NCBI GenBank assembly: GCA_031426395.1
Contig: JANPLG010000182.1
Location: 6,984-70,983, forward strand
DNA: 64,000 bases
Source: Actinomycetes bacterium
GTDB lineage: Bacteria > Armatimonadota > SYMT01
Direction of reading: 5' to 3'
Under the pieces are notes generated by a model. That model was not told the DNA's origin and ran no database searches. It was given only the letters and a program-made list of their open reading frames with translations. This document shows positions 1 through 64,000 of this stretch, piece by piece; positions within the stretch are counted from its first letter, which is position 1; each line of letters begins with the position of its first letter. A program made the position numbers and the translations under genes.

Positions 1-38
1 TGATGCTCATCTCCGGACCTCACTTCCGGACCTGCTCT

Positions 39-1361
<1,323 letters not shown>

Positions 1362-1367
1362 CTCTGG

Positions 1368-1973
1368 TTACCCCGTCCCTGCTGCGCCAGATGCTGCGCC
1401 AGATGCTGCATGTGCCGCCTTCTGGGCGGATGGATGGGCCTTCTCCGGCGTGAAGACAGCGTTGTAAAGATTCTCTTCGACCACACCGCGCTCGTGCTTC
1501 GACTTCAGCTCATCGATGAGCTGGAGGGCTTCGTCCGGGGAGATCTTCATCTTTTCAATGAAGATCCCGTTCACCTGGACCGCCGGTGCGAGGTCGCAGC
1601 GGGCGCTGCACTCCACCGCTTTGAGGGTGAACAGCCCGTCCGTGCTGGTCTCACCGATGTGGATGCCGCACTTCTTCTCCAATGCATCCACCACCTGATG
1701 GGCACCTAAGAGCGCGCAGGAGACGTTCTGGCAGACCTCCACCAAGTACTTCCCGATGGGGGCCTTGTGGTACATCACGTAGAAGCTCATCATCGACTGA
1801 ACGTCGGCGGCTTCCATTCCCATGACCTCGGCAACGTCCTTCACCGCTTCCGGTGGAATCCAGCCGCCGCACTCTTCCTGGGCGATGTAGAGAGCGGACC
1901 CCAGCGCCGAACGGCTCACCGGGTATCGCGCCATCTGTTCTCGAATTGCGTCTCTAGCCTTGTCCGAAAGCAT
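1368..1973 (-). CDS. nuoE: NADH-quinone oxidoreductase subunit E (24-kDa subunit, 2Fe-2S thioredoxin-like)
   Basis: 201-aa ORF with the CxxxxC...CxxxC 2Fe-2S pattern typical of NuoE, immediately upstream of nuoF. The Ala/Gly-rich C-terminal tail is unusual. Confidence 0.9.
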   Translation of the reverse strand: MLSDKARDAIREQMARYPVSRSALGSALYIAQEECGGWIPPEAVKDVAEVMGMEAADVQSMMSFYVMYHKAPIGKYLVEVCQNVSCALLGAHQVVDALEKKCGIHIGETSTDGLFTLKAVECSARCDLAPAVQVNGIFIEKMKISPDEALQLIDELKSKHERGVVEENLYNAVFTPEKAHPSAQKAAHAASGAASGAAGTG

Positions 1974-1992
1974 GGGTTAGCTCTGTGGTTTC

Positions 1993-2123
1993 AACCGCCA
2001 AGACGCCAAGAGCGCCAAGGTTAAGAAGAAGAATCGATTGCCAGGAAGCGGTCTGCTGAATGCGGCACGTCTTGTTCCTGTCGCTCTTAAGATCCTCTTG
2101 GCGTCCTTGGCGCCCTGGCGGTT
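1993..2123. repeat. Long imperfect inverted repeat in the nuoD-nuoE spacer (arms about 1993-2020 and 2094-2123)
   Basis: Arm 1 AACCGCCAAGACGCCAAGAGCGCCAAGG and the reverse complement of arm 2 AACCGCCAGGGCGCCAAGGACGCCAAGAGG agree at most positions. They are about 75 nt apart inside a polycistronic operon. Confidence 0.5.
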
Positions 2124-2133
2124 AGTCTCAAAA

Positions 2134-3306
2134 TCAGCGGTCGATCTCGCCGAGGACGATGTCGAGGCTGCCGATGACGGCGACGGTGTCCGCGACCATT
2201 TCGCCCTGCACGATGTAGGGAAGCGCTTGAAGATTGTAGAAGCTCGGCGGCCGCACCCGCACCCGGTACGGCTTCTCGCTGCCGTCCGAAACCACGTAGA
2301 AGCCGAGCTCGCCCTTGGGGGATTCGATGCTGGCGTAGGCCTCGCCGGGCGGGACCGGGAAGCCGCGGGTCACCAGGATGAAGTGGTGGATCAGCGCTTC
2401 CATGTCCGTGAACACCCGTTCCTTGGGCGGCAGGACGATCTTTGGGTCGTCAGCGTTGAAGTCGCCTTCCGGCATCGTCTCCAGGCACTGCTCAATGAGG
2501 CGGAGGCTCTCCCGCATCTCCCCCATCCGCACGCGATAGGAGTCGAATACGTCCGAGTTCTCGCCGACCTGCACGTCAAAGGTGTAGTTCTCGTAGCCGC
2601 AGTACGGGTGGTCCTTGCGCAGGTCCATCGGCACGCCGGTGGCGCGGAGCCTGGGGCCGGTGACGCCGTAACGGAGGCAGTCCGCCGCGCTGATCACGCC
2701 GATACCGACGGTCCGTTCGCGCCAGATCGGGTTCTCGTCCAGGAGCGCCCAGTACTCGTCCAGGCGGTCCGGCAGGATGCCGAGGAACTTGGCGATCTTC
2801 TCTTCCGCGGTATCCGGCAGGTCCAGGGCCACCCCGCCGATGCGGATGTAGGAAGGCGTGAGGCGGGCGCCGGCGATCTCCTCAAAGAAGTTGAGGATCA
2901 TCTCCCGCTCGCGGAAGCAGTAGAAGAAAACGGACATCGCGCCGATGTCCATGGCGTGGGTGCCGAGCCAGAGCAGGTGACTCGCGATCCGCTGGATCTC
3001 GGACATCAGGATGCGGATGGTGTTGGCACGCGGAGGCAGCTTCAACCCGAGCAACTTCTCAACCGCCAGGCAGTACGCCAGGTTGTTGTTCATCGCGGAG
3101 AGATAGTCCATCCGGTCCGTGATGGTGATGGCCTGCTGGTACGGCTCGTTCTCCATCGACTTTTCCATGCCGGTGTGGAGATAGCCGATGTGCGGCACGC
3201 ACTTGATGACGGTCTCGCCATCCAGCTCAAGCACCAGCCGCAGCACCCCGTGGGTGGACGGGTGCTGAGGCCCCATATTGAGGGTGAGCGTTTCGGTAGA
3301 AGCCAT
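2134..3306 (-). CDS. nuoD: NADH-quinone oxidoreductase subunit D (49-kDa subunit)
   Basis: 390-aa ORF with NuoD-like sequence throughout (MGPQHPSTHGVLRL...), conserved operon position. Confidence 0.9.
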   Translation of the reverse strand: MASTETLTLNMGPQHPSTHGVLRLVLELDGETVIKCVPHIGYLHTGMEKSMENEPYQQAITITDRMDYLSAMNNNLAYCLAVEKLLGLKLPPRANTIRILMSEIQRIASHLLWLGTHAMDIGAMSVFFYCFREREMILNFFEEIAGARLTPSYIRIGGVALDLPDTAEEKIAKFLGILPDRLDEYWALLDENPIWRERTVGIGVISAADCLRYGVTGPRLRATGVPMDLRKDHPYCGYENYTFDVQVGENSDVFDSYRVRMGEMRESLRLIEQCLETMPEGDFNADDPKIVLPPKERVFTDMEALIHHFILVTRGFPVPPGEAYASIESPKGELGFYVVSDGSEKPYRVRVRPPSFYNLQALPYIVQGEMVADTVAVIGSLDIVLGEIDR

Positions 3307-3355
3307 TAGGAAAGTTGATGCGGCAGTTGCAGGAGTGGCTCTGGGTGCCAGCGCG

Positions 3356-3910
3356 CTAGAGGGCGTCTCGAACGTCGTTCAGGAGGATCACCGGCCGCTT
3401 GCCGACGATCGGGTAGTCCTTGCGGAGCGGATGTCCGTCCCAGTCATCGGGAAGCTCGATGCGCCGCAGGTCCGGGTGACCGTCGAAGCGGACGCCGAAG
3501 AGATCGTACACTTCCCGCTCGGCCCAGTCTGCGGAGACAAAGACGTCACTAGCGGTGGCCACGGTCTCGTTTTCCGCAAGCTGCACTTTGAGGAAGAGGC
3601 GCTGCTTGCGGCTGAGCGAGTAGAGATTGTAAATCATTGTGAAGCGCCGCTCTTCGTAGGGGCGGTCCACGCAGGTGAGGTCGGCGAGGTACGGATAATC
3701 GCTGTTCCGGTCGTCACGGAGTAGCTTCAGCACCGGCACCAGCGCCTTCGGCTTGAGGTAGAGCCAGTATTGCTCGCGCACCGCGTCTTCTTCGACGCGC
3801 AGGATGGCATCGGGAATCGCCTTGCGGATCCGGTCGATGTCTCCCAGAACGGGGTTCACCTTCGGAGCGGGGGCTTCGACAGCCGGCGTGGTTGCTTCGG
3901 TTTCCGACAT
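3356..3910 (-). CDS. nuoC: NADH-quinone oxidoreductase subunit C (30-kDa subunit)
   Basis: 184-aa ORF of NuoC size and sequence, between nuoB and nuoD. Confidence 0.85.
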   Translation of the reverse strand: MSETEATTPAVEAPAPKVNPVLGDIDRIRKAIPDAILRVEEDAVREQYWLYLKPKALVPVLKLLRDDRNSDYPYLADLTCVDRPYEERRFTMIYNLYSLSRKQRLFLKVQLAENETVATASDVFVSADWAEREVYDLFGVRFDGHPDLRRIELPDDWDGHPLRKDYPIVGKRPVILLNDVRDAL

Positions 3911-3954
3911 AAAGTAAAGGCTTTCGGCTTCCCATCGCGGGGAGCCGGCGCAGG

Positions 3955-4479
3955 CTAGGCGGCGACGCTGTTCTCGTCCAGAATGCGACCCTTGCGCTTG
4001 ATCTTCTTCTGAAGCTGCAGGATGCCGTAGATCAGGCTCTCGGGGCGCGGCGGGCAGCCGGGGATGTAGACGTCCACCGGCACGATCTCATCCACACCTT
4101 GCACGATGGCGTAGTTGTTGAAGATGCCATTGCCGGTGGAAGCGCAGGCACCCATGGCAATCACCCATTTCGGCTCAGGCATTTGGTCGTAGATCTGCTT
4201 CAGCACGGGGGCCATCTTCTGGCTCACCCGACCGGCGACGATCATCAAATCCGCCTGGCGCGGCGAGGCGCGGAACACTTCGGAGCCAAAGCGGGCCACG
4301 TCATAGCGGGAGGCACCGATGGCCATCATCTCAATGGCGCAGCACGCCAAGCCGAAGGTGAGCGGCCAGATGGAGTTGGCGCGCACCTGGCTCACCAGGT
4401 CGTCCAGGCGCGCCAGCAGGAACCCCTGCTGCCCGGCCTGCTGACCCAGCTTCCCGTTGACGACCGTTGTCACTCCCAT
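3955..4479 (-). CDS. nuoB: NADH-quinone oxidoreductase subunit B (20-kDa PSST subunit); start trimmed to the internal ATG (MGVTTVV...)
   Basis: The CCAIEMM...GCPP Fe-S motifs identify NuoB. The ORF's N-terminal 73 codons overlap nuoA and have unlikely composition. The trimmed start overlaps the nuoA stop by 10 nt. Confidence 0.85.
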
Positions 4480-4853
4480 TCGAATGCTCCCCGCTTCCAG
4501 ATGTACACGTAACCCACCACCAGGATGGCAACGAAGATCGCCATCTCGATCAGCCCGAAGATGCCCAGCCACCGGTGGACGGTCGCCCACGGGTAGAGGA
4601 AGATCGCTTCGATGTCGAAGAGAATGAACAGCATCGCGACCAGGTAGAACTTGATGCTGAACCGCGCGCGCGCCTCTCCCGTGGGCGTGATGCCGCACTC
4701 GTAAGGCTGCGTCTTCACCCGATCCGGCTTGCCGAGGCGAAAAAACTTGCTGATGATCTGCGGCAGGATGGCCATCACGGTGGCCAGGCCGACGGAGACC
4801 GCGATCAGGATGCCGGCAAAGAGGTATTGGCTGGAGTCGCTGGGCGGTGGCAT
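4470..4853 (-). CDS. nuoA: NADH-quinone oxidoreductase subunit A (membrane subunit)
   Basis: 127-aa ORF with three TM helices and the conserved PYECG motif, first gene of the operon. Confidence 0.85.
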
Positions 4854-5028
4854 GGTTTCGGGTCGCGAGGGCTGCCCGTCCTTACGGCTGCGAGCACCTT
4901 CGTCTCTCTACGTGAATTTTATCACAAGGAGCCGCCAGAAGTTTCAGCCGGACGGTCTCATTCATCTCGGGGCTAGGATCGCTGCGCGCGGACCTCCCGA
5001 GGCCGTGGAAGCATATCTCCGCCGGGTG

Positions 5029-5146
5029 CGGGTTTCCGGTTCCTTGTTTCAGGTTCCCGGTTCCCGGTTTCAGGTTTCCTGTTCCCTGTTTCCTGTTCCC
5101 GGTTTCAGGTTCCCTGTTCCCTGTTCCCGGTTTCCTGTTTCCCGTT
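5029..5146. repeat. Tandem heptamer array (KGTTYCM), about 16 units
   Basis: Direct read: ggtttcc ggttcct tgtttca ggttccc ggttccc ggtttca ... It lies about 180 bp upstream of nuoA on the minus strand. Confidence 0.8.
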
Positions 5147-5390
5147 AGGTGTGAGGCGGTGACGGTTGCGGGTTTGCAGGAGCGGTGCTTGGGGTGATGG
5201 CGGACCTAGCGGTGACTGGTTGCCAGAGTGTGGGGTGGTCGGCATTCTCGGAAAAACATACCGGGGGGGGCACCACCACCACCTCTGGGGCGAGGGAGCG
5301 ACACGGCGAAGGGGCGACGGAGTTGCCTGGGTCTCGGAGTGGTGTACGGATGTGCGGGGAGGTGCGGCCGGTCGGTTCTCGGTCAGGGTT

Positions 5391-5815
5391 CCGGGTAACG
5401 CGCTGGATTGGCGTGTTGCGCCCCAGGACGATGCCCTGGGCTACCTCATTGCGCCCCTTCAGGGCTGGGGAGGTTACCGTCCGCGTTCCCAGGGCGATGC
5501 CCTGGGCTGGGGTATTGCGCCCCGTTGGGGCTGGTGGTGTGGGACGCTGGGTGAAGCCGTAGAGCGTGGGGGCACTGGAGTGACGGGGTTGCCTGGTTCC
5601 GAAGTGGTATACGGCTGTCCAGTGGGGTGTTGCGGGACGGTTCGCGGCCGCCGGAATCCAACTGATGCGCTGGATTGGCGTGTTGCGACCCAGGGCGGTG
5701 CTCTGGGCTACCTTATTGCGCCCCTTCAGGGCTGGGGAGGTTGCCGTCCGCGTTCCCAGGGCGGTGCCCTGGGCTGGCGTATTGCGCCCCGTTGGGGCTG
5801 GTTGCCAGGGTCGGG
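5391..5815. repeat. REP-like repeat cluster: two copies of a ~145-bp unit, each with two GC-rich hairpins (CCCAGGGCGRTGCCCTGGG)
   Basis: Hairpins at 5422-5440, 5488-5506, 5697-5715 and 5756-5774. The nested sub-repeat ATTGCGCCCC(N)GGGGCTGG recurs. The cluster sits in a ~1.5-kb noncoding gap (4854-6408) that also holds G-tracts at 5263-5270 and 5908-5921. Confidence 0.7.
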
Positions 5816-6408
5816 GAACTGAACGGTGAGGCGTGGGGGCGGTGGTTGGTGGCTGTTGTGCGAGTGCGGCCACACTATTACCGAGGCGCTCAGATCGGGA
5901 ATTGAATGGGGGGAGGGGGGGTCCTTCTCCTTGGGGTGCCGGTGAGCCAGGTGGCGGACGGCGTGGCGGGGAGCGGTGCTGCGGAGTGGTGGTGCGGCGA
6001 CATTCCTCTTCTCCAGCGGTTGCGTGGGGATGATTTCCCTGAACGCTAAGTGGCTGGGAGAGGGGTGCTGTCCGACGGGGATTGCGGGCGCCCGTGTCCG
6101 CTTTCGTAATCGTCGTCACCTCATTCTCGGACTGCGGGGCGGCCGTCCCGGGCGTGGAAACCGTCTCCTTCGGGGGTCCAGTCGTACCTGGCCTGGGCGT
6201 AGGTCTCGCTCCGTCAGGTGGCTGACGGCCGATGGGGTCGCTGTCCCGGTGCGGGACGGGCGTGCCTGGACCCCCGCGAAGTACGGGCACCTTCGCAGTA
6301 AGATTGCCAGGCGAGGGTGACGGAGTCTCCGAGGGTGGAACGCTGCTCCTTCTTACCACGACCTCTTCAATTACTTTCAGCGGTCGCACCCCGAGCAGTA
6401 CCTGATCC

Positions 6409-8694
6409 TTGCCCCATCCCCCGGGCCAAGGCCGTGGTAAGCTTGAGGGTCCCTACGCGCTTGAGCTGGGGCGGTCGATTCCAGCAAGGCCCATAGCCGT
6501 GTCCCTGCCTGATTGGTACGAAAACGCGCTCGTTCTCCTCCACCTGGAGCACAACTACTCCCCTTCCGACCAGCCGTCGGCGCTGGGTGGGCTGGATATG
6601 GAGGAGATGCGCGAGGTCCTGGACCGCGTGCGTCCTGAGGTGATCGAGGTGACCGCGAAGGGCGCGGCTGGCTACGTCCCCTACCTCTCGCGCTACGGCA
6701 ACTGCCTGCCGCTGGTGGCCGACGCGGGCGCGCAGGACGTGCTGGCCCTCTGGCGGGAGCTGACCTCGCACCAGCACATCCGCTTTGTCCTGGGCTACAG
6801 CGGTCTGATCGACCACCGCGCCGCCTCGGAGCGGCCGGAGTGGCGGCGGCTCTCGATGCGGCACGACCCCTACCCCAACCGGGCGCTCTGCCCCAACAGC
6901 GGCTACGTGGATGAGCTGATGCTGCCGCAGTTGGAAGAGCTGGTTGAGTACTACCAGCCGGACGGCATCTGGCTGGATAACGACAACTGGACCGTCAGCC
7001 CCTGCCACTGCTCCGTCTGCGAGAGCGAGTACCAGATGCTGCACGGCCGGATGCCGCCGGACAACGCGCGGGACCCGTTCTGGCCGGAGTGGCTCCAGTT
7101 CCACCACGATAGCTTCGACCGCCACCTCAACCGCGTGGCCCGCTACCTGGAGAGCCGCCAGCCAGAGTTGATACTGACCTCCAACGGGACCGGGGCGCTG
7201 CATCATCCCGGCGCGGTGCCGATCAGCATCCGCCGCCTGACGCGCGATCTCTCCCCCGCCTATTCCCTCAAGCAGGCTGGCCTAGAAGCGCGGTTCCTCG
7301 ATGGCCGGGGCGTCCCGTTCGACTTGGGCACCTGGGTTACGTGCAGCGCGCGCCCTTTCCCGCAGGGTAAGACACCGGCCCTCCCCACTTATCCCAAGAC
7401 GGCCGCGCACCTGGAGCAGGAAGCAGGGGCGATCCTCGCCAGCGGGGGGCGCGTAACGCTCTGGCTGGAGCCGCGCCCGGATGATTCGCTCCCCCAGGCC
7501 GAGCTGGAGGTGGCCGAGGAAGCTGCCGCGTGGATTCGCGAGCGGGGGGAGTGGTCGACACGCACCACCAGTGCCGCCTACGTGGCCATCCTTCACAGCG
7601 AGGAGACGCACAGGAAGGCCGGCAATGGTCTCTACGATCCGGGGCCTTCGCTCGACCGTATTCGGGGCGCGCACCAGGCGCTAACGGAGCTGCGCCATCC
7701 GCACGACATCGTCAACGAGGCGGGGCTGCTGGCCCGGCTGGCGGAGTACCAACTGGTGGTGCTACCGGAGCAGGTCGCGCTCTCCCCTCGGGTGGAGGAT
7801 GCGCTGCGTGAGTGGGTCCGTTCCGGCGGCAAGCTGCTCGCTTCCGGTCGGGTGGCACCTCGACTCATCGAGGACCTGCCGACCTTCGCGCTGGAAGAGG
7901 TGCTGGGCATTCGCTGGACCGGTCGCCAGGAGCCGCAGAGCTGGACGGTGCTGAACGGCAAGCCGCTAAAGATCGGCGCGCCCTCCTACTCGGTCGCGCT
8001 CATCGGAGCGGAGATGCTGGCAGCTAATCTCGATCCGCAGCGACCCACCGCCGGCCGGGAGATGGCACTTCCCGCCGCCACGCGCTACGCCTACGGTGAG
8101 GGAGAAGGCTATTACCTCGCAAGCGACTTCTTCGCCGCCTACCACCGCCACCAATACCCCGGACTGCGCGACTTCCTCGGCATGATCCTGGAGAAAGCGC
8201 TCCCGCTGCCGCTGCTGCTCACCAATGCGCCGCCGAACATCGAGGTGACCGCGCGGCACGGCGAGGGATTCCTGGCGCTCCACTTCCTCAATCACGACCC
8301 GGGTAAGAGCCTCGGGCAGAACAGCGCGTTCATCGAGCGCGTGCCGCCGAATGAGCCGTTCACCGTCACCCTCACCATCTCGCTGCGCCCAGAGCTGGTG
8401 CGGCTGGAGCCGGGGGCACGGATTGTGGAGTGGACCTGGAACGCGGAGACGATGACGGCCTTCATCCCGCCCTTCGATGTCCACTCCGTTCTGGTGCTAA
8501 CCCTGCCGCCCGTGGTTGCCCCTGCAGAACCGACCGTCGATGCCCCTGCAGAACCGATCGTCGATGCCCCTGCAGAATCGACCGTCGAACATGTAACTGC
8601 CGACCAGGACGCTCCCGTCCCTGAGGATTCCCAGGTGCCGCTGACCGCTCTCCCAAACGAGGGGGAGGATCCGGCCGCACCTCCTCCCGCGTGA
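6409..8694 (+). CDS. Glycoside-hydrolase-like protein: GH29/GHL-type TIM-barrel N-domain plus a GATase1-like (GH42 trimerisation-like) middle domain; family uncertain, start uncertain
   Basis: YYQPDGIWLDNDNW resembles fucosidase/GHL catalytic motifs. AILHSEE...VLPEQVALS...GGKLLASG resembles the GH42 middle domain. The C-terminal linker has 3 x 24-bp tandem repeats (8521-8592, PAEPTVDA). Confidence 0.55.
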   Translation: MPHPPGQGRGKLEGPYALELGRSIPARPIAVSLPDWYENALVLLHLEHNYSPSDQPSALGGLDMEEMREVLDRVRPEVIEVTAKGAAGYVPYLSRYGNCLPLVADAGAQDVLALWRELTSHQHIRFVLGYSGLIDHRAASERPEWRRLSMRHDPYPNRALCPNSGYVDELMLPQLEELVEYYQPDGIWLDNDNWTVSPCHCSVCESEYQMLHGRMPPDNARDPFWPEWLQFHHDSFDRHLNRVARYLESRQPELILTSNGTGALHHPGAVPISIRRLTRDLSPAYSLKQAGLEARFLDGRGVPFDLGTWVTCSARPFPQGKTPALPTYPKTAAHLEQEAGAILASGGRVTLWLEPRPDDSLPQAELEVAEEAAAWIRERGEWSTRTTSAAYVAILHSEETHRKAGNGLYDPGPSLDRIRGAHQALTELRHPHDIVNEAGLLARLAEYQLVVLPEQVALSPRVEDALREWVRSGGKLLASGRVAPRLIEDLPTFALEEVLGIRWTGRQEPQSWTVLNGKPLKIGAPSYSVALIGAEMLAANLDPQRPTAGREMALPAATRYAYGEGEGYYLASDFFAAYHRHQYPGLRDFLGMILEKALPLPLLLTNAPPNIEVTARHGEGFLALHFLNHDPGKSLGQNSAFIERVPPNEPFTVTLTISLRPELVRLEPGARIVEWTWNAETMTAFIPPFDVHSVLVLTLPPVVAPAEPTVDAPAEPIVDAPAESTVEHVTADQDAPVPEDSQVPLTALPNEGEDPAAPPPA

Positions 8695-8713
8695 GTTGAC
8701 CTGAGCCGCTCCC

Positions 8714-9643
8714 ATGCCCGAGCTACCCGATATCGAGCTGTACCTTCACGCGCTTGAGTCCCGGGTGGTCGGGCAGGCGCTGCGGGAGGTGCGGCCAGGC
8801 AACCCGTTCCTGCTGCGGACGGTCGACCCGCCCCTGCGCGAGGTCGCGGACCGCGTGGTAGTCGCAGTTAGCCGGATTGGGAAGCGGATCGTTATTGAGC
8901 TACAGGGGGAGCTACAAGGCGAGGTCTTCCTGGTCATCCACTTGATGATCGCGGGGCGTTTTCAGTGGAAAGTGGTCGGCGCCAAGCTCGGCAAGCCGCT
9001 CTGCACCTTTGTCTTTGACACAGGTACGCTCGTGCTCACGGAAGCGGGCTCCAAGCGGCGGGCCTCCCTGCATCTGGTGCGTGGACGCGCCGCGCTGGCG
9101 GCCTTCGACCGTGGCGGGCTGGAGGTACTGGACGCATCGCCCGAAGAGTTCGCTGCGGCACTTCGGCGCGAGAACCACACGCTGAAGCGGACGCTCACCG
9201 ATCCGCGGCTCTTCTCCGGCATCGGCAACGCCTACTCGGATGAGATCCTGCACCGCGCCCGGCTCTCGCCCTTCCTTCAGACGAAGCACCTGGACGAAGT
9301 GCGGACGGCGTGCCTCTACGCCGCCACGCGGGGCGTGCTGCGCGAATGGACCGAGCGCCTTCGCGGGGAGGTCGGCGACGGCTGGCCGGTTAAGGTGACC
9401 GCCTTCCGCCCGGAGATGGCGGTCCATGGCCGCTACGCCCAGCCCTGCCCCGTGTGCGGTAGCCCCGTGCAGCGGATTGTCTACGCGGAGAACGAGTGCA
9501 ACTACTGCGCCACCTGTCAGACCGGTGGCCGCGTCCTCGCCGACCGCGCCCTCTCCCGGCTGCTGGGAGAGGACTGGCCGCGTAACCTGGAGGAGCTGGA
9601 GGAACGGGGTATCCTGCCCCGGAAGGCGGCGGAGCGCGGTTGA
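8714..9643 (+). CDS. Fpg/Nei-family DNA glycosylase/AP lyase (formamidopyrimidine-DNA glycosylase or endonuclease VIII)
   Basis: N-terminal MPELPDIE with catalytic Pro2/Glu3, H2TH region and a C-terminal CxxC...CxxC zinc finger (CPVCGSP...CNYCATCQ). Confidence 0.8.
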   Translation: MPELPDIELYLHALESRVVGQALREVRPGNPFLLRTVDPPLREVADRVVVAVSRIGKRIVIELQGELQGEVFLVIHLMIAGRFQWKVVGAKLGKPLCTFVFDTGTLVLTEAGSKRRASLHLVRGRAALAAFDRGGLEVLDASPEEFAAALRRENHTLKRTLTDPRLFSGIGNAYSDEILHRARLSPFLQTKHLDEVRTACLYAATRGVLREWTERLRGEVGDGWPVKVTAFRPEMAVHGRYAQPCPVCGSPVQRIVYAENECNYCATCQTGGRVLADRALSRLLGEDWPRNLEELEERGILPRKAAERG

Positions 9644-9720
9644 CCGGACTGGTCAGGCTGCGATGGAGAGCTTGAGAGATAGAGGGATGGAGAGACCCTG
9701 ACGTTGCCGTTCCCCACACC

Positions 9721-9769
9721 GCATTCCGCATTCCGCATTCCGCATTCCGCATTCCGCATTCCGCATTCG
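9721..9769. repeat. Tandem heptamer array (GCATTCC) x7 between convergent genes
   Basis: Seven perfect GCATTCC units, 78 nt after the fpg stop and 10 nt before the hemQ stop. A degenerate copy sits at 60969-61010. Confidence 0.85.
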
Positions 9770-9779
9770 ATGGTCTGGT

Positions 9780-10529
9780 CTACAGGTGCGCGTCCAGCTC
9801 TTCCGGCTTGACGCGGTAGCCCAGGAGGAACTGGCCGAACTCCGCGTAGACCGCGCTCACTTCGTCGAAGCGCATCTCGTAGACCAGCTTCTTGAACTGG
9901 ATCAGGTCGTCCGAGAAGAGGGTGACGCCCCATTCCCAGTCGTCCAGGCCCACGGAGCCGCCGATCATCTGCTGCACGATGCCGAAGTATTTGTGCCCGA
10001 TGGTGCCGTGGCTCTTCATCTGCCGGCGGCGCTCCTCCATCGGCAGCATGTACCAGTTCTTGTCCTCGCCCCGCTTCTTGTTCATCGGGTAGAAGACCAT
10101 GTAGCGCTTGTCCGGCACCACGAACTTGAGGCGCGCGCGGACGAACGGCGCGTCCATGGGGTTCTCGATCACACCCCGGCTGCGAATCTCGTAGAGGCTG
10201 AGCTCCGTGGCGGCGATGTAGGAGTAGGTCTCCGTGGTGTAGTCCGCCAGCCGCGTCCGGGCGAAGGCCCGTTCCAGCGCGCTGATCTCCTCCAGCGTGG
10301 GGCGCAGGTGGAGGAACATCAGGTCGGCCTTGTGCCCGATGATGCTGTAGAGGGCGCTCGACCCCTCGGGCGCGTCCGCGTGAGCTTCCGAAGCGCGAAG
10401 GAACTCCACGGCTTCGGACACGACTTCGGCGCGGTCAGCGGTGGAGAGCGCCTTCCAGCGGGGCCAGTCCAGCCGGCGGAACGTGTGGAGTGTGTACCAC
10501 CCTTCAAGCGTTTCAGGTACTTCCTGCAT
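9780..10529 (-). CDS. hemQ: Chlorite dismutase-family protein (HemQ/ChdC coproheme decarboxylase-like)
   Basis: 249 aa with family-typical blocks (WYTLHTFR, IGHK...MFLHL...), size typical of HemQ. Confidence 0.8.
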   Translation of the reverse strand: MQEVPETLEGWYTLHTFRRLDWPRWKALSTADRAEVVSEAVEFLRASEAHADAPEGSSALYSIIGHKADLMFLHLRPTLEEISALERAFARTRLADYTTETYSYIAATELSLYEIRSRGVIENPMDAPFVRARLKFVVPDKRYMVFYPMNKKRGEDKNWYMLPMEERRRQMKSHGTIGHKYFGIVQQMIGGSVGLDDWEWGVTLFSDDLIQFKKLVYEMRFDEVSAVYAEFGQFLLGYRVKPEELDAHL

Positions 10530-10577
10530 TCACAACTCTCCTCATCTCGGCACTCGCCCCTTCAGGCTCCTACTCGT

Positions 10578-10601
10578 AATCCTAATCCTAATCCTAATCC
10601 T
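10578..10601. repeat. Tandem hexamer (TAATCC) x4 in the divergent hemQ/amidohydrolase promoter region
   Basis: Direct read: taatcctaatcctaatcctaatcc. Confidence 0.7.
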
Positions 10602-10763
10602 ACTCAAAGCCCCGAGCCGCAGCCGATCTTCCGCCACGAGGCTGCGAATCGTCCCGCCTGCCTACTGTGGTCACGCAGGGATCGAGCTGCGTGAGGTCAA
10701 ACCAGCCATTATCAATCCACTCCCATCGCCGTTGACCAATGGGGAGCGGACAGCGGGGGCCCC

Positions 10764-11609
10764 ATGCCAATCATCGATGCCCACAGCCATCTCTGGACGC
10801 CGGATACCCTGCGTTATCCTCTGGCTCCCAGCTTCGCGAAGGCTGATATGAAGCCGCCGAGCTGGACGGACGCCGAGCTGCTGGCGCACTGCCGACCAGC
10901 GGGCGTGGCGCGGGTGGTCCTGATCCAGATGAGCTTTTACGGGTGGGACAACAGCTACATGCTGGACCGGATGCGTGCCCATATGAAGGGGGGCAAGCCC
11001 GGGGTGTTCGGTGGCGTGGCGGTCATCGACTGGACGGCGGAGAAGCCGGATTTGGCAATGGCGGAGATGGCTCGCGGAGGAGTGCGGGGGTTCCGCGTGC
11101 GCCACACGGACCCGCCGGCCGAGCGCTGGCTGGAAACACCGGGCTTCGAGCGCATGTTCCGCTATGCCGCCGACCACGGCCTAACGATCTGCCCGCTGAT
11201 GGACCCGCGCGGCCTGCCTTCACTGACGCGCATGTGCGCCAAGCACCCGAAAACCACGGTGGTGATCGACCACTTCTGCCGGATTGGCCTGGACGGCGAG
11301 ATCCGGGAACGAGACGTGGACGCCCTCTGCGCGATGGCGCGGTTTCCACGGGTCCACGTCAAGATTTCCGCCTTCTAGGCTCTGGGCAAGAAGAAGCCGC
11401 CCCATGAGGACCTGGAGCCGATGATCCAGCGGCTCCACGGATCGTTCGGCGCGAAGCGGCTGATGTGGGGCAGCGACTGCCCCTTCGCCGTGGACAATGA
11501 GCATTACTGCGACAGCCTCTCCCTGGTGCGTGACGGCTGCCCCTGGCTGCCCGCCGAGGACCGGAAGGAGCTGCTCTACCGCACGGCGGAGCGCCTCTTC
11601 TTCAAGTGA
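10764..11609 (+). pseudogene. Amidohydrolase-2 (TIM-barrel metal-dependent hydrolase) gene interrupted by one in-frame TAG at 11376-11378
   Basis: ORFs 10764-11378 and 11421-11609 are in the same frame. Read through, the sequence gives KISAF*ALGKKKPP...MWGSDCPF, a contiguous amidohydrolase_2 C-terminus where a Tyr codon (TAC/TAT) would be expected. Confidence 0.6.
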
Positions 11610-12366
11610 GATCCGGGAGTGCGGCCAAATCGGGCAATGCGGCAAGATCCGCCATCATACTGAGCCGCAGGCCGCGCACATTCTGCTCCAACTGTTGCAG
11701 GCGGTAGAGCCGCGCCGACCGATCGTCTTCATCCCGTTGATCCGCAGGACAGGGAAAGTCGCGGGTCACACTTCGCAGCGGCAGCCCGAGCCGGATGCAG
11801 AGCCCCATGAGCCAGGGCCGCCAGCCCCAGCCAAGATCGAGGGGCGCGGCTTCGAGAAGGGCGCAGAGGTGGCGGTCGATGAGGAGCGGGCCGTAAAGCA
11901 GGTCGCACACCGTTCCGAGCCACGGTGCGGCGAGTTGGTTGAAGTGCCGCTCCGCGCTCCGCTGGCCCGCCGGGAAGGTAGAGAAGCTCTCCTCGTCCCT
12001 GGCGGCCATGACCATGCCGTGGTCCGCAACGGTTATCACGGGATCGCACACGAACGGCGCGATGCCGTGGATGAAGAAGTCGCCCTTGTCCGGCTCCGTG
12101 TAAAGAACCCAAGCGGAAGAGAGGCGAGCGGCCTCCCGAAGGGACGCCCGCACCTGTCCAACAAGGCCGATGTCGTCTGCGCGGCGTGGCGCAAGCGTTA
12201 GTCCGGGGAGTTGGGACAGCCGTTCGAGCCACTCCGGCGGAGAGCCGGCATCGGCGGCGATCACGGTCCAGCCCATCTCGGAGAGGACCGCCAGCGAATC
12301 GTGGAGCAGCTTCCCCTCATCGGGAGTGCGGGCCCAGGTGATGGTGGCGATAACTGGTTTCGGCAC
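11602..12366 (-). CDS. Hypothetical protein (possible nucleotide-diphospho-sugar transferase-like fold)
   Basis: 254-aa ORF with reasonable composition. No motif I can name confidently. Overlaps the end of the amidohydrolase locus by 8 nt. Confidence 0.45.
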   Translation of the reverse strand: MPKPVIATITWARTPDEGKLLHDSLAVLSEMGWTVIAADAGSPPEWLERLSQLPGLTLAPRRADDIGLVGQVRASLREAARLSSAWVLYTEPDKGDFFIHGIAPFVCDPVITVADHGMVMAARDEESFSTFPAGQRSAERHFNQLAAPWLGTVCDLLYGPLLIDRHLCALLEAAPLDLGWGWRPWLMGLCIRLGLPLRSVTRDFPCPADQRDEDDRSARLYRLQQLEQNVRGLRLSMMADLAALPDLAALPDLT

Positions 12367-12403
12367 GAGTTGGTGTGAAGTGAGTCGTGAGTGGTGACGG
12401 GCG

Positions 12404-13247
12404 TTACCGGGTCAATTGGTCGCTGGTGACCGTGGGGCACCAGTGGCGCTCGATGTGCTGGACCACCAGCTCTGTTCCGCGGTCGTGGCTCACCTGGGGG
12501 CGCATGCGCGGGTTGTACATCGTGTCGGTGAGGTCCCGCACCAGGACGCAGCGGATACCGGCGCGGGTCATCTGCTTGATGGCGAAGGTGCGGTGAAGCA
12601 CGCAGAAATTGGTGTGGACCCCCATGACCAGCAGGTTGCGGATGCCGCGCTGCTTGAGCAGGCTGTAGACCTCCGGCCCCTTGTCTGAGATGAAGTCCTC
12701 GTCCGCGACGCGCAGGGCGGGGTGCTGGCGGGTCCAGGCGCGGTGATTGCGGCACTGGGGCTCGTCGTCACAGCCGCCGTCGCTGTCGTCGATGGGCAGC
12801 GGCGGGTCGGGGAGGGTTGTGACGGGGACGTCGACTTTCGGTAGCCCGATCATCCGCTTTCGCTGGGGTGCGTCCTGGTAGAACGCCATGGTGTCCGATG
12901 GGGCGTGGATGATCGTCACCCCCTTGCGCCGCGCTGATTCCACCACCGGGTTCATGCGCTTCGCGATCTCGCCGCAGCGGCGGGCGGCGGAGGCGCACCA
13001 GTGGTTGTCCCACATATCGCAGATCAGGAGAGCGGTCTCGGAGGCGGGGAACCGCTGCTCCAGGGTGACCGGAACCCACTCCGGACTTCCCTTGAAGGGC
13101 TGGATCTCCGTCCGCATCTTCAGGTTGAGCATGGTCGAACGTCCGTCGGCAGCTTCCGAGACGGCGGCTGACTGGACCGCCAGCCCCACGAGGAGCGTCA
13201 ATCCCACAGCAAGCCCGCCACGTGCCAGCAGCTTTGCAGCCCGCATC
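12404..13247 (-). CDS. Secreted isochorismatase-family cysteine hydrolase; start set at MRAAKLL... (signal peptide) with a GGAGG RBS
   Basis: LICDMWDNHW...VMGVHTNFCVLHT is the isochorismatase-like catalytic Cys region. The N-terminal 69 codons of the full ORF look like spurious extension. Confidence 0.75.
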
Positions 13248-13456
13248 ACCCACCTCCTCGCCGTCTGGAGACCGCCGTTCAAAGAGCGGCAATCCCCCGT
13301 TCTAGGCGACGGGCTGAGCAACCTGCGGAAAGAGTTGGAGGTATTCGTCCGCATCCATCTCGGCGCCCTTACACTGGCAACACTCAAGATCGCACGGCTG
13401 GAGGGCCTGCTGCAGGGCTTCCTCGCGTGCCGCTTGAAGCGGCTTGTCGCCAAGGG

Positions 13457-13920
13457 TCACCAACGAATGGCACGCGCCGCACCGAGCGCGGTTGCCGCAT
13501 CTTGGAACCGTCCCCCCTGGACATGGAGGTCCGCCACCCCTTCCAGCCACTCGGCCAACCCGGAGTCAGAGCGGGGCTTGAGGAACATGGGAAGGCTTTC
13601 GCTCAGCCCTTCCACGGCATCGTCCAACCGCCCAAGGGATGCGAGCGCGCGTGACCGGACCAGGATGGAGAAGCCGAGGCCGGTCGGCTCATCCATCTCA
13701 CGGCGAATACGAAGCGAAGCTTCGGCGTGGTGAAGCGCTGCCTCGGGATTCCCCTGCGCTCACTCCTCTCCACCAATCTGGGCCGTGAAGCCGCTTTGAA
13801 GCAAGCACGTGGCGGTGCCCCAGCGGTCGCCAAGCTGTTGGAAGATGGCCGCAGCCTGGTCAATGTCGTCGACATGACCTGCGCTCTGCAGAAAGAACTG
13901 TACCTTCGTACTTGAACCCG
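13457..13920 (-). pseudogene. Decayed, frame-shifted fragment of a TPR-repeat regulator gene (resembles the C-terminus of the SARP-family regulator at 37646-40942)
   Basis: Two minus-strand frames give TPR-like peptides (…AGHVDDIDQAAAIFQQLGDRWGTATCLLQSG… and …AQGNPEAALHHAEASLRIRREMDEPTGLGFSILVRSRALASLGRLDDA…). There is no credible start and no complete ORF. Confidence 0.3.
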
Positions 13921-13944
13921 GCCAAAAGAACCACTGATCGCACG

Positions 13945-13976
13945 GTGGTTCGGTAGTTCGGTAGTTCGGTAGTTCC
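13945..13976. repeat. Tandem octamer (GGTWGTTC) x4
   Basis: Direct read: ggtggttcggtagttcggtagttcggtagttc. Confidence 0.7.
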
Positions 13977-14117
13977 CTTGCCCTTCAATGTCAGTCACGC
14001 TAACCCGTCGAAGTCTGTTGCTTTCTAACATTGCTCGGCATGCGCTCCACTTCGCCCCATAAGCGCTACAGCCAGCTACATGCTCTCATCGTAGACCTAT
14101 CAGGTAGGGGCAGAGGG

Positions 14118-15620
14118 TCACTTTGGCTCGCTTCTCAACGCCGTCTCCCCCTTCGCGCTGACCGTTGCCTCCGCAGTACGGGCGCTTGAGCCCGCCAGGG
14201 TGACCCGGTACCGGCCGGGCCGCAGCGAGGTGTACCGCGCCACACCCTCGGCATCCGTCTCAAGATGGGTCCACCGGATGCCGCTCCAGCGCCCCGCCTC
14301 CTGAAGCTGCAATCCAATGCGCACCCGCGATCTGGCAGGAAGCCCGCGAATGACCAACGTCCCGCCGCCGGTTGCCTGGAACGAACGGGTCGGCTCCTGG
14401 CCTTCCGGGATCACTCCCGGCGGGAGATCACCGTCCACGCTCCGTGTCCAGAGCTCTTCGGGAGGCAGGTCAAGGTCACCCATCTCAAATACATGCCGAT
14501 CCGTGCTGGGCCGCACCTCGGCGTACCGATAGATGAGGGACTGGATTCGCTCCGTGACACCGCTGTAGATCGCCAGGTTGGAAAGGCGTCCGGGGATGGG
14601 ATTCCGATTGCCGCGTCGGACGTTCCAGGGCCAGTAGAACCGGCCGGAGGCGCCCTGCAGGATCGGAGCAACCCAGGGAGTCCGCTCCACGCTCTCCACA
14701 GAGAGGTGGTCGCCGCAGCGGATGTTGGTGTGGACCATCCACGCTTCTTCGTCGGCCCGCAGCGCCTCCCGCTCCTCCGGCGGGACCCGGCCCGCCACGG
14801 CGATCTCCACTGTGACATCGCCGGCGGTCTTCTCGGAGTTCGCCTGGGTCAATGGCAGGACGAATTCCGCTCGCTGGATCTTGACCTCTTCCTTGGGGAA
14901 CACCACGGTGACCTTCCGGAGCCTGCGGGACTCCTTCCCAAGCCACCCCAATTCGGCGACGGCGTTGTACTCCTGCCTCCGCACCCGTGTTCGGAAGGAG
15001 GACCGCACATCAAGGGGGGCCGCGTAATCCCAGCCGGCCGTGTCCACCGCACGCACCATGCACTCCCGGGAGATCTCTTCGGGACGCTCGAAATCGACCT
15101 GAAGGAAGAGGGTGCCGCTGTGCCCCAGCACTTGTTCCGGCAATCCCTTCCGGCTGCGGAGGTGCTTTGTCACGGCCAACCGGAACTTGCTGATGACGAT
15201 TTCCCGCCCTGCCAGTATCTCCGGGTCCGGTTTTGCCGGCTCGATGGGGAACTGCCGCGAGGGGTAGAAGGGGTATCCTCCGTGGCTGCTGTCGCCACGC
15301 CGGATGCTGTAGGCCTTCTCCAGATCCGCGAGGACCATGGAGAGCTGCGCGCCGGACCAGGAAAGGTCGACGCGGGGCCCCGTATCCGACCCCTCGTAGC
15401 GAATCTGCATCGGGATGCCGGTCTCACGGGAGAGCGCCAGCAGCGCCTCTCGAACGGTGGCCTTCTCCAGCCGCAGGGTGACCCTGGGCGGGGCGGCGCT
15501 GCCCGCCGTTGCGGATGCCAGCAGCCCCAGCAGCACGAGCGACGCCACTGCGCACCACCGCCGGAGCAGGTAGGGAGCTTGCAATCGGAGTTTCACCTGG
15601 CGGAGCGGCATCAGGCGCAT
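14118..15620 (-). CDS. Hypothetical secreted protein (signal peptide; C-terminal beta-sandwich, carboxypeptidase-regulatory-like)
   Basis: 500-aa ORF with a hydrophobic N-terminal leader. The C-terminal ...LRPGRYRVTLAGS... resembles CarboxypepD_reg-type domains. No catalytic motifs recognised. Confidence 0.5.
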   Translation of the reverse strand: MRLMPLRQVKLRLQAPYLLRRWCAVASLVLLGLLASATAGSAAPPRVTLRLEKATVREALLALSRETGIPMQIRYEGSDTGPRVDLSWSGAQLSMVLADLEKAYSIRRGDSSHGGYPFYPSRQFPIEPAKPDPEILAGREIVISKFRLAVTKHLRSRKGLPEQVLGHSGTLFLQVDFERPEEISRECMVRAVDTAGWDYAAPLDVRSSFRTRVRRQEYNAVAELGWLGKESRRLRKVTVVFPKEEVKIQRAEFVLPLTQANSEKTAGDVTVEIAVAGRVPPEEREALRADEEAWMVHTNIRCGDHLSVESVERTPWVAPILQGASGRFYWPWNVRRGNRNPIPGRLSNLAIYSGVTERIQSLIYRYAEVRPSTDRHVFEMGDLDLPPEELWTRSVDGDLPPGVIPEGQEPTRSFQATGGGTLVIRGLPARSRVRIGLQLQEAGRWSGIRWTHLETDAEGVARYTSLRPGRYRVTLAGSSARTAEATVSAKGETALRSEPK

Positions 15621-16120
15621 CAGGCCTCCTCATCGCCGCGCATCGTGATCGGTCCGCAATTGGGCGGCAGCCAATCTATGAAGCGCTGAGCGATAGGAGG
15701 TCACAATCCACGGCCCGGTTTCTTGTCTCTTGGTTTCCACCTGGGCCAGTACGAACCCCTGATCACGCCCCCAGAACCCCGACAGGCTCGCTGGTATCCA
15801 TCCAGCCCACAGACCCCTCTGTTGCGATCGTTGCATTCTGAATTCTGCATCCTGAATTCCTAGCCCTGATCACGGATAGCACCCTGGCGGCCCGCAGTTT
15901 CCGGCGATACCGGGCGAGGGTAGACCTCGCCGGGCGGCAGGCGTAGCCCTGGGCGCGGATGGACCGTCGGATGTTCCACGGAACCTGGTGGATGGATCGG
16001 TGGCCTTACACGTATCTAAGACTAGGCAACCGTAGCACGCGCGTAGGGGGTTCCCCTGGCAACTCGCGAGGCGCGCGGAGCCAGGCAAGTCGCTTCCCTC
16101 TTTCCTGATCGAGGTCACTC

Positions 16121-17272
16121 GTGGCTACGGCATCCGTTTCACAGGCAGACTGGTCCCTCCACCGCAAGGGGTTCATCGACCAGGAACGGCACAAGGAGAA
16201 GATCAAGGAGGCCATCAAGAACAACCTCCACGAGATCGTCTCCCGGGAAGACATCATCCTGTCCGACGGCCGTAGGGTGGTGAAGGTCCCCATCCGCAAC
16301 CTGGAGCAATACAAGTTCCGATTCGATGACAACAAGGGGGAGCGCGTCGGCCAGGGGCAGGGCGGCACGAAGGTCGGCGATGTGATCGGCCGCGATCCCT
16401 CTCCGGGCCAGGGGAAGGGCAAGGGCGAGGCGGGCGACCAAGCCGGAGTCGACTACTTCGAGGCGGAGGTGAACGTCGACGAACTGGCGGCGCTCATCTT
16501 CGAGGACCTCGGCCTGCCGAACCTGGAGGAGAAGCGGAGCCAGCAGTTGGAAGCGGAGGCGGTCCAGTTCACGGACATCCGGCGGACCGGCATCCTCTCC
16601 AACCTCGATAAGCGGCGCACCATCCGGGAGAACATCAAGCGGAACGCTATGAAGGGCAGCGCCCGCTTCGGCGACGTGCGCAACGAGGACCTCCGATTCA
16701 AGACCTGGGAGCCGACCATCCGGCACGAGTCGAACGCGGTCATCATCGCCATGATGGACGTCTCCGGCTCCATGGGGGAGTTCGAGAAGTACATCGCCCG
16801 CAGCTTCTACTTCTGGATGGTGCGCTTTCTCCGGACCAAGTACCAGAACGTGGAGATCGTCTTCATCTCCCACCACACGGAAGCGAAGATCGTCACCGAG
16901 GAAGAGTTCTTCACCAAGGGAGAGAGCGGCGGCACCCGGGTCAGCAGCGCCTACGCCCTCGCGATGGACGCCATCCAGAACCGCTACCCCGCCAGCGACT
17001 GGAACATCTACCCCTTCCACTTCAGCGACGGCGACAACATGTTCAGCGACAACCGCGTCTGCGTGGACCTGGTCAACCGCCTCCTCACCGTCTGCAACCT
17101 CTTCGGCTACGGGCAGATCAAGCAGGGCTGGTATCCCGCCGGCACCCTGATGAGCGTCTACAGCCAGGAGATCGACAACGACAAGTTCGTGGCGGTCACC
17201 ATTGAGGACAAGGAAGACGTCTATCCCGCGCTGCGCAAGTTCTTCGCTGTGAGGGATCCCATCCCCGCGTAG
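16121..17272 (+). CDS. yeaH: YeaH/YhbH-family protein (DUF444, vWA-like; partner of PrkA and SpoVR), GTG start
   Basis: 383 aa, characteristic N-terminus (…KGFIDQERHKEKIKEAI…), Gly-rich central segment and vWA-like MIDAS region (MMDVSGSM). Confidence 0.85.
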   Translation: MATASVSQADWSLHRKGFIDQERHKEKIKEAIKNNLHEIVSREDIILSDGRRVVKVPIRNLEQYKFRFDDNKGERVGQGQGGTKVGDVIGRDPSPGQGKGKGEAGDQAGVDYFEAEVNVDELAALIFEDLGLPNLEEKRSQQLEAEAVQFTDIRRTGILSNLDKRRTIRENIKRNAMKGSARFGDVRNEDLRFKTWEPTIRHESNAVIIAMMDVSGSMGEFEKYIARSFYFWMVRFLRTKYQNVEIVFISHHTEAKIVTEEEFFTKGESGGTRVSSAYALAMDAIQNRYPASDWNIYPFHFSDGDNMFSDNRVCVDLVNRLLTVCNLFGYGQIKQGWYPAGTLMSVYSQEIDNDKFVAVTIEDKEDVYPALRKFFAVRDPIPA

Positions 17273-17283
17273 CCGCCGGGGTC

Positions 17284-17324
17284 CAATTTGCAATTCTCAA
17301 TTGACAATTGCAAATTGACAATTC
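17284..17324. promoter_or_regulatory. AT-rich element with CAATTG/TTGCAA palindromes and two TTGACA hexamers in the yeaH-spoVR spacer
   Basis: Direct read: caatttgcaattctcaattgacaattgcaaattgacaatt. It shares the 12-mer AATTGCAAATTG with the element upstream of asnS (26221-26266). Confidence 0.4.
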
Positions 17325-17371
17325 GGAGTCGGGCTTACTTTCCCCAGATCATCCACCCACCACTCACCAAG

Positions 17372-20041
17372 ATGAACACCGAACTGGATCAGCTCACCCA
17401 GGCCATTGAGGAGATCTGGGAAGCGGGCACGGCCACCACCGGCCTCGACCCCTTCCCGATCCACTTTGAGATTGTGCCGGCCAGCGTGATGTATGAGGTC
17501 GGCGCGTACGGGGTGCCGGGGCGCTTCTCCCACTGGACCCATGGGAAGGCGTTCCACCAGATGAAGACCATGTATGACTATGGTCTTTCCAAGATCTATG
17601 AGCTGATCATCAACACCAACCCGGCGCAGGCGTTCCTGATGGAGGGGAACAGCCTGATCCAGAACAAGCTGGTGATCGCGCACGTCATCGGGCATTCGGA
17701 CTTCTTCAAGAAGAACGTCTATTTCTCCCACACGGACCGCCAGATGGCGGAGACCGCAGGCGTCACCGCAGAGCGCATCCGCGCCTACGAGCGGGAGCAC
17801 GGCGAGCGCGAGGTGGAGCAGTTCCTGGACGCCGTCCTCGCCATCCAGGAGCATATCGATCCGAACCTGCGGGTGGTCCGTGGTCCCCATAACCCGGCGG
17901 CTCCGGTGCCTGCCCGGGCGGGTGACTACGACGACCTGCTGGGCGCAAAGCCAGAAGTGAAGAAGCCACTTGACCAGGATGGTCGGACGCTCATGGCACC
18001 GGAGAAGGACCTTCTCCACTTCCTGATGCACCACTCGCCCATCTTGAACCGCAACGAAGACAAGTGGAAGACGGACATCCTCAGCATCGTCCGAAACGAG
18101 ATGCTCTACTTCCTGCCGCAGATGCAGACGAAGACGATGAACGAGGGCTGGGCCTGCGCGACCGGCGAGAGTCTGTTGGCCACGGAGAATGGTTTACTTC
18201 GCTTCAGCGATCTTTACGAGCAACGGCGCAAGATCAAGGTGGGGGGAGGCGGCGCTGGTGCGGTGCACCAGATTACGGACTTCCACCACGAGAGCCAGGT
18301 ACCCACGCTGCGAATCACCACCCGCCGCGGATACACCATCGAAGGGGCGTTGCGGCACCGCGTGCGAATGGCGGACGGCTCCTGGAGTTTCCTCGAGGCA
18401 TGTCAGCAGGGCGACGCCATCGCGCTTGCGATGGGTACCGAGGTTTGGGCTCAGGAACCTGTTCCCCTAACCTGTGAAGCGGCACCCAAAGATGTGACCC
18501 TGCACGACGTTGCGGAGGCGGCAGGAACGTCGCTTTGGACCGTCCTTCGCTTCCGGGATGGCATGAAGACGCGCAAGGACGTTGAGATCGCTCAGGCGCT
18601 CACCACCTTAGGCTATGTGGATGGCCGCGAGGGAAAGGTCATCCCCAGTAGGCGCGAGCTTACCCCACCTGCTCATTTGAATGAGGCGATGGCCCATGTT
18701 CTTGGTAGCTTTGTTGGCGACGGAAACGTCACCAAGTCGGGAATTTGCATTACCTGTGGCGACGAGGATTATGCGCGGTCACTGGCCGACCTTGCAGGCA
18801 ACGTCTTCGGGATTCCGGTCACTCTTCGCGATGATGCCACCACCACCGGTCCTCGCTTCAGGATCGAACTCCACTCAAGAGATCTGCTGCGTCTGCTTGA
18901 GAACCTCGGGATCGACCTGAAGGCTAAGGCACCGGGGAAGTCCGTGCCCTGGTGCGTCCTGCAGTCGCCGCGCCCGGTGGTGGTGGCATTCCTCGCTGGA
19001 TACTTCGATGCGGATGTCTATGCGGGAGAGCACGGGATCATCCTGAGTTCCGCGAGTTCGGAGTTGGTGCGCACAGTACAGATCCTGCTCCTGAACTTCG
19101 GCATTCTCTCCACGCAGCGCCGAAAGCCGGATGGCTGCACGCACCTCGAGATCAAAGGAAGGTCTGCAGAGCGGTTCGTGAGCGAAGTCGGATTCCGCAT
19201 GGAGCGAAAGCAACGAGCGGCGGAGACCTATGTTCGGGAACGACGCTGGTTCAAGCGAGAGGATCCCATTGATGAGATTGTGAAGATCGAGGTCGGGACA
19301 GCGGACGTCTTCGACATCACCGTGGATGAGGTCCATGCCTACGTTGCGAATGGCCTTGTACACCACAACAGCTACTGGCACAGCCGCATCCTCCGGGAGA
19401 TGGACATCACCCCGGAGGAGCACATCGAGTTCACGCGGCTCCACTCCAGCGTGCTCTCCCCCTCGCCGCGAGGGACCTCCATCAACCCCTACTACGTCGG
19501 GTTCAAGATCTTCGAGGACATCGAGCGACGCTGGAACGGCGACCTCACCCCGGACGAGCGTCGCGAGTACCGGGAGCAGAACCACGGCCGCGAGTGGCCC
19601 CACCAGGGCCGTGGCCGCGCCAAGATGTTCGAAGTTCGAGAGTTGGAGAACGACGTCTCCTTCCTGCGGAACTACCTCACCAAGGGGCTGGTGGATGAGC
19701 TGGACATGTACATCTACCGGAAGGAAGGCGATGAGTGGGTGGTGGTGGAGAAGGACTGGCGGCGCATCCGCGACATGATCGTGGAGAGCATGACCAACTT
19801 CGGCTACCCGTACCTCACGGTGGAGGATGGTGATTACCACCGCGCCCAGGAGCTATACCTCAAGCACAACTTCGATGGGCGCGAGCTGGATCAGCACTAC
19901 GCCTTCCGCACCATGCGCTACATCCACCGCCTCTGGGGCCGCCCCATCCACCTGGAGTCGCTGGTGGACGGCCAACCCACCGTCTGGACCTTCGACGGCG
20001 AGAGGGAGCTGGTGGACGGCATCGCACCGGGGGCGGACTGA
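17372..20041 (+). CDS. spoVR: SpoVR-family protein containing an in-frame intein (extein 17372-18154 + 19370-20041)
   Basis: SpoVR-like N- and C-terminal regions (…HWTHGKAFHQMKTMYDYGLSKIYEL…, …SYWHSRILREM…). Start set at MNTELDQ, because the upstream 28 codons cover the AT-rich repeat. Confidence 0.85.
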   Translation: MNTELDQLTQAIEEIWEAGTATTGLDPFPIHFEIVPASVMYEVGAYGVPGRFSHWTHGKAFHQMKTMYDYGLSKIYELIINTNPAQAFLMEGNSLIQNKLVIAHVIGHSDFFKKNVYFSHTDRQMAETAGVTAERIRAYEREHGEREVEQFLDAVLAIQEHIDPNLRVVRGPHNPAAPVPARAGDYDDLLGAKPEVKKPLDQDGRTLMAPEKDLLHFLMHHSPILNRNEDKWKTDILSIVRNEMLYFLPQMQTKTMNEGWACATGESLLATENGLLRFSDLYEQRRKIKVGGGGAGAVHQITDFHHESQVPTLRITTRRGYTIEGALRHRVRMADGSWSFLEACQQGDAIALAMGTEVWAQEPVPLTCEAAPKDVTLHDVAEAAGTSLWTVLRFRDGMKTRKDVEIAQALTTLGYVDGREGKVIPSRRELTPPAHLNEAMAHVLGSFVGDGNVTKSGICITCGDEDYARSLADLAGNVFGIPVTLRDDATTTGPRFRIELHSRDLLRLLENLGIDLKAKAPGKSVPWCVLQSPRPVVVAFLAGYFDADVYAGEHGIILSSASSELVRTVQILLLNFGILSTQRRKPDGCTHLEIKGRSAERFVSEVGFRMERKQRAAETYVRERRWFKREDPIDEIVKIEVGTADVFDITVDEVHAYVANGLVHHNSYWHSRILREMDITPEEHIEFTRLHSSVLSPSPRGTSINPYYVGFKIFEDIERRWNGDLTPDERREYREQNHGREWPHQGRGRAKMFEVRELENDVSFLRNYLTKGLVDELDMYIYRKEGDEWVVVEKDWRRIRDMIVESMTNFGYPYLTVEDGDYHRAQELYLKHNFDGRELDQHYAFRTMRYIHRLWGRPIHLESLVDGQPTVWTFDGERELVDGIAPGAD
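18155..19369 (+). mobile_element. Intein (405 aa) with a LAGLIDADG homing-endonuclease domain, inserted in SpoVR between NEGWA and SYWH
   Basis: Block A CATGESLL, with Cys1 following extein ...MNEGWA. LAGLIDADG motifs LGSFVGDGNV and LAGYFDADVYAG. Block F VFDITVDEVHAYVANG. Block G ends LVHHN followed by +1 Ser. Confidence 0.85.
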
Positions 20042-20252
20042 CCGCCGTCCGTGAGCGAAGATCTCATGCGTCTACGAGCCGCCATCGGAGATGGCTTCGC
20101 CGCCCCAAGGGCGACGGTCCTGCGGTTGGACGAGCCAGAGAATCGCATTCGAAAGAATTGCGGCTTTTCTCGGGTTTGACCAGGCGCCGACGGGGTTATC
20201 ATGGAGTCAGAAGGATTAAGCGTGTTACTCCTTCTTGATCAGCCAGTGCTTG

Positions 20253-20283
20253 GCCGCCCGCAAGGGCGGCTTTTTTCTTTTTC
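20253..20283 (+). terminator. Rho-independent terminator downstream of spoVR
   Basis: GCCGCCCG-CAA-GGGCGGC hairpin followed by TTTTTTCTTTTTC. Confidence 0.7.
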
Positions 20284-20420
20284 TGCCGGGGAGACGCTCC
20301 CCTCTGACAGCTAGACGGACCACGGCAGCGCAAGGTTCCAAGGCGCAGAACCCGTCGCAGAGTCGGCGCTGGTGCGTCCCGTGACGCAGCGGCACCCGCA
20401 ATTCGCAATCCGTAATCGCC

Positions 20421-22259
20421 TCACTCAGCGCGGGCGGCAGGGGTGATGGAGAGCGTCAGTCGGTCCTGCTTGCGAAGAACCACCAGCTTGACCGGCACGT
20501 TCGGCCGCAGGTCGCCCAGGATCTCGGTGTACTCCTGGACGTTGCGGATCTTCCGTCCCGCTATCTCCACCAGAATGTCGCCGGCCCGTACTCCGGCCTT
20601 CTCCGCGGGGCCGCCGGTGCGGACGCCGGAGAGCGCCACGCCTTCCACGTTCTCCCCGTAATCCGGAATGGTGCCGAGGAAGACCCGGAAGCGGCTGCTC
20701 TGGCTGGGCACCGCGTCCGGAAGCTTCACGAACGCAGGCCGCGACGCGTGCTTGCTGACGCCGGAGAGCACATCCGCGACGTACTTCAGGATGCGTACCT
20801 CCCCCTCCACGTTGATCTTGTCCCAGGTGTCCGTGGGCCGATGGTAGTCCGTGTGGATCCCGGTGAAGAAGAAGAGCACCGGGATCTCCTTGATGTAAAA
20901 CGACTGCTGGTCGCTCCCCCCGAAGGGCGCGCTGGTGTCCAGCTTCGGCTTCAGCGTGCTGCTCTTGCCCGCGTCGGCCAGGATTTCGTCCCAGGCCGGG
21001 GAGCTCTTCGCGCCGACCACGAACAGCGAGTCATTGCGGAGCCGCCCGATCATGTCCATGTTGAGCATGGCCACCACCTTCGGGAGCGGGACGGTGGGCT
21101 GCTTGGTCCAGTGGGCCGAGCCGAGTAGGCCGATTTCCTCGCCACTGTAGCCCATGAAAAGAATGCTCCGACCAATCCAGCTCCGGTTCGCGGCAAAGTA
21201 CTGCGCCAGCTCCAGGACGCCCGTGGTGCCGGAGGCGTTGTCGTCCGCGCCGAAGTGGATGGAGGGCTCCCGGCTCTCCGCCAGTGAGTGCTCCCCACCC
21301 ATCCCGAGGTGATCGTAGTGGGCGCCGACCACCACGTACTCATCCTTAAGGCGGGGGTCGGAGCCTTCCAGCATGCCGATCACGTTGCGCGTGGGCGCCT
21401 GCTGCCGGGCCAGGTCGACCTTCAGCGTGGCGGTGGCATTCGGGATCGGGAAGCTCTGGTTCTGGCCGTGGGCAATCATCACCTGAACATCGCGCACGGT
21501 CTTCTGGGTGGGAGCCAGCAGCTTCTCGATGAACGACGCCTTGACGGTGGCGGCGGGGATGCCGGCGTCGGTGGCATCGGAGGCGCCGCGCCAGTCGCCC
21601 AGGTCCTCCGGCTTCTCTGAAAGCGGGCCGGTCACCAGCAGCACGCCCGCCGCGCCCTTCTCACGCGCGGTCATCGTCTTCCGCAGCAGCGAGGCAAAGG
21701 GTGCCAGCTTGCCGTTCGGGTCGTTGTCCGGCGTATGGCGAAGGACCACCACCACCTTGCCCTTGACGTTGACACCCTTGTAGTCGTCATGGCCCAGGTC
21801 CGGCTTGCTGATCCCGTAGCCGGCAAAGAAGAGGGGGCCGGTCGCCGCGCCGTTGCTGGAGAAGACGAGCGGCTTGAAGGCGGTCTGGAACGCCGGCTTG
21901 GAAACCTGCTTCCCCTGCTTGAGGAGGAGGGCGTTGCCCGGACCCGGCTTGATCCCGGTAAAGACCTTGAAGCTTTGGAAGTAGGTGCCGTTCTCCCCTG
22001 CCGGCTTCAAACCAGCAGCACTGAATCGTTCCGCCAGGTACTCCGCGGTCTGGTCGTTACCTGCGGTGCCGGACCCGCGACCGGAGAGATCCGGTGACGC
22101 TAGGTACTTTAGGTGCGCTGTGACCTCAGACGCCGTGATCTCCGGGTTGGCGATCTCCTCCGCCCTCGGGGGGGCCGCGAACACGGTGCCGCCCACAGCC
22201 AGCAGGGCCAGCGTGGTCACGCCAGCGGAGAGCGAAAGGTAGGGCAGGTGCGGTCGCAT
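20421..22259 (-). CDS. Secreted M28-family aminopeptidase with PA domain and C-terminal PDZ domain
   Basis: Signal peptide. M28 metal-binding blocks (HYDHLG..., GADDNASG, SGEE..GLLGS). C-terminal PDZ-like GVRAGDILVEIAG. Confidence 0.8.
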   Translation of the reverse strand: MRPHLPYLSLSAGVTTLALLAVGGTVFAAPPRAEEIANPEITASEVTAHLKYLASPDLSGRGSGTAGNDQTAEYLAERFSAAGLKPAGENGTYFQSFKVFTGIKPGPGNALLLKQGKQVSKPAFQTAFKPLVFSSNGAATGPLFFAGYGISKPDLGHDDYKGVNVKGKVVVVLRHTPDNDPNGKLAPFASLLRKTMTAREKGAAGVLLVTGPLSEKPEDLGDWRGASDATDAGIPAATVKASFIEKLLAPTQKTVRDVQVMIAHGQNQSFPIPNATATLKVDLARQQAPTRNVIGMLEGSDPRLKDEYVVVGAHYDHLGMGGEHSLAESREPSIHFGADDNASGTTGVLELAQYFAANRSWIGRSILFMGYSGEEIGLLGSAHWTKQPTVPLPKVVAMLNMDMIGRLRNDSLFVVGAKSSPAWDEILADAGKSSTLKPKLDTSAPFGGSDQQSFYIKEIPVLFFFTGIHTDYHRPTDTWDKINVEGEVRILKYVADVLSGVSKHASRPAFVKLPDAVPSQSSRFRVFLGTIPDYGENVEGVALSGVRTGGPAEKAGVRAGDILVEIAGRKIRNVQEYTEILGDLRPNVPVKLVVLRKQDRLTLSITPAARAE

Positions 22260-22869
22260 GAAGCGCGTCTCCGGAGGGGCGGGCCGGACAGCGCCGCGTT
22301 TCGGGGATTCTATCCGCAGGCGGGTTGTCGGACCAAGGCTCCGCTATGTGAGCCAGAAACGCAGGTCGCAATGCTACGCGCACGGACGCGATTGCGGCAC
22401 GGGTGTGGACTAAACCGCGGAGACGCCGAGGACGCTGAAAGCGGGCATGCAAGAAGTCAGCGGAGCAGAGAGTTTCACCTCCTACGTCAACCGCTCTTCG
22501 GAGCGACCGGCCAGTTCTCCAATGGAGTTGTCTGCAGTGCTGACGGTCAGAATTCTGTCGGCCCGCGAATACATCCTGGGTCGGTTGCGCAGTGATCCGT
22601 TACCAGCCACCGTGCGACCGCAGGGCCAGCCGACAATCGGACCTCTCCAACTCTCTACAACAACTCCGTGCCTTCTCCATGTCTCCGTGTCTCCGTGGTT
22701 GCGGTCTTTCCGCTGTGCGTCCTCCGCGTCCTCGGCGGTTAATACCGGCACGGATGGACAAGTCGGCGGCCAGGAACACGTCGCTTACGGGTAGAGGGGT
22801 TGCTGTTTTGCTTGAGGTCCGATCGGGTACTACCGGCACACAGGTCTCCCCGCTGTACCGGTCCCCCTG

Positions 22870-23068
22870 ATGTACCCTAATCCCATTACTTCACTCCGCT
22901 TTCGCGCGTCGGCTTCGCCGGCCTTCCTCGTAGCCTTCCTTTCCGCTCTCACGCTCTCTGTCCAGGTCACGCCGGGGATCGCCGCCAATCCCGGCACGCC
23001 CTCTTGGACGACCCCACTCGCGGAAGGCGTTCAGCCGCTGGCGGGGTTCTCCCGCACATGCGGTGATT
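22870..23068 (+). pseudogene. Probable 5' fragment (signal peptide) of a secreted beta-propeller gene disrupted by the ISL3 insertion
   Basis: ORF MYPNPITSLRFRASASPAFLVAFLSALTLSVQVTPGIAANPGTPSW... is in the same frame (mod 3) as the 3' fragment at 25007-26211, and the intervening element is a multiple of 3 long. Confidence 0.35.
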
Positions 23069-25006
23069 CTAGTTGAATTGGACTCTTCGGTTCCGAAAAC
23101 CTGGCCCAGCGTTAAGCCCGCTGAGCCCGAATCGCAGTTCCCCCAACCCCGCTCAGCCGCCCAGTGGGAGGACGCGGGCCTGCAGGCTTGACAGCCCTCC
23201 TCGCCCGTACATCGTTCGTTTGATGGCCTTGAGGCGGTTCACGGTGCCCTCCAGCACGCCGTTGCTCCAGGGCTCCACCAATCCCGTGAGCACCGCGCTC
23301 CAGTCCTGCCGGAGGCCGGTGCAGAAGGACTTCAGCGGGCCGATCCCGCTGGCCCTCACGCGCTCGATCCACTGCTCGAGCGCGCGGGCCAGCGCCTCAC
23401 GCCCCAGCGGCTCCTCGCCGGTGTTCCCCCGCTCCCGGGCCAGCAAGCGAAGGAATTCGAGAGCCAGTTCCGTTGCCCGCCGCGCCTTGGGCGCCTGAAG
23501 GAAGAACTCCGCGGCGAAGATCGCCGCCCGGGCCGCGCGCCCGGACTTCGGGGACGGCTTGCCCAGGCCGGCGTGGAGGAGGCTCCACATCGCGTCCTTC
23601 AGCCGCCGGGCCTTGGCCGGCGGCGGCTTGGCCGGGTGGCGGGGCGGGCGGACCCCTCCCGCCGCCACAAGCGCGCGCCAGCGCCGGCGGACCCACTTCT
23701 CCACTGCGGAAGGGCCGTCCGGATAGCCCAGGGCCTGGAGCTCCCGCCACAGCTCCCCCGGTCCCCGGCACCCTTCCTCCCACCGGCGCTCGAGGCGCGG
23801 CAGATGGGGCGTCAGGGCCGTCGGCGCCGCGCGGTAGTCCTTCCTCTCGCGGAACGCGTCGCTGGCCATGAGGCGCGTGGCCGTCACGTGGTGGATGCCC
23901 AGCGCCTGGGCGATATGCTCCGCATCGGAGCCGCAAGCTTGCAGGCGCTTGACGGCTTGATACAGATCCAGGCGACGCTGGCGGCTGGCCCTGCTCCGCT
24001 CCCGCTCCGGCCCCGAAGAGCCATAACCGGGGAACCCATCATCCTGCTCCTGCTCCTGCTCCTGCCCCGGGGCCGGTGCCGAGCTCACCGCTCCGCCCGG
24101 GAGCGCCGACGCTGCGGGGGCCGCCGTTGATCCTGCTTCCTCCTGCCGAGCCAACCGCTCCGCCCGGGTGGCGGCCTCGATGGCGGCGGCCCACTGGCCC
24201 TCCTCCTGCCGGAGGTGGTCCAGCAGGGCCTGGGTCACTCCCTGCGCCAGATGGAACGGATCCGATCCCTGCGCGGACTGCGGCGCGCCCTCCCGGATCG
24301 CGGCGGCGTAGGTCTTGCTCCCGTCGCGGCTGACATGCTTGATCTCCGGGTGCCCGCGAAGCCAGGCGGCCAGCGTGGCCTGCTCACGATCCGGCAGGAG
24401 GCCGATCGGCTCATGGGTGTCGAGATCCACCAGCAGCGTGCCGTGGCGCCTCCCTTTGGCGAACGCGAAGTCATCCACCCCGAGGTGCGTCACCTTCCGC
24501 GCCGCCGCGCCGCGGTGGGAGAGGCTCCGCTGGAGTTCGCGGAGGACGGTGTCCGGGCTCACGCCAAAGCCCAGCTCGGCGGAAACAACCGCCCCGCGCT
24601 CTCCGCCCAGGCTGTGGCCGAGCAGCCGGAGCCATTTCACCACGTCGCACGCCCGGCGGCCATGGGGGGCGAGGAAACCGGGCAGCCGCTCGGTGAAGAT
24701 CCGCTGCGGGCACGTGGGGACATGGCAGAACCACTTGCGCGACTCGATGTCGGCGCGGAGGGGACAGCCGGCCCACGGGCGCAGCACGGCCACGCGGCGG
24801 TACCGGCTGTGGACCTTGGTGGAAAGCTGGTGGCAGCGCGGGCAGGCGGCTGCGGCGCGGCGGGTGGCGACGTCCAGGCGCAGGGCGCCATCGATCACGA
24901 AGGCTCGCAAGACGCGGACAAGCTCGGGCGCCGGATGCAGGGCAGGGGGTTGCATGCCTCCCCTTTCCCGCCTTGACACTTCTTGACACTGAGTCTCACC
25001 AACTTG
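23069..25006 (-). mobile_element. ISL3-family insertion sequence (about 1.94 kb), approximate ends
   Basis: Contains the ISL3 transposase ORF. Imperfect terminal inverted repeats at 23069-23090 (CTAGTTGAATTGGACTCTTCGG) and 24985-25006 (reverse complement CAAGTTGGTGAGACTCAGTGTC). It interrupts a beta-propeller gene. Confidence 0.55.
23153..24979 (-). CDS. ISL3-family transposase (608 aa, with a low-complexity Ala/Pro/QEQEQEQ insertion)
   Basis: N-terminal zinc-ribbon CPRCH, DDE region (HLGVDDFAFAKGRRHGTLLVDLDTHEPIGLLPDRE) and C-terminal ISL3 signature WSNGVLEGTVNRLKAIKRTMYGR. Confidence 0.85.
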   Translation of the reverse strand: MSRRERGGMQPPALHPAPELVRVLRAFVIDGALRLDVATRRAAAACPRCHQLSTKVHSRYRRVAVLRPWAGCPLRADIESRKWFCHVPTCPQRIFTERLPGFLAPHGRRACDVVKWLRLLGHSLGGERGAVVSAELGFGVSPDTVLRELQRSLSHRGAAARKVTHLGVDDFAFAKGRRHGTLLVDLDTHEPIGLLPDREQATLAAWLRGHPEIKHVSRDGSKTYAAAIREGAPQSAQGSDPFHLAQGVTQALLDHLRQEEGQWAAAIEAATRAERLARQEEAGSTAAPAASALPGGAVSSAPAPGQEQEQEQDDGFPGYGSSGPERERSRASRQRRLDLYQAVKRLQACGSDAEHIAQALGIHHVTATRLMASDAFRERKDYRAAPTALTPHLPRLERRWEEGCRGPGELWRELQALGYPDGPSAVEKWVRRRWRALVAAGGVRPPRHPAKPPPAKARRLKDAMWSLLHAGLGKPSPKSGRAARAAIFAAEFFLQAPKARRATELALEFLRLLARERGNTGEEPLGREALARALEQWIERVRASGIGPLKSFCTGLRQDWSAVLTGLVEPWSNGVLEGTVNRLKAIKRTMYGRGGLSSLQARVLPLGG

Positions 25007-26211
25007 GCGGGAGAGCCCTGGCGGTGGCCGCCGACCGTTCCGGGAATGCGATGGTCGCCGGCGACCGTCTCCTCGGCCCCGGCCGCTCGGGCCTGTTCGT
25101 TGCCTCGTTCAATGGCGCGGGCCGGGAGCGATGGACGGTGACGGAACCCGGCCAGCCCTGGTCGGGGGCGCAGGCGCGAGCGGCGGTGGTGGAACCTGGC
25201 GGCGATGTTCTCGTTGTAGGGGTGCTCGGCGTCACGCAGAGCGCTGAGATGGTGGTGGCGCGCTACGACGGCACCACCGGCGCCCGCGAGTGGCTGCGCG
25301 CTGTGGAGACGGTCACCCCGGAAGGCCCCACCGATGGCGGGGCGGGAAACTCGTTGGTTCTCGACGGCAATGGCGGGGTCCTGGCCGGAGGCTACGTGAC
25401 GGTCGGGGGCTCTCCCCGGGCGGCGGTCGCGAAGCTGGACGCCGCCACCGGCGAAATGCGGTGGACCTGGACCGGCGCAGTGGGTGAGGCACGGTCGGTG
25501 GCCGTGGGCCGACGAGCGGTCTTTGCGGTCGGCACGTCCTTCGCCGTCTGCCTCAACCCCGCGACGGGTGCCTCTTCCTGGACTGCAACCCTCCCCAGGG
25601 GAACGGCGTCGAGCGCTTCCGGTGCGGGCCGGCCCTACCTCCGTTCCGTGGTGGTGGACCGGAGCGGCACGGTGGTGGTGAGCGGCGCACTCCGCAACTC
25701 GGAAGAAGATACGCGGGCCTTCTACGTCGCCGGGCTTGAGCCGACCGACGGCCGGGTCCGCTGGCAGCAGAGTGGCCCGTCTGTCTGGGGCGCGGAGATG
25801 GCGGTCAAGGCGGTGGCGGATTCCGGGGGCAGTGTTTATCTGGGCGGGCGGATGCGCCAGTCGCCGACAGTGATGCGCCTCCGCCCGAACGGTGGCAGCA
25901 GCGTCTGGTCACGCCGACCGTGGACTCCAGACGGCGCACCGGACATGGCCACCGGTGTTCTCGACATTGCCGCGGATGACGGCTGCGTCTACGCCGCCGG
26001 CGCCGATGGCGCGGACCGCTTCCTGGTCACGGCGCTGAACACCAGCGGCAGCCCCAAGTGGCGCAGCGACCTCGGACCCGGCCGCGCGGTGGCCATCGCT
26101 CCCGCCATTGGGGATCGGCTCTTTGCGGTCGGCCGGCAGATGGTGAATGGTACGTCCAGCACGGTGCTGGTCGCGTATGGCAAGACCAAGGTGAGCGCCT
26201 CTCGGCGATAG
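25007..26211 (+). CDS. 3' portion of a PQQ-like beta-propeller repeat protein, 5'-truncated by the IS insertion
   Basis: Repeated G-rich blades (…AVAADRSGNAMVAG…, …LVLDGNGGVLAGG…, …VVDRSGTVVVSG…, …DIAADDGCVYAAG…). No credible native start, because the ORF track's Met lies inside the IS end. Confidence 0.5.
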
Positions 26212-26225
26212 GACGTGTGTGCCCA

Positions 26226-26266
26226 GTTTGCAAACTGAAAATTGCAAACTGAAAATTGCAAATTGG
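26226..26266. promoter_or_regulatory. AT-rich tandem repeat (TTGCAAACTGAAAA x2 + TTGCAAATTGG) with the 10-bp palindrome GTTTGCAAAC, upstream of asnS
   Basis: Direct read. It shares AATTGCAAATTG with the spoVR upstream element. It lies 117 nt upstream of the asnS start in a GC-rich genome. Confidence 0.4.
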
Positions 26267-26382
26267 GGGAGGCGCGAGGGGCGCTTCGGGAGGTGGCCTC
26301 CGAGGAGTGGTATCATTGAAGGCAAGCAGCCCCAGGCAGCGGGCAGCCCAACCCCTCCATCCTTCCGACTACACCCACGCCC

Positions 26383-27774
<1,392 letters not shown>

Positions 27775-27869
27775 CGCACTCGCTCCCTGATGGTCGGACA
27801 TCTGACCCCTCCGCACCCGCACTGCACGGGTCCCTCTATCCCGCCCTCTCTCCCTCTCTCCATCTCAAA

Positions 27870-28808
27870 TCAACGGGGACGGCTGGCGAGCTGGATGGGT
27901 GACCGCTTCAACAAGAGGTACTGCGGCACCATCAGGAGCGCCACCAGCAGCGCCGGGACGATCCCTGAATAGCCCCCTGCCAGCGTAGCGGAGAGCAGGG
28001 TGAACCCGAGGAACCCGTACTGGACTGCTTCGAGAGCGGCAGGTCGGCGAGGGTCGACTGCGGCGTTCACGAAGCGCGGGTAGGCGAGGATCACGAGCCC
28101 GATGAGAAACGGGAGGGCCTCCCACGGCCGGTTGAAGCCGCTCCTCGCCGCGAAGATCAGGGCCGAGGCCGCCGCCGCCAGGTGGACGAGCGCCACAAAG
28201 CTGGTGGTCGGGGGCGCACCCGGCTGGCGGCTGACGCGCACCATCGCCCATCCCGCCGCATAGAGCCCTACTGCCGCCACCGCCGGAACGTAGCGCGGGA
28301 GCAGGTCCGGTGCCACCGAGAGACCGACCGCCAGGTTGAGAGCGTGTGCCGCTCCCAGGGTCAGGAACCCCACCCCCCACACTCGCCGGGTGACCGCCGC
28401 GTAAAGGATGACTGCCATCGCGGTCATGAGTGCGAATGCAAGGGCCTGCAGCCCACCGGTGGCGGTGAGGAGCAGCCCGATCGGCAGGAGCACCCACGCT
28501 GCTTTCCACGCCACGCCAGGCTCCACTCGGCCGGAGGGGAGCGGTCGGTCCGGATGCTCCGCCAGATCCGCGTCCCGATCAAAGTAGTGGCCGAAGCAGG
28601 CCCCGGCCCCGAAGAGGCAGGCGCTCCCCATTGCGGTCACGAACGGCGGAAGCGACAGGACGAACGAAACCGAGAGTCCGCCCGCGAGGCACTCTGCTGC
28701 GGCAACCAGCGCCAGCGGGGCATTGAGGAGCGTCAGGAAGTCGTCCTGGAGGCGGGGACCCGGTGGCGGCTTGCCGGACGGCCTGGTGCTGGCGGGGAGC
28801 AACGGCAT
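27870..28808 (-). CDS. UbiA-family aromatic/heme prenyltransferase (integral membrane); start set at MPLLPAS
   Basis: DRDADLAEHPDRPLPSGRV matches the UbiA-superfamily Asp-rich motif, with multiple TM helices. The upstream 129 codons of the ORF look spurious. Confidence 0.7.
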   Translation of the reverse strand: MPLLPASTRPSGKPPPGPRLQDDFLTLLNAPLALVAAAECLAGGLSVSFVLSLPPFVTAMGSACLFGAGACFGHYFDRDADLAEHPDRPLPSGRVEPGVAWKAAWVLLPIGLLLTATGGLQALAFALMTAMAVILYAAVTRRVWGVGFLTLGAAHALNLAVGLSVAPDLLPRYVPAVAAVGLYAAGWAMVRVSRQPGAPPTTSFVALVHLAAAASALIFAARSGFNRPWEALPFLIGLVILAYPRFVNAAVDPRRPAALEAVQYGFLGFTLLSATLAGGYSGIVPALLVALLMVPQYLLLKRSPIQLASRPR

Positions 28809-29051
28809 AGGTGAGAGCGGAGTGAGGGCGGTGCGACGGACCTGCGTTCCTACCCATGATACGCGCCGGGAACGCCCGGTGAAGGCTGCTGGGAGGCGCT
28901 CATCCCCAGGACGGGAAGGATCACCGATGACTGATGAAAGTGGGGAAGGAAAGCGCCCCAGCGAACGTGGAACAGGCCCCAACGTGGCAGCCGGGCCGAG
29001 GTTCCTTCTCTTGGCTCCTTCCCTTGAGGCCCGCACCGCGCGGAGCGAATC

Positions 29052-29417
29052 ATGCAGCGGCAGAGCAACGATCCCGGTAGTGTGGAGATGGCGCTGGTGG
29101 ATGGCGCGCCCCAAATCCGTCTCCGGGGCGAGTGCGACCTTGCCACGGCCCCGGCGCTCCAGCAACAGGTAGCGGGCCTGGTTCGCGAAGGGCACACTCG
29201 GCTGGTGTTCGACCTCCAGCAGGTCACCTTCATGGACAGCAGCATCCTGCGGTCGTTCCTCACCGCGCGCCGCGACCTCCAGCCCACCGGCGGCGAGGTG
29301 GTGCTGCTCTGCCGGCCGGGCTTCGTGCGGCGGCTGCTGTCGCTGCTGGAACTGGACCAGTTGGTGCGCGTCTGCACCCCGGAGGAATGGCGGAAGTCGG
29401 TCGCAGCAGTGAACTGA
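29052..29417 (+). CDS. STAS-domain protein (anti-sigma-factor antagonist, SpoIIAA-like); start 29052 or 29088
   Basis: …LVFDLQQVTFMDSSILRSFL… is the typical STAS core with the phosphorylatable Ser region. Confidence 0.7.
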   Translation: MQRQSNDPGSVEMALVDGAPQIRLRGECDLATAPALQQQVAGLVREGHTRLVFDLQQVTFMDSSILRSFLTARRDLQPTGGEVVLLCRPGFVRRLLSLLELDQLVRVCTPEEWRKSVAAVN

Positions 29418-29421
29418 CGAT

Positions 29422-29720
29422 CCATTGCGGATTTCGGATTTCGGATTTCGGATTTCGGATTTCGGATGCGGGTTGGCTGGAGGCAGGGCGTTGCTTCATC
29501 TTCGTCTTCTCCGCTCGACGGGCCGGTCGCTGGAAAACCCCGTGGACCGTCACTCTGGGCGTCCCCACCCTGCCGGCGCGCGGACTCACTGCCCTCCCAG
29601 AGTCCACCCGGATCCGTGCTCAGCGTCGAAACAGTCCCTCTGCTGCTCGGTGGCCACGGGCGACCGTGACCGGATTGGGACGCGGATTGGGACGCGGATT
29701 GGGACGCGGATTGGCTCGAG
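29422..29720. repeat. MITE-like element, subfamily A copy (5' TIR CCATTGCGG(ATTTCGG)4-5 GATGCGGGTTGGCTGG; degenerate 3' end with a (CGGATTGGGACG)x3 array at 29672-29716)
   Basis: The 5' 55 bp are near-identical to the 5' end of the 59857-60098 element. The internal region is homologous but diverged (…GGACTCACTGCCCTCCCAGAGTCCACCCGGATCCG…). Confidence 0.5.
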
Positions 29721-29940
29721 ACCCGGTGACGCTGTCGGCAATCGCTAGGTGGGTGCGGGCGGGACGCCCGCGCTCCCAGTCTCTCCATCCCTCTATCTCT
29801 CCTTCTCTCCATCGCATAATGATCGGTCCTTGGTCCGGCGGCCCCCGTGCGGGTTTGACGCGGACGCCTATCAGGTATGAGTGGCTGGCAACCGTGCGCT
29901 CCTAGAGGGACAGCTTCCACCGCCGGCACGCCGCCAGAAC

Positions 29941-30025
29941 AGACATGATGATTGCGCAGATGGATGCGCAGATGATTGCGCAGATGGATACGCAGATGGA
30001 TGCGCGGATGGATGCGGATCGACTG
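29941..30025. repeat. 12-bp tandem repeat (GCGCAGATGGAT-like) x~7, in frame with and upstream of the flippase start
   Basis: Direct read: gatgattgcgcagatggatgcgcagatgattgcgcagatggatacgcagatggatgcgcggatggatgcg. It would translate as (AQMD/AQMI)n. Confidence 0.7.
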
Positions 30026-30118
30026 ACGTCGCCGGACGAGCCTCGAGAGACAGTAGGGACTGCGCCCGTTGCCGCGGCCGGCGCAACGCTCGCCAGTGAG
30101 GTGAGTGAAGGTCCGGGC

Positions 30119-31570
30119 ATGGCCCGGCGGGTGGCGGGCAACTCGATCTGGCTGATCGGGCAGCCCCTGCTGCTGAACGTGCTCTCCATCGCCAGCACCG
30201 CTTACATCTCGCGGAAGCTGGGAGCGGACGGCTACGGCATCTTTAACCTCGGCCTGGCCGAAGCGACCCTCTTCGCCCCGATCTGCAACCTGGGGCTCAG
30301 GGCAGTGATGGTCCGCAAGATCTCCAGCGATCGCGACCAGGCGGAACATGCCACCGCCGTCTTCGGGATGCTCCGTCTCCTGACCTGCTGCTTCGCGACC
30401 CTGCTCGCACTAGTCTGGCTGCTGCGCCCGGGCGTCGACCTCCCGGTGCGGCTGGTCGGCATGGCGGTGGTGGTGTGCGTCATCCTGACCGGCGCGGGGC
30501 AGGTGGCGGTCGACCTGGCCCAGGGTTACGAGCGTTCGCGGCTCGGGGCGCAGCCGCAGTTGGTCGGCGGGATCGTTCTGACGGTCTGCTCCGTGCTGGC
30601 GCTGGTGCTGGGGTGGGGACTGCCGGGGTTTGTCGCGGCCTACGTGCTGGGCGCCGCGCTCCAGTTCGTCTTACTGGTCAGGATGGTCCGCCGCAACTTC
30701 TTCCCACCACGGGTGCACTGGGACCTGCCGCAGATGCGCGCCTACGCGATGGAAGCGCGCCCCTTCGCGCTCAAGAGCGTCATCGGCACCAACACCCAGC
30801 CGGGCGTGCTGGACGTGGTCATCCTGGGAATGTTTGCCACCCAGGGTACGGTGGGAGCCTACGCCGCAGCGATTGGGCTCGTCTCCCGGCTCCTGATCAT
30901 CCCGCTGGGTGTGGGTGACGCGCTCTACCCGGCCATCGCAGGCAGCATTGGCAAGGACACCGCCGCGACGCAGCGCGAGGCTCGGCGGGTGCTGACGCTT
31001 CTGCTCCTGGTGACCCTCCCCGTTGCCGTGGGAATCGGCATGACCGCGCCGACCGTCTTGAACATCCTCTTCGGTCGGGAGTACGTCTCAGCCGCGCCCG
31101 CCATGCAGATCGCCGTGCTGCTGCTTCCGCTCAACGGCCTCTCCTACGCCCTCAACGAGTGCCTCAGCGCCGCGCATCGGCAGAACGACGTAGCAAAGCT
31201 GACCGTAGCGGGCGGTGCGCTGCTGCTGGTGCTGTTCGCCGTCTTCATTCCGATCATGGGAATCCTGGGCGCGGCGCTGGCGCTGGTGGCACGCGATGCG
31301 CTGATGCTTCCGTTCCGACTGCGGGTGTTCCGGGTGGTCCTTGGCCAGCCGCTCCGCCGAAGCGACCTCTTCAGGCTGGCCGTGGCATCCGGGCTTATGG
31401 CGATCCCGCTGGCCCTGGCACCTGGCATCTCCAATACTCCCGCTACCGTGGGAGTGGGACTCCTCAGCCTGGCCGTCTACGGCAGCGTGGCGATTCTACT
31501 GGGGCTGGTCCCCGGAGTGAGGCTCCCGCGATCTGGGGCCGGAACCGCCGCAGCTTCACCTGCTGGCTGA
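30119..31570 (+). CDS. Polysaccharide/oligosaccharide flippase (Wzx/MOP-superfamily, polysaccharide biosynthesis protein family); start set at MARRVAG
   Basis: About 12-14 TM helices, typical N-terminus (…NSIWLIGQPLLLNVLSIASTAYISRKLGADGYGIF…), GAAGG RBS at the chosen ATG. Confidence 0.75.
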   Translation: MARRVAGNSIWLIGQPLLLNVLSIASTAYISRKLGADGYGIFNLGLAEATLFAPICNLGLRAVMVRKISSDRDQAEHATAVFGMLRLLTCCFATLLALVWLLRPGVDLPVRLVGMAVVVCVILTGAGQVAVDLAQGYERSRLGAQPQLVGGIVLTVCSVLALVLGWGLPGFVAAYVLGAALQFVLLVRMVRRNFFPPRVHWDLPQMRAYAMEARPFALKSVIGTNTQPGVLDVVILGMFATQGTVGAYAAAIGLVSRLLIIPLGVGDALYPAIAGSIGKDTAATQREARRVLTLLLLVTLPVAVGIGMTAPTVLNILFGREYVSAAPAMQIAVLLLPLNGLSYALNECLSAAHRQNDVAKLTVAGGALLLVLFAVFIPIMGILGAALALVARDALMLPFRLRVFRVVLGQPLRRSDLFRLAVASGLMAIPLALAPGISNTPATVGVGLLSLAVYGSVAILLGLVPGVRLPRSGAGTAAASPAG

Positions 31571-31592
31571 CGCGTCACCATCTCGACACCCG

Positions 31593-32444
31593 CTATTCCG
31601 TGGAGGCGATGGCATACTCGCCCTCCCGCTGCTCGATGCGGAGGACGCTGCGCTCCGGTTCGTGGTCGAGCACCAGCAGCCAACCCTCGCGGGCGGCTCG
31701 GGCGAGGAACGCCTGCTTGGAGAGGAGCGCCTCGTAAGGGAGGAGGTCGTAGGCCATCCCCCAGAAGGGCCGGAGGTGATGGACCGTTGGCACCACGTCC
31801 GCCGGATAGGCGAGGGTCTGGCCCCCGCTCTCCAGGAAGACGGTCTGAAGGGCGCGGGTGTGGCCGGGCGTCACTTCCACGCGAATTCCTGGCAAGACCT
31901 CACCGTCGCCGTCAAGAAGCTGAAGGCGGCCGGACTGCTCTAGCGGTGCCAGATTCTCCGGCCGGTACGACACGCGCATGTGGCTCCGGTTGGCCACCGC
32001 GTCCTCCCACTCCAGCCGCTGCACGAGGTAACGGGCGCGGGGGAAGGAGGCAATGGGCACGGCGGTGCCCCCGTCCGCCTCCTGCGGAAGCCGACTGGCC
32101 CCACCGCAGTGGTCCATGTGAAGGTGCGTGAGGAGAACCATGGTCACGTCCTCCGGCCTCACGCCCAGGGCGTCCAGGTTCTCCAGCAGCGGCTCCCCAG
32201 GCTGCAGCGCGAGCTGGTCCCGCTCCTTGGCAGAGAACTTTCCGCCGTTCCCGGCATCCACTAGCACCACCTCGTCACCGGTGCGGATGAGCAAGCAATT
32301 AGTTTGGAGCGTCACCCGGCCGCGCTCATCCGGCGGAGAGTAGCGCGACCACACTGGTCGTGGAAGCACTCCGAACATGCCGCCACCGTCGAGACGAAAA
32401 GTCCCACCGCTCACCACCGCCACGTCCATCTCACCGATGCGCAT
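31593..32444 (-). CDS. MBL-fold metallo-hydrolase
   Basis: HxHxDH motif (LTHLHMDHCGG) plus downstream His/Asp ligands. Confidence 0.75.
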   Translation of the reverse strand: MRIGEMDVAVVSGGTFRLDGGGMFGVLPRPVWSRYSPPDERGRVTLQTNCLLIRTGDEVVLVDAGNGGKFSAKERDQLALQPGEPLLENLDALGVRPEDVTMVLLTHLHMDHCGGASRLPQEADGGTAVPIASFPRARYLVQRLEWEDAVANRSHMRVSYRPENLAPLEQSGRLQLLDGDGEVLPGIRVEVTPGHTRALQTVFLESGGQTLAYPADVVPTVHHLRPFWGMAYDLLPYEALLSKQAFLARAAREGWLLVLDHEPERSVLRIEQREGEYAIASTE

Positions 32445-32783
32445 CGCTCAAAACCTCTCACACCGGCGACGGGTCACTCGCCCCCAGAACCATAGCCAGC
32501 GGCCTCGCGCCGCGTTCGATCACGGTAGCAGTCTCGGTAGCCGTGCCCCCGCTTGGGGTGCGTTCACTCCGAAGTGCGGGCACCGTCACCGGGAGTCACA
32601 GAACGCCAGGGGGTTTACGGTCCACCAAGCCCCCCACCGTGATCGAACGCGGCACGAGGCCGCTGGCTATGGTTGGGGGCGGGAGGTGGTCCCCAGTCGG
32701 AGCGGTCAACCAACTCTTGTCCCCAATCCAGAATCCATACACACGGGCAAGCATTGGCACGCAATCCGAAATCCGCAATCGAC
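32445..32783. repeat. MITE-like element, subfamily B copy with a long internal hairpin (CCATAGCCAGCGGCCTCGCGCCGCGTTCGATCAC ... GTGATCGAACGCGGCACGAGGCCGCTGGCTATGG) and a heptamer 3' TIR (…GCACGCAATCCGAAATCCGCAATCG)
   Basis: Arms about 34 bp with one mismatch, roughly 150 bp apart. The 3' end is homologous to the 3' TIR of the 59857-60098 element, and the core is homologous to 46653-46983. Confidence 0.6.
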
Positions 32784-33545
32784 TCACTCATCCGGGGGTA
32801 GGTCGTCCTCATCGTCGGCGGACAAGACGGCGTTGACCGCCTTGGCGGCAACCTGCCAGCCAAAGCCGCGCCGTATCAGCATGGCGGCCAGCTTCTTGCG
32901 CGCTTCACGCGGCTCCTCGCTGCTCAGCCGCCCTGCCCGCTTCTGCGCCACCTCCACCGCTAGCCGGAGTTGGGCGTCGTCATCCAGGGGCGCGAGGGCT
33001 TCCTGGATCGTCTCCTTGTCCACGCCCTTGCTCCGGAGCTCGGCGGCCAGGCGGACCGGACCCATGGCGCGGCTGCCGGTGCGGCCGGCCACCCACGCCT
33101 CGCTGAACTCCTGGTCGTTCAGGAATCCCCCGCGCGTCAACGATTCGAGGACCTCGACCACCAGCTCCGCCTCGTATCCCTTTCGCTCCAGCCGCTGACG
33201 CAGCTCCTCTCGACTCCGGGCTCGGTACCCGAGGAGATGGAGGGCGCTCTCCTTAGCACGGCGCCACTCCTCCGCGTGCGCCAGCCGCTCCAGCGCAACG
33301 ACATCCACCTTCCGCCCCACCCGCAGTCCTTCTGCCACGGCCACGTCCACATGGACGCCTATGGCAAAGTGACCATCCACGAACACGCTGATCCGCTCCG
33401 GCCGTCGGACCTGCGGCTCAAGGGACGTGATGAGGGATGGCGTTGGATCGGGGTCAGTGCTCAAACGGTGGCCGCCCTGCTGCCTAGGTGAGATCCCAAC
33501 CCTCAATGCCGAAATGGTCCGCATAGGCCTGCGCACGGGCGGCAA
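32784..33545 (-). CDS. recX: RecX-family regulatory protein (start uncertain; possibly M8 of the ORF)
   Basis: Three-helix-repeat RecX architecture (…ALHLLGYRARSREELRQRLERKGYEAELVVEVLESL…). Confidence 0.7.
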   Translation of the reverse strand: MPPVRRPMRTISALRVGISPRQQGGHRLSTDPDPTPSLITSLEPQVRRPERISVFVDGHFAIGVHVDVAVAEGLRVGRKVDVVALERLAHAEEWRRAKESALHLLGYRARSREELRQRLERKGYEAELVVEVLESLTRGGFLNDQEFSEAWVAGRTGSRAMGPVRLAAELRSKGVDKETIQEALAPLDDDAQLRLAVEVAQKRAGRLSSEEPREARKKLAAMLIRRGFGWQVAAKAVNAVLSADDEDDLPPDE

Positions 33546-34353
33546 TCGCCACCGGGCCGGTCACCAGGACTCCGATGAAACAGGCAATCACGCCCAGGCC
33601 GGCAACAAGCTGGATTACGACTGCGGCAACCATAAACATCACCGGGTTACGCCGGAAGACCATCCAGGAGACCTTGAAAGCATCAATGGCGTCCCCGTTT
33701 CGTGCCGCCAGGTGCGGATAGACGAAGAAGGTGGCACCCCCTACCACTGCCGATGCAATGATCCCGGCTGCCATGCTCATCAATTGCGACACGAGTTGGA
33801 GAGCGGTTGAGGCACCTCCCGAATTGTTGTTATCAACCGCAAGCATAATCCCGAGGCCAGGCAGCTCCAGGACGAACCGGAGAGCAAAGCTCGCGATCAC
33901 GATGAGGAGCGTCGCAAGAAAGGCGTTGCCGAAGCGCCGGAAGCCATCGAAGAGGTTCCCGACTTCGACACGGCCATAGCTCATCTTCCGATAGGTGAGC
34001 ATGACCATTCCGACTTGCATTGCCCCGCCGGCGATGCCGCAAGAGGCTAACGAGACCAGGCCCATGAGCAGCGCGGCCATAGCATATGTCACCACATCTG
34101 ACGAGACATGCGACCAGCCAAGGGAAAGCCAGCGGCCGATATCCACTGTGCCGGTGCCGGCGAACCGCGCATCGGCATAGGTCGCCGTTCCTCCGGCCGC
34201 CTGGAGCTGGCCCAGCTTCTGATCACGGCACGGTCCGCAGTGACGCTGGCCCAGGAACTCCACCAGGCAGGCGTCGCAGAAGGGGCGGCCGCAGTTGACG
34301 CACGTCGCAGCGGCATCCGAGAAGGGATGGTTGATGCAGGGAGTGATGCTCAT
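33484..34353 (-). CDS. Membrane protein with N-terminal double zinc-ribbon (CxxC…CxxC…HCxxC) and a multi-TM C-terminal domain
   Basis: 289 aa, MSITPCINHPFSDAAATCVNCGRPFCDACLVEFLGQRHCGPCRD then at least 5 TM helices. Paralog of the next gene. Confidence 0.6.
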   Translation of the reverse strand: MSITPCINHPFSDAAATCVNCGRPFCDACLVEFLGQRHCGPCRDQKLGQLQAAGGTATYADARFAGTGTVDIGRWLSLGWSHVSSDVVTYAMAALLMGLVSLASCGIAGGAMQVGMVMLTYRKMSYGRVEVGNLFDGFRRFGNAFLATLLIVIASFALRFVLELPGLGIMLAVDNNNSGGASTALQLVSQLMSMAAGIIASAVVGGATFFVYPHLAARNGDAIDAFKVSWMVFRRNPVMFMVAAVVIQLVAGLGVIACFIGVLVTGPVAIAARAQAYADHFGIEGWDLT

Positions 34354-34790
34354 AGCGGTGGGGGAGACGAGGAGGCACTGACGAGATCGGTCGGTCGCGG
34401 GCGTCCTTCGAAGGCGTCAAGTTCGCGCAGCCGGGTGCTCTCCCGGTGTAGGGACCGGTTGGTCATGACGCCGACCCACGCCATGAACGCCGAAAGGACG
34501 AAGAGAGAAAGCCCATAGAGCAACGTCCCGGTGACCATCCCTCCCAGCCCAAACGCAAAGCCTACGAAGCCGATGCCGATGAGCGTCCCGCCGGCCCAGA
34601 AGAGCCTGCGGGGGACGGTCGGCGCCCCACCTCGCTCCAACCGGTCAACCTTGCGATCGCGGCACGGTCCGCAGCCGGTTGAGCCAAGGATCTCAACGAC
34701 ACAGTCTGCGCAATAGTTACGGAAGCAGCCGTGACATTGCTGGGGTGCTGGCTGATTCCGCCCACAGTCGCAGATCTTGCCCAGCATCAC
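34350..34790 (-). CDS. Membrane protein with N-terminal zinc-ribbon, shorter paralog of 33484-34353 (4-nt ATGA overlap, same operon)
   Basis: CDCGRNQPAPQQCHGCFRNYCADCVVEILGSTGCGPCRD then 2 TM helices. The Cys pattern is shared with the neighbour. Confidence 0.6.
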   Translation of the reverse strand: MMLGKICDCGRNQPAPQQCHGCFRNYCADCVVEILGSTGCGPCRDRKVDRLERGGAPTVPRRLFWAGGTLIGIGFVGFAFGLGGMVTGTLLYGLSLFVLSAFMAWVGVMTNRSLHRESTRLRELDAFEGRPRPTDLVSASSSPPPL

Positions 34791-35051
34791 GTCGCCTCGG
34801 TGTTATGGTCGGCGGCCTGATCGTCCTCTCGGTCCCTGGGAGTGGCAACCCGAGTGCACGGGGCAACGAACACAACATTGCTACCCGCTTGGTAGCGGAG
34901 GTAGTACTTGCCGCGAACGCCGCCCCGCAGTTCAGCGCGACCGTACTCCGCGCGGATATCGTCCTCTTCTTCAGTCCGAGTCTTTCGCATCGATCTGTAG
35001 GGTGAGCGCCACCTACTTCGAACCCTGCTACTCGCAGTTCGACTTCCGTAC

Positions 35052-36707
35052 CTACACCTCCAGGATCACGGGCACCACCATCGGCCGACGGCCGGTCAAC
35101 TGTTGGAAGAGCTTGTTGACCGTGCGCCGCACATCCTGCCGGATGGCGCCCCAGTCCCGACCGCCCTCTTCCGGCAGAGATTCCAGGAACTGGAGCACGC
35201 GCTCCTTGGCCCGGTCGTAGACCACTTCCTGCTCCGTGGTGAGTACCGCACCGCGTGAGATGCAGTCCGGCCCGGCAATGACCCGTCCGGTGCTGCGGTC
35301 CACGGTGCAGACCACCACGAAGATGCCGTCCTGCGAGAGGTGGTACCGGTCCCGGAGCACCTCGTCCTCGATGTCGCTGATGCCGGTGCCGTCCACAATC
35401 ACGACCCCGGAGGCTACCTTCTCCGTGATGACCGCTTCCTCTCGGTCCAGCTCCAGCACGTCGCCGTTCTGCAGCTTGATGACCGTGTAGCCCATCTTCT
35501 CGCCCATGCGGCGCCACAGTTCCTGGTGCCGGTACTCACCGTGGACCGGGATGATGTAAGAGGGGCGGGTGAGGTTGGCCATCATCTTCAGCTCTTCCTG
35601 GTTTCCATGCCCGGAGACGTGGATGCGCGGGTAGAGCGGCGTGTGGATGACGTTGGCGCCCTGCCGGAAGAGGTTGTTGATGACTCGCCAGACGGTATCC
35701 TCATTCCCCGGAATGGCGGTGGAGGAGAGGATGACAGTGTCGCCCGCCTGGATCTTCACCTGGCGATGGTCGTTCATCGCCATGCGGGTCAGCGCGGAGA
35801 GCGGCTCCCCCTGACTGCCGGTGCTGATGATCGCGATCTCGTGCGGCGGGTAGAGGTTCACGTCATCCAGGCGGATCATCGTGTCTTCGCCGACCTTCAG
35901 GTACCCCAACTCCCGCGCCACTTCCACGTTGCTCAGCATGCTGCGGCCGGCGAGGGCCACGCGGCGGCCGTGCTTCCTCGCAACATCGATCACCTGCTGG
36001 ACGCGCCAGAGGTTGGAGGAGAAGGTGGCGACCAGCACCCTGCCGGGGGCGTCCTTGAACACCTGGTCCAGCGCCTCGCCCACCACCTGCTCGGAGGGGA
36101 CGTAGCCGGGCTTGTCCACGTTGGTGGAGTCGGTCACCAGGGCCAGCACGCCCTCCGCGCCAGCACGGGCCAGCGCGCCGAGGTCCGCAGGCTTGCCGTC
36201 CACCGGGGTCTGATCGAATTTGAAGTCGCCGGTGTGGACCACGTTGCCGGCGGCGGAGCGCAGCACCAGGCTCACGGAGTCCGGGACGCTGTGGTTGACG
36301 TGGACAAACTCCACGTTGAACGGTCCCACCTGCACCCGCTCTCCAGCGTCCACGAGGTGCCAGTCGGTATCGGCCCAAAGGCCATGCTCGTGGAGCTTGC
36401 GCCGGATCAGGCCCAGGGTCAGCCGGGTGGCCCAGATGGGGACCGGGAGCTGCTTCAGGACGTACGGCAGCGCGCCGATGTGGTCTTCATGAGCGTGGGT
36501 GAGGACGAACCCCAGCACGCGATCGCGGTTCTCCAGCAGGTAGGAGATGTCGGGAATGAGGATGTCGACCCCAAGCTGGTGGTCTTCCGGGAACATGAGC
36601 CCGCAGTCAACAACCAGGATCTGGCCGTCGACCTCATAGGCCGTCATGTTCTTGCCGATTTCGGTGGCGCCGCCCAATGGGATGATGCGTAGACGAGAGG
36701 ATGGCAT
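35052..36707 (-). CDS. rnj: Ribonuclease J (beta-CASP metallo-beta-lactamase RNase)
   Basis: 551 aa. HAHEDH motif, beta-CASP and C-terminal domain, strong family resemblance throughout. Confidence 0.9.
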   Translation of the reverse strand: MPSSRLRIIPLGGATEIGKNMTAYEVDGQILVVDCGLMFPEDHQLGVDILIPDISYLLENRDRVLGFVLTHAHEDHIGALPYVLKQLPVPIWATRLTLGLIRRKLHEHGLWADTDWHLVDAGERVQVGPFNVEFVHVNHSVPDSVSLVLRSAAGNVVHTGDFKFDQTPVDGKPADLGALARAGAEGVLALVTDSTNVDKPGYVPSEQVVGEALDQVFKDAPGRVLVATFSSNLWRVQQVIDVARKHGRRVALAGRSMLSNVEVARELGYLKVGEDTMIRLDDVNLYPPHEIAIISTGSQGEPLSALTRMAMNDHRQVKIQAGDTVILSSTAIPGNEDTVWRVINNLFRQGANVIHTPLYPRIHVSGHGNQEELKMMANLTRPSYIIPVHGEYRHQELWRRMGEKMGYTVIKLQNGDVLELDREEAVITEKVASGVVIVDGTGISDIEDEVLRDRYHLSQDGIFVVVCTVDRSTGRVIAGPDCISRGAVLTTEQEVVYDRAKERVLQFLESLPEEGGRDWGAIRQDVRRTVNKLFQQLTGRRPMVVPVILEV

Positions 36708-36861
36708 ACGGTATCAAGGATACACCATCGGCTGGACGGGCAAGCTATGGGAATGCTCTGGATCTGTGACGGTTGGATGCTCCAATGGGAGCCTCCGGTT
36801 TGGACGACCTCCCAGCGGTTTGCACGGGACAGCGGTTGATTGGGTCGAGTAGAATCCGCTT

Positions 36862-37104
36862 ATGAGAGCCACAGTCTGGAAGCCGGAGTATACGGCCCGA
36901 GCTGAAGAGTTCTGGCGGGAGTATCAGGAGCGGATCAACCTCTCGGAACTCGCGGGGCAAGTAGCCGCCATTGATCCTGTCACCGGACTGGCTGTGAACG
37001 AACCCGATGCATCTGAATGGGAGGCGTTGGGTTCGTTTTGGCATGGGTGGCGGCCTCAATTGGATGGAGCATTCAGTGATGAGCAACGTTCCTACGGGCG
37101 ATGA
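36862..37104 (+). CDS. Small hypothetical protein (80 aa), overlaps the next gene's start by 26 nt in another frame
   Basis: Non-repetitive composition. Lies in the divergent region from rnj. No clear SD. Confidence 0.3.
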   Translation: MRATVWKPEYTARAEEFWREYQERINLSELAGQVAAIDPVTGLAVNEPDASEWEALGSFWHGWRPQLDGAFSDEQRSYGR

Positions 37105-37447
37105 GCTGGTCCGGCCGTTCCTGCCCACACGGGACTTCGAGCTGTCCAAGCGCTTCTATGAGGCGCTTGGCTTTGAGAAGGTCCTGGACGGGGAGGTGGC
37201 GATCTTCAGCGCGGGCTCCGGCGGCTTCATCCTGCAGCGCTACTACCAGCAGGTTTGGGCAGAGAACTGCATGCTGCAGTTGATGGTCGATGACCTGGAT
37301 GCGTGGTGGGCGCACATCCAGGCGTTGGAGCTTGTGGCGCAATTTGGCGTAGCGCCTCCCAAGCCGCCCGCGATGCAGCCCTGGGGACTCCGCGTGGCCT
37401 ACCTGATTGATCCGGCCGGGGTGCTCTGGCATGTGGCCCAGCGGTAG
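37079..37447 (+). CDS. VOC-family (glyoxalase/bleomycin-resistance-fold) protein; start set at MSNVPTG
   Basis: …LSKRFYEALGFEKVLDGEVAIF… paired beta-alpha-beta-beta-beta module typical of the VOC superfamily. Confidence 0.65.
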   Translation: MSNVPTGDELVRPFLPTRDFELSKRFYEALGFEKVLDGEVAIFSAGSGGFILQRYYQQVWAENCMLQLMVDDLDAWWAHIQALELVAQFGVAPPKPPAMQPWGLRVAYLIDPAGVLWHVAQR

Positions 37448-37645
37448 AAACGGCGGTCTAAGCACAACCTCTCGATCGCACGCTACGCGACAGCGCGACC
37501 CCTACCGTCACCTCCGCCTCTTGGGTCGGTCGGGTTCAAGTGGATCTCTTGAGGTTCACCTCGTCCGTGAGAAACCCGTCGCACCGTTTGCTGGAGACGG
37601 GAGCACGAGCGATCGGGGCTCAAATGGGTTCCCGGAGGGCCGCAA

Positions 37646-40600
37646 GTGGACCGAGGAACGGGCGAGGAGTTTGCAGAAAACGTTGCAGTCGTTCCTATCC
37701 ATTTCACTTCTGACCATTTCACTTCCGATTGTCCCCTTGCTGTGACGGATCCACGCTGCCAGATTGATTTGCTGGGCGCACTGCGCGTGGTGCGCGGCGC
37801 GGAGTCGGTCACCCGCTTTTCCACGCGGAAGAATGCCGCGCTGCTGGCCTACCTGGCGCACCGCCTGGGACGACCGCAGCCGCGAGAAGCCCTGATCGAT
37901 CTGCTATGGCCGGACGCCGATCTCGAACTGGGGCGCCGCAGCCTGCGGACCGCCCTGACCAGCCTCCGGCACCAGTTGGAGCCGCCTGGGGTGCCGCAGG
38001 GCTCCGTCCTGCTTGCGGACCGCGCCACCGTTGCCCTGAACCCTGCAGTAGTCACCACGGATATCCGCGCCTTTGAGGCGGCACTGGCCTCCGCGAAGAG
38101 CGCAAGCCGGATCGAGGAGAAACGACAGCGGCTTTCCGACGCCCTGACGCACTACGGCGGCACGCTCCTTCCCGGTCACTACGAAGAGTGGGTCCCCTCA
38201 GAAGCGGCGCGCCTTTCGGAGCTGCACCTGGGGGCGCTGCGCGAGCTGACCGGCATTCTAGAGCAGTGCGGCGATCTTTCCGGCGCGCTGCAGCACGCAC
38301 GACAGGCGGTCACCGTGGAGCCGCTGCGGGAAGCGCCGCACGGGGAGTTGATCCGGCTCCTCATCCAGAGCGGCCAGGAACCCGAGGCGCGGCGTCAGTG
38401 GGCGGCTCTTGGGACGCTTCTCCGTGAGGAGCTGGGCACCGTTCCTAGCGCATCCCTCCAGAAGTTGGTCGATGGCTGGCTCCAGTCTGGACCGGCCCCC
38501 GCTCCCGCAACGCTGCGGACCGGCCTGCCGCCGGTGAGCGCGGCTCAGGCATTCCCCATAGACCCAGGGTCGGCTCCCCCGGAGATGCCACCCCTACCTT
38601 CGGAGTGGACGCGCTTCTTCGGTCGCGTGGACGAACTGGGCCGCCTGCGGCAATGGCTGGCCGCAGCTGCGGTAGCGGAATCGGGGGAGCGGCTAGTTAC
38701 CCTCAGTGGGCCCGGCGGCGTGGGCAAGACCCGGCTGGCGCTCCGCCTTGCGTCCGCGCTTAGGGAAGAGTACGGGGGCCGCGTGGTCTGGGTGGCCCTT
38801 GCAGATCTCTCGGACCCGCGCCTCATCCCGGACGCGCTGGCCCGGGCCCTAGGGCTGCCGCCGGCGCAGGGCGATCCTCTGGCCCAGGTGGCGGAGTTCC
38901 TGGGGGATGGCCCGTGTCTGCTGGTGGTGGACAACCTGGAACAGCTCGGCGCAGGCGCTGCCCCAAGCGTGCAGAGCCTGCTGTCCCGCCTCCCGCAGAG
39001 CCGCATCCTTGCGACTTCCCGCACGCGCCTATTGCTGCCCGGTGAGCGGGAGTTTCCGCTGACTCCTCTCCCCGTTACTCCAGACGGGGAGTCGACAGGG
39101 GAAGGGGAACTTGCTCAGGTTGCGGGATTGCCGAGCGTTCAGTTGTTCGTCGACCGCGCCCAGGCGGTCCGGCCGGACTTTCAGGTCACCGCGCGCAACG
39201 CCGGCGATTTGGTCCGCCTGGCCACGCGGCTGGAAGGAATCCCCCTAGCACTGGAGCTGGCAGCAGCGCGTGCCTCGGTGCTCACGCCGGCGCAGATGGT
39301 GGAGCGGCTGGAGCACCGCCTTGAGTGGCTGGAGACGCGGAAGGCCGACCGCCCCGAGCGCCACCGAAGCATGCGGGCGGCCGTTGAGTGGAGCTACGAA
39401 CTGCTGGGGGCCGGACTCCGAGGGCTGTTCCGCCGCCTGGCCGTCTTCCGCGGCGGTTGGTCGCTGGGGGCAGCGGAAGCGGTGGCTGTGGACGCCTCCC
39501 TCACAGCAGTACTCTCCCCCCTCGACGCGCTGGCGCAGCTTCGGGCCTCGTCGCTCGTCCAGGTGGACGCTCCCGCCACGTCCGGCGCGGAGCCCCGCTT
39601 TCGGATGCTGGAATCGCTGCGCGAGTTCGCTCTGGAGCAGCTCTCACCGGAGGAGCTGACCGCCGCCTACCAAGCCCACCTTGGGTGTTTCCTCGACCAG
39701 GCGGAGGAAGCGGCCGCGGCGATGGACACGCCCGGCCAGCAGGAAGCGATGGACCTCCTGGAATCCGAGCGGGACAACCTGCGTGCGGCGCTGGCATGGT
39801 CGCGCGAGGCCGAGCCGCTCCTGGCACTCCGATTGGCTGGCGCCCTTGGCCGCTTCTGGCGCGTGGGCGGCTATCAGCGGGAAGGTTTCGAATGGCTGGA
39901 ATCCGTGCTCGCCACCACCGAGCGGGAGGCCACGGCCAGGGAGCTCCAATCCGGGGACGCGCTCCGTTGGAAGGCCCGCGCGCTGCATGGAGCAGGCGGG
40001 ATCGCTTTTGATCGCTTGGACTATCCTGCGGCTGAACGCTACTTCAATAGTGCCGTTTCCCTCTGGGAAGCACTCGTGGAATGGGAGCAGGCCGGCATGA
40101 GCCGGGTCGGGCTGGCCATGATGCACTACCAACTCGGCGACCTCCAGCGATCCCGAGAGCAGTACGAGAAGCTGGTGCCACTGGTCAGGGAGGGCTCCGA
40201 CCTCTCCCTCCGCGCCCGCGTCATCGGCGGGCTAGGGCAGATCGCCTACATCCTCCAGGATGCGGATCCGGAGCCGCTATACCTGGAGGCCCTCGCCTGC
40301 CAGCAGGAGCGGGGCAACGTCCAGGGCCAGGGGGCGCTCTACCACGCGCTCGGCAATCTTTTCGAGCGGAACGGCGACCGGCTGGAAGCACGGCGTCACC
40401 ACGAGCTGGCCCTTGCGTGCCGGAAGGAGGCGCGATTCCGGCAGGGCATCATCTACTCCCACTTCAGCCTCTCCGCGCTGGCGAGTGGCGAGGGTGACTT
40501 CGAGCGGGCCCGGCCCCACTGCGAAGAGGGGCTTCGCCTGGCTCGCGAGATCGGGGATGAGTGGTCGATCGGCATGGGACTGAAGTGGCTCGCCAGCATC

Positions 40601-40942
40601 CACCAGGGTGCCGGGGAGTATGCCGAAGCGGAGCGGCTCTGCCGGGAGGGCCTGCGCCTCCAATGGAAGGCGCGGGACATGCAGCATATGTCCTACCTGC
40701 TGCGCGGGCTGGCGGATGCGGCGTTGGCCCTGGGCCGATTGGAGAATGCGGTGACCCTCCACGCTGCCACCGACCTGCTCCAGTCCGAGCTTGGCGGAGC
40801 GATGTCGACCGCTCCTCCGGTCGCCAGCAACCTGCGCGAGGAGGCCCGGAGCCGGCTGGGCGACCGCCGCTACGATGCGGCCACGGAGCGCGGGACCCGG
40901 ATGCCGATTGAAGAGGTGGTCCAACTCGCGCTTGAAGGGTAG
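37646..40942 (+). CDS. SARP/AfsR-like transcriptional regulator: OmpR-type winged-helix + BTAD + NB-ARC ATPase (LSGPGGVGKTRLA) + C-terminal TPR repeats; alternative GTG start at 37742
   Basis: IDLLGALRVV...LLAYLAHRLGRPQPREALIDLLWPD (wHTH), BTAD region (…GHYEEWVPSEAARLSELHL…LIRLL…), P-loop and GxP (LVVDNLEQL) of NB-ARC, several TPR-like repeats. Confidence 0.8.
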   Translation: MDRGTGEEFAENVAVVPIHFTSDHFTSDCPLAVTDPRCQIDLLGALRVVRGAESVTRFSTRKNAALLAYLAHRLGRPQPREALIDLLWPDADLELGRRSLRTALTSLRHQLEPPGVPQGSVLLADRATVALNPAVVTTDIRAFEAALASAKSASRIEEKRQRLSDALTHYGGTLLPGHYEEWVPSEAARLSELHLGALRELTGILEQCGDLSGALQHARQAVTVEPLREAPHGELIRLLIQSGQEPEARRQWAALGTLLREELGTVPSASLQKLVDGWLQSGPAPAPATLRTGLPPVSAAQAFPIDPGSAPPEMPPLPSEWTRFFGRVDELGRLRQWLAAAAVAESGERLVTLSGPGGVGKTRLALRLASALREEYGGRVVWVALADLSDPRLIPDALARALGLPPAQGDPLAQVAEFLGDGPCLLVVDNLEQLGAGAAPSVQSLLSRLPQSRILATSRTRLLLPGEREFPLTPLPVTPDGESTGEGELAQVAGLPSVQLFVDRAQAVRPDFQVTARNAGDLVRLATRLEGIPLALELAAARASVLTPAQMVERLEHRLEWLETRKADRPERHRSMRAAVEWSYELLGAGLRGLFRRLAVFRGGWSLGAAEAVAVDASLTAVLSPLDALAQLRASSLVQVDAPATSGAEPRFRMLESLREFALEQLSPEELTAAYQAHLGCFLDQAEEAAAAMDTPGQQEAMDLLESERDNLRAALAWSREAEPLLALRLAGALGRFWRVGGYQREGFEWLESVLATTEREATARELQSGDALRWKARALHGAGGIAFDRLDYPAAERYFNSAVSLWEALVEWEQAGMSRVGLAMMHYQLGDLQRSREQYEKLVPLVREGSDLSLRARVIGGLGQIAYILQDADPEPLYLEALACQQERGNVQGQGALYHALGNLFERNGDRLEARRHHELALACRKEARFRQGIIYSHFSLSALASGEGDFERARPHCEEGLRLAREIGDEWSIGMGLKWLASIHQGAGEYAEAERLCREGLRLQWKARDMQHMSYLLRGLADAALALGRLENAVTLHAATDLLQSELGGAMSTAPPVASNLREEARSRLGDRRYDAATERGTRMPIEEVVQLALEG
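37700..37725 (+). promoter_or_regulatory. Direct repeat CATTTCACTTC x2 (15-bp spacing) just upstream of the probable GTG start of the SARP regulator
   Basis: Direct read: catttcacttctgaccatttcacttc. Confidence 0.2.
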
Positions 40943-41103
40943 GCTGCCGCCTGGAGAAGGCCAGACCCTGCCTGGGACCGGGAGGCGGTGACGGACCGCG
41001 CTACTTCGCCCGCTGGATGACACCGCTTTGCCGGTGGAGGAGAGCGCATCAGTTTGACCGACGCTCCCCTCCACCATGCACTTCGCTTTGAGTCCGCCTG
41101 CTG

Positions 41104-43023
41104 TCAGCGGGTCAAGGTGGCGTTGCGTGTGGTGGCACCGCCCGCCGTGACCACCACCTCGCCCACTTCCAGCGGGTTGTAGCCAGACTTGCTGAACTTC
41201 AGCCGGTATGTGCCGGCCGGCAGCTCACCAAGGAGGTACTCTCCACTAACGTTGGTGAAGACCGTCCGACCGGTCACGGGTCCAGCCAGGATCTCGACTT
41301 TCACCTCCGCGAGGGCATCCTCACCGGAGTTGCGCACGCGTCCGGTAATCCGCCCAAGGGACGGCTGCTCCACCGGCTGCAGGGTGACGTTCAACTCCCG
41401 CGCCTGGCCCGCGGTGAGCACAATCACCTCGGTATCAACCGAACGGTAGCCCTCGCGGGAGAAGCGGATGCGGTAGGAACCCGCCGTGAGTTCCTCGAGC
41501 GCGTAGTCGCCCTCGCCGTTGGCAAACGCCGACTTGAGCACCGGCCCCGCGATGATCGTCGCTCTGGCTTCCGCGATTCCCGCGCCCTGCGGGTTACGAA
41601 TCCGACCGAAGATCCGGCCCCGCGTCGGCTCCTCCGCGCGCAGAACGAAGTTGCGTTCCGTGACCCGGCCGGCGATCACCGTGGCTGCCGCCGTGGATGA
41701 GCGGAAGCCCGCCTTGCTGGCCGTCAGGGTGTGGCCCCCCGGCTCCAGCTCGTTAAGCTCGTAGCGGCCCTCCTCATTCGTGAGGGTTGACCGCCCTTCC
41801 TGGATGGCAACCGTGGCACCAGGGACTGCCGCCCCGCTCCCGTTGGTCACCCTGCCGACGATGCGGCCGAACTGCGAGCCTTCCGTTCGCAGGAGGAAGG
41901 AAACGGAGCGGTTCTGACCCGCCACCACCGGCGTTTCACGCGTTTGCGGAAGGTAGCCGTCCTTTGAGGCCCGGAGGGCGTAGTTTCCCGGAAGCAGCTC
42001 TTCCAGGCGGTAGCGTCCCTCGCCGTCGGTGACGGAACTTCGAATGGTTGGGCCAGCAATCACAGTAACAGTGGCACCAGCAATTGGCCGCCGGTCAGCA
42101 TCGGTGACGGTACCGGAGACGGTGCCGAAGCGAGGCTCCTCGCCGCGACGCACGGTGAAGTCGACGCGGCGCTCCTGGCCGGCTTCCACGCGGATGCCGC
42201 CCGCTTCCGCAGCCCGGTAGCCGTCTGCGGTCACCCGGAGCGAGTACAACCCTGGCACCAGGGGAGCGAGGGTGTACCTGCCCTCCGCGTCCGTGCCGAT
42301 CTCGGCGATGGTGGGACCGGCGGTGATCCTGACTGTAGCACCGGAGACTGGCTGGCCCTCGCCATTCTTGACGACACCGAAGATGGCGCCGACCGGGTCC
42401 TCACCGAGCGAATCCAGCTCCACCCGGATCTCAACGACTCTTCCGGCTCGCACTTCCAGCCCCTCCCGAATCCGGGTAGCGTGCCCCGCCGTGCTGAAGG
42501 TGAGAGCATAGACTCCAGGCCGAAGCCCGCGGAGCTCGAAACGTCCCTCCCGGCCGGAGGTCGCCCGCCCGTCCGAGGGTCCACTCAGAATCTCAATGCG
42601 CGCTCCGACAATCGCTCGGCCACCGGCTCCCCGCACGGAACCGACGATGGCACCCGTATCCGGGACCCGTTCCGGCACCAGCGCGAAGTCGACTCGCGTG
42701 GTCTCTCCCTCAGCCACGGTCAGCGGTCCCTGCTCAGCAACGCGATGGCGCGGTGCCTGCACCCGGAGGCCGTAGCCGGTGCCGGTCGGGACTTTCTCAA
42801 AGAGGTAGGTCCCATCCTCGCGCGATTGGACCGTTCGGGCGCGGTCTCCTTTGGAAAGGCGAACCGATGCGCCCGGAATCGCCTTGCCGGCGGTGTCTCG
42901 AATGGTGCCGGCCACACTGCCGGTGCCTGGCCCGCTCTCGGCGCGCGCGGGCGCGGGGGAAGCAAGGGAGATGAGGGAGAGCGCCATGAGCGCCATGGAA
43001 CGGATGAAAGAGCGTCGCATACG
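41104..43023 (-). CDS. Secreted protein composed of about 7 tandem carboxypeptidase-regulatory-like (CarboxypepD_reg/Cna-B-like) beta-sandwich domains
   Basis: Signal peptide. Repeated ~85-aa units (GxVxD..G.PIxGAxVxL…TDxEGRYxLxxLxPGxYxLxxSKxGY…). Confidence 0.7.
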   Translation of the reverse strand, partial: RMRRSFIRSMALMALSLISLASPAPARAESGPGTGSVAGTIRDTAGKAIPGASVRLSKGDRARTVQSREDGTYLFEKVPTGTGYGLRVQAPRHRVAEQGPLTVAEGETTRVDFALVPERVPDTGAIVGSVRGAGGRAIVGARIEILSGPSDGRATSGREGRFELRGLRPGVYALTFSTAGHATRIREGLEVRAGRVVEIRVELDSLGEDPVGAIFGVVKNGEGQPVSGATVRITAGPTIAEIGTDAEGRYTLAPLVPGLYSLRVTADGYRAAEAGGIRVEAGQERRVDFTVRRGEEPRFGTVSGTVTDADRRPIAGATVTVIAGPTIRSSVTDGEGRYRLEELLPGNYALRASKDGYLPQTRETPVVAGQNRSVSFLLRTEGSQFGRIVGRVTNGSGAAVPGATVAIQEGRSTLTNEEGRYELNELEPGGHTLTASKAGFRSSTAAATVIAGRVTERNFVLRAEEPTRGRIFGRIRNPQGAGIAEARATIIAGPVLKSAFANGEGDYALEELTAGSYRIRFSREGYRSVDTEVIVLTAGQARELNVTLQPVEQPSLGRITGRVRNSGEDALAEVKVEILAGPVTGRTVFTNVSGEYLLGELPAGTYRLKFSKSGYNPLEVGEVVVTAGGATTRNATLTR

Positions 43024-43281
43024 CCTAACTCCATATCGGATCAACGTAGGAAGAGGAGTCGTGCTGATTTCGTGAGCGAGCTTCTGGTTGCTCGCTAAAC
43101 CGTAGACGGTAAGACTTCTTAGGGTGTTCCGAAAACTTTGGGCTGGGGCAGCCTGCTAACGGCTCTCTTCCACGGAGGGGCGCGCAGAAGGTGGCATACC
43201 GCTGTGGCGTAAAGTTTCGTTGACGGATTGAACTTCCTCACGATAGGCTTCCACCAACGCTTTGCAGGACAAAGTAGACTT

Positions 43282-43965
43282 ATGGCCGGCATCTCCACCC
43301 ACGAAGCAGAAGAGACCCTCTCCGTCATCCGAACGTTGATGGAGCGCGGAACCCGCTACACCAACCTTTCCGGTTACGCGGGAATTGGCGTGGGCCTGGT
43401 CGCGCTGGGCGGCTGCTGGCTCCGAGCCGCGTTCAACACCCCGTTCGTGGCTACCTGGCTGGGAGTGCTGGCGGTGGCGTGCGCCGTGAGCGTCTTCTTC
43501 ACCGCCGTCATGGCCCACGCCAACGAAGAGCCGCTCTGGACGCGGCAGGCACGGACCGTAGTACTCTCCTTGCTTCCCTCGCTGGCGGCGACCCTCATCC
43601 TGACCGTGGTGCTGGCCCGCGCCGGACAGGAGGCGCTGCTCCCCGGGGTGTGGATGCTGCTCTGGGGCGTCGGCGCGCTGGCGATGAGTTTTTTCACACC
43701 GCTGGCTTTGACCTTGCTGGGCGTCTCCTTCATGGGTGCGGGCACGCTCACCCTGCTCCTCAGTCCTACCGGAAGCGCTTCTGGCACCAACGCACTCTCT
43801 ACTGACGCTCTCACCATGGGCCTCACCTTCGGCGCGATCCACCTTGTTTACGGCGGTGCGCTGATGGCTCTCAAGCAGACCCGGCGTTCACGCGCCGCCT
43901 CAGCGGGCTCCGCCGGCACAGGTTCAGGCCCCGGGAAAGGACAGGCGTACGCCACCGATGTCTAG
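43282..43965 (+). CDS. Hypothetical integral membrane protein (5-6 TM); start set at MAGISTHE
   Basis: Hydrophobic segments throughout. 8-nt overlap with the downstream wHTH regulator suggests an operon. Confidence 0.5.
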   Translation: MAGISTHEAEETLSVIRTLMERGTRYTNLSGYAGIGVGLVALGGCWLRAAFNTPFVATWLGVLAVACAVSVFFTAVMAHANEEPLWTRQARTVVLSLLPSLAATLILTVVLARAGQEALLPGVWMLLWGVGALAMSFFTPLALTLLGVSFMGAGTLTLLLSPTGSASGTNALSTDALTMGLTFGAIHLVYGGALMALKQTRRSRAASAGSAGTGSGPGKGQAYATDV

Positions 43966-44341
43966 AGTAGACACCATCGAGAAACTGGACCGGATCATCC
44001 ACGAGCGCGGACGCCTGGCGATTATGTCGCTGCTGGCGACCACGGAGTCGATGAGCTTCAAGGAGCTGAAGGAGACGCTGGGGATGACGGACGGCAACCT
44101 CAGCGTCCATATGCGCACGCTGGAGGAGATCGGCTACGTGGCCGTGGAGAAGAGCTTCGTCAACCGCAAGCCGCGCACCGACTTCAGCCTCACGCCGGAT
44201 GGTCGCCAGGCCTTCGCGGGTTACCTGGAGACCTTGGAAGAGATTGTCCGGGAGTCCCGTCCGGCCACGCAGAAGCCGGAAGAGCCGCGTCGAACGGTCG
44301 GCTCGCCTCGCCTGACGCCGGGGATGGCGGGCGCCGGTTAG
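43958..44341 (+). CDS. Winged-helix transcriptional regulator (HTH_34/PadR-ArsR-like)
   Basis: …MSFKELKETLGMTDGNLSVHMRTLEEIGYVAVEKSF… matches the LxxHLxxLEEAGYV pattern of the HTH_34 family. Confidence 0.7.
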   Translation: MSRVDTIEKLDRIIHERGRLAIMSLLATTESMSFKELKETLGMTDGNLSVHMRTLEEIGYVAVEKSFVNRKPRTDFSLTPDGRQAFAGYLETLEEIVRESRPATQKPEEPRRTVGSPRLTPGMAGAG

Positions 44342-44420
44342 CGCGACGGTCGCTCCTACGGTCAGATTTAACGTTCAACCCACTGTGGCGGCTCCGATGA
44401 GCCGCCATAATTGGAACTAG

Positions 44421-44450
44421 TTGCTTTGCTTTGCAAAGTGCTTTAAGGAG
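44421..44450 (+). promoter_or_regulatory. Element upstream of ispH: direct repeat TTGCTTTGC x2 and the 10-bp palindrome CTTTGCAAAG (44429-44438) abutting the AAGGAG RBS
   Basis: Direct read: ttgctttgctttgcaaagtgctttaaggag. The TTGCAA core is shared with the spoVR and asnS upstream elements. Confidence 0.35.
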
Positions 44451-44457
44451 TCTCGAG

Positions 44458-45330
44458 ATGCAGGTAGTACTCGCCGAGAGTTATGGGATGTGCTTCGGAG
44501 TTCGGGACGCGGTTGCGCTGGCGCTGAACTCCCCGTTCCGTACGGAGTTGACGGTTCTGGGACAACTGGTCCACAACCCGGAGGTCCTCCGTCGCCTGGA
44601 CGCGGCGGGGGTGAGGACCGCAGCCGGCATCCACGCCGGCGCCGCTACTCCGCACGTGATGATCACCGCCCACGGCGCTTCGCGACGGGCGGTGGCGGAA
44701 CTGCGCGACCGTGGCCACATAGTTCACCAGGCCACCTGCCCGTTGGTGACCCACGCGCACCGGATGCTGGACCGGCTGGTGGCGCAGGGGTTCTTCCCCG
44801 TCATCATCGGCAAGCCGGACCATGTGGAAGTCCAGGGGCTCATCGGTGACCTGGATGAGTGCGCGGTGATTGAAAGCGAGGCCGATCTCCACCTGCTGGC
44901 CGGTAAGGCACGCCTCGGCATCGTGAGCCAGACCACGCAGCCGCCGGACTTGGTCTGCGAGCTGGTCGCGGCGGTGCGGGCCTCCTACCCTGATGCGGAA
45001 GTCCGCCACCTGGACACCGCCTGCCAGCCGACCAAGGAACGGCAGGAAGCCGCGCGCCGCCTCGGATTCCAGTGCGAGGTGGTGATTGTGGTGGGCGGTC
45101 GCAACAGCAACAACACCCGTCACCTTGTCAAGACGTGCGAGGCCGGCGGCGCGCGGGCCTACCAGGTGGAATCGGCGGACGACCTCCGGTCCGAATGGCT
45201 GGCCGGTGTGAAGATGGTTGGCCTGACTGCCGGGACTTCCACCCCGGATGAGGTGATCGACGCCGTTCATAAGGCCTTACTCCAGGCCGCTGATCCTGGC
45301 GTCCGTGCCCAGCTCGCCACCTCGGCCTGA
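44458..45330 (+). CDS. ispH: 4-hydroxy-3-methylbut-2-enyl diphosphate reductase
   Basis: Three conserved Cys (CFGV..., TCPLV, TACQ) and SNNT motif. AAGGAG RBS 8 nt upstream of the chosen ATG. Confidence 0.9.
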   Translation: MQVVLAESYGMCFGVRDAVALALNSPFRTELTVLGQLVHNPEVLRRLDAAGVRTAAGIHAGAATPHVMITAHGASRRAVAELRDRGHIVHQATCPLVTHAHRMLDRLVAQGFFPVIIGKPDHVEVQGLIGDLDECAVIESEADLHLLAGKARLGIVSQTTQPPDLVCELVAAVRASYPDAEVRHLDTACQPTKERQEAARRLGFQCEVVIVVGGRNSNNTRHLVKTCEAGGARAYQVESADDLRSEWLAGVKMVGLTAGTSTPDEVIDAVHKALLQAADPGVRAQLATSA

Positions 45331-45342
45331 GGAGGAACCTCC

Positions 45343-45498
45343 ATGCGCACTGTTTTCTACCTGGCCCTCGCCTTCTGCCTTCAACCTATCGTCACCTGGA
45401 GAGTGGGTGGTGCCGCGCGTGCGGCCAGATCCCGGAAGCCGCGATTCCACAAGTCCGGCGCGGCTCGATTCCGTCGCCTGACCTCTACCCTTGAGTAG
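45343..45498 (+). CDS. Small ORF (51 aa) with a very strong RBS directly after the ispH stop: hydrophobic N-terminus, Arg/Lys-rich C-terminus
   Basis: GGAGGAACCTCC-ATG; peptide MRTVFYLALAFCLQPIVTWRVGGAARAARSRKPRFHKSGAARFRRLTSTLE. It falls below the 60-aa cut-off of the ORF track. Confidence 0.35.
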   Translation: MRTVFYLALAFCLQPIVTWRVGGAARAARSRKPRFHKSGAARFRRLTSTLE

Positions 45499-45563
45499 TC
45501 TCTTTTCGCATCAAATCGGGCACGGCGGTTTAGAACGGAACCTTCCTTGGCGATAGGCGTTCT

Positions 45564-45878
45564 ATGAGCAAAGAGAGCCTGCGTCACTGGAGACCAGGCA
45601 GCCAAAAGAACGCCATGCAATGCTGTAAGTCGGTCCCAACGCCGGTCATCCCGGCAATGCTTTCGGCCCGCCCTCACCGAGAGGGCGAGATCGCCGCCGT
45701 GGTGATCGCGCCAGTCCTGCTGGCCGCAGTCGCCGTGGCTGGCTCGGACCTGGTGCTGCTCATTGCGCTGGTTGCGGGCAGCATCGCTTGCCTGACCCTT
45801 GGTGCGGGGTTTTTCCTCGTGCTTGCCAGTCTGGCGGGTCTTGTCTTCCATATCTGGAGAAGCCAGCGGACTGCTTGA
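45564..45878 (+). CDS. Small hypothetical membrane protein (104 aa, 2 TM)
   Basis: Two long hydrophobic helices (IAAVVIAPVLLAAVAVAG…LIALVAGSIACLTLGAGFFLVLASLAGLVF). Confidence 0.35.
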   Translation: MSKESLRHWRPGSQKNAMQCCKSVPTPVIPAMLSARPHREGEIAAVVIAPVLLAAVAVAGSDLVLLIALVAGSIACLTLGAGFFLVLASLAGLVFHIWRSQRTA

Positions 45879-46012
45879 ATCGCAGACTCTGGATCCTTGT
45901 GCGGGATTCTCGAAGTCGCGGCATACCTTGGTGGATAATGGAACAGTGCTCCGGGAGCTGAAGCCCGCTTGCGCAGGCAGGCTGACCTTGCCGCTCCCCT
46001 CTGATTTGAGCA

Positions 46013-46651
46013 TTGAACCGAGGATCGATGAGCTTCGAGCTGCCGCCGCTCTCCACTGACCCAGCACCGACCGCGCCGCAAGGGGGCGAAGGCCCAAGTG
46101 CATCAGAACCAGGCGAAAGCCCTAGCGCACCCGAACCAGGGAAGCTGACGCCCGTAGCGGCCAGATCGGTTTTCAAGTCGTGGCCGCTGGCGGCGCAGAC
46201 GGCGGTCGGCTGCGGTTCGGGATGCGCGGTGCTGGCTCTGATGCAGCTGTTCCTGGTCTGGGGGGCGCTGGCCGTAACGGCCCATATCCGTCCACCCGAC
46301 GGCCTGGAAATTGATGCCGTGCATCCGAAGGTCGTGAAGGCGGGAGTGAAGTTTCCCCTCACCCTGGAGGTCAGGAACCGGGGCGGGGAGAGCTTCACCG
46401 TCCAGAACGTGATCGGACGGGCGTCACTGCTGGAAAAGCTTACCCTTTCCAACCCACGGCCCACCCCGAAGGAAGAAGCCAACCTGGCGGGCCAGGCCTC
46501 CTGGAGCTACGTGGAGAAGGTGCCGGTGGGCGGCACCTGGAAGCTCCAGTTCGACGCGAAGGCGAGCGAGCCGGGCGACATCAGCGAGCGGATGGACGTC
46601 CAGGTGAACCTTGCGCCCAACCCGGTGCGCATCCGCCTGAAAGTAGAGTAA
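46013..46651 (+). CDS. Hypothetical membrane-anchored protein (Pro/Glu-rich N-terminus, one TM, beta-rich C-terminal domain)
   Basis: 212-aa ORF with coherent composition. No motif recognised. Confidence 0.45.
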   Translation: MNRGSMSFELPPLSTDPAPTAPQGGEGPSASEPGESPSAPEPGKLTPVAARSVFKSWPLAAQTAVGCGSGCAVLALMQLFLVWGALAVTAHIRPPDGLEIDAVHPKVVKAGVKFPLTLEVRNRGGESFTVQNVIGRASLLEKLTLSNPRPTPKEEANLAGQASWSYVEKVPVGGTWKLQFDAKASEPGDISERMDVQVNLAPNPVRIRLKVE

Positions 46652-46652
46652 G

Positions 46653-46983
46653 CGGGATTTCGAATTTCGAGTTTCGGATTTCGAGTTGGGGACGGTGAGG
46701 CATCCGTTTTGTCGGGCGGATTCAATTCGCCATAGTCAGCAGCCTTGTGCTGCGTTCGATCACGGCGGCCGGCGTGTGACCCCACCGCACCCTCGCCCGC
46801 CATCCGCGATCCGCCTTCGCGCGACAGGTCAGGTGCAGAGACCAGCCGACTACCGTCATCGAACGCGGCACAAGGCCGCTGGCTATGGGCTGTGGCCGAT
46901 GACTGGCCGTATGACCTGATGAGCCTGCCTGGCAACACGGAGTCCGTCACCGTCCCCAACCCGAAACTCGAAATCCGCAATTG
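46653..46983. repeat. MITE-like element, subfamily B, full-length with about 35-bp heptamer-built terminal inverted repeats
   Basis: 5' GCGGGATTTCGAATTTCGAGTTTCGGATTTCGAGTTGGGGACGG. 3' reverse complement CAATTGCGGATTTCGAGTTTCGGGTTGGGGACGG. Internal long hairpin CCATAGTCAGCAGCCTTGTGCTGCGTTCGATCAC…CATCGAACGCGGCACAAGGCCGCTGGCTATGG. It sits exactly between the convergent stops of 46013-46651 and pyrD. Confidence 0.65.
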
Positions 46984-46988
46984 AGTGG

Positions 46989-47921
46989 TCAGTGGCCGCC
47001 GGGAGCGTTCCCGCGCGCCACACCGATGATCTCCCGCACGTCTGCAATGCCCTCGCAGCGCAGCCATTCCTCAAGGCCATCGATCACTTCCGGGATGGCG
47101 GTGGGATTGAAGAAGTTGGCCGTGCCGACCTGGACGGCGGTTGCGCCTGCCATCAGGAACTCCACGGCGTCCCGCCAGTTGGTGATCCCGCCGATGCCGA
47201 TCACCGGGATGCTCACGGCGCCCGCCACCTCGTAGACCATGCGGAGGGCCACCGGCTTCACGGCTGGCCCGCTCAGACCGCCGGTCCGGTTCCCGAGGAG
47301 CGGCCGGCGGTGGTCGATGTCGATCGCCATTCCCACCAGCGTGTTGATCAGGCAGATGGCATCCGCGCCGCCCGCCTGCGCCGCCCGCGCCAGGGCGACC
47401 ACGTCCGTGGTATTGGGGGAGAGCTTGGGGATCAGGGGCAGCCGGCAGACCGCCCGGCAGGCCGCCACCGTCTCCTCCACCGCCTGCGGCACCACGCAGA
47501 ACTCCGCCCCGCCCCGGCCCACGTTGGGGCAGGAGAGGTTAAGCTCGATGGCGGTGACGCCCTCCGCCGCTGCCAGCGCGGCGCATGTGTGGGCGTACTC
47601 CTGAATGGAGTTGGCGGAGACGTTCACGAAGATCGGGACACCCAGCTCGCGAATGCGCGGCAGTATGCCTTCCAGGAACCCCTCCAGGCCCGGATTCTGT
47701 AGTCCGATGGCGTTCAGCATCCCGCCCGGCGTCTCCGCGATCCGCTGGTAAGGATTGCCGGGACGAGGCCGTGGGGTGACCGCTTTCCCTACGAGCGCGC
47801 CCAGGCGGCGAAGGTCCCAGAAGCGCGCGTACTCCTCGCCCCAGCCGAAGCAGCCGGAAGCGGACATCACCGGGTTCTTCAAGGGAATGCCGGCAATCTC
47901 AACCGCAAGGGATGGGGTCAT
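46989..47921 (-). CDS. pyrD: Dihydroorotate dehydrogenase (class 1 catalytic subunit); start set at MTPSLAVEIAG
   Basis: FMN-binding TIM barrel with the active-site Cys (LSCPNV) and typical blocks (…NPVMSASGCFG…, …IPVIGIGGI…). Confidence 0.85.
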   Translation of the reverse strand: MTPSLAVEIAGIPLKNPVMSASGCFGWGEEYARFWDLRRLGALVGKAVTPRPRPGNPYQRIAETPGGMLNAIGLQNPGLEGFLEGILPRIRELGVPIFVNVSANSIQEYAHTCAALAAAEGVTAIELNLSCPNVGRGGAEFCVVPQAVEETVAACRAVCRLPLIPKLSPNTTDVVALARAAQAGGADAICLINTLVGMAIDIDHRRPLLGNRTGGLSGPAVKPVALRMVYEVAGAVSIPVIGIGGITNWRDAVEFLMAGATAVQVGTANFFNPTAIPEVIDGLEEWLRCEGIADVREIIGVARGNAPGGH

Positions 47922-48088
47922 CAACAAGGGCGAAGGGGCTGGATGAGGGGTCGCTGAGTGCAAGGGAAGGTCCGTGGGTCGCGCCGGGGATCAGGGCAGT
48001 TTTAGCCGGTTCTGGCCGAAGTGGCTCAGTTGTTGCTCACGCCGCCTTCGTCTCGAACCGGGTGTGGGCGCCACCTTCCGGAATCGCG

Positions 48089-49306
48089 TCACTCCGGCTC
48101 GTGATCTCTGAAGCGCCTACGAATCACCACCGCCGCCCGAAGGTGACCGAGATCCATGGTTCGACTCATCAAGCTCTTTAGGCGATGGATGAGCCGCGAG
48201 CCCCTGCCCTGGCGCTTCGGCAAGGCGAAATCACCTTCTGACTGCCCGTCTTGCACTTCGGCAACCTGGGCGGAAGGAACTGCTGGAAAGAGAAGCCGGA
48301 GAAGATCTCGCGGCCCGCTGGCACTCAGGCTTTCGATCAGCCCGTCAGGCCGATCGTAAGATGACCATTCCACTGCATAGCGGGCAAGATCCGCGATCGG
48401 AAGGCGGTGCTTCCGAATCGGAGCCGTGGCGGCGGAAGGCAGCGAGACGAGCCCTAGATGCTCCACGACACCCAGCATCACCGCCAGATCAGCCGCAGCG
48501 TTCGCCCCCTCGGCTCTAGCCCAGGCGACGTCCCAATCAAGGGTCGGATGAGCAGACAGCAGGGCCGCGACGTCCAGGTAGCTCCGCAGCGGGACCATCA
48601 GCTGATGACGGGCAGTGTGCACGGCCAGGATCAAGAGGTGGTCTTCAGCACTAGGCACCCGGAACTTTCTAGCACTACCATCCAGCGGCGCGACGGATCG
48701 CTCCAGGATTCCGGGCACGTCCATCTTGACCCCTGCTGCTGCCGGAGCGAGATCCCAGTGAAGTTCCACCAGAATGCTGTCCTTGCGAGCGAACGACCAG
48801 TGGTAATGGTTCTCAAGCAGATACTCGCGGCTATGCCCCAAGCAATCGCTCTGCCACTCATACCCAAGGCTCTCGAGCGCTTTGCAACCAGCATCCCTGT
48901 TCGAGGGGTGGACCAGAACGTCCAGGTCACCAAATCGACGCATTCCTCGGTAAGGATACTCGTGGAAAGCAAGCGCTCCACCCTTGACCACCACCGCGCG
49001 GATTCCGCACTCCTCAAGGGCTGAGCCAAGCTCCACCAGTTGGTTGAGAGCGTTGTCGGCCCGGAGTTCCCCAATGCGAGACTGCTGCCTCAAATGGCTG
49101 GAAGCCACCGGATCACATTCGAGGAATCCTGCTCGTCGGCCGTGATCGAGAAGGCTGGCGAGCCCGTGGAGCTCGATCGACGCGAAATCCGAGGGTGTCA
49201 GACCGAGTGGCTGCAACCCCGTTGAAGCTTCGGCGCGAACCACGCTGGCGAGGCGAGGCAGAACAGGTCGGAGCCGCTCCACGAGCGACTGGTCAATGGC
49301 TGGCAT
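48089..49306 (-). CDS. Nucleotidyltransferase-family protein (NTP_transf_5-like, 'uncharacterised nucleotidyltransferase'); last gene of the putative peptide-modification cluster
   Basis: 405 aa. NTase-fold motif RFGDLDVLVHPSNRD (hG[GS]…D.D). Translationally close (22 nt) to the upstream peptidase gene. Confidence 0.65.
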   Translation of the reverse strand: MPAIDQSLVERLRPVLPRLASVVRAEASTGLQPLGLTPSDFASIELHGLASLLDHGRRAGFLECDPVASSHLRQQSRIGELRADNALNQLVELGSALEECGIRAVVVKGGALAFHEYPYRGMRRFGDLDVLVHPSNRDAGCKALESLGYEWQSDCLGHSREYLLENHYHWSFARKDSILVELHWDLAPAAAGVKMDVPGILERSVAPLDGSARKFRVPSAEDHLLILAVHTARHQLMVPLRSYLDVAALLSAHPTLDWDVAWARAEGANAAADLAVMLGVVEHLGLVSLPSAATAPIRKHRLPIADLARYAVEWSSYDRPDGLIESLSASGPRDLLRLLFPAVPSAQVAEVQDGQSEGDFALPKRQGRGSRLIHRLKSLMSRTMDLGHLRAAVVIRRRFRDHEPE

Positions 49307-49328
49307 CGAATGGCGGCCCTTTCAGAGG

Positions 49329-49730
49329 TCAGGTGAGAAGGGAACGCACTCGCCTGTGAAGCGCCCACCAAGAGAAGCGCAGTCGCATCAGGATCGTCGG
49401 CTTAGCCACGTGAGAGACGACGCCCACCAGCGATTCCCACGGAAAAGGCGGGTCCGGATGCGGGTTGGCGTCCCCCTGGCAGTGGATAGTGGCAGGCTTG
49501 CCTTCTGCGTCCAGTTCAATCCGCGTGAGGCGGTGGACGATCAGGCGGGAGCCGGAGAGGTAGGCGACTGGCGCACCTTCCCTGGCCAGTTCGGGATCGC
49601 ATCGGATGGTGACGGTGCTTCCCACCGGAATGAACGGGACCATGCTGCCGGTGCTCACCGTGACCCGCATCTCGTCGCGCGTGTCCATCATCAGGCGGCA
49701 GAACGCATCAAGATGGAGTGCGGAATCCAT
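49329..49730 (-). CDS. S24/S26-like (signal-peptidase/LexA-fold) peptidase; start set at MDSALHL (the longer ORF start would overlap the kinase by 82 nt)
   Basis: TGSMVPFIPVGSTV matches the SM(x)PT(L/I) nucleophile motif. The position of the general-base Lys reads …LIVHRLTRI…, which may be a His in place of Lys. Confidence 0.5.
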   Translation of the reverse strand: MDSALHLDAFCRLMMDTRDEMRVTVSTGSMVPFIPVGSTVTIRCDPELAREGAPVAYLSGSRLIVHRLTRIELDAEGKPATIHCQGDANPHPDPPFPWESLVGVVSHVAKPTILMRLRFSWWALHRRVRSLLT

Positions 49731-49756
49731 TGTAGAAAGTAGTGGTCGACTCACCG

Positions 49757-50752
49757 TCAATGAGACCGCACCGCCAGAGCCCCGACCTTCCGCAGCACCA
49801 ATCGGGCAGTATCCACCGGTTCTCCAGAGGTCAAGCAAAAGCTGGGGAAGCGATCAGCGACACGAGCACACAGGTCAATCTGCTCGACGAAGCTGAGCTT
49901 GCCGCAGACCGTCGGCGAAAGCCTCCGAAGGGTTTCGCTTGCTGTCAGTGGCACCATGCTGGCTGCTTGCGCGAATCCCTGCATGAAGATGAAGACTGCC
50001 GATTTCGTTGGAAGTGGCCGGTCAGGAGAGTCAACCGCAGCAATGAGCTTCCGCTCTCCAGGACGGACCTGCACCCAGTTGTCTGGGGGAGCGTCCGCAC
50101 CAAGAAGCGCAACCCCTCCTTCACGGAGAAGTGGCGGTCGACAGATTGGCACCAGTTCAAGGCTGTCTCGCCTCAGGAAGAGGGAGTCGTCGCCAAAGTA
50201 AACAGCGCCTTCCCGATGCAAGGCCGATGCAAGTGTGGACTTCCCGGAGCGGCTCGGTCCCAAAAGAACGAGGGCCACATCGCCAACTGCCAAGGTGGCC
50301 GCGTGGAGAAGAACAACGGGAAGCAGGTCCAGAGTTAGGCTTGCCAGGCATCTGGCGAGATAGTTGCCCCACTGAAACTCGTCCGTGAAAACAAAAGTCT
50401 CCGCTTGCGTGTGGAAGATTGTCTCTACTGATTCACCGACTGCTGCTCCGGAATCAACCCACTGGACGGTGCCTGAGGAACTAGGGGGGCGTGGAGTCAC
50501 GCTGCTCCACATTGGATTGTCCATCAGGAGAGAGACCGACACACTCATACCGGCAACCATCAGGCGAAAAGAGCGATGCCCTTCTTCGTCACGGCCGATT
50601 TGGACTTCACACGACGGGCAATCCTGCTCCCCATCGTCGTCAATGCGCCATCCCTTTGGCATCGCGCGGCCGATGTACTGCTCGAAGTCACGGCTAGACT
50701 CAAAAACCAGGAGGACGTGGATGGGACCGAAAGCAATGCGGTGAGTGTGCAA
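49757..50752 (-). CDS. HprK-related P-loop kinase (HPr kinase C-terminal-domain-like); apparent TTG start
   Basis: LLHAATLAVGDVALVLLGPSRSGKSTLASALHREGAVYFGDDSLFL aligns with the HprK core (…G..vli.G.SG.GKS.lAl.L…G..lv.DD). Confidence 0.7.
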   Translation of the reverse strand: MHTHRIAFGPIHVLLVFESSRDFEQYIGRAMPKGWRIDDDGEQDCPSCEVQIGRDEEGHRSFRLMVAGMSVSVSLLMDNPMWSSVTPRPPSSSGTVQWVDSGAAVGESVETIFHTQAETFVFTDEFQWGNYLARCLASLTLDLLPVVLLHAATLAVGDVALVLLGPSRSGKSTLASALHREGAVYFGDDSLFLRRDSLELVPICRPPLLREGGVALLGADAPPDNWVQVRPGERKLIAAVDSPDRPLPTKSAVFIFMQGFAQAASMVPLTASETLRRLSPTVCGKLSFVEQIDLCARVADRFPSFCLTSGEPVDTARLVLRKVGALAVRSH

Positions 50753-50887
50753 AGCGGTGTGCCTGGAACGGACACGTTGGGGCGGGCCGCAGGGATCGGC
50801 GGTCTGCGAACACCCGAACGGAAGCGGCTTCGAACCACGGACTTGCTTTGCCCCGGGTCTAGGAAACCACGATTCGGCTTGAGCGCC

Positions 50888-50930
50888 AAAAAGCGGGGGA
50901 AGACTAGTTCGAGCCAGTCTCCCCCCGCCC
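50888..50930 (-). terminator. Hairpin + U-tract terminator/attenuator immediately after the small peptide ORF (minus strand)
   Basis: Minus-strand read: GCGGGGGGA-gactggctcgaactagtc-TCCCCCGC-TTTTTGG. It lies 11 nt after the peptide stop and about 135 nt before the kinase start. Confidence 0.6.
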
Positions 50931-50940
50931 TGTCAGCTAC

Positions 50941-51039
50941 CTAGGGCACCTGCCCTGTAGGAACGGCCACTGCCTCCACCGACGTGGTGAGCTCCGCTTC
51001 GGTGCTGGTGGTGACTTCAGGCTTCTCGTAAGTTCCCAT
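50941..51039 (-). CDS. Candidate precursor peptide (32 aa): MGTYEKPEVTTSTEAELTTSVEAVAVPTGQVP
   Basis: ATG preceded by AGAGAAAGG. Rich in Thr, Ser, Glu and Val. Positioned as the first gene of the kinase/peptidase/NTase cluster and followed by a terminator hairpin. Below the ORF-track size cut-off. Confidence 0.4.
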   Translation of the reverse strand: MGTYEKPEVTTSTEAELTTSVEAVAVPTGQVP

Positions 51040-51103
51040 GCTGCTTGCCTTTCTCTAATGGGGGCTGGCCCTTACCCATTATGCCGCCCGCTTGCTGCGT
51101 GTG

Positions 51104-51137
51104 CTACCAGGATCAGAATTCACCCTGATCCTGGTAG
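51104..51137. promoter_or_regulatory. Perfect 13-bp inverted repeat (CTACCAGGATCAG-aattcacc-CTGATCCTGGTAG) between the DUF11 gene stop and the peptide ORF; candidate operator, with a CATAAT -10-like hexamer downstream
   Basis: Direct read. The stem is perfectly palindromic, with no U-tract on either strand. Confidence 0.4.
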
Positions 51138-51147
51138 CGCGGATTCG

Positions 51148-53940
51148 CTAGAAGCCTTCGCCCTCGGGGTGGATTCGGAAGGTGTAGACATCCTGACAAG
51201 CATTGCGGTACTCGCCCACCGCGTTGTAGGCATAGGCCCCGCGGACCATCTGGAAGTCCGCCCTTACGCGCGCCATCCATCCGGCCGGGTAGGTGTTGGC
51301 GGCCGGCGCAGGATCACCGGTGCTGGCGATGTCCACGGGAGGAAGGACCGTGAAGGTGCCAACCTGCTGAGTGGCGCCGTTCTGGTTGAGCGAGATGTAG
51401 TTCAGCTTGTGGTTGAATGCTGTTCCAGGCCCGTCGAACGGCTGCAAGAACACCACCGAGGTGTCGAACGGCCTTCTGATGATGTTGTCACCGTCGTTGT
51501 AGCCCTGTTCCACCGCAACCTGATTGACGAACGTACAGGAGTTCCAGTTCACGTCCGAAACGAACGCAGAGGTGAGGTAGACCCAGATCTCGCGTCCGGG
51601 GCCAAAGGTCCCCAGCTCGGGTCGATAGGGGATCTGCCCTACGAACTTGAAGGTCTTGCCTGCGCTGCCGAACCGGAAGGCCGGGTTCGCCAGATCGGCG
51701 GCGGTCATGGTTGCGCCGCCTACGTTCAAGTTGGAGTAGGATGCGGCATCCGAGAAGTAGGCCTCGCCGCAGAGCATCTCGACAGCGCGGTAGGCCACCG
51801 GCAGCGGGGAGACGGGGATGTCACCCAGGTTCTGGTCCGGGCCAACCGTGAAGGCACCCGTGGTGGTGATGATCCGGTTGGCGGCGGTGATCCGCACCCG
51901 GTAGCTGCCTGCGCCCACGCCGGTGAATGAGAAGTTGCCCGTGACGAGGTCAGAGGTCACCGAGGCGACCACCAGGCCGGTGCCGGCATCCAGCAGCTCC
52001 ACCAGCTTGCCCTTGAGGGGACCGCCCGGAGCGTCGAACAGGCTCACCAGGGTGGGCTCGTTGTAGGCGCTCGGGGGTCCGCAGATGGGGCGGCCGGTGA
52101 TGGCGTAGGTGGGGACGTCCGCGCGAAGGAACAGGGTAGCGTCAACTTCGGCGGTGCAGCCGTAGCCCGCGATGCCGCTGATCAGTCCCAGGAAGTTGAA
52201 CGTCGTGCCGGCTGGCGTGGATGTCGGAACCGTGAACTGAGCGGAGAAGCTCTTAACCCCGGAGCCAACGGCAACATCACCGATCTGAAGGGTCTCGGAA
52301 CCAAGTCCGCCATCGCCCGCAAGCACCAGGATCACGCTGCGGAGGTCCGCATCGCCATTGTTCTGGTACGTGCCGTGGACGGTGAAGGTCTGGCCGGGCA
52401 GCAGGGTGCCGGTGATGGGGGTAAGGCGAAGATCGAGCGAAGGGCTGATCACCTGCAGGTTGCCGTTGCCAGAAGCGGCAACCGGTCCGCCAGACACAGC
52501 TTCCGTGCCGGAAACCGGCAGCGTCACGATGCCCGTGTTGTTCGGGCCATTCACCTTGACCGTCACCGAAACGTAAGCGTTGGGGGCCAGGGAAGTGGTG
52601 CTCAGTGCGCCGACCACGAAGCTTCCGGCACCCGTGGTGCTGGTAGGGGTCCCCGCCACCAGACCGTTCACCGTGGCTTCACCGGTGTTGGTGATGGTGA
52701 AGGTGAGGGTGGGAGAGCCGCCCGGCTTGGTGCAGACGTTGCTGCCCACAACGGCGAGGCCGGTGGTCAGCGAATCCGTGGTGGTGGTGGCCTGCGCGGT
52801 GATGTTTGCGCAGCCGCAGGCTTCCTTGGCCGTGCCGGTCAGGATGATGCTGCCATCCGAGCCGGTTCCGGTGTAGCTAACCACTACCTGGGCGGTCTCG
52901 TCGGGGGCGAGGGCGGTCTTGGTGGGAGCGCCGACCGTTGCCGTTCCGCCCGTAGCGCTGACCTGGAGCGCGAGGTTGGTGACCGCGACATCGCCACTGT
53001 TGGTGATGGTGTAGGTGACCTGCTTGGTGCCGCCCGTGGCAATGCTGATGGAGGCCGGGCCACTCACCAAAAGGCTCGGATGGGAAACCGTGGTGGTGAT
53101 CCCGCCGCTCACCGTCTTCACCGGGATGCTTCCGCCGAGCACCGCATCACCCCAGGTAGCGGTGACGCTGTTGACCTTGGTTGCCGATGCAGTGGTCACC
53201 GTGGTCGTGCGGGTGGCGGTGATGCAGGTGTTAGCCGCGATGGTGGCTGGCGTGGAGACGACACCGAAGGAGTCGGTGAGCACCACGTTGACCGCGCCGG
53301 TCTGGCCCGTGTTGCAGAGCTTGTAGGTATAGGTGATGGTCGAGCCGCTCACCACGCAGACGCGGTCCGCCATCACTTCCAGGGTGAGGCGTGCGGGGGC
53401 AGGAGTGGTGGTGCGGTCCGAGAAAAAGGTCTTGCCGCCGGGCCGAATCACGTGGAAGGTGAACTGCCACGCACTATCCGGGATGACTCGGTTGAAGGTC
53501 AGGGTGTGGAGCGTGGCCGGGAAGGATTCGCCCGGCTCCATGTTGGTATCGGGGATGCCGTTTGCGTTGTAATCCGGCCCGCCCTGGTAGTCCCACCATG
53601 AAGGATTGCCCGGCTTCGAGCTGCCGTTGGGGATGACGCTCATCGCGGTGGGCGAGACGCTTCCGCCGGTGGGGCCAACACCTACCAGCAGGCCCTTCAG
53701 GCCCGCAAGCGCGGGGGTGTTGCTGGGCACGGAGACCGCGAAGCCGTACTTGTACGTGCCGGCCGCTGAAGGAAGAAGGGTGGGGATGACGGTGGCGTAA
53801 CTGGACGCCGGCGGGTTGGTGATGTTGTTGCCGTACTGCGGGACCGCGTGCGCGGGCCTGGCGGCAAAAAGGGCGAAAGAGGAGACCGCCAGTGCCAGAT
53901 AGGCCGCTGGACGGGTTAACCGGGTCCACATTGCTGACAT
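51148..53940 (-). CDS. Large secreted protein with DUF11/CARDB-like conserved repeat domains (Thr/Gly-rich beta-sandwich repeats); start set at MSAMWTRL with an AAAGGA RBS
   Basis: Signal peptide (…AAYLALAVSSFALFAARPAHA). Repeated …VTYTITNSGDVAVTNLAL…, …TLTFTITNTGEATVNGL… motifs typical of DUF11. Confidence 0.7.
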   Translation of the reverse strand: MSAMWTRLTRPAAYLALAVSSFALFAARPAHAVPQYGNNITNPPASSYATVIPTLLPSAAGTYKYGFAVSVPSNTPALAGLKGLLVGVGPTGGSVSPTAMSVIPNGSSKPGNPSWWDYQGGPDYNANGIPDTNMEPGESFPATLHTLTFNRVIPDSAWQFTFHVIRPGGKTFFSDRTTTPAPARLTLEVMADRVCVVSGSTITYTYKLCNTGQTGAVNVVLTDSFGVVSTPATIAANTCITATRTTTVTTASATKVNSVTATWGDAVLGGSIPVKTVSGGITTTVSHPSLLVSGPASISIATGGTKQVTYTITNSGDVAVTNLALQVSATGGTATVGAPTKTALAPDETAQVVVSYTGTGSDGSIILTGTAKEACGCANITAQATTTTDSLTTGLAVVGSNVCTKPGGSPTLTFTITNTGEATVNGLVAGTPTSTTGAGSFVVGALSTTSLAPNAYVSVTVKVNGPNNTGIVTLPVSGTEAVSGGPVAASGNGNLQVISPSLDLRLTPITGTLLPGQTFTVHGTYQNNGDADLRSVILVLAGDGGLGSETLQIGDVAVGSGVKSFSAQFTVPTSTPAGTTFNFLGLISGIAGYGCTAEVDATLFLRADVPTYAITGRPICGPPSAYNEPTLVSLFDAPGGPLKGKLVELLDAGTGLVVASVTSDLVTGNFSFTGVGAGSYRVRITAANRIITTTGAFTVGPDQNLGDIPVSPLPVAYRAVEMLCGEAYFSDAASYSNLNVGGATMTAADLANPAFRFGSAGKTFKFVGQIPYRPELGTFGPGREIWVYLTSAFVSDVNWNSCTFVNQVAVEQGYNDGDNIIRRPFDTSVVFLQPFDGPGTAFNHKLNYISLNQNGATQQVGTFTVLPPVDIASTGDPAPAANTYPAGWMARVRADFQMVRGAYAYNAVGEYRNACQDVYTFRIHPEGEGF

Positions 53941-54622
53941 TCCTTTCCGCGGCTGGGGACCGCGGGTTTCTTGGTGCCGGGATTGGTTCCCAGTCGACCG
54001 GGCGTTTCGTGGGATGGAGCAGCGTTTGATCCGCCGGTAAGCGGGTGTCTGCTCGAGGCCACCTTCGATTTGCCGCTTGCCAAATCGGTGTGCACGCCAG
54101 GATGTCACGAAGCCCCCGTTTGGTCAACCTTCGATGGAGGTCGGGCTAGCTGCAGATCATCCTGTTGTCGGAGTTTGAACTGGGCGAAGGATGGATAAAG
54201 CTAAGCCCCCGCCGCAGTCCATTCTCGCCGACTTTCTTAGATAACGGTACGAAGCACCTAGCCAAGTACTATCGAGGGCAGGAGTGCCTCTGATGCCGCC
54301 CTCGCAGGGTCCGGGCCAACCGATCGGATTCCTGGCCACCCGGATACCTCTGGACATGGTGAAGGGCTCGCTTCCGGTTAGAAGGCGAAGCCTTGATTCA
54401 ATCGAGGAAGCGGGGGTGGTCAGAACTCTCGCCAGCCGCGAAGCTGGAACAGGCGGGGCATGGGGGATCAGACTTCATTCGCAATGGATGGGAGAGAACT
54501 AGATCAGCCACCCAGATTGCGGGGCAGGGAACTCCGACTTGCAACGTGAACGAACGTCCAAGAACCGGGTGGCTGACGGTTCCCGCTCTGACTCACGGCT
54601 CTCCACAGAGTGAGGTGACGGT

Positions 54623-56872
54623 ATGCGTAGACTCGTCCGGCTGGCCCTCGTCCTTCTTGGCCTCGCGGCGCCTTTGCTGGGCAGCAGCCAGCCCACCATC
54701 GCCGCCCGCGCCCGGCCGCGAATCTCGCCAAGGGCGGTGGAGACGCAGTGGGTGGTCCGCTTCCGCCCCACCCTCACGCAGAGCGCCCGCACCATGCTGC
54801 ACCAGCGGGCGCGGGCGCGGGTGCTTGGAGTGATTCCGCAGCTTGGCACGCAGACGGTCCAGCTCCCCTCCGCCGAAGCCGCCCGGATCTACGCTGCCAG
54901 CCCAGACGTGCTCTACGTCGAGCCGAATCGCCTCCGCAAGCTGCTCCTCGCCCCGCCCAACGATCCCGCCTACAACGAGCTGGACACCCTGACTCCCCTC
55001 GATCCGGACCAGGCCACCTGGTACGAATGGGACGCCCGGACCATCCAGCTCGCTGAGGCCTGGGAGCGCTTTCCGAACCGGTACTACACCGCCTCGGGCG
55101 GGAAGGGGTCGGACAAGGTGCGCATCGCTGTGGTCGATACGGGCATCGACTACACGCACCCTGACTTTGCCAACGCCGGGGGCAACTCGACTAACAGCGC
55201 GCAGGGCGGGCAGCTCGCCCGATCGCTCGACCGCACCCTCCTCAATGGAGCGGTAACGCCGGACGCGGTGGACGACTACGGCCATGGAACCCACGTCACC
55301 GGAATCGCGGCGGCGGCGACGAACAATGGGCGGGGAGTCACCGGCAACGGCTACAACGCGGAGGTGGTCTCGCTCAAGACCGTCGATGCCGCCGACAACG
55401 GCACCTCGGACGACATCGCGCGGGCGATTGTCTACGCCGCCGACAACGGCTGCCTCATCGTCAACCTCTCCCTGGGTCTGTACGAGTACTCCCAGGTGGA
55501 GCAGGACGCTGTGAACTACGCCTGGAACAAGGGCACCCTTTGCATCGCGGCCGCCGGTAACGATGGCGTGGACAACAAGCCGCTCTACCCCGCTGCGCTG
55601 GACAAGGTGCTGGCGGTCTCAGCCACCTCGGCGCAGGATGCCCTGACCACTTATTCCACCTACGGGGCGAACGTGGGCGTCGCCGCTCCCGGCGGGGATT
55701 TCGATTTCAACGCGATGTGGTTCGTCTGGATCTACAGCACGATGCCGACCTACTACGTCACGCTGAACGATCCCAGCGTCTTTGGCGCGGAGATGAACTA
55801 TTCCTACCTCCAGGGCACGTCGATGGCGTGCCCGCAGGTAGCAGGCGTTGCCGCCCTGTATGCCGGCAAGATGGGATACACGCAGGCGACACCCAATGTC
55901 TGCCTCAAGATCTGGCAGGCCCTGCAACGGGGCGCGGACGACATTGCGGGCACATCCAACGGCGGCTGGACCCCCTACTACGGCTTTGGCCGCCTGAACG
56001 CCTTCCAAGTTCTCACCCTGGACGAGAACCCGAACCCGCGCGAGGCAACGGTCGGCTGCATCACGGGCCAAGTGCGGTACCGCGGCACGCGCGTCCCAAA
56101 CGCGGTGATCACCGCCGTTCCCGAGGTCGGCGGCGCAGGCGGTGAGGGGAACTCGCGCGCGGATGGCGGGTATCGCATCGCCAACGTCCGAGCCGGAACC
56201 TACACGGTCTCGGCCAGCGTCTTCGGAGAGGAGCAGACGGTGGCGGGCGTCGAGGTGACGGCGGGCTGCGATGTTCCGGGCATCGTCTTCAACATCGGCG
56301 GAGGGGGCGGCGGCAATCCGCCTCCGGTGCCCGACGGCCTCGGCGCGGTAGGACGCTCCGCCTCGCGCATCGACGTGAGCTGGGATGACGTGACCGGCGA
56401 AACCGGCTACCGCCTGGAACGTCGCACCAGCACGGGCACCTGGAGCCTCGCCGCGAACCTCGCCGCCAACACCGCCCAGTTCACCGATACGGGCCTGGCC
56501 CGGATGACCGAGTACTGGTACCGCATCCGCGCCAACAACTCGCATGGTGCCTCCGCGGACTCCAGCGAGGTCAGCGCCTGGACCCTGGATATCCGCCCCA
56601 CTGCACCCAACCGCCTGAGGGCCGTCGCCACCTCCGGCACCCAGGTGAACCTCACCTGGCGGGACCGGAGCAGCAACGAGACGGGCTTCCGGATCGAGCG
56701 CAAGGGTCCGCGAGGGGGCTATGGCAGCCTGGCCACCACGGAGGCCAACGCCATCTCCTTCAGCGACACCACCACCCAACCGAAGAGCCGCTACACCTAC
56801 CGGCTCCGGGCGTACAACAGCGCGGGCAACTCAGCCCCCGTGGAGGCCACCGTCACCACCCGTGCCCGGTGA
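54623..56872 (+). CDS. Secreted subtilisin-like serine protease (S8) with C-terminal carboxypeptidase-regulatory-like and fibronectin-III-like domains
   Basis: Catalytic triad blocks VVDTGIDYTHPDF, HGTHVTGIAAA, GTSMACPQVAGVAALY. Signal peptide. GAGGTG RBS. Confidence 0.85.
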   Translation: MRRLVRLALVLLGLAAPLLGSSQPTIAARARPRISPRAVETQWVVRFRPTLTQSARTMLHQRARARVLGVIPQLGTQTVQLPSAEAARIYAASPDVLYVEPNRLRKLLLAPPNDPAYNELDTLTPLDPDQATWYEWDARTIQLAEAWERFPNRYYTASGGKGSDKVRIAVVDTGIDYTHPDFANAGGNSTNSAQGGQLARSLDRTLLNGAVTPDAVDDYGHGTHVTGIAAAATNNGRGVTGNGYNAEVVSLKTVDAADNGTSDDIARAIVYAADNGCLIVNLSLGLYEYSQVEQDAVNYAWNKGTLCIAAAGNDGVDNKPLYPAALDKVLAVSATSAQDALTTYSTYGANVGVAAPGGDFDFNAMWFVWIYSTMPTYYVTLNDPSVFGAEMNYSYLQGTSMACPQVAGVAALYAGKMGYTQATPNVCLKIWQALQRGADDIAGTSNGGWTPYYGFGRLNAFQVLTLDENPNPREATVGCITGQVRYRGTRVPNAVITAVPEVGGAGGEGNSRADGGYRIANVRAGTYTVSASVFGEEQTVAGVEVTAGCDVPGIVFNIGGGGGGNPPPVPDGLGAVGRSASRIDVSWDDVTGETGYRLERRTSTGTWSLAANLAANTAQFTDTGLARMTEYWYRIRANNSHGASADSSEVSAWTLDIRPTAPNRLRAVATSGTQVNLTWRDRSSNETGFRIERKGPRGGYGSLATTEANAISFSDTTTQPKSRYTYRLRAYNSAGNSAPVEATVTTRAR

Positions 56873-56912
56873 GAGCAGCACGTGGCACGGGCACATAGGC
56901 CGTGAAGCTCCG

Positions 56913-57212
56913 CTATTCGCTAAGCAACTCCACCCACGTCTCCGACTGGTGCAACCGGAGCGCCAGGGCTTCAAGGTCCGGCAGGGTGCGTCGCTCAAGG
57001 TCAGCCCTCACCGTGGCGTTCACCAGACCCAACCGCGGCTCTCCCATTAGCAGGATGAGCCGCCGCACCTCTTCGACGCGGCCCAGCGAGAGGCCCTCGG
57101 AGAGACCTACGGAAAGGCCTTTTGTGAGACCCTTCTCGAAGCCCACCGCTTCACCTTCCTCAAGGATGGCCTGGTAAGTGGTCGATTCCTTCATCTTACG
57201 AACCCTCTGCAA
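56913..57212 (-). pseudogene. Stand-alone duplicated copy of the 3' ~300 bp (DUF4351-like C-terminal domain) of the adjacent Rpn-family gene, with a 16-aa Gly/Leu/Ser repeat insertion
   Basis: MKESTTYQAILEEGE…RVEEVRRLILLMGEPRLG…LALRLHQSETWVELLSE matches MKESTTYRAILEEGE…RVEEVRRLILLMGEPRFG…LALRLHQSETWGELLSA of the upstream gene. Confidence 0.5.
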
Positions 57213-57242
57213 GAGGTTCCTGGCGAACTCCTTGCGGAAAGC

Positions 57243-58121
57243 CTAAGCGGAGAGGAGTTCGCCCCATGTCTCCGACTGATGCAGCCGGAGCGCCAGGAGT
57301 TCGAGTTCCTCCAGGGCGCGTCGCTCCAATTCGGCCCGAACCGTGGTGCCCGCCGGTCCGAACCGCGGCTCGCCCATAAGCAGGATCAGCCTTCGCACCT
57401 CTTCGACTCTGCCCTTCTCCAGGCCCCTGACTTCACCCTCCTCAAGGATGGCTCGGTAAGTAGTCGATTCCTTCATTGCGCGGACTCCCTTTAGCAGATT
57501 CCTGGCGAACCCTCTGGGGTAACGCAGCCCTAGAAGAATATACGTGGAAACCCAGAACTCGGCCGCATCGGAGGGCGTGAGTTGGTCGTTGACGCGCACT
57601 TCCATCGCGCGTACCACGGCGGGCAGCGCGCCGGAATGAACGGCGGCAAGCGGGGCTAGGGGAAGGGTGCCGATGCCGCCCTTGAGCAAGTCGTCCACGG
57701 CGGTTTGCCATAACCTGCGCACCGAATAGCGCCAGACGATGCTGGTAGGCAGGACCGGCGGCTGTCGGGTCCACTCGCCGGTCAGATGGGGACCATCGGC
57801 TTCCTTCCGGAGCAGGAGGACGACGCTGTGCACCGGAAGATCATGCCGCTCGTCCAGGAGGACGTTGTAGCGCAGCATCCTTCGCGGCAGGCCCTCGTCC
57901 CGGGAGGCCTGCAACTCCAGGTGGAGGAGCCAGGGCTGTGGCTCCTCCAGTCGTAGCACCTTGTCCGCCGCGCCTGAGACGGTCGCGATGTCCGCGTCCA
58001 CCATCCGGACCGGACCCGATGGCCGGACCCCAAGCTGGGCGAGCCAGTCCTCGGGGTGGGCTTCAATGAGGTGCTTGAGGGTCGCGTCGAAGAGCCTGGC
58101 CATGAGGATTGCTTCCTGCAC
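57243..58121 (-). CDS. Rpn-family recombination-promoting nuclease / putative transposase (PD-(D/E)xK, YhgA-like) with a C-terminal DUF4351-like domain
   Basis: 292 aa, family-typical N-terminus (…FDATLKHLIEAHPEDWL…) and conserved acidic residues of the nuclease core. Confidence 0.65.
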   Translation of the reverse strand: MQEAILMARLFDATLKHLIEAHPEDWLAQLGVRPSGPVRMVDADIATVSGAADKVLRLEEPQPWLLHLELQASRDEGLPRRMLRYNVLLDERHDLPVHSVVLLLRKEADGPHLTGEWTRQPPVLPTSIVWRYSVRRLWQTAVDDLLKGGIGTLPLAPLAAVHSGALPAVVRAMEVRVNDQLTPSDAAEFWVSTYILLGLRYPRGFARNLLKGVRAMKESTTYRAILEEGEVRGLEKGRVEEVRRLILLMGEPRFGPAGTTVRAELERRALEELELLALRLHQSETWGELLSA

Positions 58122-58289
58122 CTAATACGACAACGCAGGCACCCTGTTCCTGCTTAACGTCTTCAATTCAAGGAGGGATTGCTCGGTGTGTAAGCCTCAA
58201 CGCAGGACTGCTCCGCTGCTCCGGCACTTGGATTGTCGAGTATGACGTAACGTGAGGGTCAAGCTGTCTCCTTTGGAGCGAGCGGATGA

Positions 58290-59855
58290 TTGCGGCCGTC
58301 GATGGATACAAGCGAGAGGGCAGGCTGTACCACGCAGGGGGTGACGGAAGTGGCGCTTGACGGATTGGAGACAACCTACCGGGAACTGGAGCTGGCCCTG
58401 CGTGCGCGGGTTCCGCTGATCGCCCTCGTCACGGTGGAGGAGCAGCGGGCCGAGGAGCGGCTTCTCCAGCCGCTCGCCCGGGACTGGCGCGAGGGGCGGC
58501 TCCTCGCCTGGTCCACCACCCGTGGCTTCCAGACGCTGCCTGCGGACCCGCTCGAGGAGCCACAGCGCTTCTCAGCGCCGGACCCGCCCTCCGCGCTGGA
58601 GTTCATCGCGCAGCACGAAGAGCCGGCGCTGTTCGTCCTCAAGGACTTCCACCACTACCTGGAGAGCGCGGTCGTCCTCCGACGCCTCCGCGAGCTCTTC
58701 ATGGAGCTGCCGCATACCGGCAAGCAGATCGTCTTCCTCGGTCCCCGCTTCCGCGTGCCGGAGGATCTTGAGAAGGAGGTCCAGATCATCGACCTCCCCC
58801 TCCCGGCGCTCCCGGAGCTGGCGGCGCTCCTCGACTCCCTGGCGGATGCCGTGAAAGGCGAAGTGGCCCTCACCCCGGCGGGCCGCGAGCGGTTTCTCAA
58901 AGCCTCACTCGGCTTCACGCTCTCAGAGGCGGAGACCGTGCTGGCCAAGGCGATTGTCCGCGACGGTGCCCTCACCGACGCCGGGGTGGACCTCATCCTG
59001 GCGGAGAAGCAGCAGATCGTGCGTCGCAGCGGCTTCCTGGAGTACTACACGGCTGAGGAGACGCTGGACGATGTGGGCGGTCTCGCGGGCCTGAAGCGCT
59101 GGCTCGCCACCCGTGAGGATGCCTTCACCGAAGACGCCCGCGCCTACGGGCTGCCGGTGCCGAAGGGCGTCCTTCTGCTGGGTGTCCAGGGCGGCGGAAA
59201 GAGCCTGGTGGCGAAGGCTATCAGCCGGGCGTGGCAGATGCCGCTCCTGCGCCTCGATCTCGGCCGCGTCTTCGGCAAGTACATCGGCGAGAGCGAGGCG
59301 GCGATCCGGCGCGCCATCCGTTCCGCGGAGAGCGTCTCCCCCTCCATCCTCTGGATCGATGAGATTGAGAAAGGCTTTGCCGGCGCCACCGTCGAGGCGC
59401 ACGACACCGGCGTGAGCGCCCGCGTCCTCGGGACCTTCCTCACCTGGATGCAGGAGAAGCGGAAGCCGGTCTTCGTGATCGCCACGGCCAACCAGATTCG
59501 GAACCTCCCGCCGGAACTGCTGCGCAAGGGCCGTTTCGACGAGCTCTTCTTTGTCGACGTGCCGGATGAGCGGGAGCGCGAGGAGATCTTCGCCGTCCAC
59601 CTGCGGAAGCGCGGCCGCGTGCCGGCCAGCTTCAACCTCCGGGCGCTGGCGGCCCGCACGGACGGCTTCACCGGCGCCGAGATCGAGCAGGTGGTGAACG
59701 AAGCGCTCCACGCCGCCTACGCGGATCACCGCCGGGAGATCACCCAGGCCGACCTCGAGCAGGCAGCCGGCGAAGTAATCCCCCTCGCCGTCACGATGAA
59801 GGAGTCGGTGGCCGCCATGCGCTCGTGGGCCGCCAACCGGGCAAGACGAGCCTGA
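58290..59855 (+). CDS. AAA+ ATPase (Ycf46-like family); alternative GTG start at 58341
   Basis: Walker A GVQGGGKSL(V)AKA, Walker B ILWIDEIEK, second region of homology, Arg finger. The N-terminal …LRARVPLIALVTVEEQRAEERL… is typical of Ycf46-like proteins. Confidence 0.75.
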   Translation: MRPSMDTSERAGCTTQGVTEVALDGLETTYRELELALRARVPLIALVTVEEQRAEERLLQPLARDWREGRLLAWSTTRGFQTLPADPLEEPQRFSAPDPPSALEFIAQHEEPALFVLKDFHHYLESAVVLRRLRELFMELPHTGKQIVFLGPRFRVPEDLEKEVQIIDLPLPALPELAALLDSLADAVKGEVALTPAGRERFLKASLGFTLSEAETVLAKAIVRDGALTDAGVDLILAEKQQIVRRSGFLEYYTAEETLDDVGGLAGLKRWLATREDAFTEDARAYGLPVPKGVLLLGVQGGGKSLVAKAISRAWQMPLLRLDLGRVFGKYIGESEAAIRRAIRSAESVSPSILWIDEIEKGFAGATVEAHDTGVSARVLGTFLTWMQEKRKPVFVIATANQIRNLPPELLRKGRFDELFFVDVPDEREREEIFAVHLRKRGRVPASFNLRALAARTDGFTGAEIEQVVNEALHAAYADHRREITQADLEQAAGEVIPLAVTMKESVAAMRSWAANRARRA

Positions 59856-59856
59856 T

Positions 59857-60098
59857 CAATTGCGGATTTCGGATTTCGAGTTTCGGATTTGGATGCGGGT
59901 TGGCTGGTTGTGGGAATCCGTATCGTCTCTTCCGGTGCGTGGACTCAACGCTCGATTCGAATCCACCCGGACCCGCACTGCGGGTGGCCAGTCCGAAGAG
60001 GGACTGCTCCGTCACGCAGTCTCGCGAAAGGCGGCTCATCTGGTGAGACGGTCGTTGTCGCACGCAACTCGAAATCCGAAATCCGAAATCCGAAATTG
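59857..60098. repeat. MITE-like element, subfamily A, full-length (242 bp) with ~30-bp heptamer TIRs, between convergent stop codons
   Basis: 5' CAATTGCGGATTTCGGATTTCGAGTTTCGGATTTGG. 3' reverse complement CAATTTCGGATTTCGGATTTCGGATTTCGAGTTGCG. It starts 2 nt after the AAA-ATPase stop and ends 10 nt before the Lon-N gene stop. Confidence 0.65.
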
Positions 60099-60108
60099 TC
60101 GGTGGCCG

Positions 60109-60810
60109 TCAGTTGAGGCAGACCTGAGAGGGGTCCACCCGCAGCCGGTGGGCCTGGGTCTGCTCCTGTCCCACCTTGCGCGCTCGCTCCGTACCCGCCT
60201 TCAGCAACTCCAGTTCCCGTTCCAGCCGCTCCTGCACCGACTGCATCTCTAGTAGCGCCTGCCGCTCCGCCGGATCGCCCTGGAGCACCGCGCCTACCAG
60301 GTAGGAGAGTTGCAGCGGCTCCTCCGGAAGATCCAGCTCCTGATACTCAAGGCCGTTCGCGGAGAGAATGGCGATGATGTAATCCTCCACCCCCTTCTTC
60401 ACCTGCGCCGAGAGCGGCCCAGGCGCATCCGCTGCCTCGTCCGGCAAGAACTCCACCTCGGCCTCGGCGAACGGCTGGTCCAGGAGCAGCTTGCGGATCC
60501 GAAAGCGACGCCGGCCCACCGTGTTCAGATTCCAGCGCCCATCTCCCAGGGGCACGCTGGCGACGATCTCGCAGGTAGTGCCCACGAGGTGGGGGTCCGC
60601 CGGAGTTCCCACTTCCTGCCCGGTGGAGATGAGGCAGACGCCGAAGGTGCGGTCGCCCTCCAGGCAATGGCGGGTCATCAACTGGTAGCGCGGTTCAAAG
60701 ATGTGGAGCGGCAGCGCCATTCCCGGAAAGACCACCACGTTCAAGGGGAAGATCGGAATCCGCTGCTGTCCGGTAGCCTGTCCATCTGCCTGTTCAGTTG
60801 CCTGTTGCAT
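60109..60810 (-). CDS. Stand-alone Lon N-terminal (LON substrate-binding) domain protein; start set at MQQATEQ
   Basis: …IPIFPLNVVVFPGMALPLHIFEPRYQLM… is the Lon-N signature. The upstream 237 codons of the ORF overlap greA antisense and a heptamer repeat and are rejected. Confidence 0.65.
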   Translation of the reverse strand: MQQATEQADGQATGQQRIPIFPLNVVVFPGMALPLHIFEPRYQLMTRHCLEGDRTFGVCLISTGQEVGTPADPHLVGTTCEIVASVPLGDGRWNLNTVGRRRFRIRKLLLDQPFAEAEVEFLPDEAADAPGPLSAQVKKGVEDYIIAILSANGLEYQELDLPEEPLQLSYLVGAVLQGDPAERQALLEMQSVQERLERELELLKAGTERARKVGQEQTQAHRLRVDPSQVCLN

Positions 60811-61104
60811 GACCTGTTCCGCCCGCTCGAGCGGGATCCTTACCGCATACGGGTCGATAAAGCTGTCCCCGCTGACTCGTTGTAACCAGTGACGGGCAGC
60901 GGCGGAACGTGAGCCCCGGCAAGCCCCATCTGCGGCGCAGCGGAAAGGCACCTGGACTGCGGACAACTGCATCCGCATTCCGCATTCCGCGATCCACATT
61001 CCGAAATCGCCGACCCGGTTCGTGGTAACATGAACGGACCTCGTCCAAACCCTCTCTGCGCCGCGTCCGCGCCGCGCCCTCGTTCCCGCTATAGGAGCCC
61101 CAAG

Positions 61105-61605
61105 GTGCAGAACCTTCAAAAGGGAAAGTACTACGTCACCGTCCGAGGCGGCGCGGCGCTGGAAAAGGAATTCGAGGACCTGCAGCGGAAGCGGGGCGAG
61201 ATTGCGGAGAACATCCGAAAGGCGAAAGCCTTCGGCGACCTCAGCGAGAACTTCGAGTACCACGAAGCCAAGCGTGAGCAGGGATTCATGGAGGGGCGGA
61301 TCTCCCAGCTTAAGATCATCGTCCCCAACATGGCCATCGTCTACCCCGAACAGGTGACGCCGGACAGCGTGGGGTTCGGCTCCATGGTCACCGTGCGCGA
61401 GGACACCGGTGAGGACACTGGCGAGGAGTGGGAATTCACCATCGTCGGGCCGCTGGAGGCCGACCCCATGGAGGACCGGATCTCCTATGAGTCGCCGCTT
61501 GGCGAGGCCCTCTGGGGCCACAAGGCGGGGGAGACGGTGAGCGCCAACGTCCCCGCCGGCGTGGTGACCTACGAGATCATCGCCCTCCGTGTCTACAACG
61601 GCTAA
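61105..61605 (+). CDS. greA: Transcription elongation factor GreA (GTG start, AGGAG RBS)
   Basis: N-terminal coiled-coil with acidic tip (…KAFGDLSENFEYHEAKREQ…), C-terminal FKBP-like domain. Confidence 0.85.
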   Translation: MQNLQKGKYYVTVRGGAALEKEFEDLQRKRGEIAENIRKAKAFGDLSENFEYHEAKREQGFMEGRISQLKIIVPNMAIVYPEQVTPDSVGFGSMVTVREDTGEDTGEEWEFTIVGPLEADPMEDRISYESPLGEALWGHKAGETVSANVPAGVVTYEIIALRVYNG

Positions 61606-61639
61606 CCCCCGGTTAATCCCTTCACGTCCGTTTCAAGAA

Positions 61640-61685
61640 CGGCGGGCAGAGACGGCACGTGGCCGGTCCGCCCGCCGCTTTTTAT
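61640..61685 (+). terminator. Probable rho-independent terminator after greA
   Basis: CGGCGGGC…(22-nt loop)…GCCCGCCG followed by CTTTTTA. Confidence 0.5.
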
Positions 61686-61844
61686 GGTCAGACTGATGCC
61701 GAATTTCGCTCGACGAAGCCGCGCTGATATCAGTACGGGCAGGCCAGGGTGAGTGCATGGCGGGCGACAGAATGAGGCGCGGAGCCGCAGGCAGTCCTGG
61801 CGGCCCACTGACGACTGACCGGCACCGGCAGGACCCTTTACCCG

Positions 61845-62030
61845 CTACTTCGCCAGCAGCTTTTCCTGGTTCGCAAGGATCTGCTGCTGGTTGGTGACGA
61901 TCTCCCGCTGGTTGGAGAGGATCTCATTCAGCTTGCCCTGGTTGGACTCCAGCGTCTTCTGGTTGGAGAGGATGGTGGCCTGGTTCTCCAGGATCACCTT
62001 CTGGTTGGCAAGAATGTCTTCGGTGGACAT
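61845..62030 (-). CDS. Small heptad-repeat protein (61 aa; ILxNQxx repeated ~8 times), encoded by 21-bp tandem DNA repeats
   Basis: MSTEDILANQKVILENQATILSNQKTLESNQGKLNEILSNQREIVTNQQQILANQEKLLAK, with a weak RBS. It may be real (coiled-coil) or a translated DNA repeat. Confidence 0.3.
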   Translation of the reverse strand: MSTEDILANQKVILENQATILSNQKTLESNQGKLNEILSNQREIVTNQQQILANQEKLLAK

Positions 62031-62155
62031 GGGTGAGCTGCTTTCTGAACGTTGGGTGACAGCATGAGGGGGAATGCCCCCGGTTGATTGTAAAGCGCCC
62101 TTCCCCTCGCCTACCGTTAGAGATGGTTAATCCGCCATCAGCAGTCACGCGTGAG

Positions 62156-62641
62156 TCATTGCTGGCCCGCCCGCAGGTCGCTCACCACTCCGTCCATCCG
62201 CTCACCGTGGGGAGTGAAGCGGAGCCGTCGGCTATCTCCCTCATCGTACTCCAGGGCAATCTCCAGGCGCTCCGGCGGCAAGGCAGGCGCGATGCGCTCC
62301 GGCCACTCCACCAGGACCACGCCGCCGCTGCGGAGCAGGTCGTCCCAGCCCAGGTCGACCAGCTCATCCAGGCTGGCGACACGATAGGTGTCCAGGTGCC
62401 ACAGCGGGAGCCGACCGGCGTTCTGCTGCACCAGGGCGAAGGTGGGACTGCAGACCGGGTCGATCACCTCCAGCCCCAGCCCGATTCCTTGGGCGAGGAC
62501 CGTCTTGCCCGCGCCGAGCGTGCCGGAGAGGCAGACCACGTCGCCCTCCTGAAGCAGCCAGCCTAGCCGCTCACCCAGGGCGCGCGTGTCCTCCGCGCTG
62601 CGGGTGGTGATCTCCCAGGCTCCCGTCTGCGTCTCTCCCAT
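62156..62641 (-). CDS. tsaE: tRNA threonylcarbamoyladenosine biosynthesis protein TsaE (YjeE ATPase)
   Basis: Walker A GTLGAGKT, …SPTFALV… motif, size 161 aa. Confidence 0.8.
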   Translation of the reverse strand: MGETQTGAWEITTRSAEDTRALGERLGWLLQEGDVVCLSGTLGAGKTVLAQGIGLGLEVIDPVCSPTFALVQQNAGRLPLWHLDTYRVASLDELVDLGWDDLLRSGGVVLVEWPERIAPALPPERLEIALEYDEGDSRRLRFTPHGERMDGVVSDLRAGQQ

Positions 62642-62688
62642 TCACCCATTCTCCCCTTCGCTTGATCGCACCATCCACTCCCAGCCGG

Positions 62689-63561
62689 TCACCGCCCTGA
62701 ACCAGAGGGTCCTGCCAGGAAGCGGTAGATCATTTGGCTGAAGCGCGCCATCGCCAGCTCTGCTCGCGGCTGCGACCCCACGTCCCGCAGGAACACCGCC
62801 ACCGCATACCTTGGGCCGACCGGCGGCTCCACGAACGCCACGTCGTTGACCGCGCCGCCCCAGGTGCCGGTCTTGTTGCCGCATGTTGCTTCCTGCGGGA
62901 GACCGGTGGGGAGGCGTGACCGGCGGGTCTGGGCGAGGAGCATGGTCCGCAGCTCCTGGGACGCAGACGCGCTCACCGCCTTGCCCCGGGAGATCTGCAG
63001 CATCATCCGCGTGACTTCCGCCGCCGAGGTGGGATTGTCCTTGCCGCGCGCCAGCTCCCCGAAACGCCGCTCCAGCCGTGTGACCCGGTAGCCGTGCTCC
63101 CGCAACCAGGCGGCGATGGCCGGCTTCCCAAGTCGGCCGATCAGCGCATCTGCGGAGGCGTTACTGCTCACGGTCAGCGCCGCGCGCAGGTGGGCGAGGT
63201 CCTCTGGGGTGCGCTTGAGCCGATCATCGTGCCATGCCTGCTCCAGCGCCAGCGCGAGCGGCACCTTCGCAATGCTGGCGGCCGGGACGGATCGGTCACC
63301 GGCCACGCCTGCGGTGACGCCCTCCTCGGAGCCATCGTCCACGCGGACGTGGACCGCCGCGCTGCCGGGCAGCTTCTTCACCTCCCGCTTGAGGAGCGCT
63401 TCGAGCGCCGTGCGGTCCACCAGCGGCCGGGGCGACCCCATCGGGCGCGGCATAGCTTTCGGCGTCACCGGGGCGGCGGTCGGTGCCGGAACGCAGCCGC
63501 CCACGGAGGCGAGCGAGACAATCGCGAGCATGGCCAGCTTTGCCCGGACCTTTCCAGCCAT
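62689..63561 (-). CDS. Class A beta-lactamase-family serine hydrolase, lipoprotein signal
   Basis: SxxK (SIAKV), SDN-equivalent (SSN), KTG, lipobox (…SLASVGGC). Confidence 0.7.
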   Translation of the reverse strand: MAGKVRAKLAMLAIVSLASVGGCVPAPTAAPVTPKAMPRPMGSPRPLVDRTALEALLKREVKKLPGSAAVHVRVDDGSEEGVTAGVAGDRSVPAASIAKVPLALALEQAWHDDRLKRTPEDLAHLRAALTVSSNASADALIGRLGKPAIAAWLREHGYRVTRLERRFGELARGKDNPTSAAEVTRMMLQISRGKAVSASASQELRTMLLAQTRRSRLPTGLPQEATCGNKTGTWGGAVNDVAFVEPPVGPRYAVAVFLRDVGSQPRAELAMARFSQMIYRFLAGPSGSGR

Positions 63562-63579
63562 TGCAGTAATCCCTTCGCG

Positions 63580-64000
63580 CTACAGCAGGACTTTCCCGCC
63601 CATCATGGTCCCGCCGGTCGTGCTCCCGACCGCCGTTCCCTTGAGGGCCTGGACGCAGTAGTTCAGATAGAGCCGGAAGTGGCGGTCGTAGGTGGCCCAG
63701 GTCCAGGGTACCCCATCCTGCTCCTTGATGGGGTGCAACTGCCGCCGGGCGAGCGTTTCCCGCACCACCTCCACCGGGTCTCCCGGCGGTGCTTGCCCGT
63801 CGCGGAAGAAGAAAGGGTCGCTCAGCAGCAGCGAGCCGCCCGGACGCAGGAGGCGCGCCGCTTCGTCCATCGGCCCCTCGATTCCCACGATATCGATCAC
63901 GTTGCAGGAGAGGACGGCGTCGAAGAGGCCGGTGGGGAAGGGAAGCTGCGCGCAGTCCCCCACCACGAACTCCGCGTTGGCGGCGTGGATGGCCTGGACC
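63580..64000 (-). CDS. Class I SAM-dependent methyltransferase, partial (C-terminal part; start lies beyond the window end)
   Basis: …LLRPGGSLLLSD… post-motif region of the MTase fold. The ORF is open at the window edge. Confidence 0.55.
   Translation of the reverse strand, partial: VQAIHAANAEFVVGDCAQLPFPTGLFDAVLSCNVIDIVGIEGPMDEAARLLRPGGSLLLSDPFFFRDGQAPPGDPVEVVRETLARRQLHPIKEQDGVPWTWATYDRHFRLYLNYCVQALKGTAVGSTTGGTMMGGKVLL

What the first reader, a model, noticed from the sequence alone, without database searches (positions are those of the whole stretch)
59857..60098. Second MITE-like subfamily (A) with CAATTG-(CGGATTT)n TIRs wedged between convergent genes
242 bp. 5' CAATTGCGGATTTCGGATTTCGAGTTTCGGATTTGG. 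3' (reverse complement) CAATTTCGGATTTCGGATTTCGGATTTCGAGTTGCG. It begins 2 nt after the AAA-ATPase stop and ends 10 nt before the Lon-N domain gene stop. Its internal sequence is unrelated to subfamily B but related to the 29422-29720 copy. An insertion this tight after stop codons would also supply a bidirectional transcription terminator/hairpin.
Basis: seen in the sequence. Interest (0 to 1): 0.5.

Follow-up and report, generated by a model that had tools for sequence, protein, structure and literature searches.

The report
Heptamer-armed foldback repeat between convergent genes
The 242-bp spacer between two convergent housekeeping genes is a gene-less hairpin-forming repeat whose arms are inverted runs of CGGATTT, a kind of arm found right after stop codons in many bacterial phyla and, in some genomes, around genes of the ribosomal-RNA intervening-sequence protein family.

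Summary
Window 59857-60098 fills the gap between the AAA-ATPase stop (59853-59855) and the Lon-N gene stop (60109-60111). Its arms are 29 nt and 90% complementary, built from CGGATTT units. It shares its left end and a 68-nt core with 29422-29725.

"MITE" is only partly supported. I found no target-site duplication and no transposase, and the sister copy lacks the right arm. The arm is not family-specific: (CGGATTT)3 and the terminus AATTGCGGATTTCGGATTTCGG each gave more than 120 exact hits in unrelated genomes and metagenomes, around unrelated interiors.

In those hits:
- Arrays mostly hold 3-4 units and rarely more than 5.
- 41% of termini abut a sense-strand stop codon, against 7.6% of random positions.
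- 44% have an inverted partner, usually 55 nt or less away.
- A few pairs enclose a PF05635 gene (S23p/Avd-like, the 23S rRNA intervening-sequence protein).

Best reading: a gene-less member of a cross-phylum class of heptamer-armed foldback elements that resemble rRNA intervening sequences. Its transcript would carry a stem of about 29 bp, which could protect the 3' end or be cut by RNase III. Mobility and function are untested. Interest is moderate, mainly for the wider pattern.

The parts
59857..60098 (.). Whole foldback element A1 (242 bp, no supported ORF)
   Evidence: It fills all but 11 nt of the 253-nt convergent spacer.
59857..59893 (+). Left arm: CAATTG CGGATTT CGGATTT CGAGTTT CGGATTT GG
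   Evidence: The terminus AATTGCGGATTTCGGATTTCG matches the 22-nt metagenome pattern except for its last base.
60063..60098 (-). Right arm (read on the - strand): CAATTT CGGATTT CGGATTT CGGATTT CGAGTTG CG
59891..59907 (+). Subterminal motif GGATGCGGGTTGGCTGG, identical in A2 (29464-29480)
   Evidence: It gave no exact hit in the genome or metagenome collections.
59929..59995 (+). Core shared with A2 (about 68% identity over 68 nt)
   Evidence: No Rfam match. A hairpin seen by eye in this core is not energetically exceptional.
59853..59855 (+). TGA stop of the AAA-ATPase gene, 1 nt before the element
60109..60111 (-). TGA stop of the Lon-N domain gene, 10 nt beyond the element
29422..29725 (+). 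Sister copy A2. It starts 4 nt after the stop of a STAS-domain gene (29052-29417) and has the left array and the core, but no inverted right arm.

Best explanation
A1 is a gene-less foldback repeat. A lineage-specific interior (family A, also at 29422) is bounded by inverted arrays of about 4-5 CGGATTT-type heptamers with the terminus (C)AATTGCGGATTT.

The same arms occur in many bacterial phyla in three forms:
- solitary arrays;
- short hairpins;
- more rarely, brackets around a PF05635 gene (S23p/Avd-like four-helix-bundle protein, the protein of 23S rRNA intervening sequences) wedged into operon spacers.

A1 therefore belongs to a class of selfish or domesticated intergenic cassettes that resemble intervening sequences, rather than to a classical transposase-driven MITE family.

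What is shown:
- the anatomy of the element;
- homology of the arms;
- the sister copy;
- the cross-phylum distribution of the arms;
- the enrichment next to stop codons;
- the capped array length;
- the bracketing of PF05635 genes by inverted arrays.

What is inferred:
- Either convergent mRNA that reads into the element folds the two arms into a stem of about 29 bp closing a 184-nt structured loop.
- Such a stem would block 3' exonucleases or pause RNA polymerase.
- Like the 28-bp stem of the Coxiella rRNA intervening sequence, it could be cut by RNase III. The element would then define and insulate the 3' ends of both genes.
- How it spreads is unknown. It may use recombination or template switching at hairpins, or a protein that recognises the heptamer array.
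For: Anatomy and sister copy.

Arms are not family-specific:
- (CGGATTT)3 gave at least 120 stretches in genomes of Verrucomicrobiota, Acidobacteriota, Planctomycetota, Chloroflexota, Bacteroidota and others. I calculate about 0.3 expected by chance.
- AATTGCGGATTTCGGATTTCGG gave at least 120 metagenome contigs.
- Flanks and interiors are unrelated between genomes.

Array length: 2/3/4/5/more than 5 units = 118/125/250/45/16.

Position: 48 of 117 termini lie -2 to +15 nt after the stop of a sense ORF of 60 codons or more, against 7.6% of random positions. 36 of those 48 lie at -2 to +4. In the genome set, 22 arrays lie 3-9 nt after a sense stop and 5 on the antisense side. All six CGGATTT-type ends in the window lie within about 10 nt after a stop, in sense orientation.

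Pairing: 44 of 99 termini have an inverted partner. The inner distance is 55 nt or less in 36, 139-198 nt in 4 (A1 is 184 nt) and 531-680 nt in 4.

Dispersal of whole units: two hairpins in one Acidobacteria MAG share the same interior at two loci.

Link to PF05635:
- L006 and L037 have the gene between CGGATTT/AAATCCG arrays.
- 8 of 10 PF05635 genes have flanking inverted repeats above the 95th percentile of controls.
- 42 of the 120 best homologues carry C-terminal tails that are translated AAATCCG arrays.
- L125 has TAATTGCGGATTT fused to the upstream stop.

Precedent: the Coxiella intervening sequence has a 28-bp inverted-repeat stem, is excised by RNase III, carries an S23p ORF and has tandem heptamers whose number varies between strains (PMC4990558).
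Against: - No PF05635 gene or remnant in the window or in A1, A2, B1 or B2.
- Only about 2-6% of array sites or pairs carry that gene, so the link to A1 rests on shared arms alone.
- Many of the PF05635 homologues with array-derived tails may be vertical orthologues at one V-ATPase operon site.
- More than half of the arrays elsewhere are solitary. A2 and B2 are solitary too, so the array may act on its own and the foldback may be secondary.
- No empty site, no target duplication and no demonstrated mobility.
- No transcript data.
- No U-tract.
Confidence: 0.55

Rival explanations
1. Classical MITE: a deletion derivative of an insertion sequence, moved in trans by a DDE transposase that binds the heptamer arms.
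For: Small and non-coding, with 29-nt inverted ends. A related copy lies 30 kb away. A second family (B) has the same kind of ends. A short-read contig breaks inside the array, as happens at multicopy repeats.
Against: No target-site duplication. No transposase among the 20 window ORFs scanned, and none between the two widely spaced array pairs inspected in other genomes. The arms are shared across phyla around unrelated interiors. A2 and B2 have one arm only. Placement is tightly tied to stop codons.
Confidence: 0.15
2. There is no mobile unit. Each gene carries its own sense-oriented heptamer array just after its stop codon, acting as a 3'-end RNA signal or a protein-binding site. The inverted repeat arises only because two such genes converge.
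For: All six arrays in the window follow a stop in sense orientation. The two convergent spacers (A1, B1) have two arrays and the two tandem spacers (A2, B2) have one. Other arrays also follow stops: (AATGCGG)7 at 9719 and CGATTACGGATTGCGAATTGCGG at 20396. Sense-side enrichment is seen elsewhere.
Against: The arms share the order of variant units, and in B1 the complementarity runs on into unique sequence (36 nt). In other genomes, of 27 inverted pairs only 1 has stops on both sides, 14 have a stop on one side and 12 on neither. Identical hairpin units recur at different loci.
Confidence: 0.2
3. Paired binding sites on DNA for a nucleoid or global regulator protein, as proposed for the paired tandem-repeat sites of Geobacter metallireducens.
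For: G. metallireducens has three classes of intergenic inverted pairs of 3-5 tandem 7-8-nt repeats with variable spacing, attributed to unidentified global regulators or IHF/HU (PMC2700814). The window also has TCTCCGTG and ATTCTGA arrays matching the class 2 and class 3 consensus sequences. Array length is capped at about 4-5 units.
Against: A position at gene 3' ends, between convergent genes, is an odd place for transcriptional control. The sense-strand bias after stops points to RNA or to insertion targeting. No binding protein is known.
Confidence: 0.1

Closest known systems
23S rRNA intervening sequences carrying an S23p ORF (Coxiella, Leptospira; PMC4990558)
   Same: Terminal inverted repeats forming a stem of about 28 bp. 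Tandem heptamers in the stem region, variable in number. Long suspected to be a selfish or mobile element. PF05635 genes in other genomes are bracketed by the same CGGATTT arms as A1.
   Different: A1 has no S23p ORF and lies between protein genes, not in an rRNA helix. RNase III cleavage is untested. The heptamer sequence differs (GACAGAT in Coxiella).
Paired tandem-repeat sites, classes 1-3, of Geobacter metallireducens (PMC2700814)
   Same: Intergenic inverted pairs of 3-5 tandem 7-8-nt units with variable spacing and many copies per genome. Two of the Geobacter unit types also occur as arrays in this window.
   Different: The repeat unit differs. The Geobacter sites were interpreted as regulator-binding sites, and no relation to stop codons or to PF05635 was reported.
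Bacterial MITEs (e.g. Correia, Nezha, Chunjie; named from my own knowledge)
   Same: Small, non-coding, with terminal inverted repeats, dispersed in intergenic DNA and able to form long RNA hairpins.
   Different: No target-site duplication, no cognate transposase, and arms made of tandem subrepeats shared across phyla.
REP/BIME elements (PMC3733652; the effect of REPs within 15 nt of a stop is from my own knowledge of Liang et al. 2015)
   Same: Extragenic palindromic repeats at gene 3' ends and between convergent genes, often within a few nt of the stop codon. They act as mRNA 3' stabilisers.
   Different: REPs are 20-40-nt imperfect palindromes with a GTAG or CGTC tag, linked to RAYT transposases. 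Neither feature is present here.
Cross-phylum heptamer arrays: TAACTGA repeats (PMC4679880), cyanobacterial STRR, long simple sequence repeats
   Same: Intergenic tandem heptamers of one specific sequence shared by unrelated phyla, positioned non-randomly relative to genes, with no known mechanism.
   Different: TAACTGA arrays are mostly direct and lie just upstream of start codons. The arrays here are often inverted pairs and lie just after stop codons.

Membership tests
MITE | Small (under about 600 bp) and non-coding | tested here: met
   242 bp. The only ORFs are spurious ones overlapping the real genes. No Pfam or PF05635 signal.
MITE | Terminal inverted repeats | tested here: met
   29 nt at 90%, or 27 nt at 93% in a shifted register.
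MITE | Target-site duplication flanking the element | tested here: not met
   The flanks are ...CCTGAT | TCGGTGG..., with no direct repeat. None at comparable hairpins in SZAS-13 either.
MITE | Many dispersed copies with the same interior | tested here: inconclusive
   Two copies in 64 kb, one of them lacking the right arm. The source genome is absent from both collections.
MITE | Parent insertion sequence with the same ends and a transposase | tested here: not met
   No transposase among the 20 window ORFs scanned; the rest of the window was not scanned. Ordinary genes lie between the two widely spaced array pairs inspected (L018, L026). A genome-wide test was not possible.
MITE | Insertion polymorphism (empty sites) | not testable with these tools
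   The nearest AAA homologues are 72-74% identical and not syntenic.
IVS-like S23p cassette | Inverted termini forming a stem of about 28 bp that contains tandem heptamers | tested here: met
   compared with PMC4990558.
IVS-like S23p cassette | Encodes a PF05635 four-helix-bundle protein | tested here: not met
   A profile search of all six frames of A1, A2, B1, B2 and the whole window found nothing. ORF-less intervening sequences do exist (own knowledge).
IVS-like S23p cassette | Excised from the transcript by RNase III | not testable with these tools
   Needs an RNase III assay or RNA end mapping.
Geobacter-type paired tandem-repeat sites | Intergenic inverted pair of 3-5 tandem 7-8-nt units with variable spacing | tested here: met
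   compared with PMC2700814.
REP/BIME | 20-40-nt palindrome with a GTAG or CGTC tag, RAYT-associated | tested here: not met
   The sequence has no such unit. No Y1 transposase among the ORFs scanned.
Intrinsic terminator | Short GC-rich hairpin followed by a U-tract | tested here: not met
   No site in the spacer. Neither arm is followed by a run of T.
Known RNA family (Rfam) | Covariance-model match | tested here: not met
   Best E-value 0.42, far below the gathering score.
Simple heptanucleotide microsatellite | Length set by replication slippage alone | tested here: not met
   Unit number peaks at 4 and is rarely above 5. The outer terminus AATTGCGG is conserved. The counts are affected by how the sites were collected.

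The most novel reading that the evidence does not exclude
Inverted (CGGATTK)n arrays mark a cross-phylum family of selfish cassettes related to rRNA intervening sequences. Under this reading:
- The array of 4-5 heptamers is the binding site of a pentameric S23p/Avd-like four-helix-bundle protein.
- Cassettes insert precisely at stop codons and operon junctions.
- They are cut out of mRNAs by RNase III, as intervening sequences are cut out of 23S rRNA.
- Gene-less copies such as A1 are the non-autonomous majority.
Probability: 0.15. Interest if true: 0.8.

Novelty: new variant of a known kind. Interest (0 to 1): 0.5.

Why it matters
On its own, A1 is one more intergenic hairpin repeat in an uncultured bacterium, probably of the Armatimonadota.

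The wider pattern found while checking it is more useful. One specific heptamer array, with a conserved terminus and a capped length, recurs across phyla and is strongly placed at stop codons. It sometimes brackets the protein gene of rRNA intervening sequences.

If this holds up, it bears on three open questions:
- where intervening sequences come from and how they move;
- what the very common "four helix bundle" S23p/Avd-like genes do outside diversity-generating retroelements;
- why particular heptamer arrays are shared by unrelated bacteria.

It also matters in practice. These arrays break short-read assemblies and cause gene callers to add repeat-derived tails to proteins.

Tried and rejected
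- Exact scans for the family-A motif ATTT(N)GGATGCGGGTTGGCTGG in genomes and metagenomes found nothing. The source genome is not in those collections, so copy number could not be measured.
- Empty-site comparison failed. Homologues of the AAA gene reach only 74% identity and have different neighbours. Their loci hold no heptamer arrays.
- Rfam and tRNA searches were negative for the element. A TTCGAATCC stretch that resembles a tRNA T-loop has no matching stem and is absent from A2.
- A hairpin in the A1/A2 core seen by eye is not supported. Both segments have z near 0, and the minimum-energy fold of A2 does not form it.
- Interiors of A and B have no significant match in any fetched locus.
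- No PF05635 remnant in the elements.
- Literature searches by repeat sequence, and for PF05635 together with repeats, found no prior description in the held library. This does not prove novelty.
- The idea that the arms are merely two independent 3' arrays was weighed and kept as a rival. It was not adopted because.

Full report
**1. The observation**

- The + strand gene 58302-59855 encodes an AAA ATPase (Pfam AAA, E 5e-29, plus AAA_lid_3). It ends with TGA at 59853-59855.
- The - strand gene at about 60112-60795 encodes a LON substrate-binding-domain protein (E 3e-40). Its stop is at 60109-60111.
- The element 59857-60098 therefore occupies all but 11 nt of the convergent spacer.
- Its arms, 59857-59885 and 60070-60098, are 29 nt long and 90% complementary. 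In a register shifted by one unit they match at 27 nt and 93%.
- Both strands fold more stably than dinucleotide shuffles (z -3.9 and -4.9), with the arms closing a 184-nt interior.
- An independently assembled Logan contig (SRR20217183) carries the identical sequence and stops inside the right array.

**2. Is the arm similarity more than heptamer periodicity?**

Yes. Both arms carry the variant unit CGAGTT after two CGGATTT units. The outermost unit is the variant ATTGCGG in four of the six CGGATTT-type array ends in the window: A1 left, A2 left, B1 right and B2 right. In the B copy at 46652-46982, the complementarity runs 36 nt, on into non-repeat sequence.

**3. The sister copy**

A2 (29422-29725) starts 4 nt after the stop of a STAS-domain gene.
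- It shares with A1 the left terminus, the array and the 17-mer GGATGCGGGTTGGCTGG (92% over 37-50 nt).
- It also shares a 68-nt interior core in the same orientation. The local score is 22, against a mean of 9.6 (sd 1.5, maximum 18) for 1,000 random window segments.
- It has no inverted right arm. It ends in (CGGATTGGGACG)3.7 in direct orientation, and it does not fold better than shuffles (z +1.7).
- A hairpin I saw by eye in the shared core is not energetically exceptional.

**4. Context in the window**

- Of 20 ORFs scanned against Pfam, all 10 flanking the A and B elements are ordinary or unassigned genes: GreA, DHODH, RecX, a metallo-beta-lactamase-fold protein, a polysaccharide flippase and others. 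None of the 20 is a transposase.
- The best named homologues of the AAA protein are from Armatimonadota, at 68-72% identity.
- All six CGGATTT-type arrays lie within about 10 nt after a stop codon and read CGGATTT in the sense of that gene.
- The two convergent spacers (A1, B1) have two arrays. The two tandem spacers (A2, B2) have one.
- Other short arrays also follow stops: (AATGCGG)7 at 9719-9768, an array at 20396-20417, a palindromic array at 17284-17317 and one at 26228-26265.
- This raised the rival idea that the inverted repeat is just two 3'-end arrays facing each other.

**5. The arms are not specific to this family or phylum**

- The family-A motif has no exact match in the genome or metagenome collections.
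- In contrast, (CGGATTT)3 occurs in at least 120 stretches from MAGs of many phyla, with GC content from 31% to 71%. I calculate about 0.3 expected by chance.
- The 22-mer terminus AATTGCGGATTTCGGATTTCGG occurs in at least 120 metagenome contigs.
- Outside the array, the flanks show no conservation. Arrays start with a partial unit (G)ATTT and often end with CGGATTG.
- Interiors are unrelated to A or B.
- Unit number peaks at 4 and rarely exceeds 5: counts for 2/3/4/5/more than 5 units are 118/125/250/45/16. The way sites were collected inflates the counts for 3 units or more, but not the upper cut-off.

**6. Position and pairing elsewhere**

- In metagenome contigs, 48 of 117 termini lie -2 to +15 nt after the stop of a sense ORF of 60 codons or more. 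The figure for random positions in the same contigs is 7.6%. Of the 48, 36 lie at -2 to +4.
- In the genome set, 22 arrays lie 3-9 nt after a sense stop and 5 lie on the antisense side.
- 44 of 99 termini have an inverted partner scoring above the null 99th percentile. Inner distances are 55 nt or less in 36, 139-198 nt in 4 (A1 is 184 nt) and 531-680 nt in 4.
- Of 27 inverted pairs in the genome set, 1 has stops on both sides, 14 have a stop on one side and 12 on neither. Pairs are therefore units in their own right, not a by-product of convergent genes.
- In the Acidobacteria MAG SZAS-13, two hairpins 2.3 kb apart share the same interior. This shows that whole units get copied.
- No target-site duplication is visible at any of these.

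**7. The link to intervening-sequence protein genes**

- The pairs with long interiors in L037 (Phycisphaerae) and L006 (Mucilaginibacter) enclose a gene of about 120 codons of Pfam PF05635, the 23S rRNA-intervening sequence protein (E 1e-13 to 1e-17).
- Eleven such ORFs occur in the 120 genome loci.
- Of the ten complete ones, eight have flanking inverted repeats above the 95th percentile of random controls and six above the 99th. Most of these repeats are tandem heptamers of various sequences.
- Of the 120 best database homologues of the L037 protein, 42 carry at least three exact 5-mers of the KSEIRNP cycle at the C-terminus, which is translated (AAATCCG)n. By eye, many others carry variants (SAIRNPQS, SKIQNPKS) or N-terminal RISDFGF/RIADCGL extensions from an upstream (CGGATTK)n array.
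- These cassettes sit in operon spacers: between V-ATPase B and D genes (L126-L128; for L037 I read the downstream gene as subunit D by eye), between what I read by eye as pyrR and pyrB (L006), and between a peptidase gene and an epimerase gene (L125). In L125 the upstream stop is fused to the terminus as TAATTGCGGATTT.
- Caveats: many of the tailed homologues may be vertical orthologues at the V-ATPase site. Only about 2-6% of array sites or pairs hold the gene. Neither the window nor its elements contain any PF05635 trace.

**8. Comparison with what is known**

- The Coxiella 23S rRNA intervening sequence is a 428-nt element with a 28-bp inverted-repeat stem. RNase III excises it. It carries an S23p ORF and tandem heptamers (GACAGAT) whose number varies between strains. 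It has long been suspected to be a mobile or selfish element (PMC4990558).
- PF05635 is homologous to Avd, the accessory protein of diversity-generating retroelements (PMC10053308).
- The Geobacter metallireducens genome paper lists three classes of intergenic inverted pairs of 3-5 tandem 7-8-nt repeats with variable spacing, read as regulator-binding sites (PMC2700814). Two of their unit types, TCTCCGTS and MTYCTGA, also occur as arrays in this window.
- TAACTGA arrays are another heptamer shared across phyla with no known mechanism (PMC4679880).
- I found no paper in the held library that prints the CGGATTT repeat in bacteria or describes heptamer-flanked PF05635 cassettes outside rRNA.

**9. 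Verdict**

- The element is real and correctly delimited.
- It is MITE-like in size and in having inverted ends, but it fails the target-duplication and transposase criteria.
- It is better described as a gene-less member of a widespread class of heptamer-armed foldback units that resemble intervening sequences.
- Its likely molecular effect is a long RNA stem at the 3' ends of both convergent transcripts, acting as a stabiliser, a pause site or an RNase III site. This is inferred, not shown.
- The placement at stop codons and the capped array length remain unexplained. They are the most interesting leads.

Noticed in passing
window 5031-5802: Four Acido-Lenti-1 RNA matches (5422, 5488, 5689, 5755; 37-43 bits) lie inside two 222-nt direct repeats (5316-5535 and 5582-5802, 85% identical). 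A 16-unit GGTTYCC heptamer array at 5031-5144 precedes them. If the organism is an Armatimonadota, this extends the known range of that motif.
   Followed up: no
window 46652-46982 and 32477-32783: Family B elements have the same kind of heptamer ends but a different interior, built around a 37-39-nt inverted repeat (CCATAGCCAGCGGCC...GTTCGATCACGG). B1 lies between convergent genes and has two arms. B2 lies between tandem genes (RecX and a metallo-beta-lactamase-fold gene) and has one arm.
   Followed up: partly
window 9659-9696 and 29779-29816: A 38-nt CU-rich motif (GTCTCTCCATCCCTCTATCTCTC...) is shared at 92% identity. In both places it lies downstream of a heptamer array in the sense of the upstream gene. 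This suggests a larger composite 3' module.
   Followed up: no
window 9719-9768; 20396-20417; 17284-17317; 26228-26265: Other short tandem arrays begin 3-16 nt after stop codons: (CCGCATT)7, a CCGCAAT-type array, a self-complementary CAATTG-type array and (TTGCAAACTGAAAA)2.5.
   Followed up: partly
window 22674-22697, 57080-57119, 15832-15859: Arrays of TCTCCGTG, of its complement inside GGCCCACGGAGA, and of ATTCTGA/ATCCTGA match the consensus units of the class 2 and class 3 paired sites reported in Geobacter metallireducens.
   Followed up: no
window 60972-61003: A TCCGCAT-type heptamer array lies in the divergent region between the Lon-N gene and greA, not after a stop. It is 90% similar to the array at 9719.
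   Followed up: no
L001 (Logan SRR20217183 contig), end at 8496: The short-read contig ends inside the right heptamer array of A1. These arrays break assemblies.
   Followed up: yes
L126-L128 3001-3492; L037 2673-3130; L006 3448-3893; L125 9915-10430: PF05635 genes bracketed by CGGATTK arrays are wedged into operon spacers: between V-ATPase B and D genes (L037 read by eye), between what look by eye like pyrR and pyrB, and between a peptidase and an epimerase gene. Gene callers add repeat-derived peptides (SEIRNPKS..., RISDFGF...) to these proteins.
   Followed up: partly
window 56933-57084 vs 57263-57414, and 57130-57194 vs 57412-57476: Direct repeats at 80-85% identity within or next to two adjacent - strand ORFs (56913-57212 and 57243-58121, neither with a Pfam hit). 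They are probably tandem paralogous coding segments.
   Followed up: no
L072 6484-6947: A deltaproteobacterial MAG has a composite array of about 200 nt mixing CGGATTT with CGGATGG units, facing an inverted array. Array units can therefore drift and interleave.
   Followed up: no
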